Translations under genes and position numbers: made by a program
The notes under the pieces: model-generated
Seen by the model: the letters and a program-made list of their open reading frames with translations, nothing else
The model's database searches: none
Told to the model about the DNA's origin: nothing
Shown here: positions 1-21,599 of the stretch, piece after piece
Layout of the letters: each line of letters starts with the position of its first letter
Position numbering within the stretch: position 1 is the stretch's first letter
IMG/VR virus record: IMGVR_UViG_2695420596_000007
Coordinates: 1 to 21,599 of that record
Origin: a virus
Lineage: Duplodnaviria; Heunggongvirae; Uroviricota; Caudoviricetes
Length of the DNA stretch: 21,599 nt
Reading direction: 5' to 3' (one strand)

Positions 1-1257
1 GTGCTTACCGATACAAAATTAAAAAACCTCAAGCCGCAGGACAAACTGTACAAGGTCTCCGATCGTGACGGGCTGTATGTAGCTGTGCTTACGTCAGGCA
101 CGGTCTCGTTTCGCTATGACTACCGTATCAACGGTCGCCGCGAAACACTGGTAATCGGGCAGTATGGGCGTGACGGTATCAGCCTAGCAGAAGCGCGAGA
201 AGAACTGATTGCTGCAAAGAAGCTGCTTAAAGCAGGCCAGTCGCCGGCTGCGGCTAAACGTGACGGTATCAAAAAGATTCGTGGTGCCGAGACGTTTGCG
301 GTACATACCGACAGTTATATGAAACACGTCATCCTGGCTGACAGTACCCGCGCAATGAAGCAGGCGGTGATCGACCGTGACATACTTCCGGTTCTTGGCA
401 ACAAAATGATGGCTGAAATTACCACATCGATGGTTCGTGATTTGTGTGACCGGATTGTCGAACGCGGTGGCCGGGCAACAGCAGTGCAGGCCAGGGAGAT
501 CATCAGCAGCGTATACCGTCACGCCAATGACCGTGGTCATGGTTTGTTTAATCCTGCGGCTGATATTAAGCCTTCATCTATCGCCATATTTAAACCACGA
601 GAGCGAACGCTGACACCAGAAGAAATTGGTCTTTTCTTCCGCACGCTGGATGCCATTGGTGCTATGGGCACTATGAAAATGGCTTTAAAACTGCTGCTTA
701 TCACTATGGTTCGTAAGGGCGAATTCACCAATGCAACGTGGGATGAAATAGATTTTAAAAAATGGACATGGACAATTCCTTCAGACCGCATGAAGGGAAG
801 CCGGGCGCATGTTATTTACCTGCCTAAACAGGCACAGGATATATTGGTCGGGTTGCAGATGTGCGCTGGTGGAAGTGAATATCTGGTTCCTGGTCGTTAC
901 AATTTCCGGAAGCCATTATCTAATGCCGCGCTGAACTCTCTGATCGACAGAACGGTGAAAATAATAAATGAAGATGGTGAGCATATTCAGGACTTCACCG
1001 TACACGATATGCGCCGTACAGCAAGTACGTTGTTGCATGAGGCTGGTTATCCTTCAGACTGGATTGAAAAGGCTCTGGCACATGAGCAGAAAGGTGTGCG
1101 CGCCGTATATAACAAAGCGGAATACGCCAGACAGCGCGCCTACATGTTGCAGCAGTGGGCCGATATGATTGATTCCTGGATTAACGGGGAGCATACGGAT
1201 CTGATTCCGTTCTCCCCGTCGAAGTTTGAGAAGTGGATGGAAGACAGTAATAAATAA
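1..1257 (+). CDS. int: Phage integrase, tyrosine recombinase (P4-like). The ORF starts with GTG at the window edge, so the true start may lie a few codons upstream
   Basis: 418-aa ORF; N-terminus LTDTKLKNLKPQDKLYKVSDRDGLYV is typical of P4-family integrase arm-binding domains; C-terminal HDMRRTASTLLHEAGY and YNKAEY fit the catalytic R-H-R-Y region. Confidence 0.9.
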   Translation: MLTDTKLKNLKPQDKLYKVSDRDGLYVAVLTSGTVSFRYDYRINGRRETLVIGQYGRDGISLAEAREELIAAKKLLKAGQSPAAAKRDGIKKIRGAETFAVHTDSYMKHVILADSTRAMKQAVIDRDILPVLGNKMMAEITTSMVRDLCDRIVERGGRATAVQAREIISSVYRHANDRGHGLFNPAADIKPSSIAIFKPRERTLTPEEIGLFFRTLDAIGAMGTMKMALKLLLITMVRKGEFTNATWDEIDFKKWTWTIPSDRMKGSRAHVIYLPKQAQDILVGLQMCAGGSEYLVPGRYNFRKPLSNAALNSLIDRTVKIINEDGEHIQDFTVHDMRRTASTLLHEAGYPSDWIEKALAHEQKGVRAVYNKAEYARQRAYMLQQWADMIDSWINGEHTDLIPFSPSKFEKWMEDSNK

Positions 1258-1259
1258 TT

Positions 1260-1919
1260 CTATCCTTCCTGGACTTTGGTAAGCGTCAGATTTCCGCAGA
1301 ACACTGCGCCGGTGTCGATGTACATCTGGTTTGCATACACCAGTGGGTGATGTGCTGGCGTATGACCGAAGATGAACAAATCGGCACCGGTTATCTCCGA
1401 GACAATACCGTCCTGCGCGTCGCTAACCCGCTCACGATTCCATATCACCATTTCTTCTGGTACTGGCTTATCGAATGCGTATTCGTTGTGCGGGTAGTCT
1501 GCGTGACAGATGACGAGCTTCTTATTGCCGGTAACTAGTTCGATAATCATCGGGAGGTTGGTAATCTTTGGCAGAAGGTATTTGAGTTGCACATCCTGCT
1601 CAGAATCAAGTTGGTGCCACCATCCACCGCCGTTTGACATCCAATGTCCGAAACTTCCGCCGTTGACCAGTGCATCCAGCATCATCTGCTCATGGTTGCC
1701 ACGAACAGCTCGGAACCACGGCATAGTAATCAAATCCAGGCATTCGACGTTTTCAGCGCCGCGGTCAACAAGGTCACCAACGGAAATAAGTAAATCGCGC
1801 GCCGGGTCGAATGAAACTTTGTCGAGTTCGTTCATCAGCAGCGTGTAGCACCCATGCAGATCGCCGACGACGAAGATATTGCACCAGTCAGCGCCATTGA
1901 TGCGTTGATATAGGTTCAT
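1260..1919 (-). CDS. Ser/Thr protein phosphatase, lambda-PPase-like metallophosphoesterase
   Basis: 219-aa ORF with the three metallophosphatase motifs GDLHG, GDLVDRG and GNHE; near-collinear with phage lambda phosphatase as recalled; start overlaps the stop of the upstream methyltransferase gene (ATGA). Confidence 0.85.
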
Positions 1920-2566
1920 GCTGCACGCTCCCGCCCCTGGTTGTCTATTGGTGACACCGGAGCATTGCTGAATGCATTTGTTAATCCGCCAATATCCAAC
2001 GCGTATCCGGGGTGTAGTTGCACTGCCGGGTCTTCACACTGATTACCCCAAACATCGAAGCCATGAGACGTCTGGCGGGCGAACAGTTCAATGCGAGAAA
2101 CATCGCCTAACAATTGCACAAGTTTTTCACGAACGATATCTGGTTTTCTTGAGTGCTCAAGCCGCGGTGCGGTAAATGACTGAACGATCCCTGCATTAAT
2201 GCGCGGAGGTAGTTTTCCCTTTACTGCAAACAGGCAATCTTCACTATTGGCGCGAGTCATGTGACCCATACCCATAACCAGTTTATCTGGTTGTCGACTA
2301 CCACATTTTATCCACGTGAATCCCTTCATGGTCATCAGACGGAATCCCCAGGCTTCAACAACTTTTAGTGCTTCGAGTGGTTGTGTTGGCACCCACCACA
2401 TGGCCAACAGACAGTTTTCATCGGCCAAATCCCACACAGGAAGGCGGCAGATATCCATCACACTCATAACCGGATATTTAAAACCGGCACCGCGATTACC
2501 ATCTGCGGCTTTGTCCCGGTATACCCAGGGTGGATCTGCATAGATTAGTGTGTATTTCTTAGTCAT
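1916..2566 (-). CDS. MT-A70-family N6-adenine DNA methyltransferase (orphan, no cognate endonuclease seen)
   Basis: 216-aa ORF with the DPPW catalytic motif ([10 protein letters not shown]) near the N-terminus, typical of MT-A70 / phage Dam-like methylases. Confidence 0.8.
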
Positions 2567-2858
2567 AAACCACCCCGCAACATCCTATACCGCTATAGTC
2601 GCCACGGCGAAGGCCGTTACTTTTTGTGATACATTGGTCCCTGCGAACCGCGATCCTTGCACGCTCAACATCACCAGAAGCAACATCCATACACTGAAGC
2701 CAAAGGTGAGCGGCAATGCGGAACTGCCCTTTTTTCTCTCTTTCAATCGCGCGTTTTTCGATCTCTATCGCCGCAGGAGTAACGGCGACAATCTTTGACG
2801 GACTGCGCATTGAAACCTTGTTCATGTGATATTTTTCAAGTCGGCTTAACTTTCTCAC
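2559..2858 (-). CDS. Hypothetical protein (99 aa, GTG start as listed; the internal ATG at MNKVS is an alternative start)
   Basis: ORF in the same leftward operon, overlapping the methyltransferase start by 8 nt; no recognisable motif. Confidence 0.4.
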   Translation of the reverse strand: MRKLSRLEKYHMNKVSMRSPSKIVAVTPAAIEIEKRAIEREKKGQFRIAAHLWLQCMDVASGDVERARIAVRRDQCITKSNGLRRGDYSGIGCCGVVYD

Positions 2859-2967
2859 TTAATCCAACCCTCTCTGAAAATTAATGCCAGCAGATAAAGC
2901 CATGCTGAAACAGAGGCCAGGAATAAGTACCATCCTGACCATTTGCTCCAGTGCCTTAGCAGCACAC

Positions 2968-3216
2968 TCATGCTGCGTTGCTCACAGGACGATATACACG
3001 TTGCTGAACAGGAGGCTTTTTACCCTGGAACTCTGCCGGGCTTGCTGCCTGACGTTCATCAAGCCAACGCTCAACTTCATCACGGTTCCATGCGCAGCGT
3101 TTATCGGTGATATACCAGCGTTTAGGAAATTCCCCTGCGCGCTCCATACGGTCGATAGTGCTCCATGACAGTGGCACCACCGCCAGGAGTTCCTTCTTAC
3201 CTAATGCACCTTTCAT
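2968..3216 (-). CDS. alpA: AlpA-family DNA-binding protein (MerR-like HTH; excisionase / transcriptional regulator)
   Basis: 82-aa ORF; LLAVVPLSWSTIDRMERAGEFPKRWYITDKRCAWNRDEVERWL matches the AlpA / phage excisionase HTH pattern; good SD (AGAGAGG) upstream of the ATG. Confidence 0.8.
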   Translation of the reverse strand: MKGALGKKELLAVVPLSWSTIDRMERAGEFPKRWYITDKRCAWNRDEVERWLDERQAASPAEFQGKKPPVQQRVYRPVSNAA

Positions 3217-3265
3217 AAATACCTCTCTTGGTTGCAGTGCGGCGCGCGTGGCGCCGCGGTGGTGG

Positions 3266-4147
3266 TTACATAGATGTTTCGTTTAATTCTTCCCGACGAA
3301 CGCTGTAAACGTCGGTGGCTTTTGCCAGCAGTTCGTCATCATCTGAAAGTTTTTGTGCAATGTATTTGTAAGCCTTATCCAGTTCGGAGACAGTGCTGTA
3401 ATTCATCGCTGCGCTGGTAAAGGCCATCAGCATTTCTTCTGGATCACGGCTATCCGCTTTACGCGTTTGCTCATCATGCTTTTTCACTGGTTTAGCGTTG
3501 ATCAGACTGTTCATTCCCGCAGCAGTAGTCGTTTGCGGAGTAATGTCTCGCTCAACGCGCGGTGCCGTTTCCTGTAATTCGTCAGGGGTGTAAACACCGA
3601 GAAGCACATCAGGAGCGTGCAGGCGAGCCCATCGTTTCGTGCAAAGATAGGCAAGCTGCTGGCGCGGATCCTGTTCCCACAATGGAGAGTTACGCACTCC
3701 GGCTTGCGCCATACTGATGGTAAGCTCACGGGGTTCTGCTTCTCCTTTAAGAACTGCTGACACAGTTACCGTCAGATTCGGTGATTTATCTGTTTTGCCG
3801 TTAACATTCGACCAGTCACCGCTCCAGCGATAATTCAGGCGTGTCGCTAGCAGGCTGGAAGAGGATACGACCGCGTTTACCAACTGTGCTTCGTAGCCTA
3901 ACGTTCCGTTTACCACATGCGTTTTCTGCGCCACGGCGAAAGGGTTCATTCCCCACTGTGCCGCCTGCATGGTCACCGCCAGACAATCGGCAGGTTTTCC
4001 TTCAAGATGTTTCGGTACAGTCGCTTTGCTTTGTGACATCAACTCCGCGAAACGCACCAGTTGATTCATGCCCTCCGGGCTGAAGATTGCCGCAGCAGTA
4101 CCTACAGTTGCGCCTGGTTGTGATGTGATTGCGATATCATTGCTCAT
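3266..4147 (-). CDS. Single-strand annealing protein, RecT/Red-beta (Bet-like) family
   Basis: 293-aa ORF; GMNPFAV..NGTLGYEAQ and NSPLWEQDPRQQL..ERDITPQ resemble lambda Bet as recalled; start codon overlaps the stop of the upstream exonuclease gene (ATGA). Confidence 0.8.
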   Translation of the reverse strand: MSNDIAITSQPGATVGTAAAIFSPEGMNQLVRFAELMSQSKATVPKHLEGKPADCLAVTMQAAQWGMNPFAVAQKTHVVNGTLGYEAQLVNAVVSSSSLLATRLNYRWSGDWSNVNGKTDKSPNLTVTVSAVLKGEAEPRELTISMAQAGVRNSPLWEQDPRQQLAYLCTKRWARLHAPDVLLGVYTPDELQETAPRVERDITPQTTTAAGMNSLINAKPVKKHDEQTRKADSRDPEEMLMAFTSAAMNYSTVSELDKAYKYIAQKLSDDDELLAKATDVYSVRREELNETSM

Positions 4148-4965
4148 ACATACATATCCTGTTTACGTGCCCAGTCAGGGCGTTTAATAATTTCCACTCC
4201 GCCCCACTCATCGTTGATGCGGCATTCGTGATAGGTATTCAGATCCCGGCGGAACAGAGCGTGCCCGGCATTGACATCCGGCGCATCCAGCTCGAACACG
4301 CGTACCGGATACCGACCACAATCAATGCTTTCGCTCACGGCAAGAAAGAAAAAACCATGCGGCTGACCAGTAACCCTCATTGCGCCTTCGCGGTACATTG
4401 CGTCCTGCACGTGGTAGCGGAATTCCTCGATGTGGCGTGCAAAACGGTCCATATCTGCAACCTTTTTCACGTCGACGATCACGTTGTGCTCGTTCAGCCA
4501 TTTGTCTGGACGAATGCGGCACAACTCACCAGTATCTTCATCGTTCCAGTACATTGATGCTTCGCAGTAACCAGGTGCTTCCAGCATCCAGCGTGCCGCC
4601 GGGTGAGCCATTGCGCTATCACGCATCAGCTCCAGTTTCCGCCACTGCTCGGCATCAAGTACCGTAATCCCCATATCCGCCACATCACGAAGAAATGCCT
4701 CTTCGTCAGCTTTACCTTGTTTCGTCCGACGATCGAATTTCGGTGAAACAATGAAGCGTTTGTCGAACTCTCCAGGCTCCAGAAGCAGACAGTGCAATGC
4801 GGTTCCCATATCCAGTGCAGACTTTTTCTCTTCGTCTTCTGGTGCTGCCTGAACCCATTTAAGAAGCGCCGGATTCTTGGCAACCATGTCCAGTTGCGAC
4901 TTACTCACGCCGTCACCGGCGTGGTAGTCTTCGTTGCTGATGTCGAAATAAATTCCCGGTTTCAT
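4144..4965 (-). CDS. PD-(D/E)XK-family exonuclease (RecE / exodeoxyribonuclease VIII-like), partner of the annealing protein
   Basis: 273-aa ORF; IVDVKK and QDAMY resemble the RecB-family (D/E)xK and QxxxY motifs; positioned immediately upstream of the Bet-like gene with translational coupling. Confidence 0.7.
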   Translation of the reverse strand: MKPGIYFDISNEDYHAGDGVSKSQLDMVAKNPALLKWVQAAPEDEEKKSALDMGTALHCLLLEPGEFDKRFIVSPKFDRRTKQGKADEEAFLRDVADMGITVLDAEQWRKLELMRDSAMAHPAARWMLEAPGYCEASMYWNDEDTGELCRIRPDKWLNEHNVIVDVKKVADMDRFARHIEEFRYHVQDAMYREGAMRVTGQPHGFFFLAVSESIDCGRYPVRVFELDAPDVNAGHALFRRDLNTYHECRINDEWGGVEIIKRPDWARKQDMYV

Positions 4966-5261
4966 GCCGCGTCCCTCTGTCCATCAAGCTGATCAGCCAG
5001 ATCCCAGCGGGCGATAATTGCCATTGCCTCTCGCCGATAGGCATCCATCAGTTCTTCGAACTCAGGGCTGTCTTTAGCTGCTTCCAGCACTTCCTGACGA
5101 ACGCCTTTGCCTATTACAACGTCGAAAGTTGAGGACAGTTGATGAAGTCGGATACTCTCAATCAGTTCAACTTGTCGGTCATATAGCTGTTCTGACAGGC
5201 GGTAGTCCTTGTCGAATGCCAGCATGATTTTTTGAAGATTTTTCTGCTGATTAACGTTCAT
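4962..5261 (-). CDS. Hypothetical protein, possibly a Gam-like host-nuclease inhibitor (start placed at MNVNQQ, ATG 5261)
   Basis: SD GGAGGG 6 nt upstream of ATG 5261; DSPEFEELMDAYRREAMAII loosely resembles the lambda Gam C-terminal region as recalled; the position before exo/bet matches the lambda gam slot. Confidence 0.45.
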   Translation of the reverse strand: MNVNQQKNLQKIMLAFDKDYRLSEQLYDRQVELIESIRLHQLSSTFDVVIGKGVRQEVLEAAKDSPEFEELMDAYRREAMAIIARWDLADQLDGQRDAA

Positions 5262-5263
5262 TA

Positions 5264-5416
5264 TCAGCCCTCCCATATCTCGTTATCGTTGGCCACATCG
5301 CGAGCTTCTTTGCTGACGAAAGCCCATTTAATGCCTTCCTGTAAGGTGCGGAACTTCCAGCTCATGAATCCGCATGCAGTAACGCAGTACCAACCGTTGA
5401 TGATTTTCCACTGCAT
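5264..5416 (-). CDS. Small 50-aa ORF, first gene of the leftward early operon (below the ORF-track threshold)
   Basis: Hand-translated MQWKIINGWYCVTACGFMSWKFRTLQEGIKWAFVSKEARDVANDNEIWEG; SD GAGGT upstream; stop is followed 2 nt later by the next start. Confidence 0.3.
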   Translation of the reverse strand: MQWKIINGWYCVTACGFMSWKFRTLQEGIKWAFVSKEARDVANDNEIWEG

Positions 5417-5435
5417 AACTTGTTACCTCGGTCTG

Positions 5436-5512
5436 TTACCGTTGAGGTAATAATTATGCGTATCTGGTTTGATGTCAATAGGTATGAGTTGAAAAAATTA
5501 CCCATTAGGTAA
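5436..5512. promoter_or_regulatory. Two copies of the TTACC-N5-GGTAA palindrome (5436-5450, 5498-5512; centres 62 bp apart) flanking a sigma70-like promoter for the leftward early operon
   Basis: TTACCgttgaGGTAA and TTACCcattaGGTAA read directly; minus-strand -35 TTGACA (plus coordinates 5473-5478) lies between them, with a weaker -10-like TAATTA. Confidence 0.6.
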
Positions 5513-5524
5513 TCATATAGGCAA

Positions 5525-5547
5525 TAAAAAAGCCGCCAGAAGGCGGC
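5525..5547 (-). terminator. Rho-independent terminator downstream of the repressor gene
   Basis: Stem GCCGCC/GGCGGC with a 4-nt loop, followed on the minus strand by a T-run. Confidence 0.6.
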
Positions 5548-5569
5548 TTACTTACTGAAAAATATGATT

Positions 5570-6154
5570 TTATTGTTTGTTTTTTTCGTTCTGGTTGATG
5601 ACAAATTCAATGTAACTTTCGATCTTTGCTTTCTCGGTTTCGGGTAACAATGCGTAGCGCGAGCGATCATAGTTGATGGTCGCAGGGTCGTGCGGGTGAA
5701 TCAGTAATTCATAGCCGTGACGCCCGAATGCGGATGCAACATTCTCCAGGGTGGAAATGGAAACGCTGACCTCATTGTTTAACAGGCGGCTAATTGTCAC
5801 CTGGGCGACGCCGGATGCGCGGTGAAGTTTTCCCTGTGTTGAAAGGTCGCGGCTTTCGCTCATCCAGCGTTCCAGGTTGTGAGCCGCCAGCTGACCAATG
5901 TCGCTTGGGCCGACAGGCTGAAAACCTTCCTGAGAAAGCGAACGATCGATATCAAGCCAGTTACGGGGTTTATTGGCGGCAGCTTCAATTTTTCGCGCAA
6001 CCTGGTCGCCGATAACCTTCTTGCCAAGAGCCCAGCGGTTTACCAGATTTGCCTGAGTTCCAAGTTTTTCTGCCATCCGCGTCTGAACACCATTGAATTC
6101 ACGGTCGATCAAGTCGTTGAGATTTTGCCTGCGGACGTCCTGGATACTTTTCAT
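5570..6154 (-). CDS. Prophage repressor candidate: XRE-family protein with two HTH regions and no LexA-like S24 peptidase domain
   Basis: 194-aa ORF; N-terminal HTH (MAEKLGTQANLVNRWALGKK) and a second HTH-like segment (VAQVTISRLLNNEVSVSISTLENVASAFG); no GDSM or Ser-Lys autocleavage signature; divergent from a Cro-like gene. Confidence 0.7.
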   Translation of the reverse strand: MKSIQDVRRQNLNDLIDREFNGVQTRMAEKLGTQANLVNRWALGKKVIGDQVARKIEAAANKPRNWLDIDRSLSQEGFQPVGPSDIGQLAAHNLERWMSESRDLSTQGKLHRASGVAQVTISRLLNNEVSVSISTLENVASAFGRHGYELLIHPHDPATINYDRSRYALLPETEKAKIESYIEFVINQNEKNKQ

Positions 6155-6209
6155 TTTCTGGAAAATCGCCTCATATATGAATCAGTAGATGATTCAATTT
6201 AAAGCAATA

Positions 6210-6272
6210 TTACCCAACAGGTAAATGCACCTCATAGGTAACTATCCTTGATTTTTGTTACCTTATGGGTGA
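6210..6272. promoter_or_regulatory. Three-site operator cluster between the repressor and Cro-like genes (6210-6224 TTACCcaacaGGTAA; 6227-6241 GCACCtcataGGTAA; 6258-6272 TTACCttatgGGTGA)
   Basis: Palindromes read directly; the arrangement parallels a lambda OR1-3 style divergent control region. Confidence 0.6.
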
Positions 6273-6308
6273 ATATTTATTATCTGAAATAAATATCAGG
6301 CAATAGCT

Positions 6309-6539
6309 ATGAGCGATAACGGACATTTCGATTTCAAAAAGCACTGGCTTGCACTTACTCCGGATGAGCGTGAAGCCTTCGCACAGGAAGCCGGAACGAC
6401 GAGTCACTATATCCAGACTCACTTAACAGGTAAGCGCAAAATGCCAGGTAAAGTATTGATGAATGGGCTTTTTAAAGCCTGTAAAACAAGACAATGGCTG
6501 CGCTCAAAAGCAGAACTGGCATACTTCTTCTACTCATGA
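6309..6539 (+). CDS. Cro-like small DNA-binding regulator
   Basis: 76-aa ORF divergent from the repressor; HTH-like segment EAFAQEAGTTSHYIQTHLTGKRKMP. Confidence 0.55.
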   Translation: MSDNGHFDFKKHWLALTPDEREAFAQEAGTTSHYIQTHLTGKRKMPGKVLMNGLFKACKTRQWLRSKAELAYFFYS

Positions 6540-6560
6540 TATCCAGCCACAACCCTCTGT

Positions 6561-6586
6561 AGACCGCCATCCGGCGGTCTTTTCAT
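6561..6586 (+). terminator. Rho-independent terminator after the Cro-like gene (tR1-like position)
   Basis: Stem AGACCGCC/GGCGGTCT with a 4-nt loop, followed by TTTT. Confidence 0.65.
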
Positions 6587-6594
6587 ATCTATTC

Positions 6595-6609
6595 GTACCT
6601 TAAAGGTAA
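6595..6609. promoter_or_regulatory. Palindrome GTACCttaaaGGTAA (variant of TTACC-N5-GGTAA) just after the terminator
   Basis: Read directly; core TACC-N5-GGTA is perfect. Confidence 0.45.
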
Positions 6610-6689
6610 CAAAAAACCAAATCTGGTTGATCTTTTTTTTGTGTCAGCACAAAATAACCGTAATCCCAATACTAATAACAGGGCTTACC

Positions 6690-6890
6690 ATGGAAATCAT
6701 TACACGTATTGATGCCGCAAAGCGCGGACTTAAACGCTACTACACCGGAAAACCATGTAAGCATGGACATGACAGTGAACGCTGGGTTTACAACGGGCAC
6801 TGTGTTGAGTGCACCATGGAATCAAACCGTCGCATCAGGGCAGAGATTAAGCAGATCATGATTAATTCCTCCCCACAACATTCAAGCTGA
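6690..6890 (+). CDS. Small Cys/His-rich (zinc-ribbon-like) protein; start placed at MEIITRI rather than the listed 6627
   Basis: KPCKHGHDSERWVYNGHCVEC contains a C-x-H..C-x2-C pattern; the listed N-terminal extension looks like non-coding read-through. Confidence 0.4.
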   Translation: MEIITRIDAAKRGLKRYYTGKPCKHGHDSERWVYNGHCVECTMESNRRIRAEIKQIMINSSPQHSS

Positions 6891-6905
6891 TAGCGGAGAT
6901 TAATC

Positions 6906-7697
6906 ATGAGCAGACATGCAACAGATTGGGCCTGGGAGACAGATCCAGGTAGCTCGTCATTAAAGCTCATACTGCTCTCGATGGCTGACAGAGCCGATGA
7001 ATATAACCTCTGCTACCCCAGCATAGAACGCCTCGTTAAAGACACTTGCCTGAATAAAAAAACCGTGCAGGCCGGGCTTATATCGCTCATGAAAATGGGG
7101 CTTATTTCAGATACCGGAGAGAGAAAGGGAGCGACAAAAAGAGTGCGGGTTTTCTCTCTTAATATAACCAAAAACGGGAACATTAAAGGCAACCGGGAAG
7201 GGGGGAATGAACCCGAAAACGGTAATGTTCCCGAAAACGGGAATATACCCAAAAACGGGATGTTGAATGATCCCAAAAACGGGATCCAGAACCAGTCATA
7301 TAACCAGTCATTTAACCAAGAGAGGGAGAGCGGGACAAAAACCGGGAATTCTGTGCCTCATGACCCCGGCGCAAACAACGCCGTGATGAATAACTTTGTT
7401 CCTCCTGGTGGGCCAGGGCAATTAGGCAAATTTGTCATGCATGAACAATGGCAGCCATCAGATGACTTTCTTCGGAAAAGCTCATTGCAGGGGATCTACC
7501 TGGACAGTCTGCCAACGGCACAGGAACTTGCAGAGTTCAGAATTTACTGGATGGCTGAGGGTAAGGCATACCATCAGGCACAGTGGGAGCAGAAGCTGGC
7601 AAGGCGGCTGCAGATTAGCAGACAGAAGCAATCAACATTATCTGATAACAACGTTCCGCACTGGAACAGCCCTGAAGCATGGGAGGATTTCTTGTGA
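6906..7697 (+). CDS. Replication initiator, lambda O-like (N-terminal HTH, iteron-encoded linker, C-terminal domain)
   Basis: 263-aa ORF; SD GGAGA 7 nt upstream; N-terminal winged-HTH-like segment; low-complexity PENGNVPENGNIPKNG linker encoded by DNA iterons; immediately followed by a P-like gene. Confidence 0.75.
   Translation: MSRHATDWAWETDPGSSSLKLILLSMADRADEYNLCYPSIERLVKDTCLNKKTVQAGLISLMKMGLISDTGERKGATKRVRVFSLNITKNGNIKGNREGGNEPENGNVPENGNIPKNGMLNDPKNGIQNQSYNQSFNQERESGTKTGNSVPHDPGANNAVMNNFVPPGGPGQLGKFVMHEQWQPSDDFLRKSSLQGIYLDSLPTAQELAEFRIYWMAEGKAYHQAQWEQKLARRLQISRQKQSTLSDNNVPHWNSPEAWEDFL
7168..7285. repeat. Iteron array inside the initiator gene (five copies of CCC(G/A)AAAACGG(G/T)A at about 7168, 7212, 7230, 7248 and 7272; the middle three 18 bp apart); candidate replication origin
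   Basis: Direct repeats read from sequence, followed by a duplicated AACCAGTCAT segment at 7291-7313. Confidence 0.7.
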
Positions 7698-8479
7698 ACA
7701 ACGTTTTTACCGCGATACAAAACCGTGACGGAGAAGCCCTTTCTCGCATGTCAGGTTATGAGCATCAGTACGTCAACAATGACAATGTGGTTAACATGTC
7801 AGCAGAGAGGCTTGTTGATGCCCTTTTCAAACAGCTGAAACAACTGTTTCCGGCGGCAGTGGTAACCAACCTGAAGACGCCAGAGCAGGAAGTAGCTGCA
7901 AAACAGCAGTGGATTGCTGCGTTTGCCGAAGGGGGGATCCGAACCCGTGAACAGGTTTCTGCTGGTATGCGCCACGCCCGCGCCAGTGATTCTCCGTTCT
8001 GGCCGTCGCCAGGGCAATTCATCAAGTGGTGCAAAGACAGCAAGATGGTTCTTGGCGTCACCATTGACGATGTGATGACGGAGTTTCACCGGTACAGCAA
8101 GGAAAAAAGTTTATATCCTGGTGGTCCCGAAAGATTCCCGTGGCGGCATCCGGTTATGTACTGGGTCGTATGTGATACCCGCCGTGCAATGTATCAGCGC
8201 CAGCTTAGCGAGATAGAGGTTGAGAAACACGCGCGCAGGCTGCTCGATGATTGGGCGAAAAAGGTGGCTTCCGGACAGCAGATACCCGATCCGGTGATCA
8301 GCATACAGGCAAAGCCAGAACCCATGAGTACGCCTCCGGACACAGGGAGAGACGTTTACCATCCACCAGGGCGAAGTTTCGGGTGCATGCCTAACGCCGC
8401 CACCCTTGGGGGAATAACACCGGCGCAGTGGCTGATGGAGGAATACAGGCGAGGAAAGGCGGCAGGATTTATCAAGTAA
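7679..8479 (+). CDS. Replication protein P-like (helicase loader); the real start may be GTG 7694 after SD GGAGGA
   Basis: 266-aa ORF; EQVSAGMRHARASDSPFWPSPGQFIKWCKD closely parallels lambda P (EQVNAGMRVARRQNRPFLPSPGQFVAWCRE) as recalled. Confidence 0.8.
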   Translation: MGGFLVNNVFTAIQNRDGEALSRMSGYEHQYVNNDNVVNMSAERLVDALFKQLKQLFPAAVVTNLKTPEQEVAAKQQWIAAFAEGGIRTREQVSAGMRHARASDSPFWPSPGQFIKWCKDSKMVLGVTIDDVMTEFHRYSKEKSLYPGGPERFPWRHPVMYWVVCDTRRAMYQRQLSEIEVEKHARRLLDDWAKKVASGQQIPDPVISIQAKPEPMSTPPDTGRDVYHPPGRSFGCMPNAATLGGITPAQWLMEEYRRGKAAGFIK

Positions 8480-8516
8480 TACCAGCGCGATAGCGCATTT
8501 TTTTACGCTTCGATAA

Positions 8517-8593
8517 TTACCTGCCAGGTAATAAAATATTCTAAAATCTATTGATTTTGTGTCTTATGTGGTTTTTAATTACCTCAGGGGTAA
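8517..8593. promoter_or_regulatory. Two copies of TTACC-N5-GGTAA (8517-8531, 8579-8593; centres 62 bp apart) flanking a promoter-like TTGATT-N17-TTTAAT; the downstream site overlaps the RBS of the gene starting at 8597
   Basis: TTACCtgccaGGTAA and TTACCtcaggGGTAA read directly. Confidence 0.6.
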
Positions 8594-8596
8594 ATC

Positions 8597-8941
8597 ATGA
8601 GAAAACAGATACAGGCTCTTGGTCGACTCAAAACAGGCCAGATGAACAAAACAGAATCTGCGTATTGCCAGCACCTTGAGCTGCGTAAACGTGCAGGAGA
8701 AATCGTCTGGTATCGATTTGAGGGTATCAAGCTGCGGTTAGCTGACAACACGTTCTATACGCCCGATTTTGCTGTGATGCTCGCCACCGGCGAGATGGAA
8801 CTGCACGAAGTGAAAGGTTTCTGGACCGACGACGCCAGGGTGAAAACCAAAGTCGCCGCAGATCAGTATCCGTTCCGAATCATCGGGGTAACGGTTAAAC
8901 CAAAGAAAGCAGGTGGTGGCTGGAATATCGAAGAGTTCTGA
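8597..8941 (+). CDS. DUF1064-family phage protein
   Basis: 114-aa ORF with the layout recalled for DUF1064 (ELRKRAGEI..YTPDF..HEVKG..YP). Confidence 0.6.
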   Translation: MRKQIQALGRLKTGQMNKTESAYCQHLELRKRAGEIVWYRFEGIKLRLADNTFYTPDFAVMLATGEMELHEVKGFWTDDARVKTKVAADQYPFRIIGVTVKPKKAGGGWNIEEF

Positions 8942-9002
8942 ATCGACGATCTTTTTAGTTATCAATGTAATCAATAAGTTATGTGGATAAGCGAGGGTAA
9001 AG

Positions 9003-9632
9003 ATGGAAAGTAATATCAAAGGGTTAGTTTCCGCCGGGCATGAGATGGCTTCGGAACTGAAAGCAGAATGTGGTGCCGTTGATATGCGCAGCGTGGCAAA
9101 GCTGATCAGCGATTTGGCAACCGGTAGCGGTAAAGCTTTGTCTCGTGCTCGATCAGATAAACAGGCCAGACTTCGCGATATTGATCAACGAATCCGGCAG
9201 GCACAAGAACGCCTGGAATTTTCCCGTAACGCGTTGGCACCGCACGAGCCTGGCGGTCAGTTTTTTGAAGCTCAAGCAGAACTGGCTCGGAGACAGCAGG
9301 CAGAAAGTGAACTTAATGCTCAGGCTGTTTCATTCTATAAAACAGCAGAGGTCAGGACGCCAGACGAAGTAGCTCCTTTTGAGCCTGATAAAATATTGCA
9401 ACAGGCAGAACAAAAAATGATGTCAGATCAGGCAGGAGATATTGATCTGCGCATAGCTGAAGACTCGTTGCTTGAATCACCTGACATGATAATCACCGTG
9501 CTGGATGATGATGGTAATCCACAATCGCGCAGTGCGCGTGAAGTACTGGATGAAGCGAACAGGGAAAGTGAGCAGGCAATACAGGATTCCAGCCTGTTTG
9601 ATGTCGCTGTGGCGTGTTTCTTGAGAGGTTAA
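9003..9632 (+). CDS. Hypothetical acidic coiled-coil protein (209 aa)
   Basis: Strong SD (GAGGGTAAAG) before the ATG; no recognisable catalytic motif; highly acidic C-terminal half. Confidence 0.55.
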   Translation: MESNIKGLVSAGHEMASELKAECGAVDMRSVAKLISDLATGSGKALSRARSDKQARLRDIDQRIRQAQERLEFSRNALAPHEPGGQFFEAQAELARRQQAESELNAQAVSFYKTAEVRTPDEVAPFEPDKILQQAEQKMMSDQAGDIDLRIAEDSLLESPDMIITVLDDDGNPQSRSAREVLDEANRESEQAIQDSSLFDVAVACFLRG

Positions 9633-9637
9633 ATTAA

Positions 9638-12112
9638 ATGAGACAGGAATGTATACAAGCGGTCCAGCAGGCGGCGCAGCGCACGTTAACGGCGCGAGAA
9701 ATACAGAACATTGAAGACCGCATTTATCGAAATATGCGCTCCATTGCTCGTGATGACCCGATGTCGTGGCGACAACTTTCCGAATCAGAGCGGCTATATC
9801 GAGCATCACAATTGGCATCTGAAGAATTACAGCGAGAAGCGGCATTAAAGAAACGTCGTGTGGCCCTCACTATAGCCGCACGTCAGAGATTGGATAAATT
9901 TATCAATAGCTATCAAGGGGCTGATGGGAAACTCGGTGCTCTTAACCGTACTATTGCTTTTAATGCAGACGGTAAATCGAATTTCCTCTCTGTTGAGTCC
10001 AGAACAAAAGCCACTCGTGATTATGCATTGAGTCAATTGCAAGAGGCATTTGAAGCAGTTGACCCTCGCTTTTTTGGCCTGTTTGAAGATGAAGCTGGCG
10101 TGCGTGACCTGGTATATGAAATGCGAGGGCAAAATACTGGCAATGCTAAAGCAAGAAAAGGTGCTAAGGCGTGGAGAGAAGTGACAGATCTACTGCGCCG
10201 CCGGTTTAATGATGCTGGTGGGGACATTGGCTATCTCGAAAACTGGGGGATCCCTCAACATCATTCTATGGAAAAGGTTGGGGCGGTATCAAAGGATAAG
10301 TGGGTTAGCGATGTTATAGGTAAGCTGGATCGCAAATATTATATCCGAGCCGATGGACAACTGATGAACGATGCCGAGTTGTCTGCATTTCTTGGAGAGG
10401 CTTATAACACGATCGCTACTGGTGGGCTGAATAAGCTTACTGATACCGGAATGCGAATTTCCGGCGCACGTGCTAACCGTGGTAATGCATCACGACAGAT
10501 ACATTTCAAAGATGCAGATTCCTATCTGCAATATCAGCAACTTTATGGCGATCGCTCTCTATGGGAAATCATGGTCGGTCACCTGGAAGGTATCAGTAAA
10601 GATATTGCACTGGTGGAAACATATGGCCCAAACCCCGATCATGTTTTCCGCTCTCTTCTTGATCAGGTGAAGGCAGAAACGGCAACAGCTAACCCGAATA
10701 AAACCGGTAAAGTCGAGCGGCTGGCGAACAACACAGAGAATCTGTACAACTTTATTTCCGGAAAGACACAGCCTGTAGCGAATCCGCACATCGCGCGATG
10801 GTCTGACAATATCCGCAACTGGCTGGTTGCCAGCAGACTCGGATCCGCGTTGCTGTCATCGTTCTCTGATCTTGGAACCATGTATCTGTCTGCGAAGGTT
10901 ACCAACCTTCCAATGAACCAGTTATTCCGCAACCAGCTTGAAGCTATGGACCCAACGAACCGTACAGAACTTGCGCGGGCGCGCCGCGCTGGACTGGCGA
11001 TGGAATCTCTACTTGGCAGCGTTAACCGCTGGGCGATGGATAATATGGGGCCGTCTGTGTCTCGTTGGGCGGCAACGGCGGTAATGCGTGCCAGTGGGCT
11101 TACAGCATGGTCAGATGCGCACAAGCGCGCCTATGGCGTAACCATGATGGGAAGCTTGGGAGAAGTAGTGTCACGGACACCAGACCTTCGTAGCCTCGAT
11201 GACTCTGATTTTCGTATCCTGAAAAGTAAAGGGATTACTGACACAGACTGGAGCGTATGGAAGCTGGCGCAACAGGAGGACTGGGGGAACGGTAATAATA
11301 CGATGCTGACACCGGAAAGCATTATGCGTATCCCTGATTTAGCAGTTAAACATCTTGGTGAGCCTGAACGCGTGAAATTTGAGGCAATGCGTAAACTGCT
11401 CGGTGCCGTAACTGAAGAAGTTGATATGGCTGTTATTACACCGGGAGCACGTGAGCAACTGATAACCGGTTCTGGTATTCAGCGTGGAACATGGAAGGGT
11501 GAATTAACGAGAAGTGTTTTCCTGTTTAAATCGTTCCCTATCTCGGTAGTTATGCGTCACTGGCATAGAGCTATGGGGATGCCGTCTGCTGGTGGGCGCG
11601 CAGCATATATAGCAACGTTTTTAGCAAGCACAACCATGCTTGGTGCTCTTTCCATGCAGATTACTGATCTTATTAATGGGAGAAGTCCAAAGGAAATGAC
11701 CGGTGACCACATGGTTAAATTCTGGATAAATGCATTTTTAAAAGGTGGTGGGGCAGGGTTGTACGGTGATTTTCTTTTCTCTGATCACACTAGGTACGGA
11801 AGCGGCGCGCTGGCGTCGATGCTTGGCCCGGTAGCTGGTCTGGTTGATGACGTAGTGAAGATTGCTCAGGGCATACCGTTAAATGCTGTGGAAGGGAAGA
11901 ATGAGCAGACTGGTGGTGATCTGGTGAAGCTGGGGAAGGGGCTGATGCCAGGTGCGAATCTCTGGTACTTGAAGGCGGCTCTCGATCACATGATCTTTAA
12001 CCAGATGCAGGAGTATTTTTCACCAGGCTATTTGCGTAAAATGGAGCAACGTTCGAAGAAAGAGTTTAACCAGACATACTGGTGGCGACCTCAGGATGTC
12101 ACTCCGCAATAA
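9638..12112 (+). CDS. Large hypothetical protein (824 aa), function unknown; has a hydrophobic, glycine-rich C-terminal region
   Basis: Long uninterrupted ORF with SD GAGAGG; no Walker A, HExxH or other motif recognised; C-terminal AAYIATFLASTTMLGALSMQI and GGGAGLYGDFLF segments. Confidence 0.6.
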   Translation: MRQECIQAVQQAAQRTLTAREIQNIEDRIYRNMRSIARDDPMSWRQLSESERLYRASQLASEELQREAALKKRRVALTIAARQRLDKFINSYQGADGKLGALNRTIAFNADGKSNFLSVESRTKATRDYALSQLQEAFEAVDPRFFGLFEDEAGVRDLVYEMRGQNTGNAKARKGAKAWREVTDLLRRRFNDAGGDIGYLENWGIPQHHSMEKVGAVSKDKWVSDVIGKLDRKYYIRADGQLMNDAELSAFLGEAYNTIATGGLNKLTDTGMRISGARANRGNASRQIHFKDADSYLQYQQLYGDRSLWEIMVGHLEGISKDIALVETYGPNPDHVFRSLLDQVKAETATANPNKTGKVERLANNTENLYNFISGKTQPVANPHIARWSDNIRNWLVASRLGSALLSSFSDLGTMYLSAKVTNLPMNQLFRNQLEAMDPTNRTELARARRAGLAMESLLGSVNRWAMDNMGPSVSRWAATAVMRASGLTAWSDAHKRAYGVTMMGSLGEVVSRTPDLRSLDDSDFRILKSKGITDTDWSVWKLAQQEDWGNGNNTMLTPESIMRIPDLAVKHLGEPERVKFEAMRKLLGAVTEEVDMAVITPGAREQLITGSGIQRGTWKGELTRSVFLFKSFPISVVMRHWHRAMGMPSAGGRAAYIATFLASTTMLGALSMQITDLINGRSPKEMTGDHMVKFWINAFLKGGGAGLYGDFLFSDHTRYGSGALASMLGPVAGLVDDVVKIAQGIPLNAVEGKNEQTGGDLVKLGKGLMPGANLWYLKAALDHMIFNQMQEYFSPGYLRKMEQRSKKEFNQTYWWRPQDVTPQ

Positions 12113-12121
12113 GGAACAACA

Positions 12122-12535
12122 ATGAAGGAATTATTGCTGTTATCGGTATTTTTGATATCCGCTTGCTCGACATCCTATGATGTTTATGACGGTGTTGATA
12201 AGGCATATTGCGACAAAGTTAAAATGGATTTTTCTCTTGCCAAGACGGCGAAGGATAGTTGTATTGATCACTACGTCAAGACTTATACCAAGCCAGCCTC
12301 ATCGGCATCTGATATTGCTGAAGGTGCTGTGTTTGAGTGTAACAAGGTGATATCCATCGCAGCGAGTTCTTCATACGATGCTGCTGTATGTGCAATGGCT
12401 GAAAGAAACGGCATGTCAGTGCAAAAAATTAATAGCATGATAAGCAGTAATGACGAAGCCAAAATAAGAACTGATATCAGCTCGGTGAAAAAAGATGCCA
12501 TGAACAGAGTTGTAAAATATCAGTCATCTTTATAA
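12122..12535 (+). CDS. Putative lipoprotein (137 aa), function unknown
   Basis: Signal peptide with lipobox-like LISAC at residues 11-15; SD AAGGAA; starts 10 nt after the 824-aa gene. Confidence 0.6.
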   Translation: MKELLLLSVFLISACSTSYDVYDGVDKAYCDKVKMDFSLAKTAKDSCIDHYVKTYTKPASSASDIAEGAVFECNKVISIAASSSYDAAVCAMAERNGMSVQKINSMISSNDEAKIRTDISSVKKDAMNRVVKYQSSL

Positions 12536-12551
12536 GTCGTGACATGTCACA

Positions 12552-12575
12552 GGCCGCTCTTGCGGCCTTGTTTTT
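12552..12575 (+). terminator. Rho-independent terminator ending the rightward operon
   Basis: Stem GGCCGC/GCGGCC with loop tctt, followed by TTGTTTTT. Confidence 0.65.
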
Positions 12576-12614
12576 AACGAATGCCACCGCCGCCCGGACG
12601 GGAATCCGCAGGCA

Positions 12615-12635
12615 CAAAAAAGCCCGCAGAGCGGG
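12615..12635 (-). terminator. Rho-independent terminator for the leftward membrane-protein pair
   Basis: On the minus strand GCCCGC-tct-GCGGGC followed by TTTTTT. Confidence 0.65.
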
Positions 12636-12640
12636 CTTAT

Positions 12641-12973
12641 TCAGTTATTTACTTTCTTTGGCACTATTGCTGATAATGAGATCATAAAGCCAGTTAGAGC
12701 AGCAATAATTAATGGGAATATGAAAGCATCTGAAGTTCTCAGTGGATTCTTCATATCGAACAGAATAACAATGAAGAATGCGCTGGTTGCAAAAGTAGAT
12801 GATGAATAAACCTCATTCATCTTGTATTGCAACTTATCCAAAGAAAAAGGAGGCGTATCTTTGCAAACGGCATCCCATATCAGATGAACAGCAAGATAAG
12901 CAATGCACAGTATGAAATAAAACCTTGTCAATTGCTGTGCATCTCTGGGCGCAAGCCAAGATAAATCAGGCAT
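12641..12973 (-). CDS. Putative inner-membrane protein (110 aa), translationally coupled to the upstream small peptide
   Basis: Several hydrophobic segments; ATG lies 1 nt after the upstream stop. Confidence 0.5.
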   Translation of the reverse strand: MPDLSWLAPRDAQQLTRFYFILCIAYLAVHLIWDAVCKDTPPFSLDKLQYKMNEVYSSSTFATSAFFIVILFDMKNPLRTSDAFIFPLIIAALTGFMISLSAIVPKKVNN

Positions 12974-12974
12974 T

Positions 12975-13163
12975 TTAGTTGGCTAACTTCTTTGCGGCAT
13001 AGATAGCAGGGAGTGCAACAGCACCAGCTACAGCAAATGCATAGGCTATCCCAGCTGTAACAGTAAAAGCAGGAAGCAGGAAAGATAATCCGCCTGGTAG
13101 GGCAAAGCCTAAGCCCGCTCCGCCAATAATGGCCTTCAGCAATGTAATGATGTTGATTTCCAT
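12975..13163 (-). CDS. Small glycine/alanine-rich membrane peptide (62 aa)
   Basis: MEINIITLLKAIIGGAGLGFALPGGLSFLLPAFTVTAGIAYAFAVAGAVALPAIYAAKKLAN: two predicted TM segments with small-residue-rich motifs; SD GAGGGGG upstream. Confidence 0.5.
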   Translation of the reverse strand: MEINIITLLKAIIGGAGLGFALPGGLSFLLPAFTVTAGIAYAFAVAGAVALPAIYAAKKLAN

Positions 13164-13189
13164 GTTTCCCCCTCATGTAAACTCTCGGT

Positions 13190-13204
13190 TTACCTTTGGG
13201 GTAA
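13190..13204. promoter_or_regulatory. Palindrome TTACCtttggGGTAA upstream of the small membrane peptide gene
   Basis: Read directly. Confidence 0.5.
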
Positions 13205-13269
13205 TAGTACGCTATTCACCTGCAATCTGTACAGAATTATTTAAAGGCACATCCCTGTGCCGCCGCTCG

Positions 13270-13920
13270 TCAGAAGAACCCTGCCTTGTCGTTGATGTAC
13301 TCCGCGTGTGTCTGGATATCACGCAGGCATTTACTCACACCGACGATGTAGCAGAACATGGTGGTCAGCTCCGCCGCCGCGCCCGATACGTCGTGCCCGT
13401 CTTCCTGTAACTTGTTCAGCAGATTCATCAGCAGTGAGTTCTCCGTCAGGCCGAGAACACCAGACGGCGAGTGAATCAGGCTGCGGTAGCCGGGCTTCAG
13501 CGGGGCGCTGTATTCTTTTTTGTCTTCCAGCTTGATCGCCTCCATAATGGCGGGCATGAAGCCTGACAAGACCTTCTCCACTTTTGTTTCTTGTTGTCTT
13601 AAACGTTTCTCGCATTCAATGAAGTAGCGTCGTACCTGACGACCTTTTTCGTTACGCTCGACCATCGCCAGTTCTTTGGCTGTATCGAGGGTGAGGTGGT
13701 AGTCTTTTGCAGGACGTCCTCTGCCTATTTTTTCCCGAACTTGGGAAATAATCATAAAGTCTTGATTTTCAACGAAACCATATTCAGTAATTCGTTCGAC
13801 AATCCACGAAGCAAATCGCTTACCCACATCGAGGAAAGTGTGTAAATCACGGGCATTAACGAGAAGAGCGGTTTCGTTGGATATAGTGCCGTTGAATACG
13901 GGGATGAGTTGAGCGTTCAT
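13270..13920 (-). CDS. Phage antirepressor (N-terminal Ant/Bro-like domain plus C-terminal antirepressor domain)
   Basis: 216-aa ORF; SD GGAGA; its C-terminal region is homologous to the small ORF at 14238-14495. Confidence 0.75.
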   Translation of the reverse strand: MNAQLIPVFNGTISNETALLVNARDLHTFLDVGKRFASWIVERITEYGFVENQDFMIISQVREKIGRGRPAKDYHLTLDTAKELAMVERNEKGRQVRRYFIECEKRLRQQETKVEKVLSGFMPAIMEAIKLEDKKEYSAPLKPGYRSLIHSPSGVLGLTENSLLMNLLNKLQEDGHDVSGAAAELTTMFCYIVGVSKCLRDIQTHAEYINDKAGFF

Positions 13921-14078
13921 TATGGCGTCTCCACTTAGCGAATTACATCACCACCGCTGAGACCAATCAGATGGTGGTGAACTGAACGGAGTTGGTCTTA
14001 CCGGCCTAAGTGGTACCGGCGTCCTTTCGGACCCCCATTCAGCCCACCATAATTCTGGCATGACTGTGCTATACGCAT

Positions 14079-14101
14079 AAAAAAACCACGTCTGGCGTGG
14101 T
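14079..14101 (-). terminator. Rho-independent terminator on the minus strand between the two antirepressor genes
   Basis: Stem ACCACG/CGTGGT with a 5-nt loop, followed on the minus strand by a run of 6 T. Confidence 0.6.
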
Positions 14102-14191
14102 ATGCGCCACTTAGTAATCCGGGAGACCAATCCCGGCACTGGATTTTGCCAGTGCCCGATTACTATGGCACAAGAGGAGTGCAATGTAAAT

Positions 14192-14206
14192 TTACCGTAA
14201 AGGTAA
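14192..14206. promoter_or_regulatory. Palindrome TTACCgtaaaGGTAA
   Basis: Read directly. Confidence 0.5.
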
Positions 14207-14237
14207 ATATAAGCACTCCATTTGGTAATTGCAAACC

Positions 14238-14495
14238 TTATCTGGTTTGTTTTCGTAATTGTTCGGCACAATAGTCGAGATGTGTTTGCAGATCCCGCAT
14301 AGACATCTGTGAGCTGGTGACGTAGTTAATCAGTGCAGTCAGTTCGGCAAGTGGGCCATCGACATTAAATCCATCCTTATCGAGATCCCGGAGTAATTTC
14401 ATCAAGTGCGATCCCTCCACCAGTGACCTGACGCCTCCCGGCGTGTGAATCCTTTCGGTAAATCCGTCTTCCAGTGGATAGTGATACTGCTGCAT
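14238..14495 (-). CDS. Small antirepressor-like protein (85 aa from ATG 14495), homologous to the C-terminal domain of the large antirepressor
   Basis: HTPGGVRSLVEGSHLMKLLRDLDKDGFNVDGPLAELTALINYV aligns with HSPSGVLGLTENSLLMNLLNKLQEDGHDVSGAAAELTTMFCYI of the 216-aa protein; SD GGAGAAG 5 nt before the ATG. Confidence 0.6.
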   Translation of the reverse strand: MQQYHYPLEDGFTERIHTPGGVRSLVEGSHLMKLLRDLDKDGFNVDGPLAELTALINYVTSSQMSMRDLQTHLDYCAEQLRKQTR

Positions 14496-14516
14496 CTTAT
14501 CTTCTCCATGCAATAA

Positions 14517-14532
14517 CTGTATAAATATACAG
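14517..14532. promoter_or_regulatory. LexA (SOS) box CTGTATAAATATACAG, 22 bp upstream of the small antirepressor start
   Basis: Perfect CTGT-N8-ACAG with an AT-rich spacer, read directly. Confidence 0.75.
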
Positions 14533-14571
14533 TATCAAATAATTTGTTTGCTATCCAGCACGTTTTGCAAA

Positions 14572-14586
14572 TTACCTGAAAGGTAA
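14572..14586. promoter_or_regulatory. Palindrome TTACCtgaaaGGTAA between the LexA box and the tailspike gene
   Basis: Read directly. Confidence 0.5.
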
Positions 14587-14690
14587 TATCTATTCATATT
14601 CACAGCCTTTCTATCCATATGTGGTTTTTCAGGTAATAGAATAACCAGATATGCGGCGCAACGGGTGCTGCGACTATCTGGAGATTTAAC

Positions 14691-17225
14691 ATGACGGTCT
14701 CAACCGAAGTTGACCACAACGAATACACCGGCAACGGCGTTACGACATCGTTTCCGTATACCTTCCGCATTTTCAACAAATCCGACCTGGTTGTTCAGGT
14801 GGTTGACCTTGATGAAAATATCGCTGTGCTGGCTCTTGATACTGATTACACTGTCACTGGGGCTGGTGGATATAACGGCGGTAATGTAATTCTGTCGAAG
14901 GCGTTAGCTAACGGTTATCAGATTTCTATATCACGAGAGCTACCAGTTACGCAGGAAACTGATCTGCGAAATCAGGGAAAGTTTTTCGCTGAGGTGCATG
15001 AAGACGCGTTCGATAAGTTAACGATGCTGATCCAGCAGGTTCGAAGTTGGTTTGGCCTGGCACTGCGCAAGCCATCATTTGTGGCAAACTATTACGATGC
15101 TTTGAACAATTACATCCGAAATTTGCGCGATCCTTCAAAGCCTCAAGATGCAGCAACGAAAAATTATGTTGATTCTGTTGTTGATACAAATTTAAGTAGA
15201 ACATTAAGAGTACCAGAGCCAATAAATTCTTTCCCAGGCGCCGAAACGCGGGCAAATATGATGCCTGCCTTCGATAGTCAAGGGAATGCTGTTCTGGTTC
15301 TACCCCCATCAGGTTCTGCATCGGATGTTTTGCTACAACTTGCAAGCGCCGAAGATGGGAAAGGCGATTCACTGGTTGCAGTCAGGCAACCCATTACTGG
15401 TGCTTTATCTCGCACTCAGCACGATAAAAATCAGGATTTCATCACACCACAGGACTTTGGTGTAAAGATGGATGGTACTGACTCTACTGATGCGATCAAC
15501 GCTTTCGTGGAGTATGTGAACGCGATACCTAATACTGATGGAATTCCTGTTGGAGTGCTATTCCCACCAGGTACAATCTCATATTCTAAAGACATGCATT
15601 TCACCAGACCGGTAAGAATTATCTGCGAAGGAACTGTATTCCATTACTTAGGCTCAGGAAACGCCTTTAACATGGGCCCATATGATCTAAGCGGAGACTA
15701 CAACGGAGCTACTGGTAAGACCCCGTTTAATAAGCACTACAGTATTGAAGGTGCTGTTTTTAAGGGGGGGGCAACATCAGGATATGCAATAAATTTTGCT
15801 CATTGGGTAACTTATTGCGATGTATCTAATTGCGAATTCCGTGCGTTTGGCGGAGATGGCTCCTGGGCTGTTAATGCCGAATTTAACAACTGGAGGGTAT
15901 CGGTAAGGGATTGCTTGTTCGAGGCCCATACCGATTTCATAGCTGATAGGGTGAATACACGGAACTTTGTGCGCTGCCCTGGTTACTACGAAGATCATGT
16001 TCTTGGTAAAGTTGTTGATCTTTGGAGTACATTGTTGACGGCAACAAACAATAAGGTGGAAGGTGTTGGCTGGTCGCGTGGCGGGATAGCTTACTGGATT
16101 AGCGGTTGGCGCACGGTTATTGAAGGAGGAGCAAACAATGGCATGCTTACTGATGTTATCATTTCAGCTGGTTGTGCAGATGTAACACTTCTAAATTTCT
16201 ACTCAGAGAAACCATTTGGCCCAGAGGAAGGGGAGGTAATTAAATGCATCCAGCTATCATATGATGATGACCCATATTTTACAGGCAGTAAGGCCGATGG
16301 CGGTGCCGGAATGGTTGATAATGGTGCATCTACATTTGTAAAAAGATTAACAGTAAATGGTAGTTATGCAAATATGGGGCAACCAAATCATGTCAGCCAG
16401 TTCATACACTTTTCTCAAAGTGTTGCATTGGAAAACTTCTGCATTGATAAAGCAACATTCACCCATTATTACTATCCAATTGTTACCCAGCCAGAAATAC
16501 CAGGACATCGTAATTGGTATATTGGGGATGTAAGATTTGATGGGGATTTAGATAAGATAAGCTATCTTATAGAAACTCAATATGCTGGAGTTTATAAACC
16601 ATCATATAGCTCAAGGGTAAAAAATCTTTTAAAAGTTTTTGACGCGTCATCTATAGTTACAGGTTTTGACTCATCAGCACCAGTAAATACTAATTTTGGA
16701 ACTGTCGGTATATCAGCTATATCTGATGGAACCGGAGGTTCAATAAGATTGACAAAGCGAGCAACTAATAATACCTCGGAAGGAGGATATGAACGCAACA
16801 GATTAGATATGCAAAGAAATGCTTTTCAGCTTTCGTGCATAACGCCAGCAACTAGTCAAACTTATTTACAGATGGTTTTTGAAGTTGATATTAGCCCTTC
16901 AAAAATTCAAGGAGTTACTGCTTGCTTGTCATTTATAGCAAAAAGTTACACAAGTGGAGGTGTTTTGTTAACTGGAACGATAGTTTCTCCATCTGGTATA
17001 AATACTGCAGGTGACACGGATGTACTGGTTGCGTCTGATGGAAATTTCTATAGATATTTTATACATTTCCGTGTAGAACCAATGACTTTGGGGGCGAATT
17101 TAGATTCGCCTGATAAAGTATTGGTAAACATTAATCTTCCGGTTGGTAAGGTTTTTGATGTTGACTTGGCGTCACTTGTATTTACTATAGGTGACATCGC
17201 TTATCCTTTAGCTGCATGTTACTAG
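14691..17225 (+). CDS. Tailspike / tail fibre with a T7 gp17-type N-terminal adaptor domain and a central beta-helix-like (candidate depolymerase) domain
   Basis: 844-aa ORF; N-terminus EYTGNGVTTSFPYTF..DLVVQVVD..DTDYTVTG parallels the T7 tail-fibre N-terminal domain as recalled; repetitive G/N/S/T-rich central region typical of pectate-lyase-fold tailspikes; SD GGAG. Confidence 0.8.
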   Translation: MTVSTEVDHNEYTGNGVTTSFPYTFRIFNKSDLVVQVVDLDENIAVLALDTDYTVTGAGGYNGGNVILSKALANGYQISISRELPVTQETDLRNQGKFFAEVHEDAFDKLTMLIQQVRSWFGLALRKPSFVANYYDALNNYIRNLRDPSKPQDAATKNYVDSVVDTNLSRTLRVPEPINSFPGAETRANMMPAFDSQGNAVLVLPPSGSASDVLLQLASAEDGKGDSLVAVRQPITGALSRTQHDKNQDFITPQDFGVKMDGTDSTDAINAFVEYVNAIPNTDGIPVGVLFPPGTISYSKDMHFTRPVRIICEGTVFHYLGSGNAFNMGPYDLSGDYNGATGKTPFNKHYSIEGAVFKGGATSGYAINFAHWVTYCDVSNCEFRAFGGDGSWAVNAEFNNWRVSVRDCLFEAHTDFIADRVNTRNFVRCPGYYEDHVLGKVVDLWSTLLTATNNKVEGVGWSRGGIAYWISGWRTVIEGGANNGMLTDVIISAGCADVTLLNFYSEKPFGPEEGEVIKCIQLSYDDDPYFTGSKADGGAGMVDNGASTFVKRLTVNGSYANMGQPNHVSQFIHFSQSVALENFCIDKATFTHYYYPIVTQPEIPGHRNWYIGDVRFDGDLDKISYLIETQYAGVYKPSYSSRVKNLLKVFDASSIVTGFDSSAPVNTNFGTVGISAISDGTGGSIRLTKRATNNTSEGGYERNRLDMQRNAFQLSCITPATSQTYLQMVFEVDISPSKIQGVTACLSFIAKSYTSGGVLLTGTIVSPSGINTAGDTDVLVASDGNFYRYFIHFRVEPMTLGANLDSPDKVLVNINLPVGKVFDVDLASLVFTIGDIAYPLAACY

Positions 17226-17237
17226 TTTAAATTAGTT

Positions 17238-17257
17238 AGCCCCATTTTCATGGGGCT
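17238..17257. terminator. Hairpin between the convergent tailspike and acyltransferase genes, likely a bidirectional terminator
   Basis: Stem AGCCCCA/TGGGGCT with a 6-nt loop, flanked by AT-rich sequence. Confidence 0.5.
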
Positions 17258-17262
17258 GTAAC

Positions 17263-21599: not shown

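Follow-up and report, generated by a model that had tools for sequence, protein, structure and literature searches.

The three genes at positions 1260-2858 of the window, which is the whole 21,599-nt stretch of DNA analyzed here, form a known locus; phages deposited in GenBank and 142 complete E. coli genomes carry these genes with identical order and annotation. On balance, we consider it somewhat probable that this locus is the integrase-proximal end of an early-left operon that carries a PerC-like gene, a GATC DNA methylase acting in lytic growth, and a NinI phosphatase gene swapped in from elsewhere. The phosphatase gene is a cassette swap found in about a quarter of the related E. coli prophages and is not a fixed part of the module.

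The prophage and its early-left operon

The type of the prophage was examined by identity to type members and by synteny, and both identified it as a phiV10/epsilon15-like Uetakevirus of E. coli. Positions 1-6200 were 98.3% identical in nucleotide sequence to phage vB_EcoP_PAS61 (OQ921333) over 6.2 kb, and phiV10, TL-2011b, and others were 96-98% identical to the window outside the swapped cassette. In region 295-3152 of PAS61, int, the NinI phosphatase gene, the adenine methyltransferase gene, and the 99-aa ORF are ordered as in the window, and the phosphatase cassettes were 99.6% identical in nucleotide sequence. However, PAS61 is a complete 39-kb phage, whereas the prophage in the window has no head and packaging genes. 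In phiV10 (NC_007804) and TL-2011b (NC_019445), int, the MT-A70 methylase gene, the PerC-like gene, the small membrane ORF, the AlpA gene, the RecT/RecE genes, and the repressor gene follow the order of the window at 96-98% identity. By contrast, a 64-aa DUF1382 gene is located between int and the methylase gene in place of the phosphatase gene, and the final 17 nt of int differ from those in the window. The prophage in the window is ~20.4 kb long and has no counterpart of the terminase-to-head block of phiV10. The ORF at 9003-9632 resembles a deletion joint, with an N-terminus and a C-terminus that hit different PHROGs, and the O-antigen acyltransferase is broken into two ORFs.

The three ORFs reported in the earlier note, encoding the phosphatase (1260..1919), the methylase (1916..2566), and the 99-aa protein (2559..2858), were all present and intact on the minus strand. 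The translational coupling claimed for them was also visible in the sequence, in which the methylase stop and the phosphatase start overlap in 4 nt (ATGA, 1916-1919), and the 99-aa ORF and the methylase gene share 8 nt (ATGACTAA, 2559-2566). This coupled chain extends upstream. The AlpA/Xis-like gene, which encodes an AlpA-family excisionase/regulator (2968..3216, minus strand; PF05930, phrog_66), is coupled through ATGA to a 38-aa hydrophobic membrane ORF (2855..2971, minus strand), and this ORF is coupled through GTGA to the 99-aa gene. The 38-aa ORF, which is epsilon15p32-like and annotated in PAS61 and phiV10, had no Pfam match. The last five genes of the operon overlap start to stop. Farther upstream in the same operon are the genes for RecT (3266..4147, minus strand; Pfam RecT) and a RecE-like PD-(D/E)XK exonuclease (4144..4965, minus strand; Pfam DUF3799), which matched PHROG 561/412 as a RecT/RecE-like pair. 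On the other side, the P4-type tyrosine integrase gene (1..1257, plus strand; Pfam Arm-DNA-bind_3, Phage_int_M, and Phage_integrase) is convergent with the operon, and its stop is 2 nt from the phosphatase stop in the sequence.

A consensus scan of the minus strand detected a terminator-like hairpin after the repressor gene (5549-5530), at the same place as an annotated terminator of phiV10, and a promoter-like site just past it (TTGACA-17-AATTAT, 5478-5450). It is probable that the early-left transcript starts at this site, and the nine tightly packed early-left genes are probably transcribed together from a promoter immediately downstream of the repressor gene. No promoter or terminator was predicted on the minus strand within 1260-3300 by this simple consensus scan. 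The promoter-like site and the lack of predicted internal signals agreed with the earlier placement of the three genes at the integrase-proximal end of the operon. The suggestion that the methylase marks host DNA fared less well, as it needs expression in lysogens and the simple consensus scan found no internal promoter.

The phosphatase gene is a swapped cassette

The gene at 1260..1919 (minus strand) encodes a 219-aa Ser/Thr phosphatase of the PPP family. The protein matched Pfam Metallophos (E=2.3e-15) and PHROG 246, "NinI-like serine-threonine phosphatase" (E=1.7e-107), and it aligned with the lambda phosphatase (PDB 1G5B) from residues 1-217 to residues 1-217 without gaps at 67% identity (E=8.9e-100). 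These matches upheld the earlier description of the protein as a lambda-type phosphatase. D20, H22, D49, R53, N75, H76, H139, R162, and H186, which we take to be the metal/phosphate ligands and catalytic residues of the lambda enzyme, were identical to those in 1G5B, and the GDxHG, GDxxDRG, and GNHE motifs and the distal His ligands of lambda NinI were also kept. By contrast, the location of the gene differs from that of lambda ninI, which is a matter of position and not of biochemistry. The lambda gene belongs to the rightward operon, in whose nin region it is found between ninE/ninH and Q, whereas the gene in the window ends the leftward operon between int and the methylase gene. The closest DNA relatives in other phages were lambdoid ninI genes located beside ninE (HK225, 78%). 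The phosphatase scored under the equivalog cut-offs of both NCBIfam models that it hit, NF008516 and NF007425, which are of the chromosomal E. coli type and presumably represent PphA/PphB.

The borders of the cassette were apparent in blastn alignments with phiV10 and TL-2011b, which end at 1240 and restart at 1914. The swapped segment, at 1241..1913, consists of the last 17 nt of int and the phosphatase gene. In phiV10 and TL-2011b, the annotations and a DUF1382 Pfam match place a 195-bp DUF1382 gene in the same slot, as is also the case for most of the related E. coli prophages. The complete phosphatase version was present in 142 of the 630 E. coli genomes matching the region, and DUF1382 was found in place of the phosphatase in 13 of 21 phiV10-like matches in a spread sample. 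The phosphatase allele itself was found at an identity of at least 95% in 146 genomes. As a small cargo hotspot, the space that separates int from the methylase gene holds DUF1382, NinI, or an AntA/B gene together with an unknown one.

A search of the literature for the biological role of NinI returned only essentiality data, in which lambda ninI was scored as non-essential (PMC10695390). We propose that a lambda NinI-type, Mn-dependent Ser/Thr phosphatase gene entered the slot through the cassette swap and displaced the DUF1382 gene. Like lambda ninI, it would probably be a dispensable accessory gene, with a product acting on host phosphoproteins.

The 99-aa protein belongs to the PerC family

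The product of the gene at 2559..2858 (minus strand, GTG start), which the earlier note had left as an unknown, is a small PerC-family protein. Residues 35-81 matched PF06069 with E=2.5e-7 and 31.3 bits (cut-off 22.6), and the protein matched phrog_868, "transcriptional activator," with E=1.8e-61; a weak match to the ANR family was below threshold. The protein may possibly start at the GTG (99 aa) or at an internal ATG (83-88 aa). Some genome annotations give an 83-aa form, and tblastn conservation to epsilon15 begins at residue 1.

PerC and PchABC activate the LEE1/ler promoter. PerC, encoded on the EAF plasmid of EPEC, and Pch, encoded on EHEC prophages, share with the protein in the window the Pfam PerC domain and the character of a small, phage-borne protein, but they are very distant from it. 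In a tblastn search of 72,556 plasmids (E<=10), the E. coli EAF perC was not among the best 15 of 21 matches, and these best 15 were only phiV10/Klebsiella-type copies and weak Salmonella matches. Within phage records, the PerC-like protein was confined to 36 phages, which were epsilon15/phiV10-like or related phages of Enterobacter and Klebsiella. The gene would represent a small regulator carried as a conserved accessory of the phiV10/epsilon15-like group.

The methylase is a minimal MT-A70 protein

The gene at 1916..2566 (minus strand) encodes a 216-aa protein with a DPPW motif at aa 11-14 and a divergent C-terminal tail of 29 aa. Residues 5-176 matched MT-A70 (Pfam PF05063) along profile positions 1-172 of 172, with E=3.2e-22 and 79.7 bits (cut-off 23.9). 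Because the Pfam domain fills these residues, there is no room for a target-recognition domain. DPPW (motif IV) is located N-terminal to the SAM-binding region, which is the permuted order, and a segment near the C-terminus (...HSRKPD...RIELFAR...) aligned with Tetrahymena MTA1. An AF2 model of the protein (pLDDT 74.6, pTM 0.75) gave METTL3 (E=4e-13, TM 0.65) and MTA1 catalytic subunits as its best Foldseek matches, and the match to PADLOC MTase_II had an E value of 8.9e-77. The protein is predicted to be a SAM-dependent adenine-N6 methyltransferase, in line with the earlier assignment as a DPPW-motif MT-A70 enzyme.

The METTL3-METTL14 and ciliate MTA1-MTA9-p1-p2 complexes, which gave the best structural matches, share with the methylase the permuted Rossmann fold and DPPW. 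However, the sequence identity of the eukaryotic proteins to the methylase was ~22-24%, and these complexes require a paralogous pseudo-enzyme as partner, whereas the window has no second MT-A70 gene. No restriction endonuclease domain was found in the called prophage ORFs by Pfam and PHROG scans, and none was found by a PADLOC scan covering the phosphatase, the methylase, the PerC-like protein, and five ORFs without a Pfam match. The methylase is therefore an orphan, and the earlier claim that no restriction endonuclease adjoins it stands.

Homologues of the methylase point to two kinds of substrate

The earlier note had called the target of the methylase unknown, but published close homologues exist. 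Over aa 1-187, the methylase was identical at 155 of 187 residues (83%; E=9e-124) to M.EcoPA8orf6770P of Stx2a phages. Beyond residue 187, where the alignment stops, the two enzymes have unrelated tails of 29 aa (window) and 21 aa (phiPA8). In phiPA8, the gene likewise encodes an MT-A70 catalytic subunit with an N-terminal DPPW, is located close to int, within the leftward early region, and has its start codon overlapped by the gene upstream, as in the window; a DUF1382 gene lies downstream of it, as in phiV10. The backbone differs, being that of a Stx lambdoid phage rather than an epsilon15-like podophage.

According to Gong, Chakraborty and Koudelka (NAR 2023/24; PMC10810198), M.EcoPA8orf6770P is nearly inactive alone in vitro, including on dam- DNA, and methylates 16S rRNA only together with PNB-2, the product of the co-transcribed upstream gene. 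The complex favors 16S rRNA in 30S subunits and increases spontaneous induction; the claim of rRNA methylation is based on SAM-consumption assays without a mapped site. The same study suggested that the C-terminal ~27-residue tail matters in holoenzyme formation and reported expression of the methylase in lysogens from a stationary-phase promoter (PMC10810198). In the alignment, this tail was absent from the methylase in the window.

A second homologue points to DNA. As cited in the phiPA8 paper, M.EcoGV from a Stx prophage of E. coli O104:H4 C227-11 produces m6A at GATC in DNA in vivo when overexpressed from a plasmid and is said to resemble the phiPA8 enzyme very closely (PMC10810198); Table 3 of a further paper lists it as GATC by PacBio (PMC6602927). 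Its likeness to the methylase in the window is taken from this description, by way of the phiPA8 enzyme. In related phages, the methylase gene adjoins DNA-modification genes, namely, those for a Dcm methylase or a DndB/DGQHR protein. GATC itself occurs in the window about as often as expected (79 vs 81.7 +/- 8.5), a count that favors neither reading of the specificity.

Other enzymes were considered as comparators and set aside. Hia5 and Hin1523, which are non-specific, are Dam-like DPPY enzymes according to their published description and not MT-A70 proteins. M.EcoVT2Dam (GATC) is a nin-region PF05869 "Dam" protein of VT2-Sakai, and its specificity could not be transferred because it has no similarity to the methylase. 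M.EcoGIX (SAY), a plasmid-borne, single-strand-specific enzyme, was not relevant.

Weighing the substrate and the role of the module

Whether the substrate is GATC in DNA appears to us evenly balanced. As a minimal MT-A70 (beta-class, DPPW) enzyme of the M.EcoGV/M.EcoPA8orf6770P clade with no separate target-recognition domain, the methylase may be made during lytic growth and may modify adenines, most probably in GATC, as the phage DNA replicates. In this role, it would supplement Dam and counter restriction rather than serve as an epigenetic writer at the lysogen stage. Several points weigh against this reading. The sole biochemical study of a close homologue saw almost no DNA methylation by the lone catalytic subunit, the specificity of M.EcoGV is second-hand from citing papers, and the 29 C-terminal residues are wholly unlike those of the phiPA8 enzyme. 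Lytic-only timing rests uneasily with a promoter scan that is a crude consensus match and with the reported expression of the phiPA8 methylase in lysogens. Because the prophage has no head and packaging genes, protection of packaged DNA could not operate in the copy in the window. The earlier note had also taken the absence of a new m6A motif as grounds for refutation, and this test is unsound; a GATC enzyme adds no motif in a dam+ host, and if the methylase targets RNA, a DNA methylome shows nothing.

The methylase could instead be a catalytic subunit like that of phiPA8, acting on 16S rRNA or on a site defined by a partner, with the PerC-like protein or another factor giving specificity and with an effect on translation or induction rather than restriction. 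We regard this as unlikely, although the phiPA8 enzyme, with its 83% identical core, depends on the upstream PNB-2 (PMC10810198) and METTL3 and MTA1, which are nearest to the methylase in structure, function only in hetero-complexes. Partner use may moreover be widespread, since HK639-type methylases (44% identity to that in the window) also have upstream PNB-2 homologues. In the window, however, PNB-2 and PNB-1 were absent by tblastn of the whole sequence (best E=4), and the PerC-like protein gave no alignment with PNB-2 at E<=100. The 8-nt overlap of the PerC-like gene with the methylase start favors a partnership of these two proteins, as do rare natural in-frame PerC-like::methylase fusions (P0003 and P0001), but one indel in a prophage undergoing decay could account for each fusion, and the two genes are separated by a DndB-like gene of 1 kb in certain relatives from E. 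coli and Salmonella. Across 80 IMG/VR loci, the gene immediately upstream of the methylase fell into 37 unrelated clusters; the PerC-like gene was the direct neighbor only in one clade of closely related E. coli loci (17 loci, >=96% identity), so that there is no independent co-occurrence. The methylase tail departs from that of phiPA8 in step with the differing upstream gene, but the long tail (...GRERAA) was also found with other upstream genes (L030-L034). With upstream neighbors this varied and a tail type independent of the neighbor, these and the phage loci gave no support to the PerC-like protein and the methylase as an obligate pair. Moreover, the rRNA evidence from phiPA8 consists of SAM consumption, with no mapped site. 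It would be a very long step, and one we consider highly improbable, to suppose that the phiV10-type tail docks the PerC-like protein in a second, unrelated type of two-subunit phage methyltransferase, that PerC-family proteins are nucleic-acid-targeting subunits rather than classical transcription activators, and that the phosphatase belongs to the same host-reprogramming pathway.

Another DNA-directed reading, that of an adenine methyltransferase whose specificity is relaxed or other than GATC and that yields a new motif and serves broad anti-restriction, seems rather improbable to us. It would suit a minimal catalytic core without a target-recognition domain that is 17% divergent from the characterized homologues and has a different tail, and it is common for prophage methylases to be promiscuous and to stay silent in lysogens (PMC4659465; M.EcoGII in PMC7544214). 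However, the documented non-specific enzymes Hia5 and Hin1523 belong to other families, and GATC is the sole DNA specificity given for the clade in the citing papers. Finally, the whole module could be without function, a leftover in a defective prophage whose genes are intact only because the deletion is recent. The missing terminase-to-head block of this ~20.4-kb prophage, the apparent deletion joint at 9003-9632, and the acyltransferase split into two ORFs agree with such a history, but we think it improbable, as the three ORFs are full length with intact catalytic residues, are 97-99% identical to those of the viable phage PAS61, and keep their arrangement in the 142 complete E. coli genomes.

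Discussion

The locus in itself matters little. The cargo slot next to int shows that lambda ninI can travel, as a cassette of one gene, from one phage backbone to another, unrelated one. The methylase is a natural variant of the recently described "rRNA methyltransferase" of Stx phages, with a core that is 83% identical, without PNB-2 and with another tail. A comparison of the window and phiPA8 enzymes could tell a DNA (GATC) target from an RNA target in this widespread prophage MT-A70 clade, and it bears on the roles of the tail and of the upstream partner.

Organization of the module and its operon

The window carries a phiV10/epsilon15-like (Uetakevirus) prophage. Over positions 1-6200 it shares 98.3% identity with phage vB_EcoP_PAS61, which is annotated in the identical order as integrase, "serine/threonine protein phosphatase NinI," "adenine DNA methyltransferase," and hypothetical protein. 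As the earlier note had proposed, three intact overlapping ORFs were found on the minus strand at 1260-2858. The 216-aa methylase (1916-2566, minus strand), with DPPW at residues 11-14, matches the Pfam MT-A70 domain over its full length (E = 3.2e-22; residues 5-176 cover 172 of 172 profile positions), confirming its assignment as an MT-A70 adenine methyltransferase, and an ATGA overlap read from the sequence supports its translational coupling to the phosphatase. The nearest structures to its AF2 model (pLDDT 74.6, pTM 0.75, tail disordered) were the METTL3 and MTA1 catalytic subunits. Hia5 and Hin1523 were rejected as MT-A70 relatives since they are Dam-like DPPY enzymes.

The 99-aa ORF (2559-2858, minus strand), previously called unknown, was assigned to the PerC family by Pfam (PF06069, 31.3 bits vs a cut-off of 22.6) and by PHROG (phrog_868, "transcriptional activator," E = 1.8e-61). 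A sub-threshold NCBIfam match to ANR (AraC negative regulator; residues 35-78, 23.7 bits vs a cut-off of 32) covers the same residues as the PerC match, a hint that these two families of small helical proteins may be related. The PerC-like and methylase ORFs overlap by 8 nt, and the overlapping chain extends upstream through a 38-aa hydrophobic ORF (2855-2971, minus strand) to an AlpA-type excisionase gene (2968-3216, minus strand). Both the methylase (1916-1924) and the AlpA-like gene (2968-2976) terminate in the same 9-nt junction, GCAGCATGA, in which Ala-Ala-stop overlaps an ATG. A C-terminal -AA was also observed in 11 of 20 diverse methylase homologues whose tails are otherwise unrelated (alignment A1); candidate explanations are a shared joint, for coupling or from recombination, and a C-terminal degron.

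Upstream of AlpA lie RecT, a RecE-like exonuclease, two small ORFs, a terminator-like hairpin (5549-5530, minus strand), and the repressor gene (5570-6154). After the terminator, the scan, which reports consensus matches only, gave a good match to a sigma-70-like site (TTGACA-17-AATTAT; 5478-5450, minus strand), and it predicted no promoter-like or terminator-like site on the minus strand at 1260-3300. Describing the module as lying at the end of the early-left operon is fair. The integrase gene is convergent with the phosphatase gene, their stops being 2 nt apart. Pfam and PHROG scans of the called ORFs, and PADLOC on a subset, found no restriction enzyme, in agreement with the claim that the methylase has no such neighbour.

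A GC-rich inverted repeat without a T-tract (GCGGCGC-CACGC-GCGCCGC, ~3226-3244, minus strand, found by eye only) occupies the sole intergenic gap in the distal half of the operon, between recT and the alpA-like gene. The RecE-like and RecT genes (3266-4965) are separate, with a 4-nt overlap, as in TL-2011b, whereas in phiV10 RecET is annotated as one fused 1,761-bp ORF (3096-4856).

Origin of the phosphatase

The earlier note's lambda-type phosphatase was likewise recovered. The 219-aa product (1260-1919, minus strand) matches Pfam Metallophos (calcineurin-like phosphoesterase; E = 2.3e-15) and the PHROG "NinI-like serine-threonine phosphatase" (E = 1.7e-107), and it aligns at full length and without gaps to the lambda phosphatase structure 1G5B (E = 8.9e-100, 67% identity). 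All metal- and phosphate-binding residues checked (D20, H22, D49, R53, N75, H76, H139, R162, and H186) are kept.

The alignment of the window to phiV10 and TL-2011b stops at 1240 and restarts at 1914; these phages have a 64-aa DUF1382 gene in place of the phosphatase. DUF1382 was present in 13 of a spread sample of 21 phiV10-like genome matches, and an AntA/B antirepressor and an unknown gene fill the slot in one relative. The region was matched in 630 of 5,426 complete Escherichia coli genomes, 142 of them with the whole phosphatase version, close to the 146 genomes having the phosphatase allele at ≥95% identity. Elsewhere, the genes closest to the phosphatase at the DNA level are lambdoid ninI (HK225, 78%) and a phosphatase gene of K-12-derived laboratory strains (78.7%). 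From these alignment breaks, counts, and relatives, we conclude that this phage lineage acquired a ninI-type gene once, in its integrase-proximal slot. Lambda ninI was scored non-essential (PMC10695390), and no biological role for it was found in the literature searched. The simplest reading is that the phosphatase serves as an accessory enzyme of NinI type whose substrates are host phosphoproteins.

State of the prophage

The prophage (1-20438) is a deletion derivative of ~20.4 kb without packaging and head genes; the terminase-to-head block of phiV10 is missing. The ORF at 9003-9632 looks like a deletion joint, with phrog_250/492 matched by its N-terminus and the final 180 positions of phrog_1145 by its C-terminus. 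Next come an intact virion structural protein of 824 aa (phrog_684) and a tail fibre (14691-17225). Other E. coli genomes (H160 and H163) seem to carry similarly shortened versions. The O-antigen acyltransferase (Acyl_transf_3, oac of phiV10) is split into overlapping minus-strand ORFs (17263-18042 and 17930-18343), pointing to a pseudogene with a frameshift, and this region has the lowest GC of the window (0.32-0.34). The last 1.1 kb (20439-21599), encoding a DUF5384 protein and a glycine-zipper lipoprotein, matches 5,422 of 5,426 complete E. coli genomes and is therefore core chromosome, placing the right prophage end (attR) near 20438.

Partner and substrate of the methylase

The integrase-proximal MT-A70 gene of the Stx2a prophage phiPA8 (M.EcoPA8orf6770P) increases spontaneous induction and virulence in a DPPW-dependent manner. 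The purified enzyme alone had almost no methyltransferase activity on DNA (dam- DNA included) or RNA, but PNB-2, encoded by a co-transcribed gene upstream, binds it in a 1:1 complex, and this complex favours 16S rRNA within 30S subunits (Gong, Chakraborty and Koudelka, NAR, PMC10810198). The window methylase is 83% identical to this enzyme over residues 1-187 (155/187), and the tails beyond are unrelated. The window contains no gene for PNB-2 or PNB-1. PNB-2 homologues (52-54% identity; HK639, 1412-1837, also L084, L087, and L091) were observed upstream of HK639-type MT-A70 methylases, consistent with the published partnership; since these methylases are only 44-45% identical to that of the window, the association spans divergent lineages.

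The PNB-2 precedent made a partnership between the PerC-like protein and the methylase worth testing. The PerC-like protein has no similarity to PNB-2. In favour of a partnership are the 8 nt shared with the start of the methylase, the differences from phiPA8 in both tail and upstream gene, and two in-frame PerC-like::methylase fusions, both rare (P0003 and P0001). However, across 80 IMG/VR loci that encode methylase homologues, the direct upstream genes, which usually overlap by 4 nt, fell into 37 unrelated clusters, and only in a single tight E. coli clade (17 loci, ≥96% identity) did the PerC-like gene directly adjoin the methylase. Moreover, the long tail (...GRERAA) is shared by methylases with other neighbours, a DndB-like gene can stand between the two genes, and the PerC-like gene is confined to 36 phage records, which are all of epsilon15/phiV10-like phages or related phages of Enterobacter and Klebsiella, vs 517 for the methylase. 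These loci and records gave no independent support, and we consider such a partnership very unlikely. The fusions have 2-3 member sequences each: P0003 (L096, 2501-3394; a prophage adjoining guaA on its int side) lost one T from the TTT of the overlap, and P0001 is also internally deleted in its PerC-like part.

With moderate confidence, we take the methylase substrate to be DNA, most probably GATC, because GATC is the sole motif-level result reported for the methylase clade (M.EcoGV, listed as GATC by PacBio; PMC6602927), because the window has no PNB-2, the partner redirecting the phiPA8 enzyme to rRNA, and because related phages place the methylase beside DNA-modification genes (Dcm, DndB-like). 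The main alternative, an RNA-directed or partner-dependent enzyme as phiPA8 exemplifies, appears unlikely, and a different or relaxed DNA specificity somewhat less probable still. GATC occurs in the window at the expected frequency, which favours none of these readings. M.EcoVT2Dam (GATC) was rejected as a precedent, being a nin-region PF05869 protein unrelated to the window methylase. A 355-aa DndB-family (DGQHR) gene lies between the PerC-like and methylase genes in E. coli NZ_CP160125 (1291-2358) and Salmonella phage SPC32N (1437-2504), overlapping the methylase start by 4 nt; the pairing is recurrent in some phiV10/epsilon15-like relatives.

On the GATC reading, the early-left transcript would supply the methylase upon induction or infection, and the enzyme would keep fast-replicating phage DNA fully methylated, as a putative Dam supplement and anti-restriction function. 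The earlier note's refuting observation, no new m6A motif upon expression, would wrongly reject an active methylase in two cases, because in a dam+ host a GATC enzyme adds none, and DNA would stay unchanged if the enzyme acted on RNA.

The identities of the module's components are secure. Public phage records and numerous genomes already contain and annotate this locus, and the methylase, its most interesting gene, has a close homologue that has been characterised. The remaining value of the locus is as a natural comparator, without the partner and with a swapped tail, for the Stx-phage enzyme.

What the first reader, a model, noticed from the sequence alone, without database searches (positions are those of the whole stretch)
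7168..7320. Iteron-type replication origin embedded in the initiator gene
Five copies of CCC(G/A)AAAACGG(G/T)A (three at exact 18-bp spacing) lie inside the O-like gene, where they encode a low-complexity PENGN linker, followed by a duplicated AACCAGTCAT segment. This mirrors lambda ori-within-O architecture and marks the likely origin and initiator-binding sites.
Basis: partly seen in the sequence, partly recalled or inferred. Interest (0 to 1): 0.5.

Follow-up and report, generated by a model that had tools for sequence, protein, structure and literature searches.

The report
Phage replication origin inside initiator gene
Five short palindromic repeats and two 12-base repeats inside a prophage's replication-initiator gene are very probably that phage's origin of DNA replication, built on the classic phage-lambda plan; it is an unannotated but ordinary example of a known kind.

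Summary
Five copies of CCCRAAAACGGKA (four exact, one with a mismatch) lie at 7167-7284, against 0.11 expected by chance. Two tandem AACCAGTCAT units follow at 7290-7313.

They sit in the linker-coding part of ORF 6906-7697. This ORF has an N-terminal HTH_36 domain and a C-terminal DnaT-like ssDNA-binding domain. A lambda-P-family helicase loader gene comes next (7679-8479). The window is a phiV10-like (Uetakevirus) E. coli prophage.

Each repeat is a 14-bp dyad, TCCCR-AAAA-YGGGA, resembling lambda's TCCCTC-AAAA-CGAGGGA iterons.

Comparative evidence shows selection on the DNA rather than the peptide:
- In about 70 divergent relatives the core is roughly 80-90-fold enriched in the linker.
- It is read in all three frames (PKNG, TQKR, PKTG), and 37% of spacings are not multiples of three.
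- Synonymous positions are frozen: Pro is CCC at 87 of 87 sites, against 21% elsewhere.
- Phages with the same C-domain and P gene but another N-domain lack the motif. More distant N-domains carry different dyads at the same place.
- The 12-mers recur at a fixed +16 nt offset from the last iteron.

The AT-rich unwinding region is weak here. This is a new member of a known kind, of modest interest.

The parts
6906..7697 (+). Initiator ('O-like') gene, 263 aa. N-terminal HTH_36 DNA-binding domain, repeat-encoded linker, C-terminal DnaT-like ssDNA-binding domain.
   Evidence: ORF. Pfam HTH_36 aa 18-67 (E 1.9e-10) and DnaT domain aa 176-243 (E 1.4e-15). phrog_1032 replication initiation protein, E 7.8e-102. 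C-domain matches E. coli DnaT structures 6aep/4ou6/2ru8/9zbt at E about 1e-19.
6906..7166 (+). Coding region of the N-terminal winged-helix/HTH_36 domain (aa 1-87), the presumed iteron-binding module.
   Evidence: The domain recurs with the same iteron type next to unrelated C-domains in many phages. 547 clusters at 50% identity match at E<=1e-10.
7166..7179 (+). Iteron 1, AACCAAAAACGGGA. The left arm is degenerate and it lies 45 bp before iteron 2.
   Evidence: one mismatch. Dyad score 4 of 10.
7211..7224 (+). Iteron 2, ACCCGAAAACGGTA.
7229..7242 (+). Iteron 3, TCCCGAAAACGGGA. It is the best dyad; extended, it reads TTCCCG-AAAA-CGGGAA at 7228-7243.
7247..7260 (+). Iteron 4, ACCCAAAAACGGGA.
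7271..7284 (+). Iteron 5, TCCCAAAAACGGGA. The extended dyad GATCCC-AAAAAC-GGGATC spans 7269-7286 and carries two GATC sites.
7289..7320 (+). Two tandem 12-mers (G/T)AACCAGTCAT(A/T)T at 7290-7301 and 7302-7313, plus a partial third (AACCAAG). The segment is moderately AT-rich and A-strand-biased. It is the candidate unwinding element or a second protein site.
   Evidence: GC 0.38 and AT-skew +0.30 at 7260-7319. The first 12-mer starts 16 nt after the start of the last iteron core, as in about 15 + 17 independent lineages. It is also conserved after the different iterons of Min27-type Stx phage.
7419..7673 (+). Coding region of the DnaT-like C-terminal domain (aa 172-256).
   Evidence: phmmer against PDB, E 7e-20, about 50% identity to the E. 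coli DnaT C-terminal domain.
7679..8479 (+). Lambda-P-family helicase-loader gene. The start may be the GTG at 7694, as annotated in phiV10.
   Evidence: PF06992 E 1.7e-56. phrog_109 P-like helicase loader, E 1.5e-91. phiV10 annotation.
6255..6283 (+). Promoter-like site (TTGTTA-17-TATTAT) in front of the cro-like gene 6309-6539. It is the candidate early-right promoter whose transcription would run towards the origin. This is context only.
   Evidence: Consensus scan only. The number of sites found is not above the shuffle expectation. Position is between the divergent repressor (5570-6154, minus strand) and the cro-like gene.
6561..6580 (+). Terminator-like hairpin between the cro-like gene and the replication genes (tR1-like). 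This is context only.
   Evidence: The same site is annotated as a putative rho-independent terminator in phiV10.

Best explanation
Positions 7166-7320 are the replication origin of a phiV10-like temperate phage (here a prophage), embedded in its own initiator gene on the lambda plan.

Proposed mechanism:
1. Dimers of the initiator's N-terminal HTH_36 domain bind the five 14-bp dyad iterons (TCCCR-AAAA-YGGGA; spacing 45/18/18/24 bp) and build an O-some-like nucleoprotein complex.
2. The adjacent 12-mer tandem (AACCAGTCATWT x2) starts a fixed 16 nt after the last iteron, in a mildly AT-rich, A-strand-biased stretch. This is where the duplex is opened.
3. The initiator's C-terminal DnaT-like ssDNA-binding domain and the lambda-P-type loader encoded next door bring host DnaB to the opened DNA.
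4. Early-right transcription passes through the site.

Shown here:
- the repeats exist and have dyad symmetry;
- they sit in the inter-domain linker;
- selection acts on the DNA across many lineages and all three frames;
- the motif co-occurs with the N-domain type;
- the domain architecture and the neighbouring loader gene.

Inferred, not shown:
- binding of the initiator to the iterons;
- the site of unwinding;
- helicase loading;
- transcriptional activation;
- that this is the only origin.
For: (1) The repeats are far above chance: 5 matches against 0.11 expected. The 7203-7260 array is the highest-scoring tandem repeat in the window.

(2) The architecture matches lambda's annotated ori: four dyad iterons in the O linker, then an A-rich tract, then P (PMC5043065; PMC7466680).

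(3) An unbiased 7-mer count in the linkers of 35 cluster representatives (N-domains no more than 85% identical to each other) finds CCAAAAA, AAAACGG and CCCAAAA in 26-29 of them, 25-99-fold over the flanks.

(4) The relaxed core CC[AG]AA[AT][ATC][CT][GT]G occurs 130 times in 12.5 kb of linker. It occurs 9 times in 81.6 kb elsewhere on the same strand, with 18 reverse-complement hits. In an independent set of 34 bacterial-genome loci, fetched after the pattern was fixed, the counts are 91 in 11.8 kb against 7 in about 73 kb.

(5) The constraint is at the DNA level.
- The core is read in all three frames (91/24/15), giving PKNG, (T/S)QKR or PKTG peptides.
- 61 of 166 spacings are not multiples of three.
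- At peptide-defined P[KE]NG sites in 61 genes, Pro is CCC at 87 of 87 sites, against 181 of 871 elsewhere.
- At those sites the K/E third base is A at 87 of 87 (66% elsewhere), and Asn is AAC at 81 of 87 (48% elsewhere).
- In the window itself all four Pro codons in the array are CCC, against a 9% background.

(6) The 130-site matrix is dyad-symmetric about the A-tract. This includes the flanking T,C and G,A positions, which the search pattern did not constrain.

(7) Specificity tracks the N-domain.
- Tyrion and Klebsiella phages keep the same C-domain and P gene but have another N-domain. They have no core hit in the gene and carry other repeats.
- Relatives with unrelated C-domains keep the motif.
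- L127 has GGTGCA-AAAA-TGCACC x4.
- Min27-type Stx O (29% identity) has GGGGCAGGAGCTGCCCC x3 at the same position.

(8) The 12-mer motif gives 53 hits in linker regions against 5 elsewhere, and 52 against 8 in the independent set. Its first copy sits at +16 nt from the last iteron core in about 32 lineages. Spacing is 11, 12 or 13 nt, so copies are read in different frames.

(9) Domesticated bacterial DopC has the same HTH_36 + DnaT_C architecture next to a P-like DopE. It is reported to lack iterons and not to be an origin (PMC5509034). That is what one expects if the repeats serve the origin rather than the protein.
Against: - There is no experimental evidence for this phage group. Nothing was found in the searched literature, and the phiV10 GenBank record annotates no origin.
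- The unwinding element is weak in this window. The least stable 40-mer next to the iterons is -49.5 kcal/mol, against a window mean of -54.0 (sd 4.6). Lambda's AT-rich tract reaches -44. The family-wide AT rise is modest, 0.60-0.65 against 0.50.
- Iteron 1 and the left arms of iterons 2 and 4 are degenerate.
- 70% of cores are in one frame, so some peptide-level constraint cannot be excluded.
- Iterons and the N-domain coding region are physically adjacent, so co-inheritance alone explains part of the co-occurrence.
- Copies within a gene arise by duplication, so the p-values overstate independence.
- The first-set patterns were derived from the same loci. This was remedied by the independent set.
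- The window appears to be a deleted prophage, so this particular copy may no longer fire.
Confidence: 0.8

Rival explanations
1. The repeats are only a protein feature: a low-complexity, flexible N/P/G-rich linker that grows and shrinks by replication slippage. The DNA sequence itself has no function.
For: The repeats are in frame in this window (spacing 45/18/18/24) and encode a plausible disordered linker. Copy number varies from 4 to 9 among near-identical prophages, as slippage-prone coding repeats do. 70% of family cores are in the PKNG frame.
Against: - The same DNA core occurs in all three frames, and 37% of spacings break the frame.
- Synonymous positions are frozen across 61 divergent genes: CCC 87 of 87, AAA/GAA 87 of 87, AAC 81 of 87.
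- Each unit has dyad symmetry, which a peptide does not need.
- Domesticated DopC proteins of the same architecture are reported to lack such repeats (PMC5509034).
Confidence: 0.04
2. The dyads are real binding sites of the initiator, but they act in regulation: autoregulation or a roadblock on O/P transcription, copy control, or handcuffing. The actual origin lies elsewhere, for instance in one of the AT-rich intergenic regions at about 6580-6660 or 8500-8600.
For: The least stable DNA near the replication genes is intergenic. The 40-mer at 8528 has -40.4 kcal/mol, and GC is 0.27-0.30 at 6580-6660 and 8500-8600. The AT-rich element next to the iterons is weak. Iterons in plasmids also serve copy control (PMC4980987 and PMC5043065, listed; general knowledge).
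Against: - Those intergenic regions carry no iteron core cluster. The only other hits in the window are single ones at 6617 and 15116.
- Those regions coincide with promoter- and terminator-like signals.
- The fixed 16-nt coupling of the last iteron to conserved 12/13-mer tandems across about 32 lineages looks like one origin unit.
- In lambda and Stx phages the same layout is the proven origin (PMC5043065, PMC7466680).
Confidence: 0.1
3. The dyads are bound by some other protein rather than by the initiator's own N-domain. Candidates are a host factor, the phage repressor or anti-repressor, or the small Cys/His-rich protein encoded just upstream (6690-6890).
For: Binding has not been tested. 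The small upstream ORF (phrog_1081) is conserved in phiV10-like phages and its function is unknown. The 12-mer motif persists even where the iterons differ, which would fit a common host factor for that part.
Against: - The iteron type follows the N-domain type across phages with otherwise different gene contents and hosts, from Enterobacterales, Vibrio, Acinetobacter and Burkholderia to Desulfovibrio.
- GF-2, Her, AB1 and Bcep176 have different upstream genes.
- The dyad-with-A-tract design and the position right after the wing-coding region mirror the lambda O/iteron pair.
Confidence: 0.05

Closest known systems
Phage lambda ori-lambda with O initiator and P loader
   Same: - Several dyad-symmetric repeats with a central A-tract and TCCC...GGGA outer arms. 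Lambda has TCCCTC-AAAA-CGAGGGA; here it is TCCCR-AAAA-YGGGA.
- The repeats are located in the part of the initiator gene that encodes the inter-domain linker.
- An A-rich, strand-asymmetric segment follows on the 3' side.
- A P-family loader gene lies immediately downstream.
- The module sits downstream of a repressor / cro-like switch.

   Different: - The iteron is 14 bp rather than 18-19 bp.
- Spacing is 18/24 bp rather than 20-24 bp.
- There are five copies (4-9 in relatives) rather than four.
- The AT-rich tract is replaced by two or three conserved 12/13-mers of only moderate AT content.
- The initiator N-domain is Pfam HTH_36, not Phage_rep_O, with no significant sequence similarity.
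- The C-domain is DnaT-like rather than lambda O's own C-domain.
Stx-converting lambdoid phage origins (933W, P27)
   Same: The origin sits in the O gene, and the number of iterons varies between relatives (six against lambda's four). The extra iterons matter for replication (PMC7466680). This is comparable to the 4-9 copy polymorphism seen here.
   Different: Those phages have lambda-type O proteins and lambda-type iterons. Here both the protein family and the iteron sequence differ.
DopC/DopE, domesticated O/P-like pair of Cellvibrionales and Oceanospirillales (PMC5509034)
   Same: Identical two-gene architecture: an HTH_36 + DnaT C-terminal domain protein followed by a PF06992 P-like protein.
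   Different: DopCE are resident chromosomal genes. They are reported to have no iterons and not to be at the replication origin. Here the pair is in a prophage and carries the iteron array. I could not fetch dopC loci to verify their lack of iterons myself.
Iteron plasmids and oriC-type origins with 13-mer unwinding repeats (RK2, P1, F, oriC)
   Same: An array of initiator-binding repeats lies next to short tandem 12/13-mers where opening would occur (PMC5043065).
   Different: - There is no Rep_3/TrfA-type initiator.
- There is no DnaA box nearby.
- The iterons are dyads for dimers, not direct repeats for monomers.
- The 12-mers are far less AT-rich than the oriC or RK2 13-mers.
- The origin lies inside a coding sequence.
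E. coli primosomal protein DnaT
   Same: The C-terminal 85 residues are about 50% identical to the DnaT ssDNA-binding three-helix domain.
   Different: The N-terminal half of DnaT is absent and is replaced by an HTH_36 domain plus iteron-encoded linker. The database names 'primosomal protein I' and 'DnaT' therefore describe one domain only.

Membership tests
Lambda-type origin (ori inside the initiator gene) | Four or more dyad-symmetric initiator-binding repeats located within the initiator ORF, in the inter-domain linker | tested here: met
   Five dyads at 7166-7284, between the HTH_36 domain (aa 18-67) and the DnaT-like domain (aa 172-256).. Lambda reference.
Lambda-type origin (ori inside the initiator gene) | A+T-rich, strand-asymmetric unwinding region directly 3' of the iterons | tested here: inconclusive
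   7260-7319 has GC 0.38 and AT-skew +0.30. The 40-mer stability is only -49.5 kcal/mol against a window mean of -54.0, while lambda reaches -44. The family-wide AT rise is 0.60-0.65 against 0.50. Conserved 12/13-mers are present.
Lambda-type origin (ori inside the initiator gene) | Initiator belongs to the lambda O family (Pfam PF04492, Phage_rep_O) | tested here: not met
   Pfam gives HTH_36, not PF04492, whereas lambda O gives PF04492. BLASTP shows no significant match. hhalign gives probability 2.7-3.6%, E about 0.01. PMC5509034 reports HHpred linking the lambda O N-terminus to HTH_36; this was not reproduced here.
Lambda-type origin (ori inside the initiator gene) | Lambda-P-family helicase loader encoded immediately downstream | tested here: met
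   ORF 7679-8479: PF06992 E 1.7e-56 and phrog_109 E 1.5e-91.
Lambda-type origin (ori inside the initiator gene) | Location in the early-right operon, downstream of the repressor / cro-like switch, so that transcription crosses the origin | tested here: inconclusive
   The gene order repressor(-), cro-like(+), small ORF, O-like, P-like is as expected. The promoter and terminator calls are consensus matches not above shuffle expectation.
Lambda-type origin (ori inside the initiator gene) | Initiator binds the repeats, and the fragment supports initiator-dependent replication | not testable with these tools
   Needs EMSA or footprinting and a replication assay. No such data were found for phiV10 or epsilon15-like phages.
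   The window has 5 cores. 28 of 35 viral cluster representatives, and about 20 of the 34 loci in the independent genome set, have three or more. 97 of 120 full-length cluster representatives show three or more signature peptides.
   In the window the last core starts at 7273 and the first 12-mer pattern at 7289. The same +16 offset occurs in about 15 + 17 lineages.
Iteron plasmid origin (Rep_3/TrfA/pi type) | Rep-family initiator, direct (non-dyad) iterons, and adjacent DnaA box(es) | tested here: not met
   No Rep family hit in Pfam. The repeats are dyads. The nearest DnaA-box-like site is 7786-7794, with a mismatch, and the overall count is barely above chance: 11 against 5.7 expected, reached by 3 of 100 shuffles.
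DopC/DopE domesticated pair | HTH_36 + DnaT_C protein next to a P-like protein | tested here: met
   Definition from PMC5509034.
DopC/DopE domesticated pair | Resident chromosomal (non-prophage) context and absence of iterons | tested here: not met
   The window is a prophage with integrase, RecET-like genes, repressor, tailspike and endolysin, and it carries iterons.
E. coli DnaT (primosomal protein I) | Full-length DnaT: N-terminal oligomerisation/PriB-interacting half plus the C-terminal ssDNA-binding domain | tested here: not met
   Only aa 172-256 match DnaT, at chain residues about 85-169 of 179. The N-half is HTH_36.

The most novel reading that the evidence does not exclude
The iteron array plus the fixed-offset 12/13-mer tandem defines a large origin family that, as far as I could find, has not been described. 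It comprises hundreds of 50%-identity clusters and spans phages of Enterobacterales, Vibrionales, Alteromonadales, Acinetobacter, Burkholderia and even Desulfovibrio.

In this reading a nearly invariant 14-bp dyad is recognised by an HTH_36 initiator domain that is freely recombined with different C-terminal and loader modules. The conserved 12/13-mers would be a sequence-specific opening or loading site, for example bound as ssDNA by the DnaT-like C-domain or by a host factor, rather than a mere AT-rich tract.

A corollary concerns bacterial DopC/DopE. They would descend directly from a phiV10-type (HTH_36 + DnaT_C / P) phage module that lost its iterons on domestication, rather than from a lambda O gene that later acquired a DnaT domain.
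Probability: 0.35. Interest if true: 0.5.

Novelty: new member of a known kind. Interest (0 to 1): 0.3.

Why it matters
- It places an origin on the map of phiV10/epsilon15-like phages. These prophages occur in about 8% of complete E. coli genomes (424 of 5426), and their initiator is currently mislabelled 'primosomal protein / DnaT'.
- It provides a simple DNA signature, TCCCR-AAAA-YGGGA repeats followed at +16 nt by GAAYCNNYCA tandems. This signature can annotate origins in hundreds of related phage and prophage lineages.
- It is a clean example of overlapping DNA-level and protein-level constraints. The same motif is read in three frames and its synonymous sites are frozen.
- The natural 4-9 copy-number polymorphism and the modular N-domain/iteron swaps are ready material for studying origin specificity.
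- It does not change how phage replication is understood.

Tried and rejected
- Typing phage 9. Its match starts inside the iterons and first looked like a recombination breakpoint. It is an assembly gap, a run of N.
- Homology to lambda O. BLASTP, hhalign with a 6-sequence profile and hhalign with a 121-sequence profile gave no significant similarity (probability 4% or less). The weak alignment is in the same register: helix, then wing, then first iteron. Membership in the O family proper is therefore rejected.
- The 'replication protein O' hits in Stx phages turned out to be Min27-type O proteins with their own iterons, not lambda-type O.
- AlphaFold2 on the single sequence gave pLDDT 36.7, which is unusable, so no fold search was run.
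- The whole-protein database search returned only relatives that are more than 83% identical and differ mostly in length. It was useful only as evidence of repeat-number polymorphism.
- DnaA boxes and GATC density gave nothing at the origin, apart from two GATC sites in the last iteron.
- The terminator-like hit on the minus strand at 7275-7256 is merely an iteron dyad.
- Literature searches for phiV10 or epsilon15 with origin or iterons found nothing relevant.
- I could not retrieve dopC loci to check their reported lack of iterons.
Full report
**1. What is in the sequence**

The window at 7160-7320 reads TAATATAACCAAAAACGGGAAC...GAACCCGAAAACGGTAATGTTCCCGAAAACGGGAATATACCCAAAAACGGGATGTTGAATGATCCCAAAAACGGGATCCAGAACCAGTCATATAACCAGTCATTTAACCAAG.

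All five are on the + strand, at 7167, 7212, 7230, 7248 and 7272. Shuffles expect 0.11 matches, and none of 100 shuffles reaches five. Spacing is 45, 18, 18 and 24 bp.

The 7203-7260 array is the highest-scoring tandem repeat in the window, and the 12-bp AACCAGTCATWT tandem at 7290-7318 is the second highest. The 10-mer count alone is not significant. One addition: every unit is an inverted repeat around an A-tract, best seen in TTCCCG-AAAA-CGGGAA at 7228-7243 and GATCCC-AAAAAC-GGGATC at 7269-7286.

**2. Gene context**

The repeats lie inside ORF 6906-7697 (263 aa). It has an N-terminal HTH_36 domain (aa 18-67) and a C-terminal DnaT DNA-binding domain (aa 176-243). It belongs to phrog_1032, 'replication initiation protein'. 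The C-terminal 85 residues are about 50% identical to the solved ssDNA-binding domain of E. coli DnaT.

The next ORF, 7679-8479, is a lambda-P-family helicase loader (PF06992, E 1.7e-56). A divergent two-HTH repressor and a cro-like gene lie upstream.

The region is 96-99% identical to Escherichia phage phiV10 and other Uetakevirus phages. The phiV10 record calls the gene 'putative primosomal protein' and annotates no origin. The gene occurs at 90% identity or more in 424 of 5426 complete E. coli genomes. The repeats encode the linker NEPENGNVPENGNIPKNGMLNDPKNGIQNQSYNQSFNQ between the two domains.

**3. Comparison with lambda**

Lambda's record annotates four iterons inside O, at the linker. 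They read TCCCTCAAAACGAGGGA, TCCCCTAAAACGAGGGA, TCCCTCAAATTGGGGGA and TCCCTCAAAACAGGGGG, followed by an A-rich tract, with P downstream. The literature describes the same anatomy and its activation by pR transcription (PMC5043065; PMC7466680).

The window's units share the outer TCCC...GGGA arms and the central A-tract, but they are 14 bp rather than 17-19 bp.

**4. Is the DNA or the peptide under selection?**

This was the key question. Phages whose N-domain is 44-58% identical but whose C-domains are unrelated all carry CCC(A/G)AAA(A/T)(C/T)GGG-type dyads right after the HTH-coding part. These are Edwardsiella GF-2, Vibrio Her, Acinetobacter AB1 and AP22, E. coli PPompW and Burkholderia Bcep176.

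I then fetched 160 diverse viral contigs, which form 34 clusters at 85% N-domain identity. The results were:

- An unbiased 7-mer count finds CCAAAAA, AAAACGG and CCCAAAA in the linkers of 26-29 of 35 representatives, at 25-99-fold enrichment.
- A relaxed core pattern occurs 130 times in 12.5 kb of linker. It occurs 9 times in 81.6 kb elsewhere on the same strand, with 18 reverse-complement hits.
- The core is read in all three frames (91/24/15), producing PKNG, (T/S)QKR or PKTG peptides.
- 61 of 166 spacings are not multiples of three, with modes at 17/18 and 24/25 bp.

The five clusters without the relaxed core have variant dyads at the same place, such as GTCCCAACGTTGGGAC. The most divergent one has GGTGCA-AAAA-TGCACC x4.

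Because the pattern had been derived from these loci, I fixed it and applied it to 34 newly fetched loci from named bacterial genomes. These included Providencia, Proteus, Vibrio, Pseudoalteromonas, Marinobacterium, Wohlfahrtiimonas, Acinetobacter and Desulfovibrio. The counts were 91 hits in 11.8 kb of linker against 7 in about 73 kb elsewhere.

Sites defined only at the peptide level (P[KE]NG, 87 sites in 61 genes) have frozen synonymous positions:

| Position | At the sites | Elsewhere in the same genes |
|---|---|---|
| Pro codon is CCC | 87 of 87 | 21% |
| K/E third base is A | 87 of 87 | 66% |
| Asn codon is AAC | 81 of 87 | 48% |

In the window itself all four array prolines are CCC, against a 9% background.

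The 130-site matrix is symmetric about the A-tract, including flanking positions that the pattern did not constrain. At the scale of 1.84 billion cluster representatives, the N-domain has 547 relatives at E<=1e-10. Of the top 120 full-length ones, 97 show three or more signature peptides in the linker.

**5. Specificity**

Enterobacter phage Tyrion and Klebsiella phages share the DnaT-like C-domain and the P gene (78-81% nucleotide identity from the 3' end of the O-like gene onward). They have an unrelated N-domain, contain no core hit in the gene, and carry other repeats instead.

A Min27-type Stx phage O protein has an N-domain only 29% identical. It carries three GGGGCAGGAGCTGCCCC dyads at the same relative position.

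So the iteron type follows the N-domain type and not the C-domain or loader, as in lambdoid phages. Physical adjacency accounts for part of this. It does not account for the preservation of the DNA motif at 45-60% protein identity.

**6. The second element**

It gives 53 hits in linker regions against 5 elsewhere, and 52 against 8 in the independent set.

The first copy starts exactly 16 nt after the start of the last iteron core in about 32 lineages, as it does in the window (7273 to 7289). Copies are spaced 11, 12 or 13 nt apart, so they are read in different frames (NQSL versus EPVI). The element even follows the unrelated iterons of the Min27-type phage.

AT content rises to 0.60-0.65 over the 40 bp after the last iteron, against 0.50 background. 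In the window this stretch is only mildly unstable, at -49.5 kcal/mol against a mean of -54.0, while lambda's tract reaches -44. I take these 12/13-mers as the likely opening or loading site. This is inference, and the 'AT-rich region' criterion is only weakly met.

**7. Polymorphism**

Among 80 prophages whose N-domain is 99-100% identical, complete genes carry 4-9 iterons. The mode is six and the window has five. They carry 1-3 AACCAGTCAT units. phiV10 itself has six iterons and three units. This recalls the four against six iterons of lambda and Stx phages.

**8. Relation to known families**

The module works like ori-lambda with O and P, but the initiator is not a member of the lambda O Pfam family. 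Its domain architecture equals that of DopC, the partner of the domesticated P-like DopE. DopC is reported to lack iterons and not to mark an origin (PMC5509034). That fits the view that the repeats serve the origin and not the protein.

It is not an iteron-plasmid origin. There is no Rep protein, no DnaA box, and the repeats are dyads rather than direct repeats.

**9. Verdict**

Binding, opening and replication remain untested. I rate this a new member of a known kind. It is useful for annotation and a clean example of dual coding, but not surprising to a specialist.

Confidence that the array is the initiator-binding part of the phage origin is about 0.8. Because the window looks like a deleted prophage, this particular copy may be inactive.

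Noticed in passing
window about 8941-9640 (junction near 9118): Similarity to phiV10 jumps here from the early region (about 35.6 kb in phiV10) to phiV10 position 16,341, in the virion structural genes. No phage record and none of 5426 complete E. coli genomes spans this junction. ORF 9003-9632 looks like a fusion: its N-terminus matches phrog_250/492 and its C-terminus matches phrog_1145 residues 415-594. The window is probably a deleted, defective prophage lacking terminase, portal and capsid genes.
   Followed up: partly
L012-L091 (80 phiV10-like loci), region homologous to window 7160-7320: Iteron number is polymorphic (4-9 in complete genes, mode 6) among prophages whose N-domain is 99-100% identical. 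The 12-mer occurs in 1-3 copies. Protein lengths run from 263 to 311 aa in databases.
   Followed up: yes
L017 and nine other loci; homologous to window about 7620-7860: Ten of the 80 loci carry an alternative last 25 or so residues of the O-like protein together with an alternative first 60 or so residues of the P-like protein. This mosaic patch spans the gene junction. It could mark the O-P contact surface, or it could be a single recombination tract.
   Followed up: partly
L003:1580-1760 and L004:1578-1758 (Tyrion, Klebsiella phage): The O-like genes have the same DnaT-like C-domain but a different N-domain. In the linker they carry a GTACCGTATGAGTACGGTACTGATACGGTAC palindromic cluster and a 3 x GGATCAG(G) tandem. 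These are candidate iterons of a different specificity.
   Followed up: partly
L251:1490-1600 (Stx2a_F403, Min27-type): A 'replication protein O' with a distant HTH domain has three GGGGCAGGAGCTGCCCC dyads. These are followed by CAGAACCTATCA and GAACCAGTCA, the same 12-mer motif as in the window. The gene is followed by a large replication protein rather than a P-like loader.
   Followed up: partly
L127:1462-1564: The most divergent N-domain in the set (47% identity) is accompanied by four GGTGCA-AAAA-TGCACC dyads spaced 35/23/23 bp. The design is the same but the arms differ, which suggests a possible specificity switch.
   Followed up: no
window 7269-7286: The last iteron is flanked by two GATC (Dam) sites, at 7269 and 7283. 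The duplicated units in relatives add more. GATC is not enriched in the window overall. A possible methylation or SeqA influence was not examined.
   Followed up: no
window 6690-6890 and 6856-6909: A small conserved ORF (66 aa, Cys/His-rich, phrog_1081, unknown function) lies directly upstream of the initiator gene. A perfect 11-bp inverted repeat, TCATGATTAAT / ATTAATCATGA, brackets its stop codon and the initiator's start codon.
   Followed up: no
window 6906-7697; GenBank and RefSeq records of relatives: Database names for this gene are 'primosomal protein I', 'DnaT' and 'DnaT-like ssDNA-binding domain-containing protein'. These reflect only the C-terminal domain. None of the records examined annotates the gene as containing an origin.
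   Followed up: yes
L268 (Desulfovibrio sp. PCE-4 chromosome), 1201-2110: A Desulfovibrio prophage-like locus has an N-domain 54% identical to the window's. It carries seven iteron cores alternating between frames (2121202) and the 12-mers at +16/+28. This shows the module extends beyond Proteobacteria.
   Followed up: no

What the first reader, a model, noticed from the sequence alone, without database searches (positions are those of the whole stretch)
9003..12535. Three-gene operon of uncharacterised proteins (209-aa acidic, 824-aa, lipoprotein) under operator control
These genes sit between the replication genes and the antirepressors, a slot where lambdoid phages carry accessory cargo. 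None shows a motif I can assign: the 824-aa protein has no Walker or metal-binding signature but has a hydrophobic glycine-rich C-terminal region, the 209-aa protein is strongly acidic and coiled-coil, and the third is a lipoprotein. The operon is preceded by two TTACC-N5-GGTAA sites and closed by a strong terminator. It may be a new superinfection-exclusion or anti-phage module, or displaced virion internal/ejection proteins as in the P22 order gp7-gp20-gp16 before immI and tailspike. I cannot distinguish these from sequence alone.
Basis: inference. Interest (0 to 1): 0.65.

Follow-up and report, generated by a model that had tools for sequence, protein, structure and literature searches.

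The report
Leftover phage DNA-ejection genes after deletion
The "three-gene operon" is what an 18.8-kb deletion left of the virion DNA-ejection genes in a defective phiV10/epsilon15-like prophage of E. coli: a truncated fusion ORF, one intact known virion protein gene and a small accessory lipoprotein gene. It is ordinary.

Summary
The three ORFs exist at the stated coordinates, but they are not a natural accessory operon. The window is a complete but defective 20.4-kb Uetakevirus (phiV10/epsilon15-like) prophage between guaA and yfgI of E. coli. Relative to intact phage phiv142-3, 18,792 bp are missing, running from the late-early genes through terminase, portal, capsid, tail and the core proteins. 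The breakpoint lies at window 9118-9121, in a 4-bp CAAC microhomology.

- **209-aa ORF:** an in-frame deletion chimera. It joins the first 39 codons of an early gene to the last 170 codons of the 600-aa epsilon15-gp16 homolog.
- **824-aa ORF:** an intact homolog of phiV10 gp20 (97% identity) and epsilon15 gp17 (27% identity, full length). This is the large internal-core/ejection protein, published as the T7 gp16 (IVP-D) counterpart. My own profile and fold tests agree only weakly.
- **137-aa ORF:** a genuine lipobox protein with low G+C and no known relatives. It always sits directly after the gp17 homolog, in a slot that holds other small membrane proteins in related phages.

The TTACC-N5-GGTAA sites are real, but they belong to the preceding DUF1064 gene and to a genome-wide set. 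The terminator is confirmed. Only the lipoprotein remains a possible exclusion factor.

The parts
8510..8593 (+). Promoter-like site (TCGATA-16-TAAAAT, 8510-8537) overlapped by palindrome TTACCTGCCAGGTAA (8517-8531), with a second palindrome TTACCTCAGGGGTAA (8579-8593) just before the DUF1064 start codon. Since the deletion this is the nearest upstream control region of the three ORFs.
   Evidence: The same pair sits before the DUF1064 homolog Orf38 in intact phage phiv142-3 (29902, 29964).
8597..8941 (+). DUF1064 / Holliday-junction-resolvase-like early gene. It is the true first gene behind the two palindromes.
   Evidence: Pfam PF06356 E 2.9e-07; phrog_190 E 7e-43.
9003..9117 (+). 5' part of the chimeric 209-aa ORF: start codon, ribosome-binding site and first ~39 codons of an early gene of unknown function (phiv142-3 Orf37, 266 aa; phrog_250).
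   Evidence: BLASTP to Orf37 is near-identical over residues 1-39, then diverges. phrog_250 positions 1-68 match. DNA collinear with phiv142-3 up to window 9121.
9118..9121 (+). Deletion junction: a 4-bp microhomology (CAAC) shared by both parental sequences.
   Evidence: Three-way DNA alignment. Overlapping BLAST segments 8401-9121 and 9118-12115. 18,792 bp are missing relative to phiv142-3, record positions 10582-29373.
9122..9632 (+). 3' part of the chimeric ORF: the last 170 codons (residues ~431-600) of the 600-aa epsilon15-gp16 homolog (phiV10 p19), a presumptive internal virion protein.
   Evidence: 93% identity to phiV10 p19 residues 423-600. phrog_1145 positions 415-594 of 594. The phiV10 annotation names epsilon15p16 as the homolog.
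9638..12112 (+). Intact 824-aa homolog of phiV10 p20 / epsilon15 gp17: the large internal-core/ejection protein (IVP-D class), all-alpha, with a Gly-rich hydrophobic C-terminal region.
12122..12535 (+). 137-aa predicted lipoprotein (signal peptide, lipobox Cys15, Ser at +2; four more invariant Cys). It has low G+C (0.394 against 0.49 for the neighbouring gene) and is accessory cargo at the end of the late operon.
   Evidence: phrog_8691. Only 17 clusters among 5.8 billion proteins. Always directly after the gp17 homolog. AF2 pLDDT 85, helical, no informative fold match.
12551..12576 (+). Intrinsic terminator closing the late operon (7-bp stem with 6 G-C pairs, then TGTTTTT).
   Evidence: A terminator is annotated at the equivalent place in phiV10.

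Best explanation
The locus is the surviving 3' end of the late (virion) operon of a phiV10/epsilon15-like podophage prophage that lost about 18.8 kb by illegitimate recombination at a 4-bp microhomology.

In intact relatives the order is: T7-gp14-like core protein, gp15 homolog (836-937 aa), gp16 homolog (600 aa), gp17 homolog (824 aa), a small envelope protein, terminator, antirepressor region, tailspike. By homology to epsilon15 and T7, these proteins are packaged as an internal core above the portal. At infection they are expelled through the tail to build the channel that carries DNA across the envelope. The 824-aa protein is the counterpart of T7 gp16, and its C-terminal hydrophobic, glycine-rich segments are the likely membrane-inserting part (inferred).

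The deletion fused the first 39 codons of an early gene in frame to the last 170 codons of the gp16 homolog, giving the 209-aa ORF. It also placed the remnant behind the early-right transcription unit and its two palindromic sites. Terminase, portal, capsid, tail tube and the other core proteins are gone, so the prophage cannot make particles, and the fusion ORF and the gp17 gene have no virion to act in.

The lipoprotein is separate accessory cargo. It is exported to the envelope, so it cannot be a virion component. Its most likely role (inferred, not shown) is to modify the host envelope late in infection or in lysogens, for example by blocking ejection from related phages.
For: - **Junction:** window 5269-9121 is collinear with phiv142-3 33249-29374, and window 9118-12116 with 10581-7583. 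The three-way alignment shows the switch at CAAC.
- **Chimera:** residues 1-39 match Orf37 and residues 40-209 match phiV10 p19 431-600 at 93%. PHROG hits are split the same way.
- **Whole prophage in view:** guaA lies left of the integrase and yfgI/yfgH lie right of the lysis genes. No terminase, portal or capsid ORFs are present.
- **Junction is private and real:** 0 of 5,426 complete E. coli genomes span it. The exact chimeric protein is on only two contigs, an NCBI assembly and an independent Logan assembly of run ERR124658.
- **Identity of the 824-aa protein:**. The family has 5,114 representative clusters.
- **Context in intact relatives:** a PF24072 T7_gp14 protein lies upstream, and the gp15 homolog carries an SLT domain in Cedecea.
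- **Literature:** epsilon15 gp17 is the T7 IVP-D homolog by HMM-HMM comparison, and gp15/gp16 are presumptive IVP-C (PMC4819975). The epsilon15 internal core is assigned to gp17 (PMC5850374). The T7 core-to-channel mechanism is described in PMC11784390 and PMC8954989.
- **Second sign of decay:** the acyltransferase gene is frameshifted.
Against: - Published roles for epsilon15 gp17 differ. One assigns it to the internal core; Guichard et al. 2013 (not held, cited in PMC12391199) place it in the tail tube.
- Both contigs that carry the junction derive from the same isolate's reads, so read-level confirmation is missing.
- The 824-aa ORF is fully intact. This fits a recent deletion but does not exclude retention for some other use.
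- No function has been shown for the lipoprotein.
Confidence: 0.88

Rival explanations
1. It is a genuine three-gene accessory operon, a new superinfection-exclusion or anti-phage module carried as cargo between the replication and antirepressor genes and switched by its own operators.
For: The three ORFs are tightly spaced and co-oriented, with a terminator at the end. Palindromic sites lie upstream. None of the three has a Pfam assignment.
Against: The first ORF is a deletion chimera found in one isolate only. The second is a conserved virion protein of thousands of podophages. There are no PADLOC hits. In every intact relative these genes lie in the late structural operon after the gp14-gp15-gp16 homologs. 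The palindromes belong to the DUF1064 gene in intact phages.
Confidence: 0.03
2. The junction is an assembly artefact and the strain really carries an intact 39-kb prophage.
For: The junction is seen in a single isolate.
Against: Two assemblies made independently, an NCBI contig of 151,830 bp and a Logan contig of 61,033 bp, give the same join. The join is at a 4-bp microhomology, far shorter than any assembler k-mer (inference), and is flanked by unique sequence.
Confidence: 0.04
3. The remnant is retained because it is useful. The lipoprotein, possibly with leftover gp17, protects the host against related podophages by interfering with their ejection channel at the envelope. This would be analogous to P22 SieA, which sits in the same map position.
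For: - The gp17 and lipoprotein ORFs are intact, while 18.8 kb around them is lost and the acyltransferase is frameshifted.
- The slot after the gp17 homolog always holds a small envelope protein: phiV10 p21 (46 aa, 2 TM), phiv142-3 Orf12 (118 aa, multi-TM), or this lipoprotein.
- P22 has sieA directly after ejection gene 16, and SieA acts on the gp20/gp16 conduit (PMC10883804).
- The lipoprotein gene has low G+C, typical of acquired cargo.
Against: - No promoter-like site lies in front of the lipoprotein gene; it starts 9 nt after the gp17 stop codon. Expression in a repressed lysogen is therefore doubtful.
- There is no similarity to SieA, no informative PDB fold match and no PADLOC model.
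- The deletion is private to one isolate, so there is no sign of selection for the remnant.
Confidence: 0.15

Closest known systems
Escherichia phage phiV10 p19-p20-p21 and Salmonella phage epsilon15 gp16-gp17 (genus Uetakevirus)
   Same: The 824-aa protein is 97% identical to phiV10 p20 and a full-length homolog of epsilon15 gp17 (27%, E 5e-97). The last 170 residues of the 209-aa ORF are 93% identical to phiV10 p19. The downstream order is the same: terminator, antirepressor, tailspike, O-antigen acyltransferase, lysis genes.
   Different: The first 430 codons of the gp16 homolog and everything upstream as far as the early region are deleted. The small gene after gp17 is a 137-aa lipoprotein instead of phiV10's 46-aa two-helix membrane protein.
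T7 gp16 (internal virion protein D) and the tetrameric ejection proteins of T7-like phages (PDB 9JYY, 9VVP, 8VB2)
   Same: It is a large all-alpha internal protein encoded last in the gp14-gp15-gp16 series. It has hydrophobic C-terminal segments and a shared FKSF-containing stretch (824-aa residues 615-672 against T7 gp16 1092-1150). These are the top-ranked structural neighbours (PMC4819975).
   Different: It has no N-terminal SLT transglycosylase domain. It is 824 aa against 1,318 aa. All similarity scores are weak. This lineage has four core genes (gp14-17 homologs) rather than three.
Phage P22 late-operon end: genes 7-20-16, sieA, mnt/arc/ant, gene 9, gtr
   Same: The architecture is the same: ejection proteins, then a small envelope-protein slot, then antirepressor, tailspike and O-antigen modification.
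   Different: There is no sequence similarity to SieA. P22 sieA is on the opposite strand with its own promoter, whereas the lipoprotein gene here is co-oriented and directly behind gp17. P22 gp16 scores only marginally against the family profile.
Phage exclusion lipoproteins (T5 Llp, Cor of phi80/N15)
   Same: It is a small phage-encoded lipoprotein gene next to the genes for host entry (my own knowledge for Llp and Cor; lipobox).
   Different: No sequence or fold match appears in the PDB or PADLOC searches. The predicted fold is an all-helical bundle of 122 mature residues with four conserved Cys. No phenotype is known.
Defective (cryptic) prophages of E. coli formed by internal deletion
   Same: Integrase, immunity, replication and lysis genes are retained. 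The morphogenesis genes are lost, a fusion ORF sits at the breakpoint, and there is an additional frameshifted gene.
   Different: Nothing notable. The deletion is private to one isolate.

Membership tests
epsilon15 gp17 / phiV10 p20 family (PHROG 684, 'virion structural protein') | Full-length sequence homology to the family | tested here: met
   phrog_684 positions 1-831 of 840, E 0. 97% to phiV10 p20, 31% to BcepC6B gp17 and 27.4% to epsilon15 gp17, all over ~100% of the length.
epsilon15 gp17 / phiV10 p20 family (PHROG 684, 'virion structural protein') | Position at the end of the core-protein series (gp14-like, gp15, gp16, gp17) and ahead of the tailspike region | tested here: inconclusive
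   Met downstream: antirepressor and tailspike follow. Met in all intact relatives. In this window the upstream series is deleted except for 170 codons of the gp16 homolog.
epsilon15 gp17 / phiV10 p20 family (PHROG 684, 'virion structural protein') | Protein present in purified virions | not testable with these tools
   Literature only: the epsilon15 core is assigned to gp17 (PMC5850374, citing Jiang 2006). This prophage cannot make virions.
T7 gp16 / internal virion protein D superfamily | Detectable profile similarity to T7 gp16 | tested here: inconclusive
   hhalign gives probability 5.5% over 58 columns. The family HMM scores T7 gp16 at 11.8 bits, above 500 of 500 shuffles, while T7 gp14/gp15 and P22 gp7/gp20 do not exceed their shuffles. 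The profile search against PDB sequences finds nothing. Published HMM-HMM work reports the link (PMC4819975).
T7 gp16 / internal virion protein D superfamily | Fold similarity to solved ejection-protein structures | tested here: inconclusive
T7 gp16 / internal virion protein D superfamily | N-terminal lytic transglycosylase (SLT) domain | tested here: not met
   No SLT hit in the 824-aa protein or in 40 diverse family members. T7 gp16 has it (E 1.7e-31). In a Cedecea relative the SLT domain sits on the gp15 homolog instead.
T7 gp16 / internal virion protein D superfamily | Hydrophobic C-terminal segments | tested here: met
   Two segments with Kyte-Doolittle means above 1.2 lie at ~655-680 and ~722-745. 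Gly is 12.5% in residues 641-824.
Bacterial lipoproteins | N-terminal signal peptide ending in a lipobox with invariant Cys | tested here: met
   MKELLLLSVFLISA|C. Cys15 is invariant in all 10 aligned homologs, down to 55% identity. UniProt names the identical protein 'Lipoprotein'. Lipidation itself is not testable here.
Known anti-phage defence or exclusion proteins (PADLOC models, P22 SieA, solved exclusion lipoproteins) | Sequence or fold similarity to a known member | tested here: not met

The most novel reading that the evidence does not exclude
The slot immediately after the last ejection-protein gene of epsilon15-like podophages is a hot spot for interchangeable small envelope proteins: a lipoprotein here, a 2-TM peptide in phiV10 and a multi-TM protein in phiv142-3. 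These may act like P22 SieA, blocking assembly of the ejection channel of related incoming phages. This 137-aa protein would then be the first lipoprotein shown to exclude a short-tailed phage at the ejection step.
Probability: 0.2. Interest if true: 0.45.

Novelty: already known. Interest (0 to 1): 0.12.

Why it matters
It matters little. The result removes a false lead: an apparent novel operon is a deletion scar in a cryptic prophage, and its large gene is a well-populated, already described virion protein family. Two things are of modest use. The gp17 family still lacks a Pfam model and a solved structure, and the confident AF2 model (pLDDT 84) with weak links to T7-type ejection proteins could guide work on epsilon15-like genome delivery. 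The variable envelope-protein slot after gp17, including this narrowly distributed lipoprotein, is a reasonable place to look for exclusion functions.

Tried and rejected
- **Family libraries:** Pfam, NCBIfam and PADLOC scans of all three ORFs gave nothing significant. The lipoprotein's Linker_histone hit (E 0.0011) is below the curated cut-off and was rejected as chance.
- **PDB sequence searches:** single sequences and a 40-member profile gave nothing meaningful.
- **Lipoprotein in sequenced phages:** tblastn against the phage collection found no match, although a PHROG family exists.
- **Junction searches:** exact 36-mer scans of genome, viral and metagenome collections found no other carrier. 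The genome collection holds one genome per species, so this says little. The search of 5,426 complete E. coli genomes is the informative negative.
- **SieA homology:** rejected for the lipoprotein and for the neighbouring 110-aa membrane ORF.
- **Acyltransferase:** comparison with those of phiV10, Cedecea and Citrobacter prophages found no similarity, so it is a different allele. The frameshift was shown with Pfam coordinates instead.
- **Papers not held:** Guichard 2013, Jiang 2006 and Chang 2010 could not be read, so their content is cited only through reviews.
- **Scan limitation:** the promoter and terminator counts for 8300-13300 do not exceed shuffled expectation. Individual sites are therefore supported by position and conservation, not by the scan alone.
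Full report
**What is in the sequence.**
All are on the + strand, separated by 5 and 9 nt. The descriptive points hold.
- The 209-aa product is acidic, with 39 D+E against 25 K+R.
- The last 184 residues of the 824-aa product are 12.5% glycine and contain two hydrophobic stretches.
- The 137-aa product starts MKELLLLSVFLISA|C, a signal peptide with a lipobox whose Cys is invariant in all homologs.
- A hairpin plus T run follows at 12551-12568.

**What the window is.**
The whole window matches Uetakevirus genomes (phiV10, phiv142-3 and relatives) at 94-98% in blocks.
- The gene order is: integrase, RecET, repressor, Cro-like gene, DnaT/P-like replication genes, DUF1064, the three ORFs, AntA antirepressor, tailspike, acyltransferase, holins, endolysin and spanin.
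- guaA lies immediately left of the integrase, and yfgI/yfgH lie immediately right of the lysis genes.
- The entire prophage is therefore in view. It is 20.4 kb long, where relatives are about 39 kb.

**The deletion.**
- Window 5269-9121 is collinear with phiv142-3 33249-29374. Window 9118-12116 is collinear with phiv142-3 10581-7583.
- 18,792 bp of the relative are absent. The loss covers the rest of Orf37, the EA22/Eaa-like genes, both terminase subunits, portal, protease, capsid, tail proteins, the T7-gp14-like protein, the gp15 homolog and the first 430 codons of the gp16 homolog.
- A three-way alignment shows the window following Orf37 up to ...GATTTGGCAAC and then continuing as phiV10 p19 from CAACCGGTAGCGG... 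The two parents share only CAAC, at window 9118-9121.
- This is the signature of illegitimate recombination, not of homologous exchange.

**The 209-aa ORF is a chimera.**
- Residues 1-39 equal the N-terminus of phiv142-3 Orf37, a 266-aa early protein of unknown function.
- Residues 40-209 equal residues 431-600 of phiV10 p19 at 93% identity.
- PHROG hits split the same way: phrog_250 positions 1-68 and phrog_1145 positions 415-594 of 594.
- phiV10 p19 is annotated as the epsilon15 gp16 homolog.

**Is the junction real?**
- None of 5,426 complete E. coli genomes spans it. All 532 matching genomes break at the same base.
- The exact 209-aa sequence (WP_072179437.1) occurs on only two contigs: an NCBI contig of 151,830 bp and an independently made Logan assembly of run ERR124658, 61,033 bp.
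- A 4-bp overlap is far too short to cause an assembler join (inference).
- I therefore take the deletion as real and private to one isolate. Read-level confirmation remains to be done.
- A second sign of decay is the acyltransferase gene. It is split into two frames covering Pfam PF01757 positions 3-91 and 96-321.

**The 824-aa protein.**
- It is full length and 97% identical to phiV10 p20 ('virion structural protein'). It is 92% identical to the homolog in Enterobacter phage Tyrion and 44% to those in Pseudomonas phages. It is 31% identical to BcepC6B gp17 and 27.4% over its whole length to epsilon15 gp17 (E 5e-97).
- The family is very large, with 5,114 representative clusters at E ≤ 1e-3. 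Some members carry the domain at the C-terminus of 2,000-2,900-aa proteins.
- It has no Pfam or NCBIfam model.
- In intact relatives the gene is always the last of a series: a PF24072 T7_gp14-family protein, an 836-937-aa protein (with an SLT domain in a Cedecea prophage), a 565-600-aa protein, and then this one.
- Hardies et al. identified epsilon15 gp17 as the homolog of T7 internal virion protein D (gp16) by HMM-HMM comparison, with gp15 and gp16 as presumptive IVP-C (PMC4819975).
- A review assigns the epsilon15 internal core to gp17 (PMC5850374). Another source places gp15 and gp17/16 in the packaging/injection device (PMC12391199, citing Guichard 2013).

**My own tests of the T7 gp16 link.**
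All agree in direction but are weak.
- hhalign aligns residues 615-672 with T7 gp16 1092-1150 through a shared FKSF motif, at probability 5.5%.
- A family HMM scores T7 gp16 at 11.8 bits, above all 500 shuffles. T7 gp14, T7 gp15, P22 gp7 and P22 gp20 are not above their shuffles.
- The AF2 model is confident (pLDDT 84, pTM 0.85) and all-helical.
- Foldseek ranks 'core proteins of mature T7' (a 1,223-residue chain) and 'core proteins of bacteriophage E1004' first and second of 350,542 chains. E is only 0.015-0.022 and TM scores are low.
- The SLT domain of T7 gp16 is absent.
- I therefore file the protein firmly in the epsilon15 gp17 family. I treat it only provisionally as a distant member of the T7 gp16 class.

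**How it works (by homology).**
In T7 the core proteins sit on the portal inside the head. They are expelled at infection and reassemble into a channel across the outer membrane, periplasm and inner membrane (PMC11784390, PMC8954989). Epsilon15 also has a core and forms a tube during infection (PMC5850374). The hydrophobic, glycine-rich C-terminus of the 824-aa protein is the likely membrane-inserting part (inference). In this prophage there is no capsid to carry the protein, so the gene is a functionless leftover unless a related helper phage is present.

**The lipoprotein.**
- Its G+C is 0.394, against 0.49 for the gp17 gene.
- Only 17 clusters exist among 5.8 billion proteins, all from Escherichia, Enterobacter, Citrobacter and Cedecea. 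The identical sequence is on at least 1,000 contigs.
- 19 of 5,426 complete E. coli genomes carry it after the gp17 homolog. No sequenced phage in the collection has it.
- In every context examined it follows the gp17 homolog directly, including a Cedecea homolog at 55% identity.
- The same slot holds a 46-aa two-helix membrane peptide in phiV10 and a 118-aa multi-helix membrane protein in phiv142-3.
- The AF2 model is confident (pLDDT 85) and helical, but has no informative neighbour in the PDB. There is no PADLOC hit.
- P22 has the same map: ejection genes 7-20-16, then sieA, then mnt/arc/ant, tailspike and gtr. SieA blocks the gp20/gp16 conduit (PMC10883804). The analogy is positional only, because there is no similarity to SieA.
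- No promoter-like site precedes the lipoprotein gene, which has a good ribosome-binding site 9 nt after the gp17 stop. In intact phages it is therefore probably a late gene.
- An exclusion or receptor-masking role is my best guess, at roughly one in five to one in three. It is untested.

**The 'operators'.**
- TTACC-N5-GGTAA is real. There are 8 exact sites in the window against 0.02 expected, and 11 allowing one mismatch.
- The sites at 8517 and 8579 overlap a promoter-like site and abut the DUF1064 start codon, not the ORF at 9003.
- Intact phiv142-3 has 10 sites against 0.04 expected, all intergenic. They lie at the repressor/Cro region, the left operon, the DUF1064 gene, upstream of terminase, upstream of the head genes, around the antirepressor and upstream of the tail fibre.
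- One site upstream of the tailspike is kept even in Cedecea prophages.
- In intact phages the gp16 and gp17 genes lie in the late operon, behind the sites near terminase. The deletion removed those sites and put the remnant behind the DUF1064 pair. 'Under operator control' is therefore a by-product of the deletion.

**Verdict.**
The first, a new defence operon, is not supported.
- The thing is a deletion scar in a cryptic prophage carrying an already known virion protein gene.
- Only the lipoprotein and the variable slot it occupies retain some exploratory value.

Noticed in passing
window 5436, 5498, 6210, 8517, 8579, 13190, 14192, 14572 (one-mismatch sites at 6258, 6595, 15601); L014 (phiv142-3) 4758, 5138, 6153, 23656, 26472, 29902, 29964, 32294, 33006, 33068: The palindrome TTACC-N5-GGTAA marks the 5' side of nearly every transcription unit of these phages: left and right early operons, the DUF1064 unit, terminase, head genes, antirepressor and tailspike. 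It often occurs in pairs 62 bp apart. A copy upstream of the tailspike is kept in Citrobacter/Enterobacter and Cedecea prophages (L004, L007-L009). It looks like a single regulator with genome-wide sites rather than a classical OL/OR-only repressor. The binding protein is unknown.
   Followed up: partly
window 17263-18343, - strand: The O-antigen acyltransferase (Acyl_transf_3) gene is split by a frameshift. ORF 17930-18343 covers Pfam positions 3-91 and ORF 17263-18042 covers positions 96-321. Its G+C is 0.317. It is a pseudogene or a sequencing error, and a different allele from the phiV10 oac gene.
   Followed up: partly
window 12641-12973, - strand, with terminator-like hairpin 12638-12620: A 110-aa ORF with three hydrophobic segments (phrog_36716, unknown function, G+C 0.375) converges on the lipoprotein gene. 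It lies between the ejection genes and the antirepressor, on the opposite strand, the same place and orientation as sieA in P22. It has no sequence similarity to SieA.
   Followed up: partly
L001 15005-15145 (phiV10 p21); L012 2595-2951 (phiv142-3 Orf12); window 12122-12535: The slot directly after the gp17 homolog holds unrelated small envelope proteins in different Uetakeviruses: a 46-aa 2-TM peptide, a 118-aa multi-TM protein or a 137-aa lipoprotein. It is bounded by the gp17 stop codon and the late terminator.
   Followed up: partly
L004 1129-3753 (Cedecea prophage) compared with L003 2521-5034 (E. coli prophage): The gp15 homolog carries an SLT lytic transglycosylase domain in the Cedecea prophage (E 7e-16) but not in the E. 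coli one. In T7 this domain sits on gp16, so the cell-wall-cutting domain has moved between core proteins.
   Followed up: no
Proteins P0157 (2,126 aa), P0160 (1,707 aa), P0166 (2,078 aa), P0210 (2,913 aa), P0262 (2,085 aa): In some metagenomic relatives the whole gp17-like region forms the C-terminal part of proteins of 1,700-2,900 aa. This recalls the fused internal virion proteins described for N4 gp50 and H66 gp60.
   Followed up: no
window 1241-1913 and about 5261-5269, compared with phiv142-3: There are further mosaic differences from phiv142-3. A Metallophos phosphatase gene (1260-1919) replaces the phiv142-3 sequence next to the integrase, and the ~1-kb Orf45 of phiv142-3 is absent between the recombination genes and the repressor.
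   Followed up: no

Follow-up and report, generated by a model that had tools for sequence, protein, structure and literature searches.

A pair of adjoining genes, encoding a small hydrophobic peptide (pepA) and a predicted three-helix membrane protein (protB), is a real, conserved and mobile two-gene module that matches no known family. It was read in a window of 21,599 nucleotides, the whole stretch of DNA that was analysed, where it forms a small accessory unit on the minus strand of a defective E. coli prophage of the phiV10/epsilon15 type. Our tentative reading, at a probability of about 0.4, is that the peptide forms an assembly that acts on the membrane under repressor control, with protB as its coupled partner or antidote; a benign hetero-oligomeric complex in the membrane is only slightly less probable. 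The pair deserves experiments as a candidate toxin-immunity or exclusion system.

Layout of the locus and the two gene products

An earlier note on this DNA had pointed to ORFs of 62 and 110 amino acids lying 1 nt apart in a self-contained unit. Both are present, on the minus strand, and the unit is indeed self-contained, having a repressor operator, a strong Shine-Dalgarno sequence, two coupled genes and a terminator of its own, the last of which lies at 12638..12620, slightly outside the region (12641-13204) that the note had delimited. The features are as follows:

12620..12638, minus strand: intrinsic terminator, AAGCCCGC-TCT-GCGGGCTT and then TTTTGTG (8-bp stem with 6 GC pairs, T-run)
12641..12973, minus strand: protB, 110 amino acids, ATG start
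12975..13163, minus strand: pepA, 62 amino acids, ATG start
13168..13174, minus strand: Shine-Dalgarno sequence GAGGGGG, 4 nt 5′ of the pepA ATG
13166..13204, minus strand: leader inverted repeat or RNA hairpin, with CCCC (13202-13199) and the Shine-Dalgarno GGGG as potential outer arms and an inner GTAAAC/GTTTAC stem
13190-13204: operator palindrome, an exact copy of TTACC-N5-GGTAA, TTACCCCAAAGGTAA as read from 13204 to 13190 on the minus strand
13204..13233, minus strand: promoter-like site as read from the sequence, TGTACA (13233-13228), an 18-nt spacer and TACTAT (13209-13204)
13246..13261, minus strand: stem-loop GGCACA-GGGA-TGTGCC and then TTTAAATAATT, just past the ant stop and present in predicted folds
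13270-13920, minus strand: AntA/BRO antirepressor gene (ant; Pfam AntA, 97 bits), part of the upstream immI-like module (13270..14155)
13970-14054, minus strand: C4 antisense RNA, same module
14079-14155, minus strand: isrK, same module
5570..6154, minus strand: CI-like prophage repressor gene, 194 amino acids, with PHROG repressor and regulator matches

A single nucleotide (12974) separates the pepA stop from the protB start. The upstream RNAs isrK and C4 score 67.7 and 61.2 bits in Rfam, above the gathering thresholds. The pair adjoins the ejection-protein genes (including an 824-aa homologue of gp17/p20) and the tailspike gene in an accessory region. A role as holin or pinholin was rejected: the lysis cassette, consisting of two holin-family genes, a GH19 endolysin and a spanin, lies elsewhere (~18.5-20.3 kb), the peptide has no charged tail (it ends in KKLAN), and there is no Pfam holin match.

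On the evidence of sequence conservation, pepA and protB are real coding genes and not chance ORFs, because dN/dS of the peptide is 0.03-0.22 between lineages with saturated synonymous sites, and both proteins, which are under very strong purifying selection, have conserved homologues in several genera. The peptide had been described as made almost entirely of Gly, Ala, Leu and Ile. It is rich in these residues, but the description mildly overstates their share, which is 63% (79% once Val, Phe and Pro are added). Its GRAVY value is 1.33. The two transmembrane helices earlier predicted for it are plausible, as there are two hydrophobic blocks and an AlphaFold2 model (pLDDT 81.6) has helices at residues 5-21 and 25-61. 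Helix 1 is amphipathic; its small/polar face (N4, T7, K10, G14, G17 and A21) is conserved according to the peptide alignment and reading of the sequences; helix 2 is Ala-rich, with KK at the C-terminus.

The partner, earlier called multi-TM, is modelled as a three-helix membrane protein, with long helices at 12-36, 45-72 and 82-103 (pLDDT 73.7). Its invariant residues include H30, D34, D73 and N76-P77-L78-R79, and those that are charged or polar fall within the predicted helices. protB has no Shine-Dalgarno sequence of its own. In every locus with upstream sequence available, the peptide lies directly 5′ of the partner (17/17 IMG/VR contigs, which bears out the conservation in other prophages that the earlier note had proposed to check), and the coupled partner is 104-116 amino acids long in every locus examined. 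The junction is TAA-N-ATG/GTG/TTG, so that the stop-N-start spacing is kept though the start codon varies; in Aeromonas it is ATGA, and in Sodalis the genes are 8 nt apart. In two assemblies of Serratia fonticola, an intact peptide stands beside a partner with a frameshifting 13-bp deletion, in which translation from another ATG might still yield a 104-aa product keeping the conserved core.

Homology searches placed neither protein. pepA and protB match PHROG 13406 and PHROG 36716, respectively, both of them families of unknown function. Pfam and NCBIfam scans identified neither protein (a PgaD match of the partner was insignificant), no transporter or channel family was matched, and PADLOC-DB v2 gave 0 families at E <= 10 for both. 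Sequence-profile searches of the PDB returned nothing but one chance FliR segment, and fold comparison gave no match identifying either protein. A profile built from the peptide alignment, run against 1.84 billion representative proteins, found ~10 true clusters with no link to a known family and no fusions; the long matches in that search were of low complexity. At the levels of sequence, profile and fold, no relation to a toxin, immunity, holin or defence family was thus found, and a literature search with the RefSeq protein accessions returned nothing.

Operator, promoter-like site and leader

The upstream region bears an operator, as the earlier note had supposed. Exact TTACC-N5-GGTAA palindromes occur 8 times in the window against 0.02 expected, and 0/100 shuffles reach 8. 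All eight are intergenic, preceding transcription units or standing beside predicted promoters; those at 5436, 5498 and 6210 flank the CI-like repressor gene, whose product is the presumed binder of all of them. The epsilon15 record annotates the same motif as a repressor-binding site (protein_bind). In 15 of the 17 IMG/VR phage contigs that extend far enough upstream, an exact operator lies within 80 nt 5′ of the peptide start. It is likewise found at 11 pair-bearing prophage loci collected earlier (L001, L007-L009, L013, L028, L029 and L032-L035), and reading of the sequence places it there in L037 as well; L010, L014 and L036 have degenerate versions only.

The operator overlaps the final base of the -10 element and the predicted transcription start (~13197) of the promoter-like site. 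An exact copy of the motif over such a site is what a member of the prophage repressor regulon would be expected to have. The site agrees with the consensus at 8/12 positions, which is under the threshold of the promoter scanner, and we take it as a candidate promoter, weak and sigma-70-like. Its geometry of -10 element and operator is that of an upstream promoter-like site in the isrK region (TTGCAA-17-TATATT).

The leader hairpin appears in minimum-energy folds with a modest z of ~ -1.5. In other lineages the inner stems are different and the outer pairing is unchanged. If transcription starts at ~13197, CCCC would be contained only in RNA reading through from ant. RNAalifold recovers from the leader alignment only the invariant operator arms and no covariation, and the RNA-hairpin reading is therefore secondary to that of a DNA operator.

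These observations bear on the improbable alternative that the pair is merely the distal end of an isrK-C4-ant operon without its own promoter, the palindrome serving only as a hairpin in the RNA that covers the ribosome-binding site, or as a 3′ element of ant. The 106 bp between ant and pepA contain no promoter that exceeds the scanner threshold, and the leader can fold with CCCC on the Shine-Dalgarno sequence. The stem-loop after ant may be a weak terminator or an insulator between ant and the cassette (in Klebsiella its equivalent is GGCGC-AGGGAA-GCGCC and then TTTGAAT), but its U-tract is poor, so that read-through is likely. The polycistronic RNA that starts at the isrK promoter of Gifsy-1 extends through the antirepressor gene (PMC4825925). 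On the other hand, the palindrome is an exact copy of the eightfold intergenic motif annotated in epsilon15. In L028 and L029, the upstream gene, pRha, is divergent (on the opposite strand) while operator and pair are still there, so the pair must be transcribed on its own in these loci. The chromosomal and plasmid copies also stand alone, and a promoter of the pair's own and read-through from the operon are not mutually exclusive.

Distribution of the pair and comparison with known systems

The pair is found in four settings: the cargo slot that follows the isrK-C4-antirepressor genes of Uetakevirus prophages; guaA-adjacent islands; a 4.9-kb Aeromonas plasmid with qnrS2; and a syntenic core locus, flanked by CorA-family and SBP_bac_5 genes and without mobile context, on the chromosomes of ~10 Yersinia species and Sodalis. 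The cargo-specific segment (12612-13184), which takes in the terminator, is present in only 19/5426 E. coli genomes, and in the cassette the GC content falls to 0.37-0.43. The pair is kept in this window's own defective prophage, and in Serratia L006 it is the sole survivor of a decayed one. A tblastn search of 50,697 GenBank phage records gave no match for either protein; the phage copies of the module are known only from prophages and IMG/VR contigs.

Morons are independent promoter-gene-terminator cargo units of temperate phages such as lambda and HK97. The cassette resembles them in its own terminator and lower GC content and in its position between conserved backbone genes, at which close relatives differ in gene content: phiV10 is without the slot, and phiv142-3 has the same post-ant hairpin, promoter-like site and operator with other genes as cargo. 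It differs in that classical morons are expressed in the lysogen, whereas the slot here has a repressor operator over the promoter-like site and is therefore probably repressed there.

The immI region of P1 (c4-icd-ant) and the isrK-orf45-anrP-isrJ region of Gifsy-1 have a comparable arrangement, in that the pair lies directly 3′ of isrK, a C4-type RNA and an AntA/BRO antirepressor gene; in Gifsy-1, IsrJ is at the equivalent position (PMC4825925). Neither region has a membrane-protein pair, however, and here a separate operator and promoter-like site stand between ant and the pair. The seroconversion module of epsilon15, a phage of the same genus, also has a small gene for a two-TM protein (gp22, 66 aa) beside a membrane-protein gene (gp21), lies on the strand opposite the late genes and has TTACC-N5-GGTAA nearby, but it sits between the tailspike and lysis genes. 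gp22, an alpha-polymerase inhibitor, is unrelated in sequence to pepA and has a charged C-terminus, and the Wzy-like gp21 is a 10-TM protein of the O-antigen ligase family as against the 110-aa, 3-TM protB. A polymerase inhibitor of the epsilon15 gp22 or D3 Iap type was rejected on the unrelated sequence of gp22, the different slot and the lack of a wzy-like gene near the pair.

Membrane toxins neutralized by membrane immunity proteins are known from the CDI ionophores with CdiI and from colicin A with its immunity protein, and neutralization proceeds through helix-helix contact in the bilayer (PMC11630599). As in our pair, the effector gene comes first with the partner gene adjacent, both encode hydrophobic helical proteins of the membrane, and small-residue faces resemble glycine zippers. 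There is, however, no sequence or profile similarity to the pair, which also has no delivery domain or export system, whereas the CDI ionophores, which are delivered from outside, have a bundle of five helices and CdiI proteins are two-helix hairpins (PMC11630599). Moreover, these CDI pairs are highly polymorphic (~30% identity within groups), in contrast to the strongly conserved pepA-protB (PMC11630599).

Small membrane toxins that stabilize prophages, such as BsrG and the CD toxins, also exist (PMC12648545). Type I toxins (Hok, TisB, ZorO, BsrG, CD) are similar to pepA in being small hydrophobic peptides, in having a leader that can mask the Shine-Dalgarno sequence and in residing on prophages, plasmids and chromosomes, but theirs is a single helix, whereas two are predicted for pepA. 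A search for an antisense RNA antitoxin turned up none of a known family: Rfam gave nothing over the pair at the gathering threshold, and on the plus strand there are promoter-like sites at 12648-12685, with no terminator inside the pair and no compact convergent promoter-plus-terminator. A type I toxin was rejected because such a peptide should stand alone as an ORF, and this one is always accompanied by a coupled protein partner.

Possible functions of the pair

An outline of the preferred reading, that of a repressor-gated, membrane-active assembly, is as follows. The region would be an independent accessory (moron) transcription unit in the Uetakevirus cargo slot, 3′ of the isrK-C4-antirepressor genes, with a weak sigma-70-like promoter overlapped by a copy of the phage repressor operator. 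Because of this overlap, the unit should be silent in a stable lysogen and turned on once repression is lost, upon induction, fresh infection or the action of an antirepressor. A single mRNA would then give two proteins, the peptide from its strong Shine-Dalgarno sequence and protB by termination-reinitiation 1 nt downstream, and protB would thus be produced only alongside the peptide. Within the inner membrane, contacts between the small-residue faces of its helices may join peptide molecules into an assembly that permeabilizes the membrane or conducts ions. In the bilayer, the partner may bind this assembly and gate or neutralize it, so that the module would act as membrane effector and antidote. 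After derepression, the phage might benefit by excluding or aborting a competitor or by taking over host energetics, and on plasmids and in decaying prophages the module might serve as a retention or addiction cassette. A toxin-immunity or an exclusion/abortive-infection role fits the mobility of the module, the repressor control and the survival in decayed prophages. We count in its favor the carriage on the 4.9-kb qnrS2 plasmid and in guaA islands, the last prophage remnant in L006, and the leader that occludes the Shine-Dalgarno sequence and is conserved despite differing inner stems.

Several observations stand against an effector and its antidote. Neither protein has a toxin, immunity, holin or defence relative; both are strongly conserved, unlike the diversifying pairs of a toxin-immunity arms race; the locus belongs to the core chromosome in Yersinia and Sodalis, without mobile context; and in S. 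fonticola the peptide is intact beside the frameshifted partner. In addition, with the toxin gene first and the partner translated by reinitiation, less partner than peptide is to be expected, which sits uneasily with an antidote that acts stoichiometrically. The 8/12 agreement of the promoter-like site with the consensus and the modest z of the leader hairpin, with no covariation, count against the reading as well. An alternative of only slightly lower probability is a benign inner-membrane complex of many small subunits and one 3-TM subunit, neither of them toxic, such as a channel for ions or solutes or a protectant against membrane stress, which would have originated on a Yersiniaceae chromosome and been taken up by phages and plasmids as fitness cargo. 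The syntenic CorA-family/SBP_bac_5 locus in many Yersinia and Sodalis, the purifying selection on both proteins, the invariant residues inside the partner helices and the natural partner frameshift next to an intact peptide are all in line with it, and the gene order and coupling predict just the excess of small subunit that is seen in ring-plus-stator complexes. It accounts less well for control by a phage repressor operator, which implies that the unit is off in lysogens and is unusual for host-fitness cargo, for carriage on a tiny resistance plasmid and persistence as the last remnant of decayed prophages, and for the lack of any transporter or channel family match. A non-toxic function in superinfection exclusion would place the block at the inner membrane, on the ejection or entry of competitor DNA, early after derepression or infection. 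T4 Imm and Sp and P22 SieA are exclusion proteins that block phage DNA ejection or entry. The unit lies in an accessory region beside the ejection-protein and tailspike genes, where Uetakeviruses keep host-surface and exclusion cargo, it is repressor-controlled like an early gene, and both products are predicted membrane proteins. We nevertheless consider this function quite unlikely: the copies on Yersinia and Sodalis chromosomes and on a small plasmid make phage-specific exclusion less obvious, exclusion proteins usually evolve fast whereas these are highly conserved, PADLOC and Pfam gave no match, and a lysogen in which the unit is repressed would go unprotected.

A class II microcin-like peptide, with MEINIITLLKAIIGG as a double-glycine leader, a hydrophobic mature peptide of 47 amino acids and an immunity protein encoded downstream, is highly improbable and was rejected, as the GG is not conserved and the exporter is absent. 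IIGG does end at residue 15, positions -4 and -7 are hydrophobic, the rest of the peptide is rich in Gly and Ala, and a membrane protein gene occupies the immunity-gene position. But Sodalis, Klebsiella sp. BIGb0407, Aeromonas and several phage contigs have AG in place of GG; the leader has neither the conserved acidic E(-8) nor the hydrophobic L(-12); no C39-peptidase ABC exporter or membrane-fusion protein is encoded nearby in the prophage, guaA-island, Yersinia, plasmid or L031 contexts; Pfam and NCBIfam gave no bacteriocin match; and the "mature" part lacks a hydrophilic receptor-binding region. More speculative than the preferred reading of a repressor-gated assembly, and in our judgement unlikely, is its extension to a new all-membrane protein-protein toxin-antidote system, in which a peptide pore is made first, a reinitiation-coupled 3-TM protein neutralizes it, and wiring to the repressor makes it a "dead-man switch", used for addiction on plasmids and domesticated in Yersinia. 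With such a switch, anything that removes repression would depolarize the membrane, be it the antirepressor of a superinfecting phage, damage to DNA or, as a prophage decays, loss of its repressor gene.

If the peptide is a membrane effector controlled by its partner, the pair would represent a new and easily testable family of protein-protein membrane toxin/partner modules, common to prophages, small plasmids and enterobacterial chromosomes, and an example of accessory cargo that is under direct control of the prophage repressor and not expressed in the lysogen. Such a case would be informative on the timing of membrane-directed functions by temperate phages and on the reasons why some genes outlive their prophage. 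If it is part of a benign complex, the pair would still be an uncharacterized, strongly conserved set of two small membrane proteins, readily accessible to genetics, of Yersinia, Serratia and Klebsiella. Either way, the operator census maps the repressor regulon in phages like phiV10 and epsilon15.

The peptide and its partner

The unit comprises a gene for a hydrophobic peptide (pepA), a gene for its partner protein (protB) and a terminator.

Features of the pair
12975..13163 (-), pepA, 62 aa
12641..12973 (-), protB, 110 aa, starting one nucleotide past the pepA stop codon
12638..12620 (-), strong intrinsic terminator after protB

The earlier note described pepA as a 62-aa peptide made almost entirely of Gly, Ala, Leu and Ile with two predicted TM helices; the length stands and there are two hydrophobic blocks (GRAVY 1.33), but the four residues account for 63%. 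An AlphaFold2 model of pepA (16 homologues; pLDDT 81.6) has helices at residues 5-21 and 25-61. On a helical wheel, helix 1 presents a bulky hydrophobic face (I5, I6, L8, L9, I12, I13, F20) opposite a small and polar one (N4, T7, K10, A11, G14, G15, G17, A21). The multi-membrane-span protein that the note placed 1 nt past the peptide is borne out by protB, which is modelled with three long helices (pLDDT 73.7) and has invariant polar residues at H30, D34, D73 and N76-P77-L78-R79. On sequence grounds both are real genes: comparisons between lineages at or near synonymous saturation give pepA a dN/dS of 0.03-0.22, and homologues of both occur in Escherichia, Klebsiella, Enterobacter, Kosakonia, Cronobacter, Obesumbacterium, Raoultella, Salmonella, Citrobacter, Serratia, Yersinia, Sodalis and Aeromonas. 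The peptide family is narrow: searching 1.84 billion representatives with a profile turned up only about 10 true clusters.

Every examined locus having upstream sequence places the peptide gene immediately ahead of the partner gene.

Junctions between the two genes
Prophage versions, TAA-A-ATG
Serratia, TAA-G-GTG
Yersinia, TAA-A-TTG
Aeromonas plasmid, ATGA overlap
Sodalis, 8-nt gap
One viral contig, 0-nt gap

The spacing is kept despite differing start codons, and protB lacks its own Shine-Dalgarno sequence, which indicates an obligate pair, translationally coupled through termination-reinitiation. The partner would then be made solely when the peptide is made, and probably in a lower amount. 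Two Serratia fonticola loci (L003 and L005) have a 13-bp deletion in partner helix 1 (around 6250) that shifts the frame, with the peptide gene intact; an out-of-frame ATG at 6205 could restore a 104-aa partner with an altered N-terminus and all invariant residues.

Operator, leader RNA and upstream module

On the minus strand, pepA is preceded by TGTACA, 18 nt, TACTAT and then TACCCCAAAGGTAA. The palindrome TTACC-N5-GGTAA lies at 13204-13190, its first base shared with the -10-like hexamer. This 15-bp motif has eight exact copies in the window versus 0.02 expected (5436, 5498, 6210, 8517, 8579, 13190, 14192 and 14572). All are intergenic, ahead of transcription units or next to predicted promoters: two separate the CI-like repressor gene from the leftward early operon and one separates it from the cro-like gene; two precede a RusA-like gene; and single copies lie before pepA, at the isrK promoter and in the gap between the gp19-like and tailspike genes. 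The eight sites are likely to map the repressor regulon. The same motif (ATTACCTGTAAGGTAAT) is annotated as a repressor-binding site in the epsilon15 RefSeq record. In 15 of 17 pair-bearing phage contigs of IMG/VR an exact operator lies no more than 80 nt ahead of the peptide gene, and a pattern scan found it in 11 pair-bearing prophage loci (L001, L007-L009, L013, L028, L029, L032-L035); the sequence of L037 also has it upstream of the peptide, and L010, L014 and L036 have degenerate versions only. The census, the epsilon15 annotation and the conserved operator together argue that the unit belongs to the phage repressor's regulon, with a putative promoter and predicted repressor binding, and we infer that it would be off in a stable lysogen and on at derepression. 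The self-contained regulated unit of the earlier note, with its operator-bearing upstream region and terminator, is thereby upheld. In epsilon15, a second, unannotated TTACC-N5-GGTAA (12705-12719) separates the seroconversion genes (gp22/gp21) from the lysis operon and may control either or both.

Features upstream of the pair
14079-14155 (-), isrK, Rfam 67.7 bits
13970-14054 (-), C4 antisense RNA, Rfam 61.2 bits
13270-13920, AntA/BRO antirepressor gene (ant), just downstream of isrK and C4

In this Uetakevirus prophage, isrK-C4-ant resembles the control modules immI of P1 and isrK-anrP of Gifsy-1 (PMC4825925). In the isrK region, the promoter-like sequence TTGCAA-17-TATATT adjoins its operator with the same geometry as at pepA. 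At isrK, the palindrome abuts the -35 element of a promoter whose start coincides with the 5' end of isrK; this placement, with a centre near -44, is compatible with activation rather than repression.

The stem-loop directly after ant has a poor U-tract, so that some transcripts are likely to run on into the pair. In the predicted leader fold, CCCC (13202-13199) and the GGGG of the Shine-Dalgarno sequence pair, enclosing an inner hairpin (z about -1.5), and this outer pairing is kept in other lineages despite changed inner stems, for example TTCAAC/GTTGAA for GTAAAC/GTTTAC; RNAalifold recovered the invariant operator arms alone. An RNA layer of control is possible, the case for it being weaker than that for the DNA operator. 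A start near 13197 would leave CCCC only in read-through RNA from the antirepressor gene; speculatively, such RNA might be translationally masked and own-promoter RNA unmasked.

Prophage setting and distribution

The window is a phiV10/epsilon15-type (genus Uetakevirus) prophage of E. coli, inserted beside yfgI/yfgH. It is defective and lacks the terminase-to-tail genes, as shown by the 209-aa fusion ORF at 9003-9632, whose residues 32-209 share 93% identity with phiV10 p19 residues 423-600, and by the next ORF, 9638-12112, which is already p20-like (97% identity to phiV10 p20). The N-terminal ~70 residues of the fusion match the unrelated PHROGs 250 and 492. The prophage still has its ejection protein, accessory region, tailspike and lysis genes, and the pair belongs to the accessory region that separates the last ejection-protein gene from the tailspike gene (14691-17225).

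This position is a cargo slot. The post-ant stem-loop, promoter-like sequence and operator are shared with phiv142-3, whose downstream genes differ, and in phiV10 the antirepressor gene is followed directly by the terminator, the slot being absent. Of 5426 complete E. coli genomes, only 19 have the cargo-specific segment (12612-13184), within which GC drops to 0.37-0.43. In phiv142-3 (L002) the slot has a 193-aa ORF (6291-6872, (-)) covering GenBank Orf9 and Orf10, where the deposited annotation may split or miss one real gene. Between the cargo, pair or other, and the convergent late operon, strain SCZE5 (L001 12026-12187) and phiv142-3 (L002 6037-6198) have a 53-aa ORF with a signal peptide (MKKAFAALFVLLSLVASTQAFA…); its absence from the window explains the ~190-bp indel of the two-piece alignment. 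A second variable cargo slot of related prophages (compared in L001, L007-L010, L032, L033, L036 and L037) is at 12122-12535 (+), here a 137-aa ORF with a lipoprotein-type signal (…LISAC), last of the late operon and with its own terminator (12551-12568); elsewhere it is occupied by a 283-aa secreted protein, 115-126-aa or 186-204-aa proteins, or a Rap1a-family (T6SS immunity) protein.

The pair is also found in other settings. In S. fonticola it lies beside guaA, the attachment region for such phages, with a few prophage remnants still nearby (L003, L005) or as the sole remnant, guaA starting 59 nt past the partner stop (L004, L006). Other contexts are a guaA-side island with HTH_3, HTH_35 and a P-loop protein (L031), a prophage with a divergent pRha antirepressor gene upstream (L028/L029), and a 4.9-kb non-mobilisable Aeromonas veronii qnrS2 plasmid (NZ_CP102109.1), where an unannotated copy occupies 1859-2409; the plasmid also has a fragment resembling an addiction-module antidote (613-822). 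The core chromosomes of Sodalis and about 10 Yersinia species (eight from one search, Y. bercovieri and the L030 genome) have the pair flanked by a CorA-family gene and an mppA-like SBP_bac_5 gene, and mobile genes are absent from the neighbourhood.

Possible functions

Searches of both proteins against Pfam, NCBIfam and PADLOC gave no matches, and the PHROGs matched, 13406 and 36716, are families of unknown function. A holin fails on context, C-terminal tail and model matches. The epsilon15 alpha-polymerase inhibitor gp22 occupies another slot and is unrelated in sequence, and a type I toxin is rejected, as a protein partner is always present and antisense RNA is not evident.

The favoured reading, with a probability of about 0.4, is that the peptide would form a membrane-active assembly which the coupled partner would gate or neutralise, the prophage repressor holding the pair off. 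It is in keeping with the mobility of the pair over prophage, plasmid and island contexts, its persistence in the defective window prophage and, elsewhere, as all that is left of decayed prophages, its predicted tight control of expression and the amphipathic small-residue helix of pepA. There are precedents in membrane toxins neutralised by membrane immunity proteins (PMC11630599) and in small membrane toxins that stabilise prophages (PMC12648545). However, homology to any such family is absent, coupling predicts less partner than peptide, the pair is strongly conserved rather than diversified, it has a core-chromosome locus in Yersinia, and two S. fonticola assemblies combine an intact peptide with the frameshifted partner (a 104-aa product from the internal ATG being possible). 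These points are better accommodated by a benign hetero-oligomeric membrane complex, which is only slightly less likely and accounts more poorly for repressor control and plasmid carriage. Non-toxic superinfection exclusion trails well behind as an unlikely function. A microcin is highly improbable: in several lineages AG replaces the GG at residues 14-15, key positions of a leader are absent, and every context lacks an exporter.

The toxin/immunity or exclusion function suggested in the earlier note is a reasonable hypothesis, with the membrane-active assembly ranked first. With its two conserved, uncharacterised genes, the membrane module falls among the phage accessory membrane cassettes, a familiar class, and lends itself readily to testing.

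What the first reader, a model, noticed from the sequence alone, without database searches (positions are those of the whole stretch)
13270..14532. SOS-controlled antirepressor induction circuit: LexA box in front of an antirepressor, repressor without a cleavage domain
A perfect LexA box (CTGTATAAATATACAG, 14517-14532) lies 22 bp upstream of a small antirepressor-like gene, while the prophage repressor (5570-6154) has two HTH regions and no S24 peptidase/autocleavage motif. This matches the induction logic described for Gifsy-type Salmonella prophages, where LexA represses an antirepressor and the repressor is inactivated by binding rather than RecA-stimulated cleavage. A second, larger antirepressor sharing the C-terminal domain sits downstream, separated by a terminator.
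Basis: partly seen in the sequence, partly recalled or inferred. Interest (0 to 1): 0.6.

Follow-up and report, generated by a model that had tools for sequence, protein, structure and literature searches.

The report
SOS antirepressor plus RNA-locked second antirepressor

Summary
A near-consensus LexA box lies at 14517-14532, 21 nt upstream of an 85-aa gene. The small protein is 87% identical to SPC32H Ant (PDB 5D50). The 194-aa repressor is a full-length homolog of SPC32H Rep and has no S24 domain. The box aligns with the SPC32H LexA operator, and the constitutive SPC32N mutation falls inside it.

The "terminator" between the two antirepressor genes is a complete P1/P7 immI-type RNA module: its own promoter, IsrK (the a1/b1 targets plus a terminator), C4 antisense RNA, and a2/b2 targets over the Shine-Dalgarno of the 216-aa gene. 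The C4 boxes and both target sets co-vary between this window and phiV10, and across about 120 viral contigs. The 216-aa protein is an AntA N-domain fused to a complete Ant domain. A repressor-type palindrome (TTACC-N5-GGTAA, 11 copies) sits upstream of both promoters.

The prophage is defective: about 19.8 kb of packaging, head and tail genes is deleted. Each module is a member of a known kind. Their tandem coupling was not described in the papers I could search. Interest is moderate.

The parts
14515..14534 (.). LexA (SOS) box; 16-mer core 14517-14532
   Evidence: It is orthologous to the SPC32H box, which contains the SPC32N C-to-A mutation. The arms are conserved at 21 nt from the ATG in 25 related loci, with 9 different inner sequences.
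14529..14557 (-). Inferred P_ant promoter: -35 TGGATA 14557-14552, 17-nt spacer, extended-10 TG 14537-14536, -10 TACTGT 14534-14529, which overlaps the left arm of the LexA box
   Evidence: Inference from the invariant columns of the six-phage alignment A1. The consensus scan did not report it at its 9/12 threshold.
14238..14495 (-). Small antirepressor gene (Ant, 85 aa); SD GGAG at 14507-14504
   Evidence: 86.7% identical to SPC32H Ant. Matches PDB 5d50_E at E 1.4e-46. Matches phrog_450.
14572..14586 (.). Repressor-type operator palindrome TTACCTGAAAGGTAA in the ant/tailspike intergenic region
   Evidence: 11 copies in the window against 0.56 expected. The equivalent site in the epsilon15 record is annotated as a repressor binding site. 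Conserved in relatives.
14192..14206 (.). Repressor-type operator palindrome TTACCGTAAAGGTAA abutting the -35 of P_isrK
   Evidence: It sits at a fixed position in 38 of 39 related loci, with conserved half-sites and a variable spacer. It is absent from 64 isrK/C4 loci of other phage types.
14162..14190 (-). P_isrK promoter: TTTACA, 17 nt, (TG) CATAGT; predicted start near 14155
   Evidence: A sigma-70 promoter occupies the same position in the unrelated isrK/C4 loci. The Rfam isrK model begins at 14155.
14079..14168 (-). IsrK RNA, equivalent to the a1/b1 targets of C4: b1 TTGGTCT 14130-14124, a1 CTAAGTGG 14114-14107, intrinsic terminator 14101-14085 plus T-run
   Evidence: Rfam RF01394, 67.7 bits against a gathering score of 50. 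RF03163 c4-a1b1, 39.9 bits, below its gathering score of 46.7. Terminator. Complementarity.
13970..14054 (-). C4 antisense RNA: a' CCACTTAG 14013-14006, b' AGACCAA 13998-13992
   Evidence: Rfam RF01695, 61.2 bits against a gathering score of 45. Complementarity and covariation.
13929..13966 (-). a2/b2 targets of C4 over the translation start region of the large gene: b2 TTGGTCT 13966-13960, a2 CTAAGTGG 13938-13931, which overlaps SD GGAG 13932-13929
   Evidence: Co-varies with C4 and a1/b1 in phiV10 and in 68 loci.
13270..13920 (-). Large antirepressor (216 aa): AntA N-domain (residues 21-90) plus a complete Ant domain (about residues 131-216, nt 13530-13273)
   Evidence: Pfam AntA at 7e-28. 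PDB 5d50_E at 7.4e-14 over residues 135-211. 41% identical to the small Ant. The C-domain is about 97% identical to that of ZX5 ORF4, whose overexpression cut lysogeny about 1000-fold.
5570..6154 (-). Prophage repressor Rep (194 aa); two HTH-like domains, no S24 peptidase
   Evidence: 100% identical to the phiV10 and ZX5 repressors. 41.8% identical to SPC32H Rep over 98% of its length. Matches PDB 5d50_A at 4e-42. Pfam finds HTH families only.
6210..6272 (.). Two operator palindromes between rep and the cro-like gene (6210-6224 and 6258-6272)
6309..6539 (+). cro-like regulator, divergent from rep
   Evidence: phrog_35, annotated as a transcriptional repressor, at 5.6e-13. Syntenic with phiV10 gp41.

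Best explanation
The locus is the second immunity region (immI-like) of a phiV10/epsilon15-like (Uetakevirus) prophage of E. coli. It holds two antirepressors that carry the same Rep-binding domain but are under different controls.

Layer 1 is inferred by orthology to SPC32H. LexA binds the box at 14517-14532, which overlaps the ant promoter. DNA damage leads to RecA-stimulated LexA self-cleavage, and the 85-aa Ant is then made. [quoted passage not shown] Rep therefore leaves its TTACC-N5-GGTAA operators without being cleaved.

Layer 2 rests on what the sequence and covariation show here, with function inferred from P1/P7 c4 and Gifsy-1 IsrK. A separate promoter, P_isrK, has a Rep-type operator against its -35. 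It transcribes IsrK (the a1/b1 boxes plus a leaky terminator), then C4 RNA, then the 216-aa AntA-Ant fusion. C4 pairs through two single-stranded boxes with a2/b2 over the Shine-Dalgarno of the large gene and blocks its translation. IsrK carries the same boxes and competes for C4.

There is no terminator between the small ant gene and IsrK. SOS-induced ant transcripts should therefore end in, or read through, IsrK. This would link the two layers, but it is inference.

The window and phiV10 have identical Rep but different C4 boxes. The RNA layer should therefore give P1/P7-style heteroimmunity among phages that share Rep immunity; this too is inference.
For: LexA layer:
- The box is near-consensus and unique in the window.
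- It aligns with the SPC32H box, and the SPC32N mutation lies inside it.
- The arms are conserved at 21 nt from the ATG in 25 loci, with 9 different inner sequences.
- Ant, Rep and the C-domain of the large protein all match the SPC32H Rep-Ant complex, PDB 5D50.
- Ant and Rep homologs occur in the same set of phage records.
- Rep has no S24 domain.
- ZX5 has an identical Rep and the same locus. It is mitomycin C inducible, and its large anti-repressor reduces lysogeny when overexpressed.
- Published summaries of the SPC32H mechanism: PMC7380047 and PMC9638917.

RNA layer:
- Rfam places isrK and C4 above their gathering scores.
- Both C4 boxes have exact complements in IsrK and over the SD of the large gene.
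- There is three-way covariation with phiV10: TC to CG in the b boxes and GT to AA in the a boxes.
- 68 complete triple sets, in 28 box combinations, occur among 125 module copies.
- The promoter position is conserved across the family.
- The palindrome at P_isrK and an Ant domain in the downstream protein co-occur: 52 loci have both, 47 have neither, 2 are discordant.
- The Gifsy-1 isrK-orf45-anrP locus, shown experimentally to control antirepressor translation (PMC4825925), has the same isrK plus C4 layout.
Against: - No binding or expression was tested here. LexA control, Ant-Rep binding and C4 action are all inferred by homology.
- Rep is only 42% identical to SPC32H Rep, so the Ant-Rep contact is not guaranteed.
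- The consensus promoter scan found no P_ant candidate at its threshold. The promoter I propose rests on invariant alignment columns only.
- The c4-a1b1 model scores below its gathering threshold (39.9 against 46.7).
- Whether Rep bound next to the -35 of P_isrK represses or activates cannot be told from sequence.
- The primary SPC32H papers were not available to read. Their content comes from secondary sources and from memory.
- The prophage lacks packaging, head and tail genes, so induction cannot yield virions from this element alone.
Confidence: 0.8

Rival explanations
1. The circuit is a non-functional relic. The prophage has lost about 19.8 kb of late genes, so the LexA box, the ant genes and the RNAs are decaying leftovers with no present role.
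For: The deletion joins phiV10 coordinates 35674 and 16341 and creates a chimeric ORF at 9003-9632. The acyltransferase gene also looks split.
Against: All regulatory parts are intact. The small Ant is 100% identical to that of phiv142-3 and Rep is 100% identical to that of phiV10. Both RNAs score above the Rfam gathering thresholds. Integrase, the lysis cassette and attR are also intact. The exact junction occurs in none of 5,426 complete E. coli genomes, so the deletion is probably recent. Antirepressors can act in trans on other prophages, as shown for Gifsy and Fels (PMC3121763).
Confidence: 0.1
2. The large AntA-Ant protein is the main inducer and the small protein is a modulator. For example, the small protein could form mixed oligomers with the large one through the shared domain, or could mainly supply the IsrK-bearing transcript.
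For: The two proteins share the whole Ant domain. In ZX5, the large protein's effect on lysogeny was shown by overexpression, while the small gene was left as 'hypothetical' and not tested.
Against: SPC32H and epsilon15 lack the RNA module and the large gene altogether. In SPC32H the small Ant is reported to be responsible for SOS induction (Kim and Ryu 2013, via PMC7380047). The small Ant is highly conserved, at 83-100% identity across E. coli, Salmonella and Enterobacter phages.
Confidence: 0.08
3. The palindromic 16-mer primarily controls the divergent tailspike gene or is a chance AT-rich palindrome, and ant is controlled only by Rep.
For: The bare CTGT-N8-ACAG pattern occurs by chance in 24% of shuffles. 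A Rep-type operator lies 40 nt upstream of the box. No strong promoter was found by the scan.
Against: The box is 21 nt from the ant ATG and 158 nt from the tailspike ATG. The 20-mer is 2 mismatches from consensus, with none expected by chance. The arms are invariant while the inner bases vary in relatives. A single change in the orthologous box distinguishes SPC32N from SPC32H; that mutation is reported to make Ant constitutive (Kim and Ryu 2013, abstract recalled from memory).
Confidence: 0.02

Closest known systems
Salmonella phage SPC32H Ant/Rep/LexA antirepression system (Kim and Ryu 2013; Rep-Ant complex PDB 5D50)
   Same: The genus is the same (Uetakevirus) and the gene sits in the same place, next to the tailspike gene. 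Ant is 87% identical. Rep is homologous over its full length and has no S24 domain. The LexA box is at the same position relative to the ATG.
   Different: Rep is only 42% identical. SPC32H and epsilon15 have no IsrK/C4 module and no second, larger antirepressor; there ant is followed directly by a terminator.
Phage P1/P7 immI operon (c4 antisense RNA, icd, ant)
   Same: C4 RNA is co-transcribed with its target. a1/b1 lie upstream and a2/b2 lie over a ribosome-binding site. An antirepressor gene lies downstream. Box sequences vary between related phages that share the main repressor, as in P1/P7 heteroimmunity (PMC12197685).
   Different: There is no icd gene; a2 covers the SD of the antirepressor gene itself. 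The antirepressor is an AntA-Ant fusion aimed at an SPC32H-type Rep. The promoter carries a Rep-type palindrome rather than a C1 operator. A LexA-controlled small ant gene lies directly upstream on the same strand.
Gifsy-1 isrK-orf45-anrP locus (Hershko-Shalev et al. 2016, PMC4825925)
   Same: The RNA layout is the same by Rfam: isrK/c4-a1b1, then C4 (the published orf45/STnc1160 region), then an antirepressor-like gene whose SD is covered by a box. A leaky IsrK terminator and trans-activation by short IsrK were shown there.
   Different: AnrP is unrelated to the window's large protein (E 0.17). The window has no orf45-type reading frame that ends at the antirepressor ATG. In Gifsy-1 the output described is the antiterminator AntQ.
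LexA-controlled small antirepressors of Gifsy prophages (GfoA, GftA), 186 Tum, N15 AntC (Lemire et al. 2011, PMC3121763)
   Same: The logic is the same. A LexA box sits in front of an antirepressor gene outside the immunity region, and the repressor is inactivated by binding, not cleavage.
   Different: No sequence similarity was detected to the Gifsy-1 small ORF downstream of dinI. There is no dinI gene in the operon. The repressor families are different. Stoichiometry also differs: an A2B2 complex in Gifsy, against a tetrameric Ant that binds two Rep dimers in SPC32H.
Phage P22 immI (ant, arc, mnt, sar RNA)
   Same: A podovirus with bipartite immunity: a second immunity region encodes an antirepressor next to the tailspike gene and includes an antisense RNA (from general knowledge of P22; not tested here).
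   Different: The regulators are different (Mnt and Arc proteins, and sar RNA antisense to ant). P22 c2 repressor is RecA-cleavable, and P22 ant is not needed for SOS induction (PMC7380047).

Membership tests
SPC32H-type LexA-Ant-Rep antirepression | Small antirepressor homologous to SPC32H Ant | tested here: met
   86.7% identity over 98% of its length. PDB 5d50_E at E 1.4e-46.
SPC32H-type LexA-Ant-Rep antirepression | Two-domain Rep homolog without an autocleavage (S24) domain | tested here: met
   5d50_A at E 4e-42 over residues 1-190. Pfam finds only HTH families. No LexA, cI or UmuD chains among the PDB matches.
SPC32H-type LexA-Ant-Rep antirepression | LexA box overlapping the ant promoter at the orthologous position | tested here: met
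   In alignment A1 the box is in the same columns as the SPC32H box, and the SPC32N mutation lies inside it. Approximate heterology index 1.5-2.0. The overlap with the promoter is inferred.
SPC32H-type LexA-Ant-Rep antirepression | LexA binding, SOS-dependent Ant synthesis, Ant-Rep complex formation | not testable with these tools
   Indirect support only. Ant and Rep co-occur in the same phage records. ZX5, with an identical Rep, is mitomycin C inducible.
P1/P7 immI (c4 antisense control of ant) | C4 RNA with the family's sequence and structure | tested here: met
   RF01695, 61.2 bits against a gathering score of 45, full-length match.
P1/P7 immI (c4 antisense control of ant) | a1/b1 targets upstream of C4 and a2/b2 targets downstream over a ribosome-binding site | tested here: met
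   Exact 7- and 8-nt complements at 14130-14124 and 14114-14107, and at 13966-13960 and 13938-13931. a2 overlaps SD GGAG. The c4-a1b1 model is below its gathering score (39.9 against 46.7), but isrK is above its own (67.7 against 50).
P1/P7 immI (c4 antisense control of ant) | Co-variation of the C4 boxes with both target sets between relatives | tested here: met
   Window compared with phiV10. 68 complete triple sets in 28 combinations.
P1/P7 immI (c4 antisense control of ant) | icd reading frame between c4 and ant, with translational coupling | tested here: not met
   No such ORF. The only ORF there (ATG 14062 to stop 13948) lacks an SD and ends 28 nt before the ant ATG. a2 covers the ant SD directly.
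P1/P7 immI (c4 antisense control of ant) | Processing of C4 from the primary transcript (RNase P in P1) | not testable with these tools
   Needs Northern blots or 5'-end mapping.
Gifsy-1 isrK-orf45-anrP | IsrK sRNA with a leaky terminator, followed by the STnc1160/C4 region | tested here: met
   RF01394 in the window. The Gifsy-1 locus shows the same isrK plus C4 order.
Gifsy-1 isrK-orf45-anrP | Downstream protein homologous to AnrP | tested here: not met
   BLASTP E 0.17.
Gifsy-type LexA-controlled antirepressors (GfoA/GftA) | Antirepressor and repressor homologous to GfoA and GfoR, in an operon led by dinI | tested here: not met
   No alignment to the 73-aa ORF after Gifsy-1 dinI, which I presume to be GfoA. 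Rep compared with the Gifsy-1 repressor matches only 40 residues of HTH, at E 3e-4. There is no dinI between the box and ant.
Lambda cI / LexA-type self-cleaving repressors | Peptidase S24 C-terminal domain | tested here: not met
   No PF00717 match at E up to 0.01. No S24 structures among the PDB matches.

The most novel reading that the evidence does not exclude
The two layers may be wired together. There is no terminator between the small ant gene and IsrK, so the SOS-induced ant mRNA would carry the a1/b1 boxes at its 3' end. It could then act both as messenger and as a sponge for C4. That would unlock translation of the second, domain-fused antirepressor, giving a protein-plus-RNA feed-forward.

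Separately, the hypervariable C4 boxes (28 box combinations in this sample) would give a 'bar-coded' second immunity among Uetakeviruses that share an identical Rep (window compared with phiV10). A superinfecting relative with different boxes could then escape Rep immunity and induce the resident prophage. A defective element such as this one could take part in trans.
Probability: 0.3. Interest if true: 0.6.

Novelty: new member of a known kind. Interest (0 to 1): 0.4.

Why it matters
- It gives a mechanism for SOS induction of phiV10-like prophages. The LexA-ant-IsrK-C4 block is present in about 5% of complete E. coli genomes (281 of 5,426). These phages include O157-typing and O-antigen-converting phages.
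- RefSeq labels the small Ant 'hypothetical protein'. Phage records leave the RNAs unannotated or overlay them with spurious ORFs such as 'ash family protein'.
- It shows that the SPC32H Ant domain is a portable Rep-binding module, fused to at least four different N-terminal domains.
- It shows that the Gifsy-1 IsrK system and the P1 c4 system are one RNA family. The papers I could read treat them separately.
- It predicts P1/P7-style heteroimmunity among phages with the same repressor. That prediction can be tested with box-swap experiments.

Tried and rejected
- The consensus promoter scan found no candidate overlapping the LexA box. I propose an extended -10 promoter from invariant alignment columns instead, marked as inference.
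- The two primary SPC32H papers (PMC3807360, PMC4983836) and the epsilon15 genome paper (PMC2698709) are not held. I relied on secondary descriptions, the GenBank annotations and my memory of the abstracts.
- An icd/orf45-like coupled ORF was looked for and rejected. The 37-codon frame from 14062 to 13948 has no SD and stops 28 nt before the ATG.
- The 107-aa TTG ORF at 13948-14271 was rejected as a gene, because it lies over IsrK and C4.
- Other C4 complementarities inside the small ant coding region are only 6-7 nt long and lie in stem regions. I treated them as chance.
- A search for the deletion junction in complete E. coli genomes found none, so I could not show that the defective form is a retained lineage.
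- Local BLAST against Gifsy-1 failed because the locus file was not in the sandbox. It was replaced by pairwise comparisons.
- I did not run structure prediction or the large protein-database searches, because sequence matches to PDB 5D50 were already decisive.
Full report
**What is at the coordinates.** The 16-mer CTGTATAAATATACAG is at 14517-14532. It is the only CTGT-N8-ACAG in the window. The bare pattern is weak evidence, since 0.27 are expected by chance and 24 of 100 shuffles contain one. In its 20-nt context the site is stronger. AACTGTATAAATATACAGTA differs from the E. coli consensus TACTG(TA)5CAGTA at two positions, and no shuffle gave a match with up to 3 mismatches. I built an approximate heterology index from 20 E. 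coli SOS boxes recalled from memory. It scores the site at 1.5-2.0. The next-best 20-mer in the window scores 10.8, and the median of the training boxes is 5.0.

The small gene is on the minus strand, from ATG 14495 to the stop at 14238 (85 aa), with SD GGAG at 14507-14504. It starts 21 nt from the box. The larger minus-strand gene is 13270-13920 (216 aa). The repressor is 5570-6154 (194 aa).

**Identity of the element.** The window is a phiV10/epsilon15-like (Uetakevirus) prophage of E. coli. Compared with phiV10, it runs from the integrase gene (position 1) through the early region, rep, cro and the replication genes. At about 9119 it jumps from phiV10 coordinate 35674 to 16341. This deletes about 19.8 kb of packaging, head and tail genes and creates a chimeric ORF at 9003-9632. 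The window then continues through an internal virion protein gene, the ant locus, the tailspike gene and the lysis cassette. It ends at the att core at 20422-20438, followed by host DNA. The prophage is therefore defective, but its regulatory genes are intact.

**The LexA layer.**
- The 85-aa protein is 86.7% identical to the gene annotated ant in Salmonella phages SPC32H and SPC32N. It matches the antirepressor chain of PDB 5D50 at E 1.4e-46.
- The 194-aa repressor is identical to that of phiV10. It is 41.8% identical over 98% of its length to SPC32H Rep and matches 5d50_A at E 4e-42.
- Pfam finds only HTH families in the repressor and no Peptidase_S24. NCBIfam adds nothing.
- In an alignment of the tailspike-ant intergenic regions of the window, phiV10, phiv142-3, SPC32H, SPC32N and epsilon15, the box occupies the same columns. 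SPC32N differs from SPC32H by one C-to-A change in the CAG arm.
- As I recall the Kim and Ryu (2013) abstract, SPC32H and SPC32N differ by only two nucleotides, and this change makes Ant constitutive. I could not read the paper. Reviews confirm the general mechanism: LexA-controlled Ant and an uncleaved Rep (PMC7380047), and a tetrameric Ant that binds two Rep dimers and breaks the Rep tetramer (PMC9638917).
- Among viral contigs with a close small-Ant homolog, 25 keep perfect CTGT/ACAG arms at 21 nt from the ATG, with nine different inner sequences. Three have ATGT in place of CTGT. This pattern is that of a conserved protein-binding site.
- The alignment also shows two invariant blocks, TGGATA (14557-14552) and TG-n-TACTGT (14537-14529), spaced 17 nt apart. 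I read these as an extended -10 promoter whose -10 overlaps the left arm of the box. This is inference; the consensus scan did not report it.

**The Gifsy comparison.** The logic is as in Lemire et al. 2011 (PMC3121763), but the proteins are unrelated.
- The small Ant does not align with the 73-aa ORF after Gifsy-1 dinI, which I presume to be GfoA.
- Rep shares only a 40-residue HTH stretch with the Gifsy-1 repressor.
- There is no dinI gene in this locus.

**The stretch between the two genes.** Rfam places isrK (RF01394; 14155-14079; 67.7 bits, gathering score 50) and C4 antisense RNA (RF01695; 14054-13970; 61.2 bits, gathering score 45) on the minus strand. A sub-threshold c4-a1b1 match overlaps isrK.

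C4 has two boxes, CCACTTAG and AGACCAA. Their exact complements occur twice:
- in IsrK: TTGGTCT at 14130-14124 and CTAAGTGG at 14114-14107;
- downstream of C4: TTGGTCT at 13966-13960 and CTAAGTGG at 13938-13931. The second of these overlaps the SD (GGAG, 13932-13929) of the 216-aa gene.

This is the a1/b1, a'/b', a2/b2 arrangement of the P1/P7 immI operon. In phiV10 all three copies have changed together: TTGGCGT and CTAAAAGG pair with ACGCCAA and CCTTTTAG. A scan of viral contigs for the conserved a1b1 core returned 120 loci. Among 125 module copies, 68 show exact triple sets at fixed spacing, in 28 different box combinations. The RNA-RNA pairing is therefore under selection, and many specificities exist.

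**Promoter and operator of the RNA module.** A sigma-70-like promoter lies just upstream of IsrK: TTTACA (14190-14185), 17 nt, TG, CATAGT (14167-14162). In 64 unrelated isrK/C4 loci, a TTGACA/TATAAT-type promoter occupies the same position.

The palindrome TTACC-N5-GGTAA occurs 11 times in the window, against 0.56 expected. Two copies lie between rep and cro. One lies upstream of the small ant gene, at 14572-14586; the epsilon15 record annotates the equivalent site as a repressor binding site. One abuts the -35 of P_isrK, at 14192-14206. This last site is at a fixed position in 38 of 39 related loci, with conserved half-sites and a variable spacer. The palindrome is specific to this phage group: 0.36 per kb in loci that have it at P_isrK, against 0.001 per kb in those that do not. 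I read it as the Rep operator. Whether Rep represses or activates P_isrK cannot be decided from sequence.

**The large protein.**
- Residues 21-90 are an AntA domain (Pfam, 7e-28).
- Residues 135-211 match the whole SPC32H Ant chain (E 7.4e-14) and are 41% identical to the small Ant.
- In the viral contigs, an Ant domain in the C4-controlled protein co-occurs almost perfectly with the palindrome at P_isrK: 52 loci have both, 47 have neither, 2 are discordant.
- The same C-domain is fused to Bro-N (the majority, including phiV10 and ZX5), to Phage_pRha or to ORF6N.
- For phage ZX5, Rep is identical to the window's, and the LexA box, small ant, operator, isrK and C4 are all present. The large-protein C-domain is about 97% identical to the window's. 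In ZX5, overexpression of the large anti-repressor lowered lysogen counts from 1e9 to 1e6, and mitomycin C raised the phage titre 100-fold (PMC9782041). That paper does not mention LexA, SPC32H, the small gene or the RNAs.

**Relation to Gifsy-1 IsrK.** By Rfam, the published isrK-orf45-anrP locus is isrK/c4-a1b1, then C4, then anrP. A box covers the anrP SD. The 'orf45/STnc1160' RNA of that paper is therefore C4. The authors showed read-through of the IsrK terminator and activation of anrP translation by short IsrK in trans. They compared STnc1160 to the P4 CI RNA but did not cite P1 c4. A 2025 review still lists IsrK and c4 as separate systems. AnrP itself is unrelated to the window's large protein.

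**How it most likely works.**
- Established by homology to experiments elsewhere: LexA holds the small ant gene off. After DNA damage Ant is made and removes Rep from its operators by binding it.
- Shown here from sequence and covariation: the second antirepressor gene carries a C4 lock on its ribosome-binding site and an IsrK decoy upstream.
- Inferred: P_ant transcripts run into IsrK, because no terminator intervenes. By contrast, epsilon15 ant is followed directly by a terminator. SOS induction may therefore also raise the ratio of a1/b1 to C4 and release the large antirepressor.
- Inferred: the window and phiV10 share an identical Rep but have different C4 boxes. They should therefore be heteroimmune through this locus, as P1 and P7 are.

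**Novelty and score.** The finding as stated is a close ortholog of a known, structurally solved system. The RNA module is a typical member of the C4/IsrK family. The following appear in none of the papers my searches returned, so novelty is limited by what I could search:
- the tandem arrangement of the two modules;
- the shared Rep-binding domain;
- the Rep-type operator on P_isrK;
- the equivalence of IsrK with a1/b1.

I rate the finding as a new member of a known kind, with interest 0.4.

Noticed in passing
window 9000-9240 (junction near 9119); ORF 9003-9632: The prophage has lost about 19.8 kb relative to phiV10 (phiV10 35674 joined to 16341). This removes terminase, portal, capsid and tail genes and creates a chimeric ORF. 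The exact junction is in none of 5,426 complete E. coli genomes, so the deletion is private or recent, or an assembly artefact.
   Followed up: yes
window 5436, 5498, 6210, 6258, 6595, 8517, 8579, 13190, 14192, 14572, 15601: Eleven copies of the palindrome TTACC-N5-GGTAA (0.56 expected) are dispersed over the prophage, not only at rep/cro. This looks like a multi-operator regulon, reminiscent of the dispersed C1 operators of P1. The half-sites are the same in SPC32H and epsilon15 although Rep is only 42% identical.
   Followed up: partly
L128 (Gifsy-1 NC_010392) 34329-34131; window 14168-13970: The Gifsy-1 'orf45/STnc1160' region is a C4 antisense RNA by Rfam, and IsrK coincides with the c4-a1b1 target motif. 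The IsrK literature and the P1 c4 literature therefore describe one RNA system, but the IsrK paper and a 2025 review do not connect them.
   Followed up: partly
L006-L125 (viral contigs): The a box of the C4 system is hypervariable, with at least 20 different 8-mers. The b box has only about 5 forms. Together they give 28 exact a/b combinations, which suggests many immI-type specificities. One contig (L079) carries two modules with different boxes.
   Followed up: partly
window 13948-14271; L127 2055-2168 (ZX5): Mechanical or annotated ORFs lie over the RNA genes. These are a 107-aa TTG ORF in the window, the 'ash family protein' in the ZX5 record, and the 'similar to SF0880' feature in phiV10. 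They are probably spurious. In RefSeq E. coli genomes the small Ant is labelled only 'hypothetical protein'.
   Followed up: partly
window 12115-13259: This segment is absent from phiV10. It holds a lipoprotein-like gene (12122-12535; N-terminus MKELLLLSVFLISAC) and two small membrane-protein genes on the minus strand (12975-13163, 12641-12973). A Rep-type palindrome at 13190-13204 precedes the two minus-strand genes. They may be moron or exclusion genes under Rep control.
   Followed up: no
window 17263-18343: The O-antigen acetyltransferase-like gene appears split into two overlapping ORFs (17263-18042 and 17930-18343). The longer one matches only positions 135-360 of the 372-position PHROG profile. 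It is probably a pseudogene.
   Followed up: no
L015, L027, L066, L106: A distant class of small Ant homologs (34-37% identity), also followed by isrK/C4 and an Ant-domain protein, has ATGGTTATTTATACAG at 31 nt from the ATG instead of a LexA box. SOS control may have been lost or replaced in that group.
   Followed up: no
window 13955-13948 compared with C4 3' stem 13980-13973: GGTGGTGA just downstream of C4 is complementary to the 3' strand of the C4 outer stem, and is invariant between the window and phiV10. It could form an alternative helix in the unprocessed transcript, like the two conformers described for Gifsy-1 isrK-orf45.
   Followed up: no

What the first reader, a model, noticed from the sequence alone, without database searches (positions are those of the whole stretch)
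13921..14237. Highly structured 317-bp untranslated spacer between the two antirepressor genes
There is no convincing ORF on the transcribed (minus) strand, yet the spacer holds several stable hairpins (TCACCACC..GGTGGTGA at about 13957-13988, GTCCtttcGGAC at 14025-14036, CCGGGA..TCCCGG and GGCACTGG..CCAGTGCC at about 14121-14157), a terminator (14079-14101) and one TTACC-N5-GGTAA site (14192-14206). This could be a small regulatory RNA or an attenuator coupling the LexA-controlled transcript to the large antirepressor.
Basis: seen in the sequence. Interest (0 to 1): 0.45.

Follow-up and report, generated by a model that had tools for sequence, protein, structure and literature searches.

The report
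IsrK–C4 antisense switch guarding antirepressor
The "structured spacer" is real but ordinary: it holds two already catalogued phage small RNAs (an IsrK-like RNA and a C4-type antisense RNA) that together control translation of the prophage's antirepressor gene, as in phage P1 and Salmonella Gifsy-1.

Summary
In detail: every listed element exists, though some coordinates are 4-9 nt off. The 317-nt spacer folds far better than shuffles (z about -7). On the minus strand, Rfam finds two full-length curated families above their gathering scores: isrK (14155..14079, 67.7 bits) and C4 antisense RNA (14054..13970, 61.2 bits).

The window is a phiV10/epsilon15-like (Uetakevirus) E. coli prophage. The spacer is a compact P1-immI / Gifsy-1-type cassette:
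- a promoter with an abutting TTACC-N5-GGTAA repressor operator;
- an IsrK-like sRNA carrying sites a1 and b1 plus the terminator;
- a tRNA-like C4 RNA with single-stranded a' and b';
- a hairpin displaying a2;
- b2 overlapping the Shine-Dalgarno of the AntA-type antirepressor gene.

All 16 modules taken from 14 other phage records (P1-like, APSE-2, VT2-Sakai, Yersinia, Klebsiella and others) have the same order. The three a sites and the three b sites co-vary. Among 80 distinct C4 sequences, 49 carry matched triple sites, against 1.3 when flanks are swapped.

The likely mechanism is C4 blocking ant translation, with IsrK/a1b1 acting as a decoy that relieves it. Local differences: no icd/orf45 coupling ORF, and a LexA-box gene upstream. 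Known kind; low novelty.

The parts
14192..14206 (.). Palindromic operator TTACC-GTAAA-GGTAA, abutting the -35 hexamer of the cassette promoter
   Evidence: There are 8 exact copies in the window against 0.56 expected. The same 17-mer type (ATTACC-N5-GGTAAT) is annotated 'protein_bind: repressor, lysogeny' in epsilon15 AY150271. It sits at the same place in the phiV10, Tyrion, two Klebsiella and TL-2011b loci.
14162..14190 (-). Promoter-like site of the cassette: -35 TTTACA (14190..14185), 17-nt spacer, TG-extended -10 CATAGT (14167..14162); inferred start at G14155
   Evidence: (9/12 match, TG present). The Rfam isrK model starts at 14155, 7 nt after the -10. This is a consensus match only; the start site has not been mapped.
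14079..14155 (-). IsrK-like sRNA, equivalent to the P1 'a1b1' leader: hairpin 1 (14155..14136), hairpin 2 (14136..14119), linker, intrinsic terminator
   Evidence: Rfam RF01394, 67.7 bits (gathering 50), model 1-77/77, E = 8e-13. c4-a1b1 RF03163 overlaps it at 39.9 bits, below its gathering score of 46.7. Hairpin 1 has 5 of 6 pairs with two-sided changes.
14124..14131 (-). a1 site AUUGGUCU in the loop of IsrK hairpin 2, complementary to C4 a'
   Evidence: For a'-a1, 5 of 7 pairs co-vary and 99.2% of cells are paired across 17 modules.
14107..14114 (-). b1 site CUAAGUGG in the IsrK linker, complementary to the C4 b' loop
   Evidence: The 8-mer occurs only 3 times in the window (b1, b2 and the complement of b'); 0.44 expected.
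14079..14101 (-). Intrinsic terminator of IsrK: ACCACG-ccaga-CGUGGU followed by a U-run
   Evidence: part of the isrK model match.
13970..14054 (-). C4-type antisense RNA: tRNA-like closing stem (AUGGUGGG.../...UUCACCACCAU) followed by CCA, with two internal hairpins
   Evidence: Rfam RF01695, 61.2 bits (gathering 45), model 1-87/87, E = 7e-10. The MFE fold, -41.2 kcal/mol, matches the model. The closing stem is 100% paired in 17 modules, and hairpin I has 5 of 5 pairs with two-sided changes.
14006..14013 (-). b' (CCACUUAG) in the loop of C4 hairpin II
13991..13998 (-). a' (AGACCAAC) in the single-stranded junction of C4
13948..13980 (-). Hairpin UCACCACC...GGUGGUGA with inner stem CUGA/UCAG, displaying a2 (AUUGGUCU, 13967..13960) in its loop. 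Its 5' arm is the 3' arm of the C4 closing stem, so the two folds are mutually exclusive.
   Evidence: the outer and inner stems both carry compensatory changes; a'-a2: 5 of 7 pairs co-vary, 100% paired.
13928..13938 (-). b2 (CUAAGUGG, 13938..13931) overlapping the Shine-Dalgarno GGAGA (13932..13928) of ant
   Evidence: In the window, a2-N21-b2 occurs only here.
13919..13925 (-). CCAUAAU at the ant start codon. It can pair (6 of 7) with the 5' arm AUGGUGG of C4 (14050..14044) in the unprocessed transcript.
   Evidence: RNAalifold consensus. A perfect YYAYYAU lies 43-61 nt after C4 in 43 of 80 distinct modules (46 with one anywhere in the 110 nt scanned; controls 2 and 6). It probably corresponds to helix d-II of Gifsy-1 (PMC4825925; my mapping).
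13270..13920 (-). ant, a 216-aa AntA/AntB-type antirepressor: the regulated gene
   Evidence: PF08346 E = 7e-28; PHROG 377 'anti-repressor Ant' E = 3e-65.
14238..14495 (-). Upstream 85-aa gene (start taken at ATG 14495), a paralogue of the Ant C-terminal part. It is context, not part of the RNA cassette.
   Evidence: 41% identity, E = 7e-21; PHROG 450. phiV10p24 and epsilon15 gp19 are its homologues.
14516..14534 (-). LexA-box-like palindrome TACTGTATATTTATACAGT upstream of the 85-aa gene (context)
   Evidence: the only such site in the window.

Best explanation
The spacer is a secondary-immunity RNA cassette of the P1 immI / Gifsy-1 isrK type, carried by a phiV10-like (Uetakevirus) prophage.

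Proposed sequence of events:
1. A sigma-70 promoter, with the prophage repressor's TTACC-N5-GGTAA operator abutting its -35, starts transcription at about 14155.
2. Most transcripts stop at the intrinsic terminator. This gives a ~77-nt IsrK-like sRNA carrying two short sites, a1 in a hairpin loop and b1.
3. Read-through transcripts continue into an ~85-nt tRNA-shaped C4 RNA, which is probably cut out of the precursor as in P1. Its unpaired segments a' and b' are complementary to a1/b1 upstream and to a2/b2 downstream.
4. b2 overlaps the Shine-Dalgarno sequence of ant, so C4 bound to a2/b2 blocks ribosome entry and keeps the antirepressor off.
5. The IsrK/a1b1 RNA offers the same two sites as a decoy. 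In cis it locks the precursor; in trans it titrates C4 or remodels the leader and so allows Ant synthesis.

Shown here: the family memberships, the anatomy, the complementarities and their co-variation.
Inferred from P1 and Gifsy-1 experiments: the direction of each regulatory effect, the processing, and the partial terminator read-through.

Unlike P1 (icd) and Gifsy-1 (orf45), no coupling ORF lies between C4 and ant. Control here should therefore act directly on the ant ribosome-binding site.
For: - Family membership. Rfam gathering-score, full-length hits to isrK and C4 lie in tandem on the minus strand.
- Conserved order. isrK, a 22-26-nt gap, C4, the a2 hairpin, then b2 at the start of the next gene: this order is seen in all 16 modules from 14 other phage records. 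They include a P1-like Punavirus where icd follows, phiV10, Tyrion, APSE-2, VT2-Sakai, and Yersinia and Hafnia phages.
- Complementarity. In every locus a' has a 6-9-nt complement both in the IsrK hairpin-2 loop and 2-4 nt after C4. b' has a 6-13-nt complement in the IsrK linker, except in VT2-Sakai where no clear b1 was found. It also has one 0-16 nt before the downstream start codon.
- Co-variation. 5 of 7 a'-a1 pairs and 5 of 7 a'-a2 pairs change on both sides with 99-100% pairing. Overall 98.5% of cells are paired against at most 45% for slid partners, and 0/500 shuffles reach this.
- Swap test. Among 80 distinct C4 sequences (IMG/VR, phage records and the window), 49 have at least two segments whose exact complement of 7 nt or more occurs both upstream and downstream. 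With flanks swapped between loci the figure is 1.3 +/- 1.0 (maximum 5). There are 38 distinct a/b codes.
- Target. b2 overlaps GGAG, 8 nt before the ATG of an AntA-type antirepressor.
- Operator. The same sequence type is annotated as the lysogeny-repressor site in epsilon15.
- Literature. P1: C1 represses the c4-icd-ant operon, and full repression of ant needs the C4 antisense RNA (PMC8198154, citing Citron & Schuster 1990). Gifsy-1: IsrK terminator read-through gives an inactive isrK-orf45-anrP mRNA that IsrK activates in trans. The orf45 nucleotide sequence is conserved while its protein sequence is not, and an ~80-nt processed species exists (PMC4825925). [quoted passage not shown]
Against: - No expression data exist for this prophage. 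The promoter is only a 9/12 consensus match. Processing, Hfq binding and terminator read-through are untested.
- The stoichiometry is awkward for a simple decoy model. Each initiation makes one a1b1 copy but only read-through makes C4. Experiments in P1, P4 and Gifsy-1 assign partly different roles to the a1b1/seqA/IsrK element.
- c4-a1b1 (RF03163) scores 39.9 bits, below its gathering score of 46.7.
- The long-range helix at the start codon has one A.G mismatch in this window.
- The control could be transcriptional (termination or Rho polarity) rather than purely translational.
Confidence: 0.85

Rival explanations
1. SOS-coupled attenuator. The spacer mainly works in cis on transcripts that start at the LexA-box promoter upstream of the 85-aa gene. 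DNA damage sends extra transcripts through a1b1, the terminator and C4. The extra a1b1-bearing RNA, or the terminator read-through, then decides whether the large Ant is made.
For: - A near-consensus LexA box lies at 14516-14534.
- No terminator is predicted between the 85-aa gene and the cassette.
- The 85-aa gene directly followed by the cassette is conserved in the phiV10 clade across Escherichia, Enterobacter and Klebsiella phages (14 records cover at least 80% of the query).
- The 85-aa protein is a paralogue of the Ant C-terminus.
Against: - The cassette has its own promoter-like site and operator.
- It occurs without any LexA-box gene in most other phage types.
- TL-2011b and Klebsiella ST512-KPC3phi13.3 have about 0.3-0.9 kb inserted between the two.
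- epsilon15 keeps the LexA-box gene without the cassette.
The coupling would therefore be a local add-on, not the function of the RNA elements.
Confidence: 0.25
2. Termination-control variant, as described for P4 CI RNA and N15 (recalled from the literature; P4 is summarised in PMC4825925). The C4-like RNA pairs with the a/b sites mainly to cause premature transcription termination or Rho polarity upstream of ant, rather than to block its ribosome-binding site.
For: - The same RNA families are used by P4 and N15 (PMC3632133).
- In P1, repression of ant transcription follows from blocked icd translation (established knowledge; Biere et al. 1992, from memory).
- The a1 and b1 sites sit immediately upstream of an intrinsic terminator.
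Against: - b2 overlaps the ant Shine-Dalgarno sequence here and in every Uetakevirus-type locus, which points to a direct translational block.
- No intrinsic terminator is predicted between C4 and ant.
- There is no upstream coupling ORF through which polarity could be relayed.
Confidence: 0.15
3. The spacer encodes a protein (the 107-aa TTG ORF 13948..14271, or the 26-aa ORF 13998..14078), and the hairpins are incidental.
For: Both ORFs are formally open on the transcribed strand. In some lambdoid relatives, annotated CDSs run through the homologous region.
Against: - The frame has 2-3 stops in the nearest relatives.
- Variation follows base-pairing rules, not codon rules.
- Both halves match full-length curated RNA models.
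- For Gifsy-1 orf45 the nucleotide sequence is conserved but the amino-acid sequence is not (PMC4825925).
Confidence: 0.02

Closest known systems
Bacteriophage P1/P7 immI operon (Op51-P51, a1 b1, c4, a2 b2, icd, ant1/2)
   Same: - A repressor-controlled promoter.
- a1/b1 sites upstream and a2/b2 sites downstream of a tRNA-like C4 antisense RNA.
- b2 at a ribosome-binding site, with an antirepressor as the final target.
- a/b sequences acting as specificity (heteroimmunity) determinants.

A P1-like Punavirus locus aligns module for module. It scores 75.9 bits on C4 and 49.5 bits on isrK for its a1b1 region.
   Different: - No icd-like ORF here: b2 covers the Shine-Dalgarno of ant itself.
- The Ant is a 216-aa AntA-type protein, not P1 Ant1/2.
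- The operator is the Uetakevirus TTACC-N5-GGTAA, not a C1 operator.
- The host element is an integrated podovirus prophage, not a plasmid prophage.
Salmonella Gifsy-1 isrK-orf45-anrP locus (Hershko-Shalev et al. 2016, PMC4825925)
   Same: - An IsrK sRNA with its own promoter and a leaky terminator.
- A downstream conserved structured region, matching the processed ~80-nt STnc1160 species, that is complementary to IsrK.
- An antirepressor gene next.
- Alternative long-range helices that hide the translation start.
   Different: In Gifsy-1 an ORF (orf45) that starts in the C4 5' arm is translated and coupled to anrP through an AUGA overlap. Here that AUG is followed by a stop after three codons (AUG GUG GGC UGA), so coupling is impossible. 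The downstream consequences in Gifsy-1 (AntQ, growth arrest) are specific to that prophage.
[quoted passage not shown]
   Same: Structural homologues of IsrK and C4 are used as an RNA immunity system (PMC3632133).
   Different: In those elements the RNA promotes premature transcription termination of replication or anti-immunity genes. Here the target geometry points to a block at the ribosome-binding site.
P22 immI sar RNA
   Same: A small RNA that limits antirepressor (ant) translation in a temperate podovirus (PMC12197685).
   Different: sar is a cis-encoded, fully complementary antisense transcript from the opposite strand. It has no structural or sequence relation, and there is no Rfam match to it here.

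Membership tests
C4 antisense RNA (Rfam RF01695) | Covariance-model score at or above the curated gathering score (45 bits), over the full model | tested here: met
   61.2 bits, model positions 1-87/87, E = 7e-10, at 14054..13970 on the minus strand.
C4 antisense RNA (Rfam RF01695) | Long closing stem with two internal hairpins, leaving the hairpin-II loop (b') and the 3' junction (a') unpaired | tested here: met
   The MFE fold reproduces it. The closing stem is 100% paired, and hairpin I has 5 of 5 pairs with two-sided changes in 17 modules.
C4 antisense RNA (Rfam RF01695) | a' and b' complementary to paired target sites a2/b2 in the co-transcribed downstream leader, with b2 at a ribosome-binding site | tested here: met
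   a2 is at 13960-13967. b2 is at 13931-13938 and overlaps GGAG. Co-variation. Swap control.
C4 antisense RNA (Rfam RF01695) | Excised from a longer precursor by RNase P (P1/P7; from memory, Hartmann et al. 1995) | not testable with these tools
   There is only a tRNA-like acceptor stem followed by CCA (…CACCA-CCA-UC).
P1-type immI operon | Small icd-like ORF between c4 and ant, whose translation is the direct target of C4 | tested here: not met
   No ORF starts between C4 and ant. b2 lies 10 nt before the ant ATG. The P1-like, phiP27, PPyecE, PhiR47_1 and Hafnia loci have a b2-GGAGGCTGCCA(A/T)(T/C)ATGGCTAC… start instead; it is annotated as Icd only in the P1-like record.
IsrK Hfq-binding RNA (Rfam RF01394) | Covariance-model score at or above the gathering score (50 bits), full length, including the terminator hairpin and U-tail | tested here: met
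   67.7 bits, model positions 1-77/77, E = 8e-13, at 14155..14079 on the minus strand.
IsrK Hfq-binding RNA (Rfam RF01394) | Own promoter immediately upstream | tested here: inconclusive
   TTTACA-17-CATAGT with TG ends 7 nt before model position 1. The region holds no more promoter-like matches than shuffles do (4 against 3.5).
IsrK Hfq-binding RNA (Rfam RF01394) | Partial terminator read-through into an antirepressor mRNA that IsrK activates in trans; Hfq binding | not testable with these tools
   Known for Gifsy-1 only (PMC4825925).
Gifsy-1 isrK-orf45-anrP arrangement | orf45 translated from the AUG in the C4 5' arm and coupled to the antirepressor start (AUGA) | tested here: not met
   AUG GUG GGC UGA stops after three codons.
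c4-a1b1 motif (Rfam RF03163) | Score at or above the gathering score (46.7 bits) | tested here: not met
   39.9 bits, E = 1.6e-8, at 14168..14116. The a1/b1 complementarity that the motif stands for is present.

The most novel reading that the evidence does not exclude
In phiV10-type prophages the RNA cassette may have been wired to the SOS response. Transcripts from the LexA-box promoter of the small Ant-paralogue gene read into the cassette. They would supply extra a1b1 decoy sequence that titrates C4, so DNA damage would unlock the second, larger antirepressor in a feed-forward step without any coupling ORF. Separately, the a/b sites form a large combinatorial immunity code: at least 38 codes among 80 C4 sequences, with a and b reassorting independently. 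That goes well beyond the two P1/P7 specificities usually cited.
Probability: 0.2. Interest if true: 0.45.

Novelty: already known. Interest (0 to 1): 0.2.

Why it matters
Practical value only.

- The two RNA genes are not annotated in the phage records (phiv142-3, phiV10) or in the RefSeq E. coli genome checked. The cassette is nevertheless present in at least 281 of 5,426 complete E. coli genomes.
- Annotating it explains how these prophages keep a potent antirepressor silent.
- It predicts which co-resident prophages share or differ in RNA immunity: same a/b code means cross-repression.
- It flags over-extended CDS calls that run through the RNAs in some lambdoid records.
- No open question is resolved.

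Tried and rejected
- tRNA/tmRNA scan of the window: nothing found, so C4 is tRNA-like only in shape.
- Low-threshold Rfam scan of 13850-14650: beyond isrK, C4 and c4-a1b1 there were only chance-level hits with E > 5 (snoRNAs, UPD-PK2, psRNA6), which I rejected.
- Coding reading of the 107-aa and 26-aa ORFs: rejected, because the frame is broken in close relatives and variation follows pairing.
- DNA-level reading of the hairpins, prompted by both strands folding equally well: rejected, because many conserved pairs are G-U on the minus strand.
- Extra C4 targets elsewhere in the window: none. a+b in tandem occurs only at the ant leader, and the b 8-mer occurs only within the cassette.
- Terminator hairpin and the b sites in the formal pair count: MAFFT puts them out of register across loci, so I did not count them. 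The b sites rest on the per-locus table and the swap test instead.
- A convincing sigma-70 promoter for the LexA-box gene could not be placed by eye.
- Pfam gave nothing significant for the 85-aa protein.

Full report
**Observation**

The window region 13921-14237 lies between a 216-aa ORF (13920..13270, minus) and a small ORF ending at 14238 (minus).
- TCACCACC/GGTGGTGA at 13948-13980;
- GTCC-tttc-GGAC at 14021-14032;
- CCGGGA/TCCCGG at 14119-14136;
- GGCACTGG/CCAGTGCC at 14135-14156;
- the terminator at 14079-14101;
- TTACC-N5-GGTAA at 14192-14206.

The spacer folds at -131.3 kcal/mol against -94.6 +/- 5.2 for shuffles (z = -7.0). The complementary strand folds equally well (z = -7.4), so energy alone does not choose the strand.

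**What it is**

An Rfam scan of the whole window gives exactly two hits above gathering score. Both are full length, on the minus strand and inside the spacer:
- isrK (RF01394): 14155..14079, 67.7 bits, gathering score 50;
- C4 antisense RNA (RF01695): 14054..13970, 61.2 bits, gathering score 45.

A permissive scan adds c4-a1b1 (RF03163) over the 5' two-thirds of the isrK hit, at 39.9 bits. That is below its gathering score of 46.7, with E = 1.6e-8. There are no tRNAs.

The flanking proteins are an AntA/AntB-type antirepressor (PF08346, E = 7e-28; PHROG 377) and an 85-aa protein. The latter is 41% identical to the Ant C-terminal 78 residues (E = 7e-21).

The window is a Uetakevirus prophage of E. 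coli. It is 99.1% identical to phage phiv142-3 and about 90% to phiV10. It matches at least 80% of the query in 281 of 5,426 complete E. coli genomes.

**Anatomy (minus strand, 5' to 3')**

| Element | Coordinates |
|---|---|
| Operator TTACCTTTACGGTAA | 14206..14192 |
| -35 TTTACA | 14190..14185 |
| TG-extended -10 CATAGT | 14167..14162 |
| Inferred start | G14155 |
| IsrK hairpin 1 | 14155..14136 |
| IsrK hairpin 2, with a1 = AUUGGUCU (14131..14124) in its loop | 14136..14119 |
| b1 = CUAAGUGG | 14114..14107 |
| Terminator | 14101..14079 |
| 24-nt gap | 14078..14055 |
| C4 | 14054..13970 |
| b' = CCACUUAG, in the hairpin-II loop | 14013..14006 |
| a' = AGACCAAC, in the 3' junction | 13998..13991 |
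| Hairpin displaying a2 = AUUGGUCU (13967..13960) | 13980..13948 |
| b2 = CUAAGUGG, overlapping the Shine-Dalgarno GGAGA | 13938..13931 |
| ant AUG | 13920 |

The b 8-mer occurs three times in the window, all within the cassette (0.44 expected). The tandem a-N-b arrangement occurs only at the ant leader.

**Comparative evidence**

I took 16 further modules from 14 other phage records: phiV10, a P1-like Punavirus, Tyrion, two Klebsiella phages, APSE-2, VT2-Sakai, phiP27, Yersinia vB_YpM_41, Hafnia yong2, Salmonella SW-37, TL-2011b, PPyecE_EH1910 (two tandem copies), PhiR47_1 and Stx phage P27.

Rfam places isrK, a 22-26-nt gap and then C4 in every one. In the P1-like phage the C4 hit is followed by the annotated icd gene. 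Its a1b1 region scores 49.5 bits on the isrK model. IsrK is therefore the homologue of the P1 a1b1 leader.

A per-locus table shows:
- a' always has a 6-9-nt complement in the IsrK hairpin-2 loop and again 2-4 nt after C4;
- b' has a 6-13-nt complement in the IsrK linker, except in VT2-Sakai, where the best match was a G-U-rich stretch in hairpin 2 and not a credible b1;
- b' also has a complement 0-16 nt before the downstream start codon.

The sequences differ between loci:

| Locus | a | b |
|---|---|---|
| Window | TTGGTCT | CTAAGTGG |
| phiV10 | TTGGCGT | CTAAAAGG |
| APSE-2 | TTGACCT | TAACAAGG |
| phiP27 | TTGGAAC | GCTCAAGG |
| PPyecE copy a | TCGCAG | GTCAACGG |

Counted on a 17-sequence alignment, 98.5% of cells pair against at most 45% when partners are slid. 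Twenty pairs change on both sides. Five of seven a'-a1 pairs and five of seven a'-a2 pairs co-vary, and 0/500 shuffles reach the observed values. Many conserved pairs are G-U on the minus strand, which fixes both the strand and the RNA level.

A pattern scan of IMG/VR added more loci. Among 80 distinct C4 sequences, 49 have at least two segments whose exact complement of 7 nt or more occurs both upstream and downstream. The figure is 1.3 +/- 1.0 (maximum 5) when C4s are paired with flanks from other loci. There are 38 distinct a/b codes, and a and b reassort independently.

RNAalifold also recovers two further structures:
It shares its 5' arm with the C4 closing stem, so the two folds are mutually exclusive.
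- A long-range helix between the C4 5' arm AUGGUGG and the YYAYYAU(G) at the downstream start codon.

A perfect YYAYYAU lies 43-61 nt after C4 in 43 of 80 modules. Counting anywhere in the 110 nt scanned gives 46, against 2 and 6 in controls. The window has CCAUAAU, which pairs at 6 of 7 positions.

**Mechanism**

What follows is established for relatives, not tested here.

- Gifsy-1: transcripts from the isrK promoter partly read through the IsrK terminator. This gives a translationally inactive isrK-orf45-anrP mRNA. IsrK in trans binds the 'orf45' region and activates anrP translation. The orf45 nucleotide sequence is conserved while the protein sequence is not, and an ~80-nt processed species (STnc1160) is made (PMC4825925).
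- Barquist et al. call this the 'IsrK-C4 immunity system'. They equate it with P4 seqA/CI and note similar systems in P1, P7, N15 and lambdoid prophages (PMC3632133).

By homology I infer the following for this prophage:
1. The repressor-controlled promoter makes mostly the 77-nt IsrK-like RNA.
2. Read-through makes C4 and the ant leader.
3. C4 pairs with a2 and b2 and occludes the ant Shine-Dalgarno sequence.
4. IsrK/a1b1 competes for a' and b', which relieves repression.

The TTACC-N5-GGTAA element abutting the -35 is annotated as the lysogeny-repressor binding site in the epsilon15 record. That parallels the C1-controlled operator at the P1 c4-icd-ant promoter.

**Differences from the models**

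- No icd or orf45 equivalent is present. The AUG in the C4 5' arm meets a stop after three codons, and b2 sits 10 nt before the ant AUG. This direct arrangement is shared by phiV10, Tyrion, the Klebsiella phages, TL-2011b and APSE-2.
- The ant gene downstream is exchangeable: AntA-type here, Bro-N type in phiV10.
- epsilon15 and SPN1S-type relatives keep the 85-aa LexA-box gene but lack the whole cassette.
- TL-2011b and a Klebsiella phage have insertions between the two.

Read-through from the LexA-box promoter (box at 14516-14534) is still possible, because no terminator is predicted before the IsrK terminator.

**Rivals**

- Protein coding is rejected: the frame is broken in relatives and variation follows pairing rules.
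- Termination control of the P4/N15 kind cannot be excluded, but it fits the b2/Shine-Dalgarno geometry less well.

**Verdict**

The feature belongs to two curated RNA families in a well-described regulatory arrangement. It is unannotated in the phage and RefSeq records checked but is not new.

Noticed in passing
window 5436-5450, 5498-5512, 6210-6224, 6258-6272, 6595-6609, 8517-8531, 8579-8593, 13190-13204, 14192-14206, 14572-14586: TTACC-N5-GGTAA occurs 8 times exactly, and 11 times with at most 1 mismatch (the eleventh, at 15601-15615, lies inside the tailspike ORF), against 0.56 expected. The ten sites listed are intergenic. They often come in pairs 48-62 bp apart that bracket promoter-like hexamers, e.g. 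TTGACA-17-TAATTA between 5498 and 5436 (minus strand) and TTGATT-17-TTTAAT between 8517 and 8579. The same 17-mer type is annotated as the lysogeny-repressor binding site in epsilon15. It looks like a genome-wide operator set, reminiscent of the scattered P1 C1 operators.
   Followed up: partly
window 14238-14495 (-) and 14516-14534: The small gene behind a near-consensus LexA box encodes an 85-aa protein that is 41% identical to the C-terminal 78 aa of the 216-aa Ant. It may be a stand-alone, SOS-controlled version of the Ant C-terminal domain. Its PHROG family (450) has no assigned function.
   Followed up: partly
L007 1131-1790 (phiP27 L16), L009 988-1671 (Hafnia yong2 'Ash family protein'), L013 1046-1705, L014 770-1918 ('Rha protein'): In several lambdoid phage records, annotated CDSs run straight through the isrK and C4 RNA genes. 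One frame has no stop over the ~309 nt examined in five loci. These are probably over-extended ORF calls whose true start is the b2-GGAGG...ATGGCTAC site, but I did not test this.
   Followed up: no
L013 444-632 and 1100-1288 (PPyecE_EH1910): One prophage carries two tandem isrK-C4 modules with different a/b codes: TCGCAG/GTCAACGG and TTGGCGT/GTTATCGG.
   Followed up: no
L136 (epsilon15) 1474-1860; L011 (TL-2011b) 345-1260: The isrK-C4-ant unit behaves as a mobile cassette. It is absent from epsilon15 and SPN1S-type relatives that keep the 85-aa gene. In TL-2011b it is separated from that gene by a ~0.9-kb insert. The ant gene behind it is swapped between close relatives, and the nucleotide similarity to phiV10-type relatives ends at about window 13947 (TL-2011b and phiV10 themselves share the same Bro-N gene).
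   Followed up: partly
window 14116-14168 vs 14079-14155; L002 1484-1560: Rfam isrK (RF01394, no clan) and c4-a1b1 (RF03163, C4 clan) describe the same bases. The a1b1 region of a P1-like phage scores 49.5 bits on isrK (gathering 50). The two families appear to be one element catalogued twice. A 2025 review still lists IsrK and c4 as unrelated items (PMC12197685).
   Followed up: partly
L010 2017-2091 (Salmonella phage SW-37): There is a strong isrJ (RF01393) hit of 101.7 bits about 650 nt downstream of that phage's isrK-C4 module.
   Followed up: no
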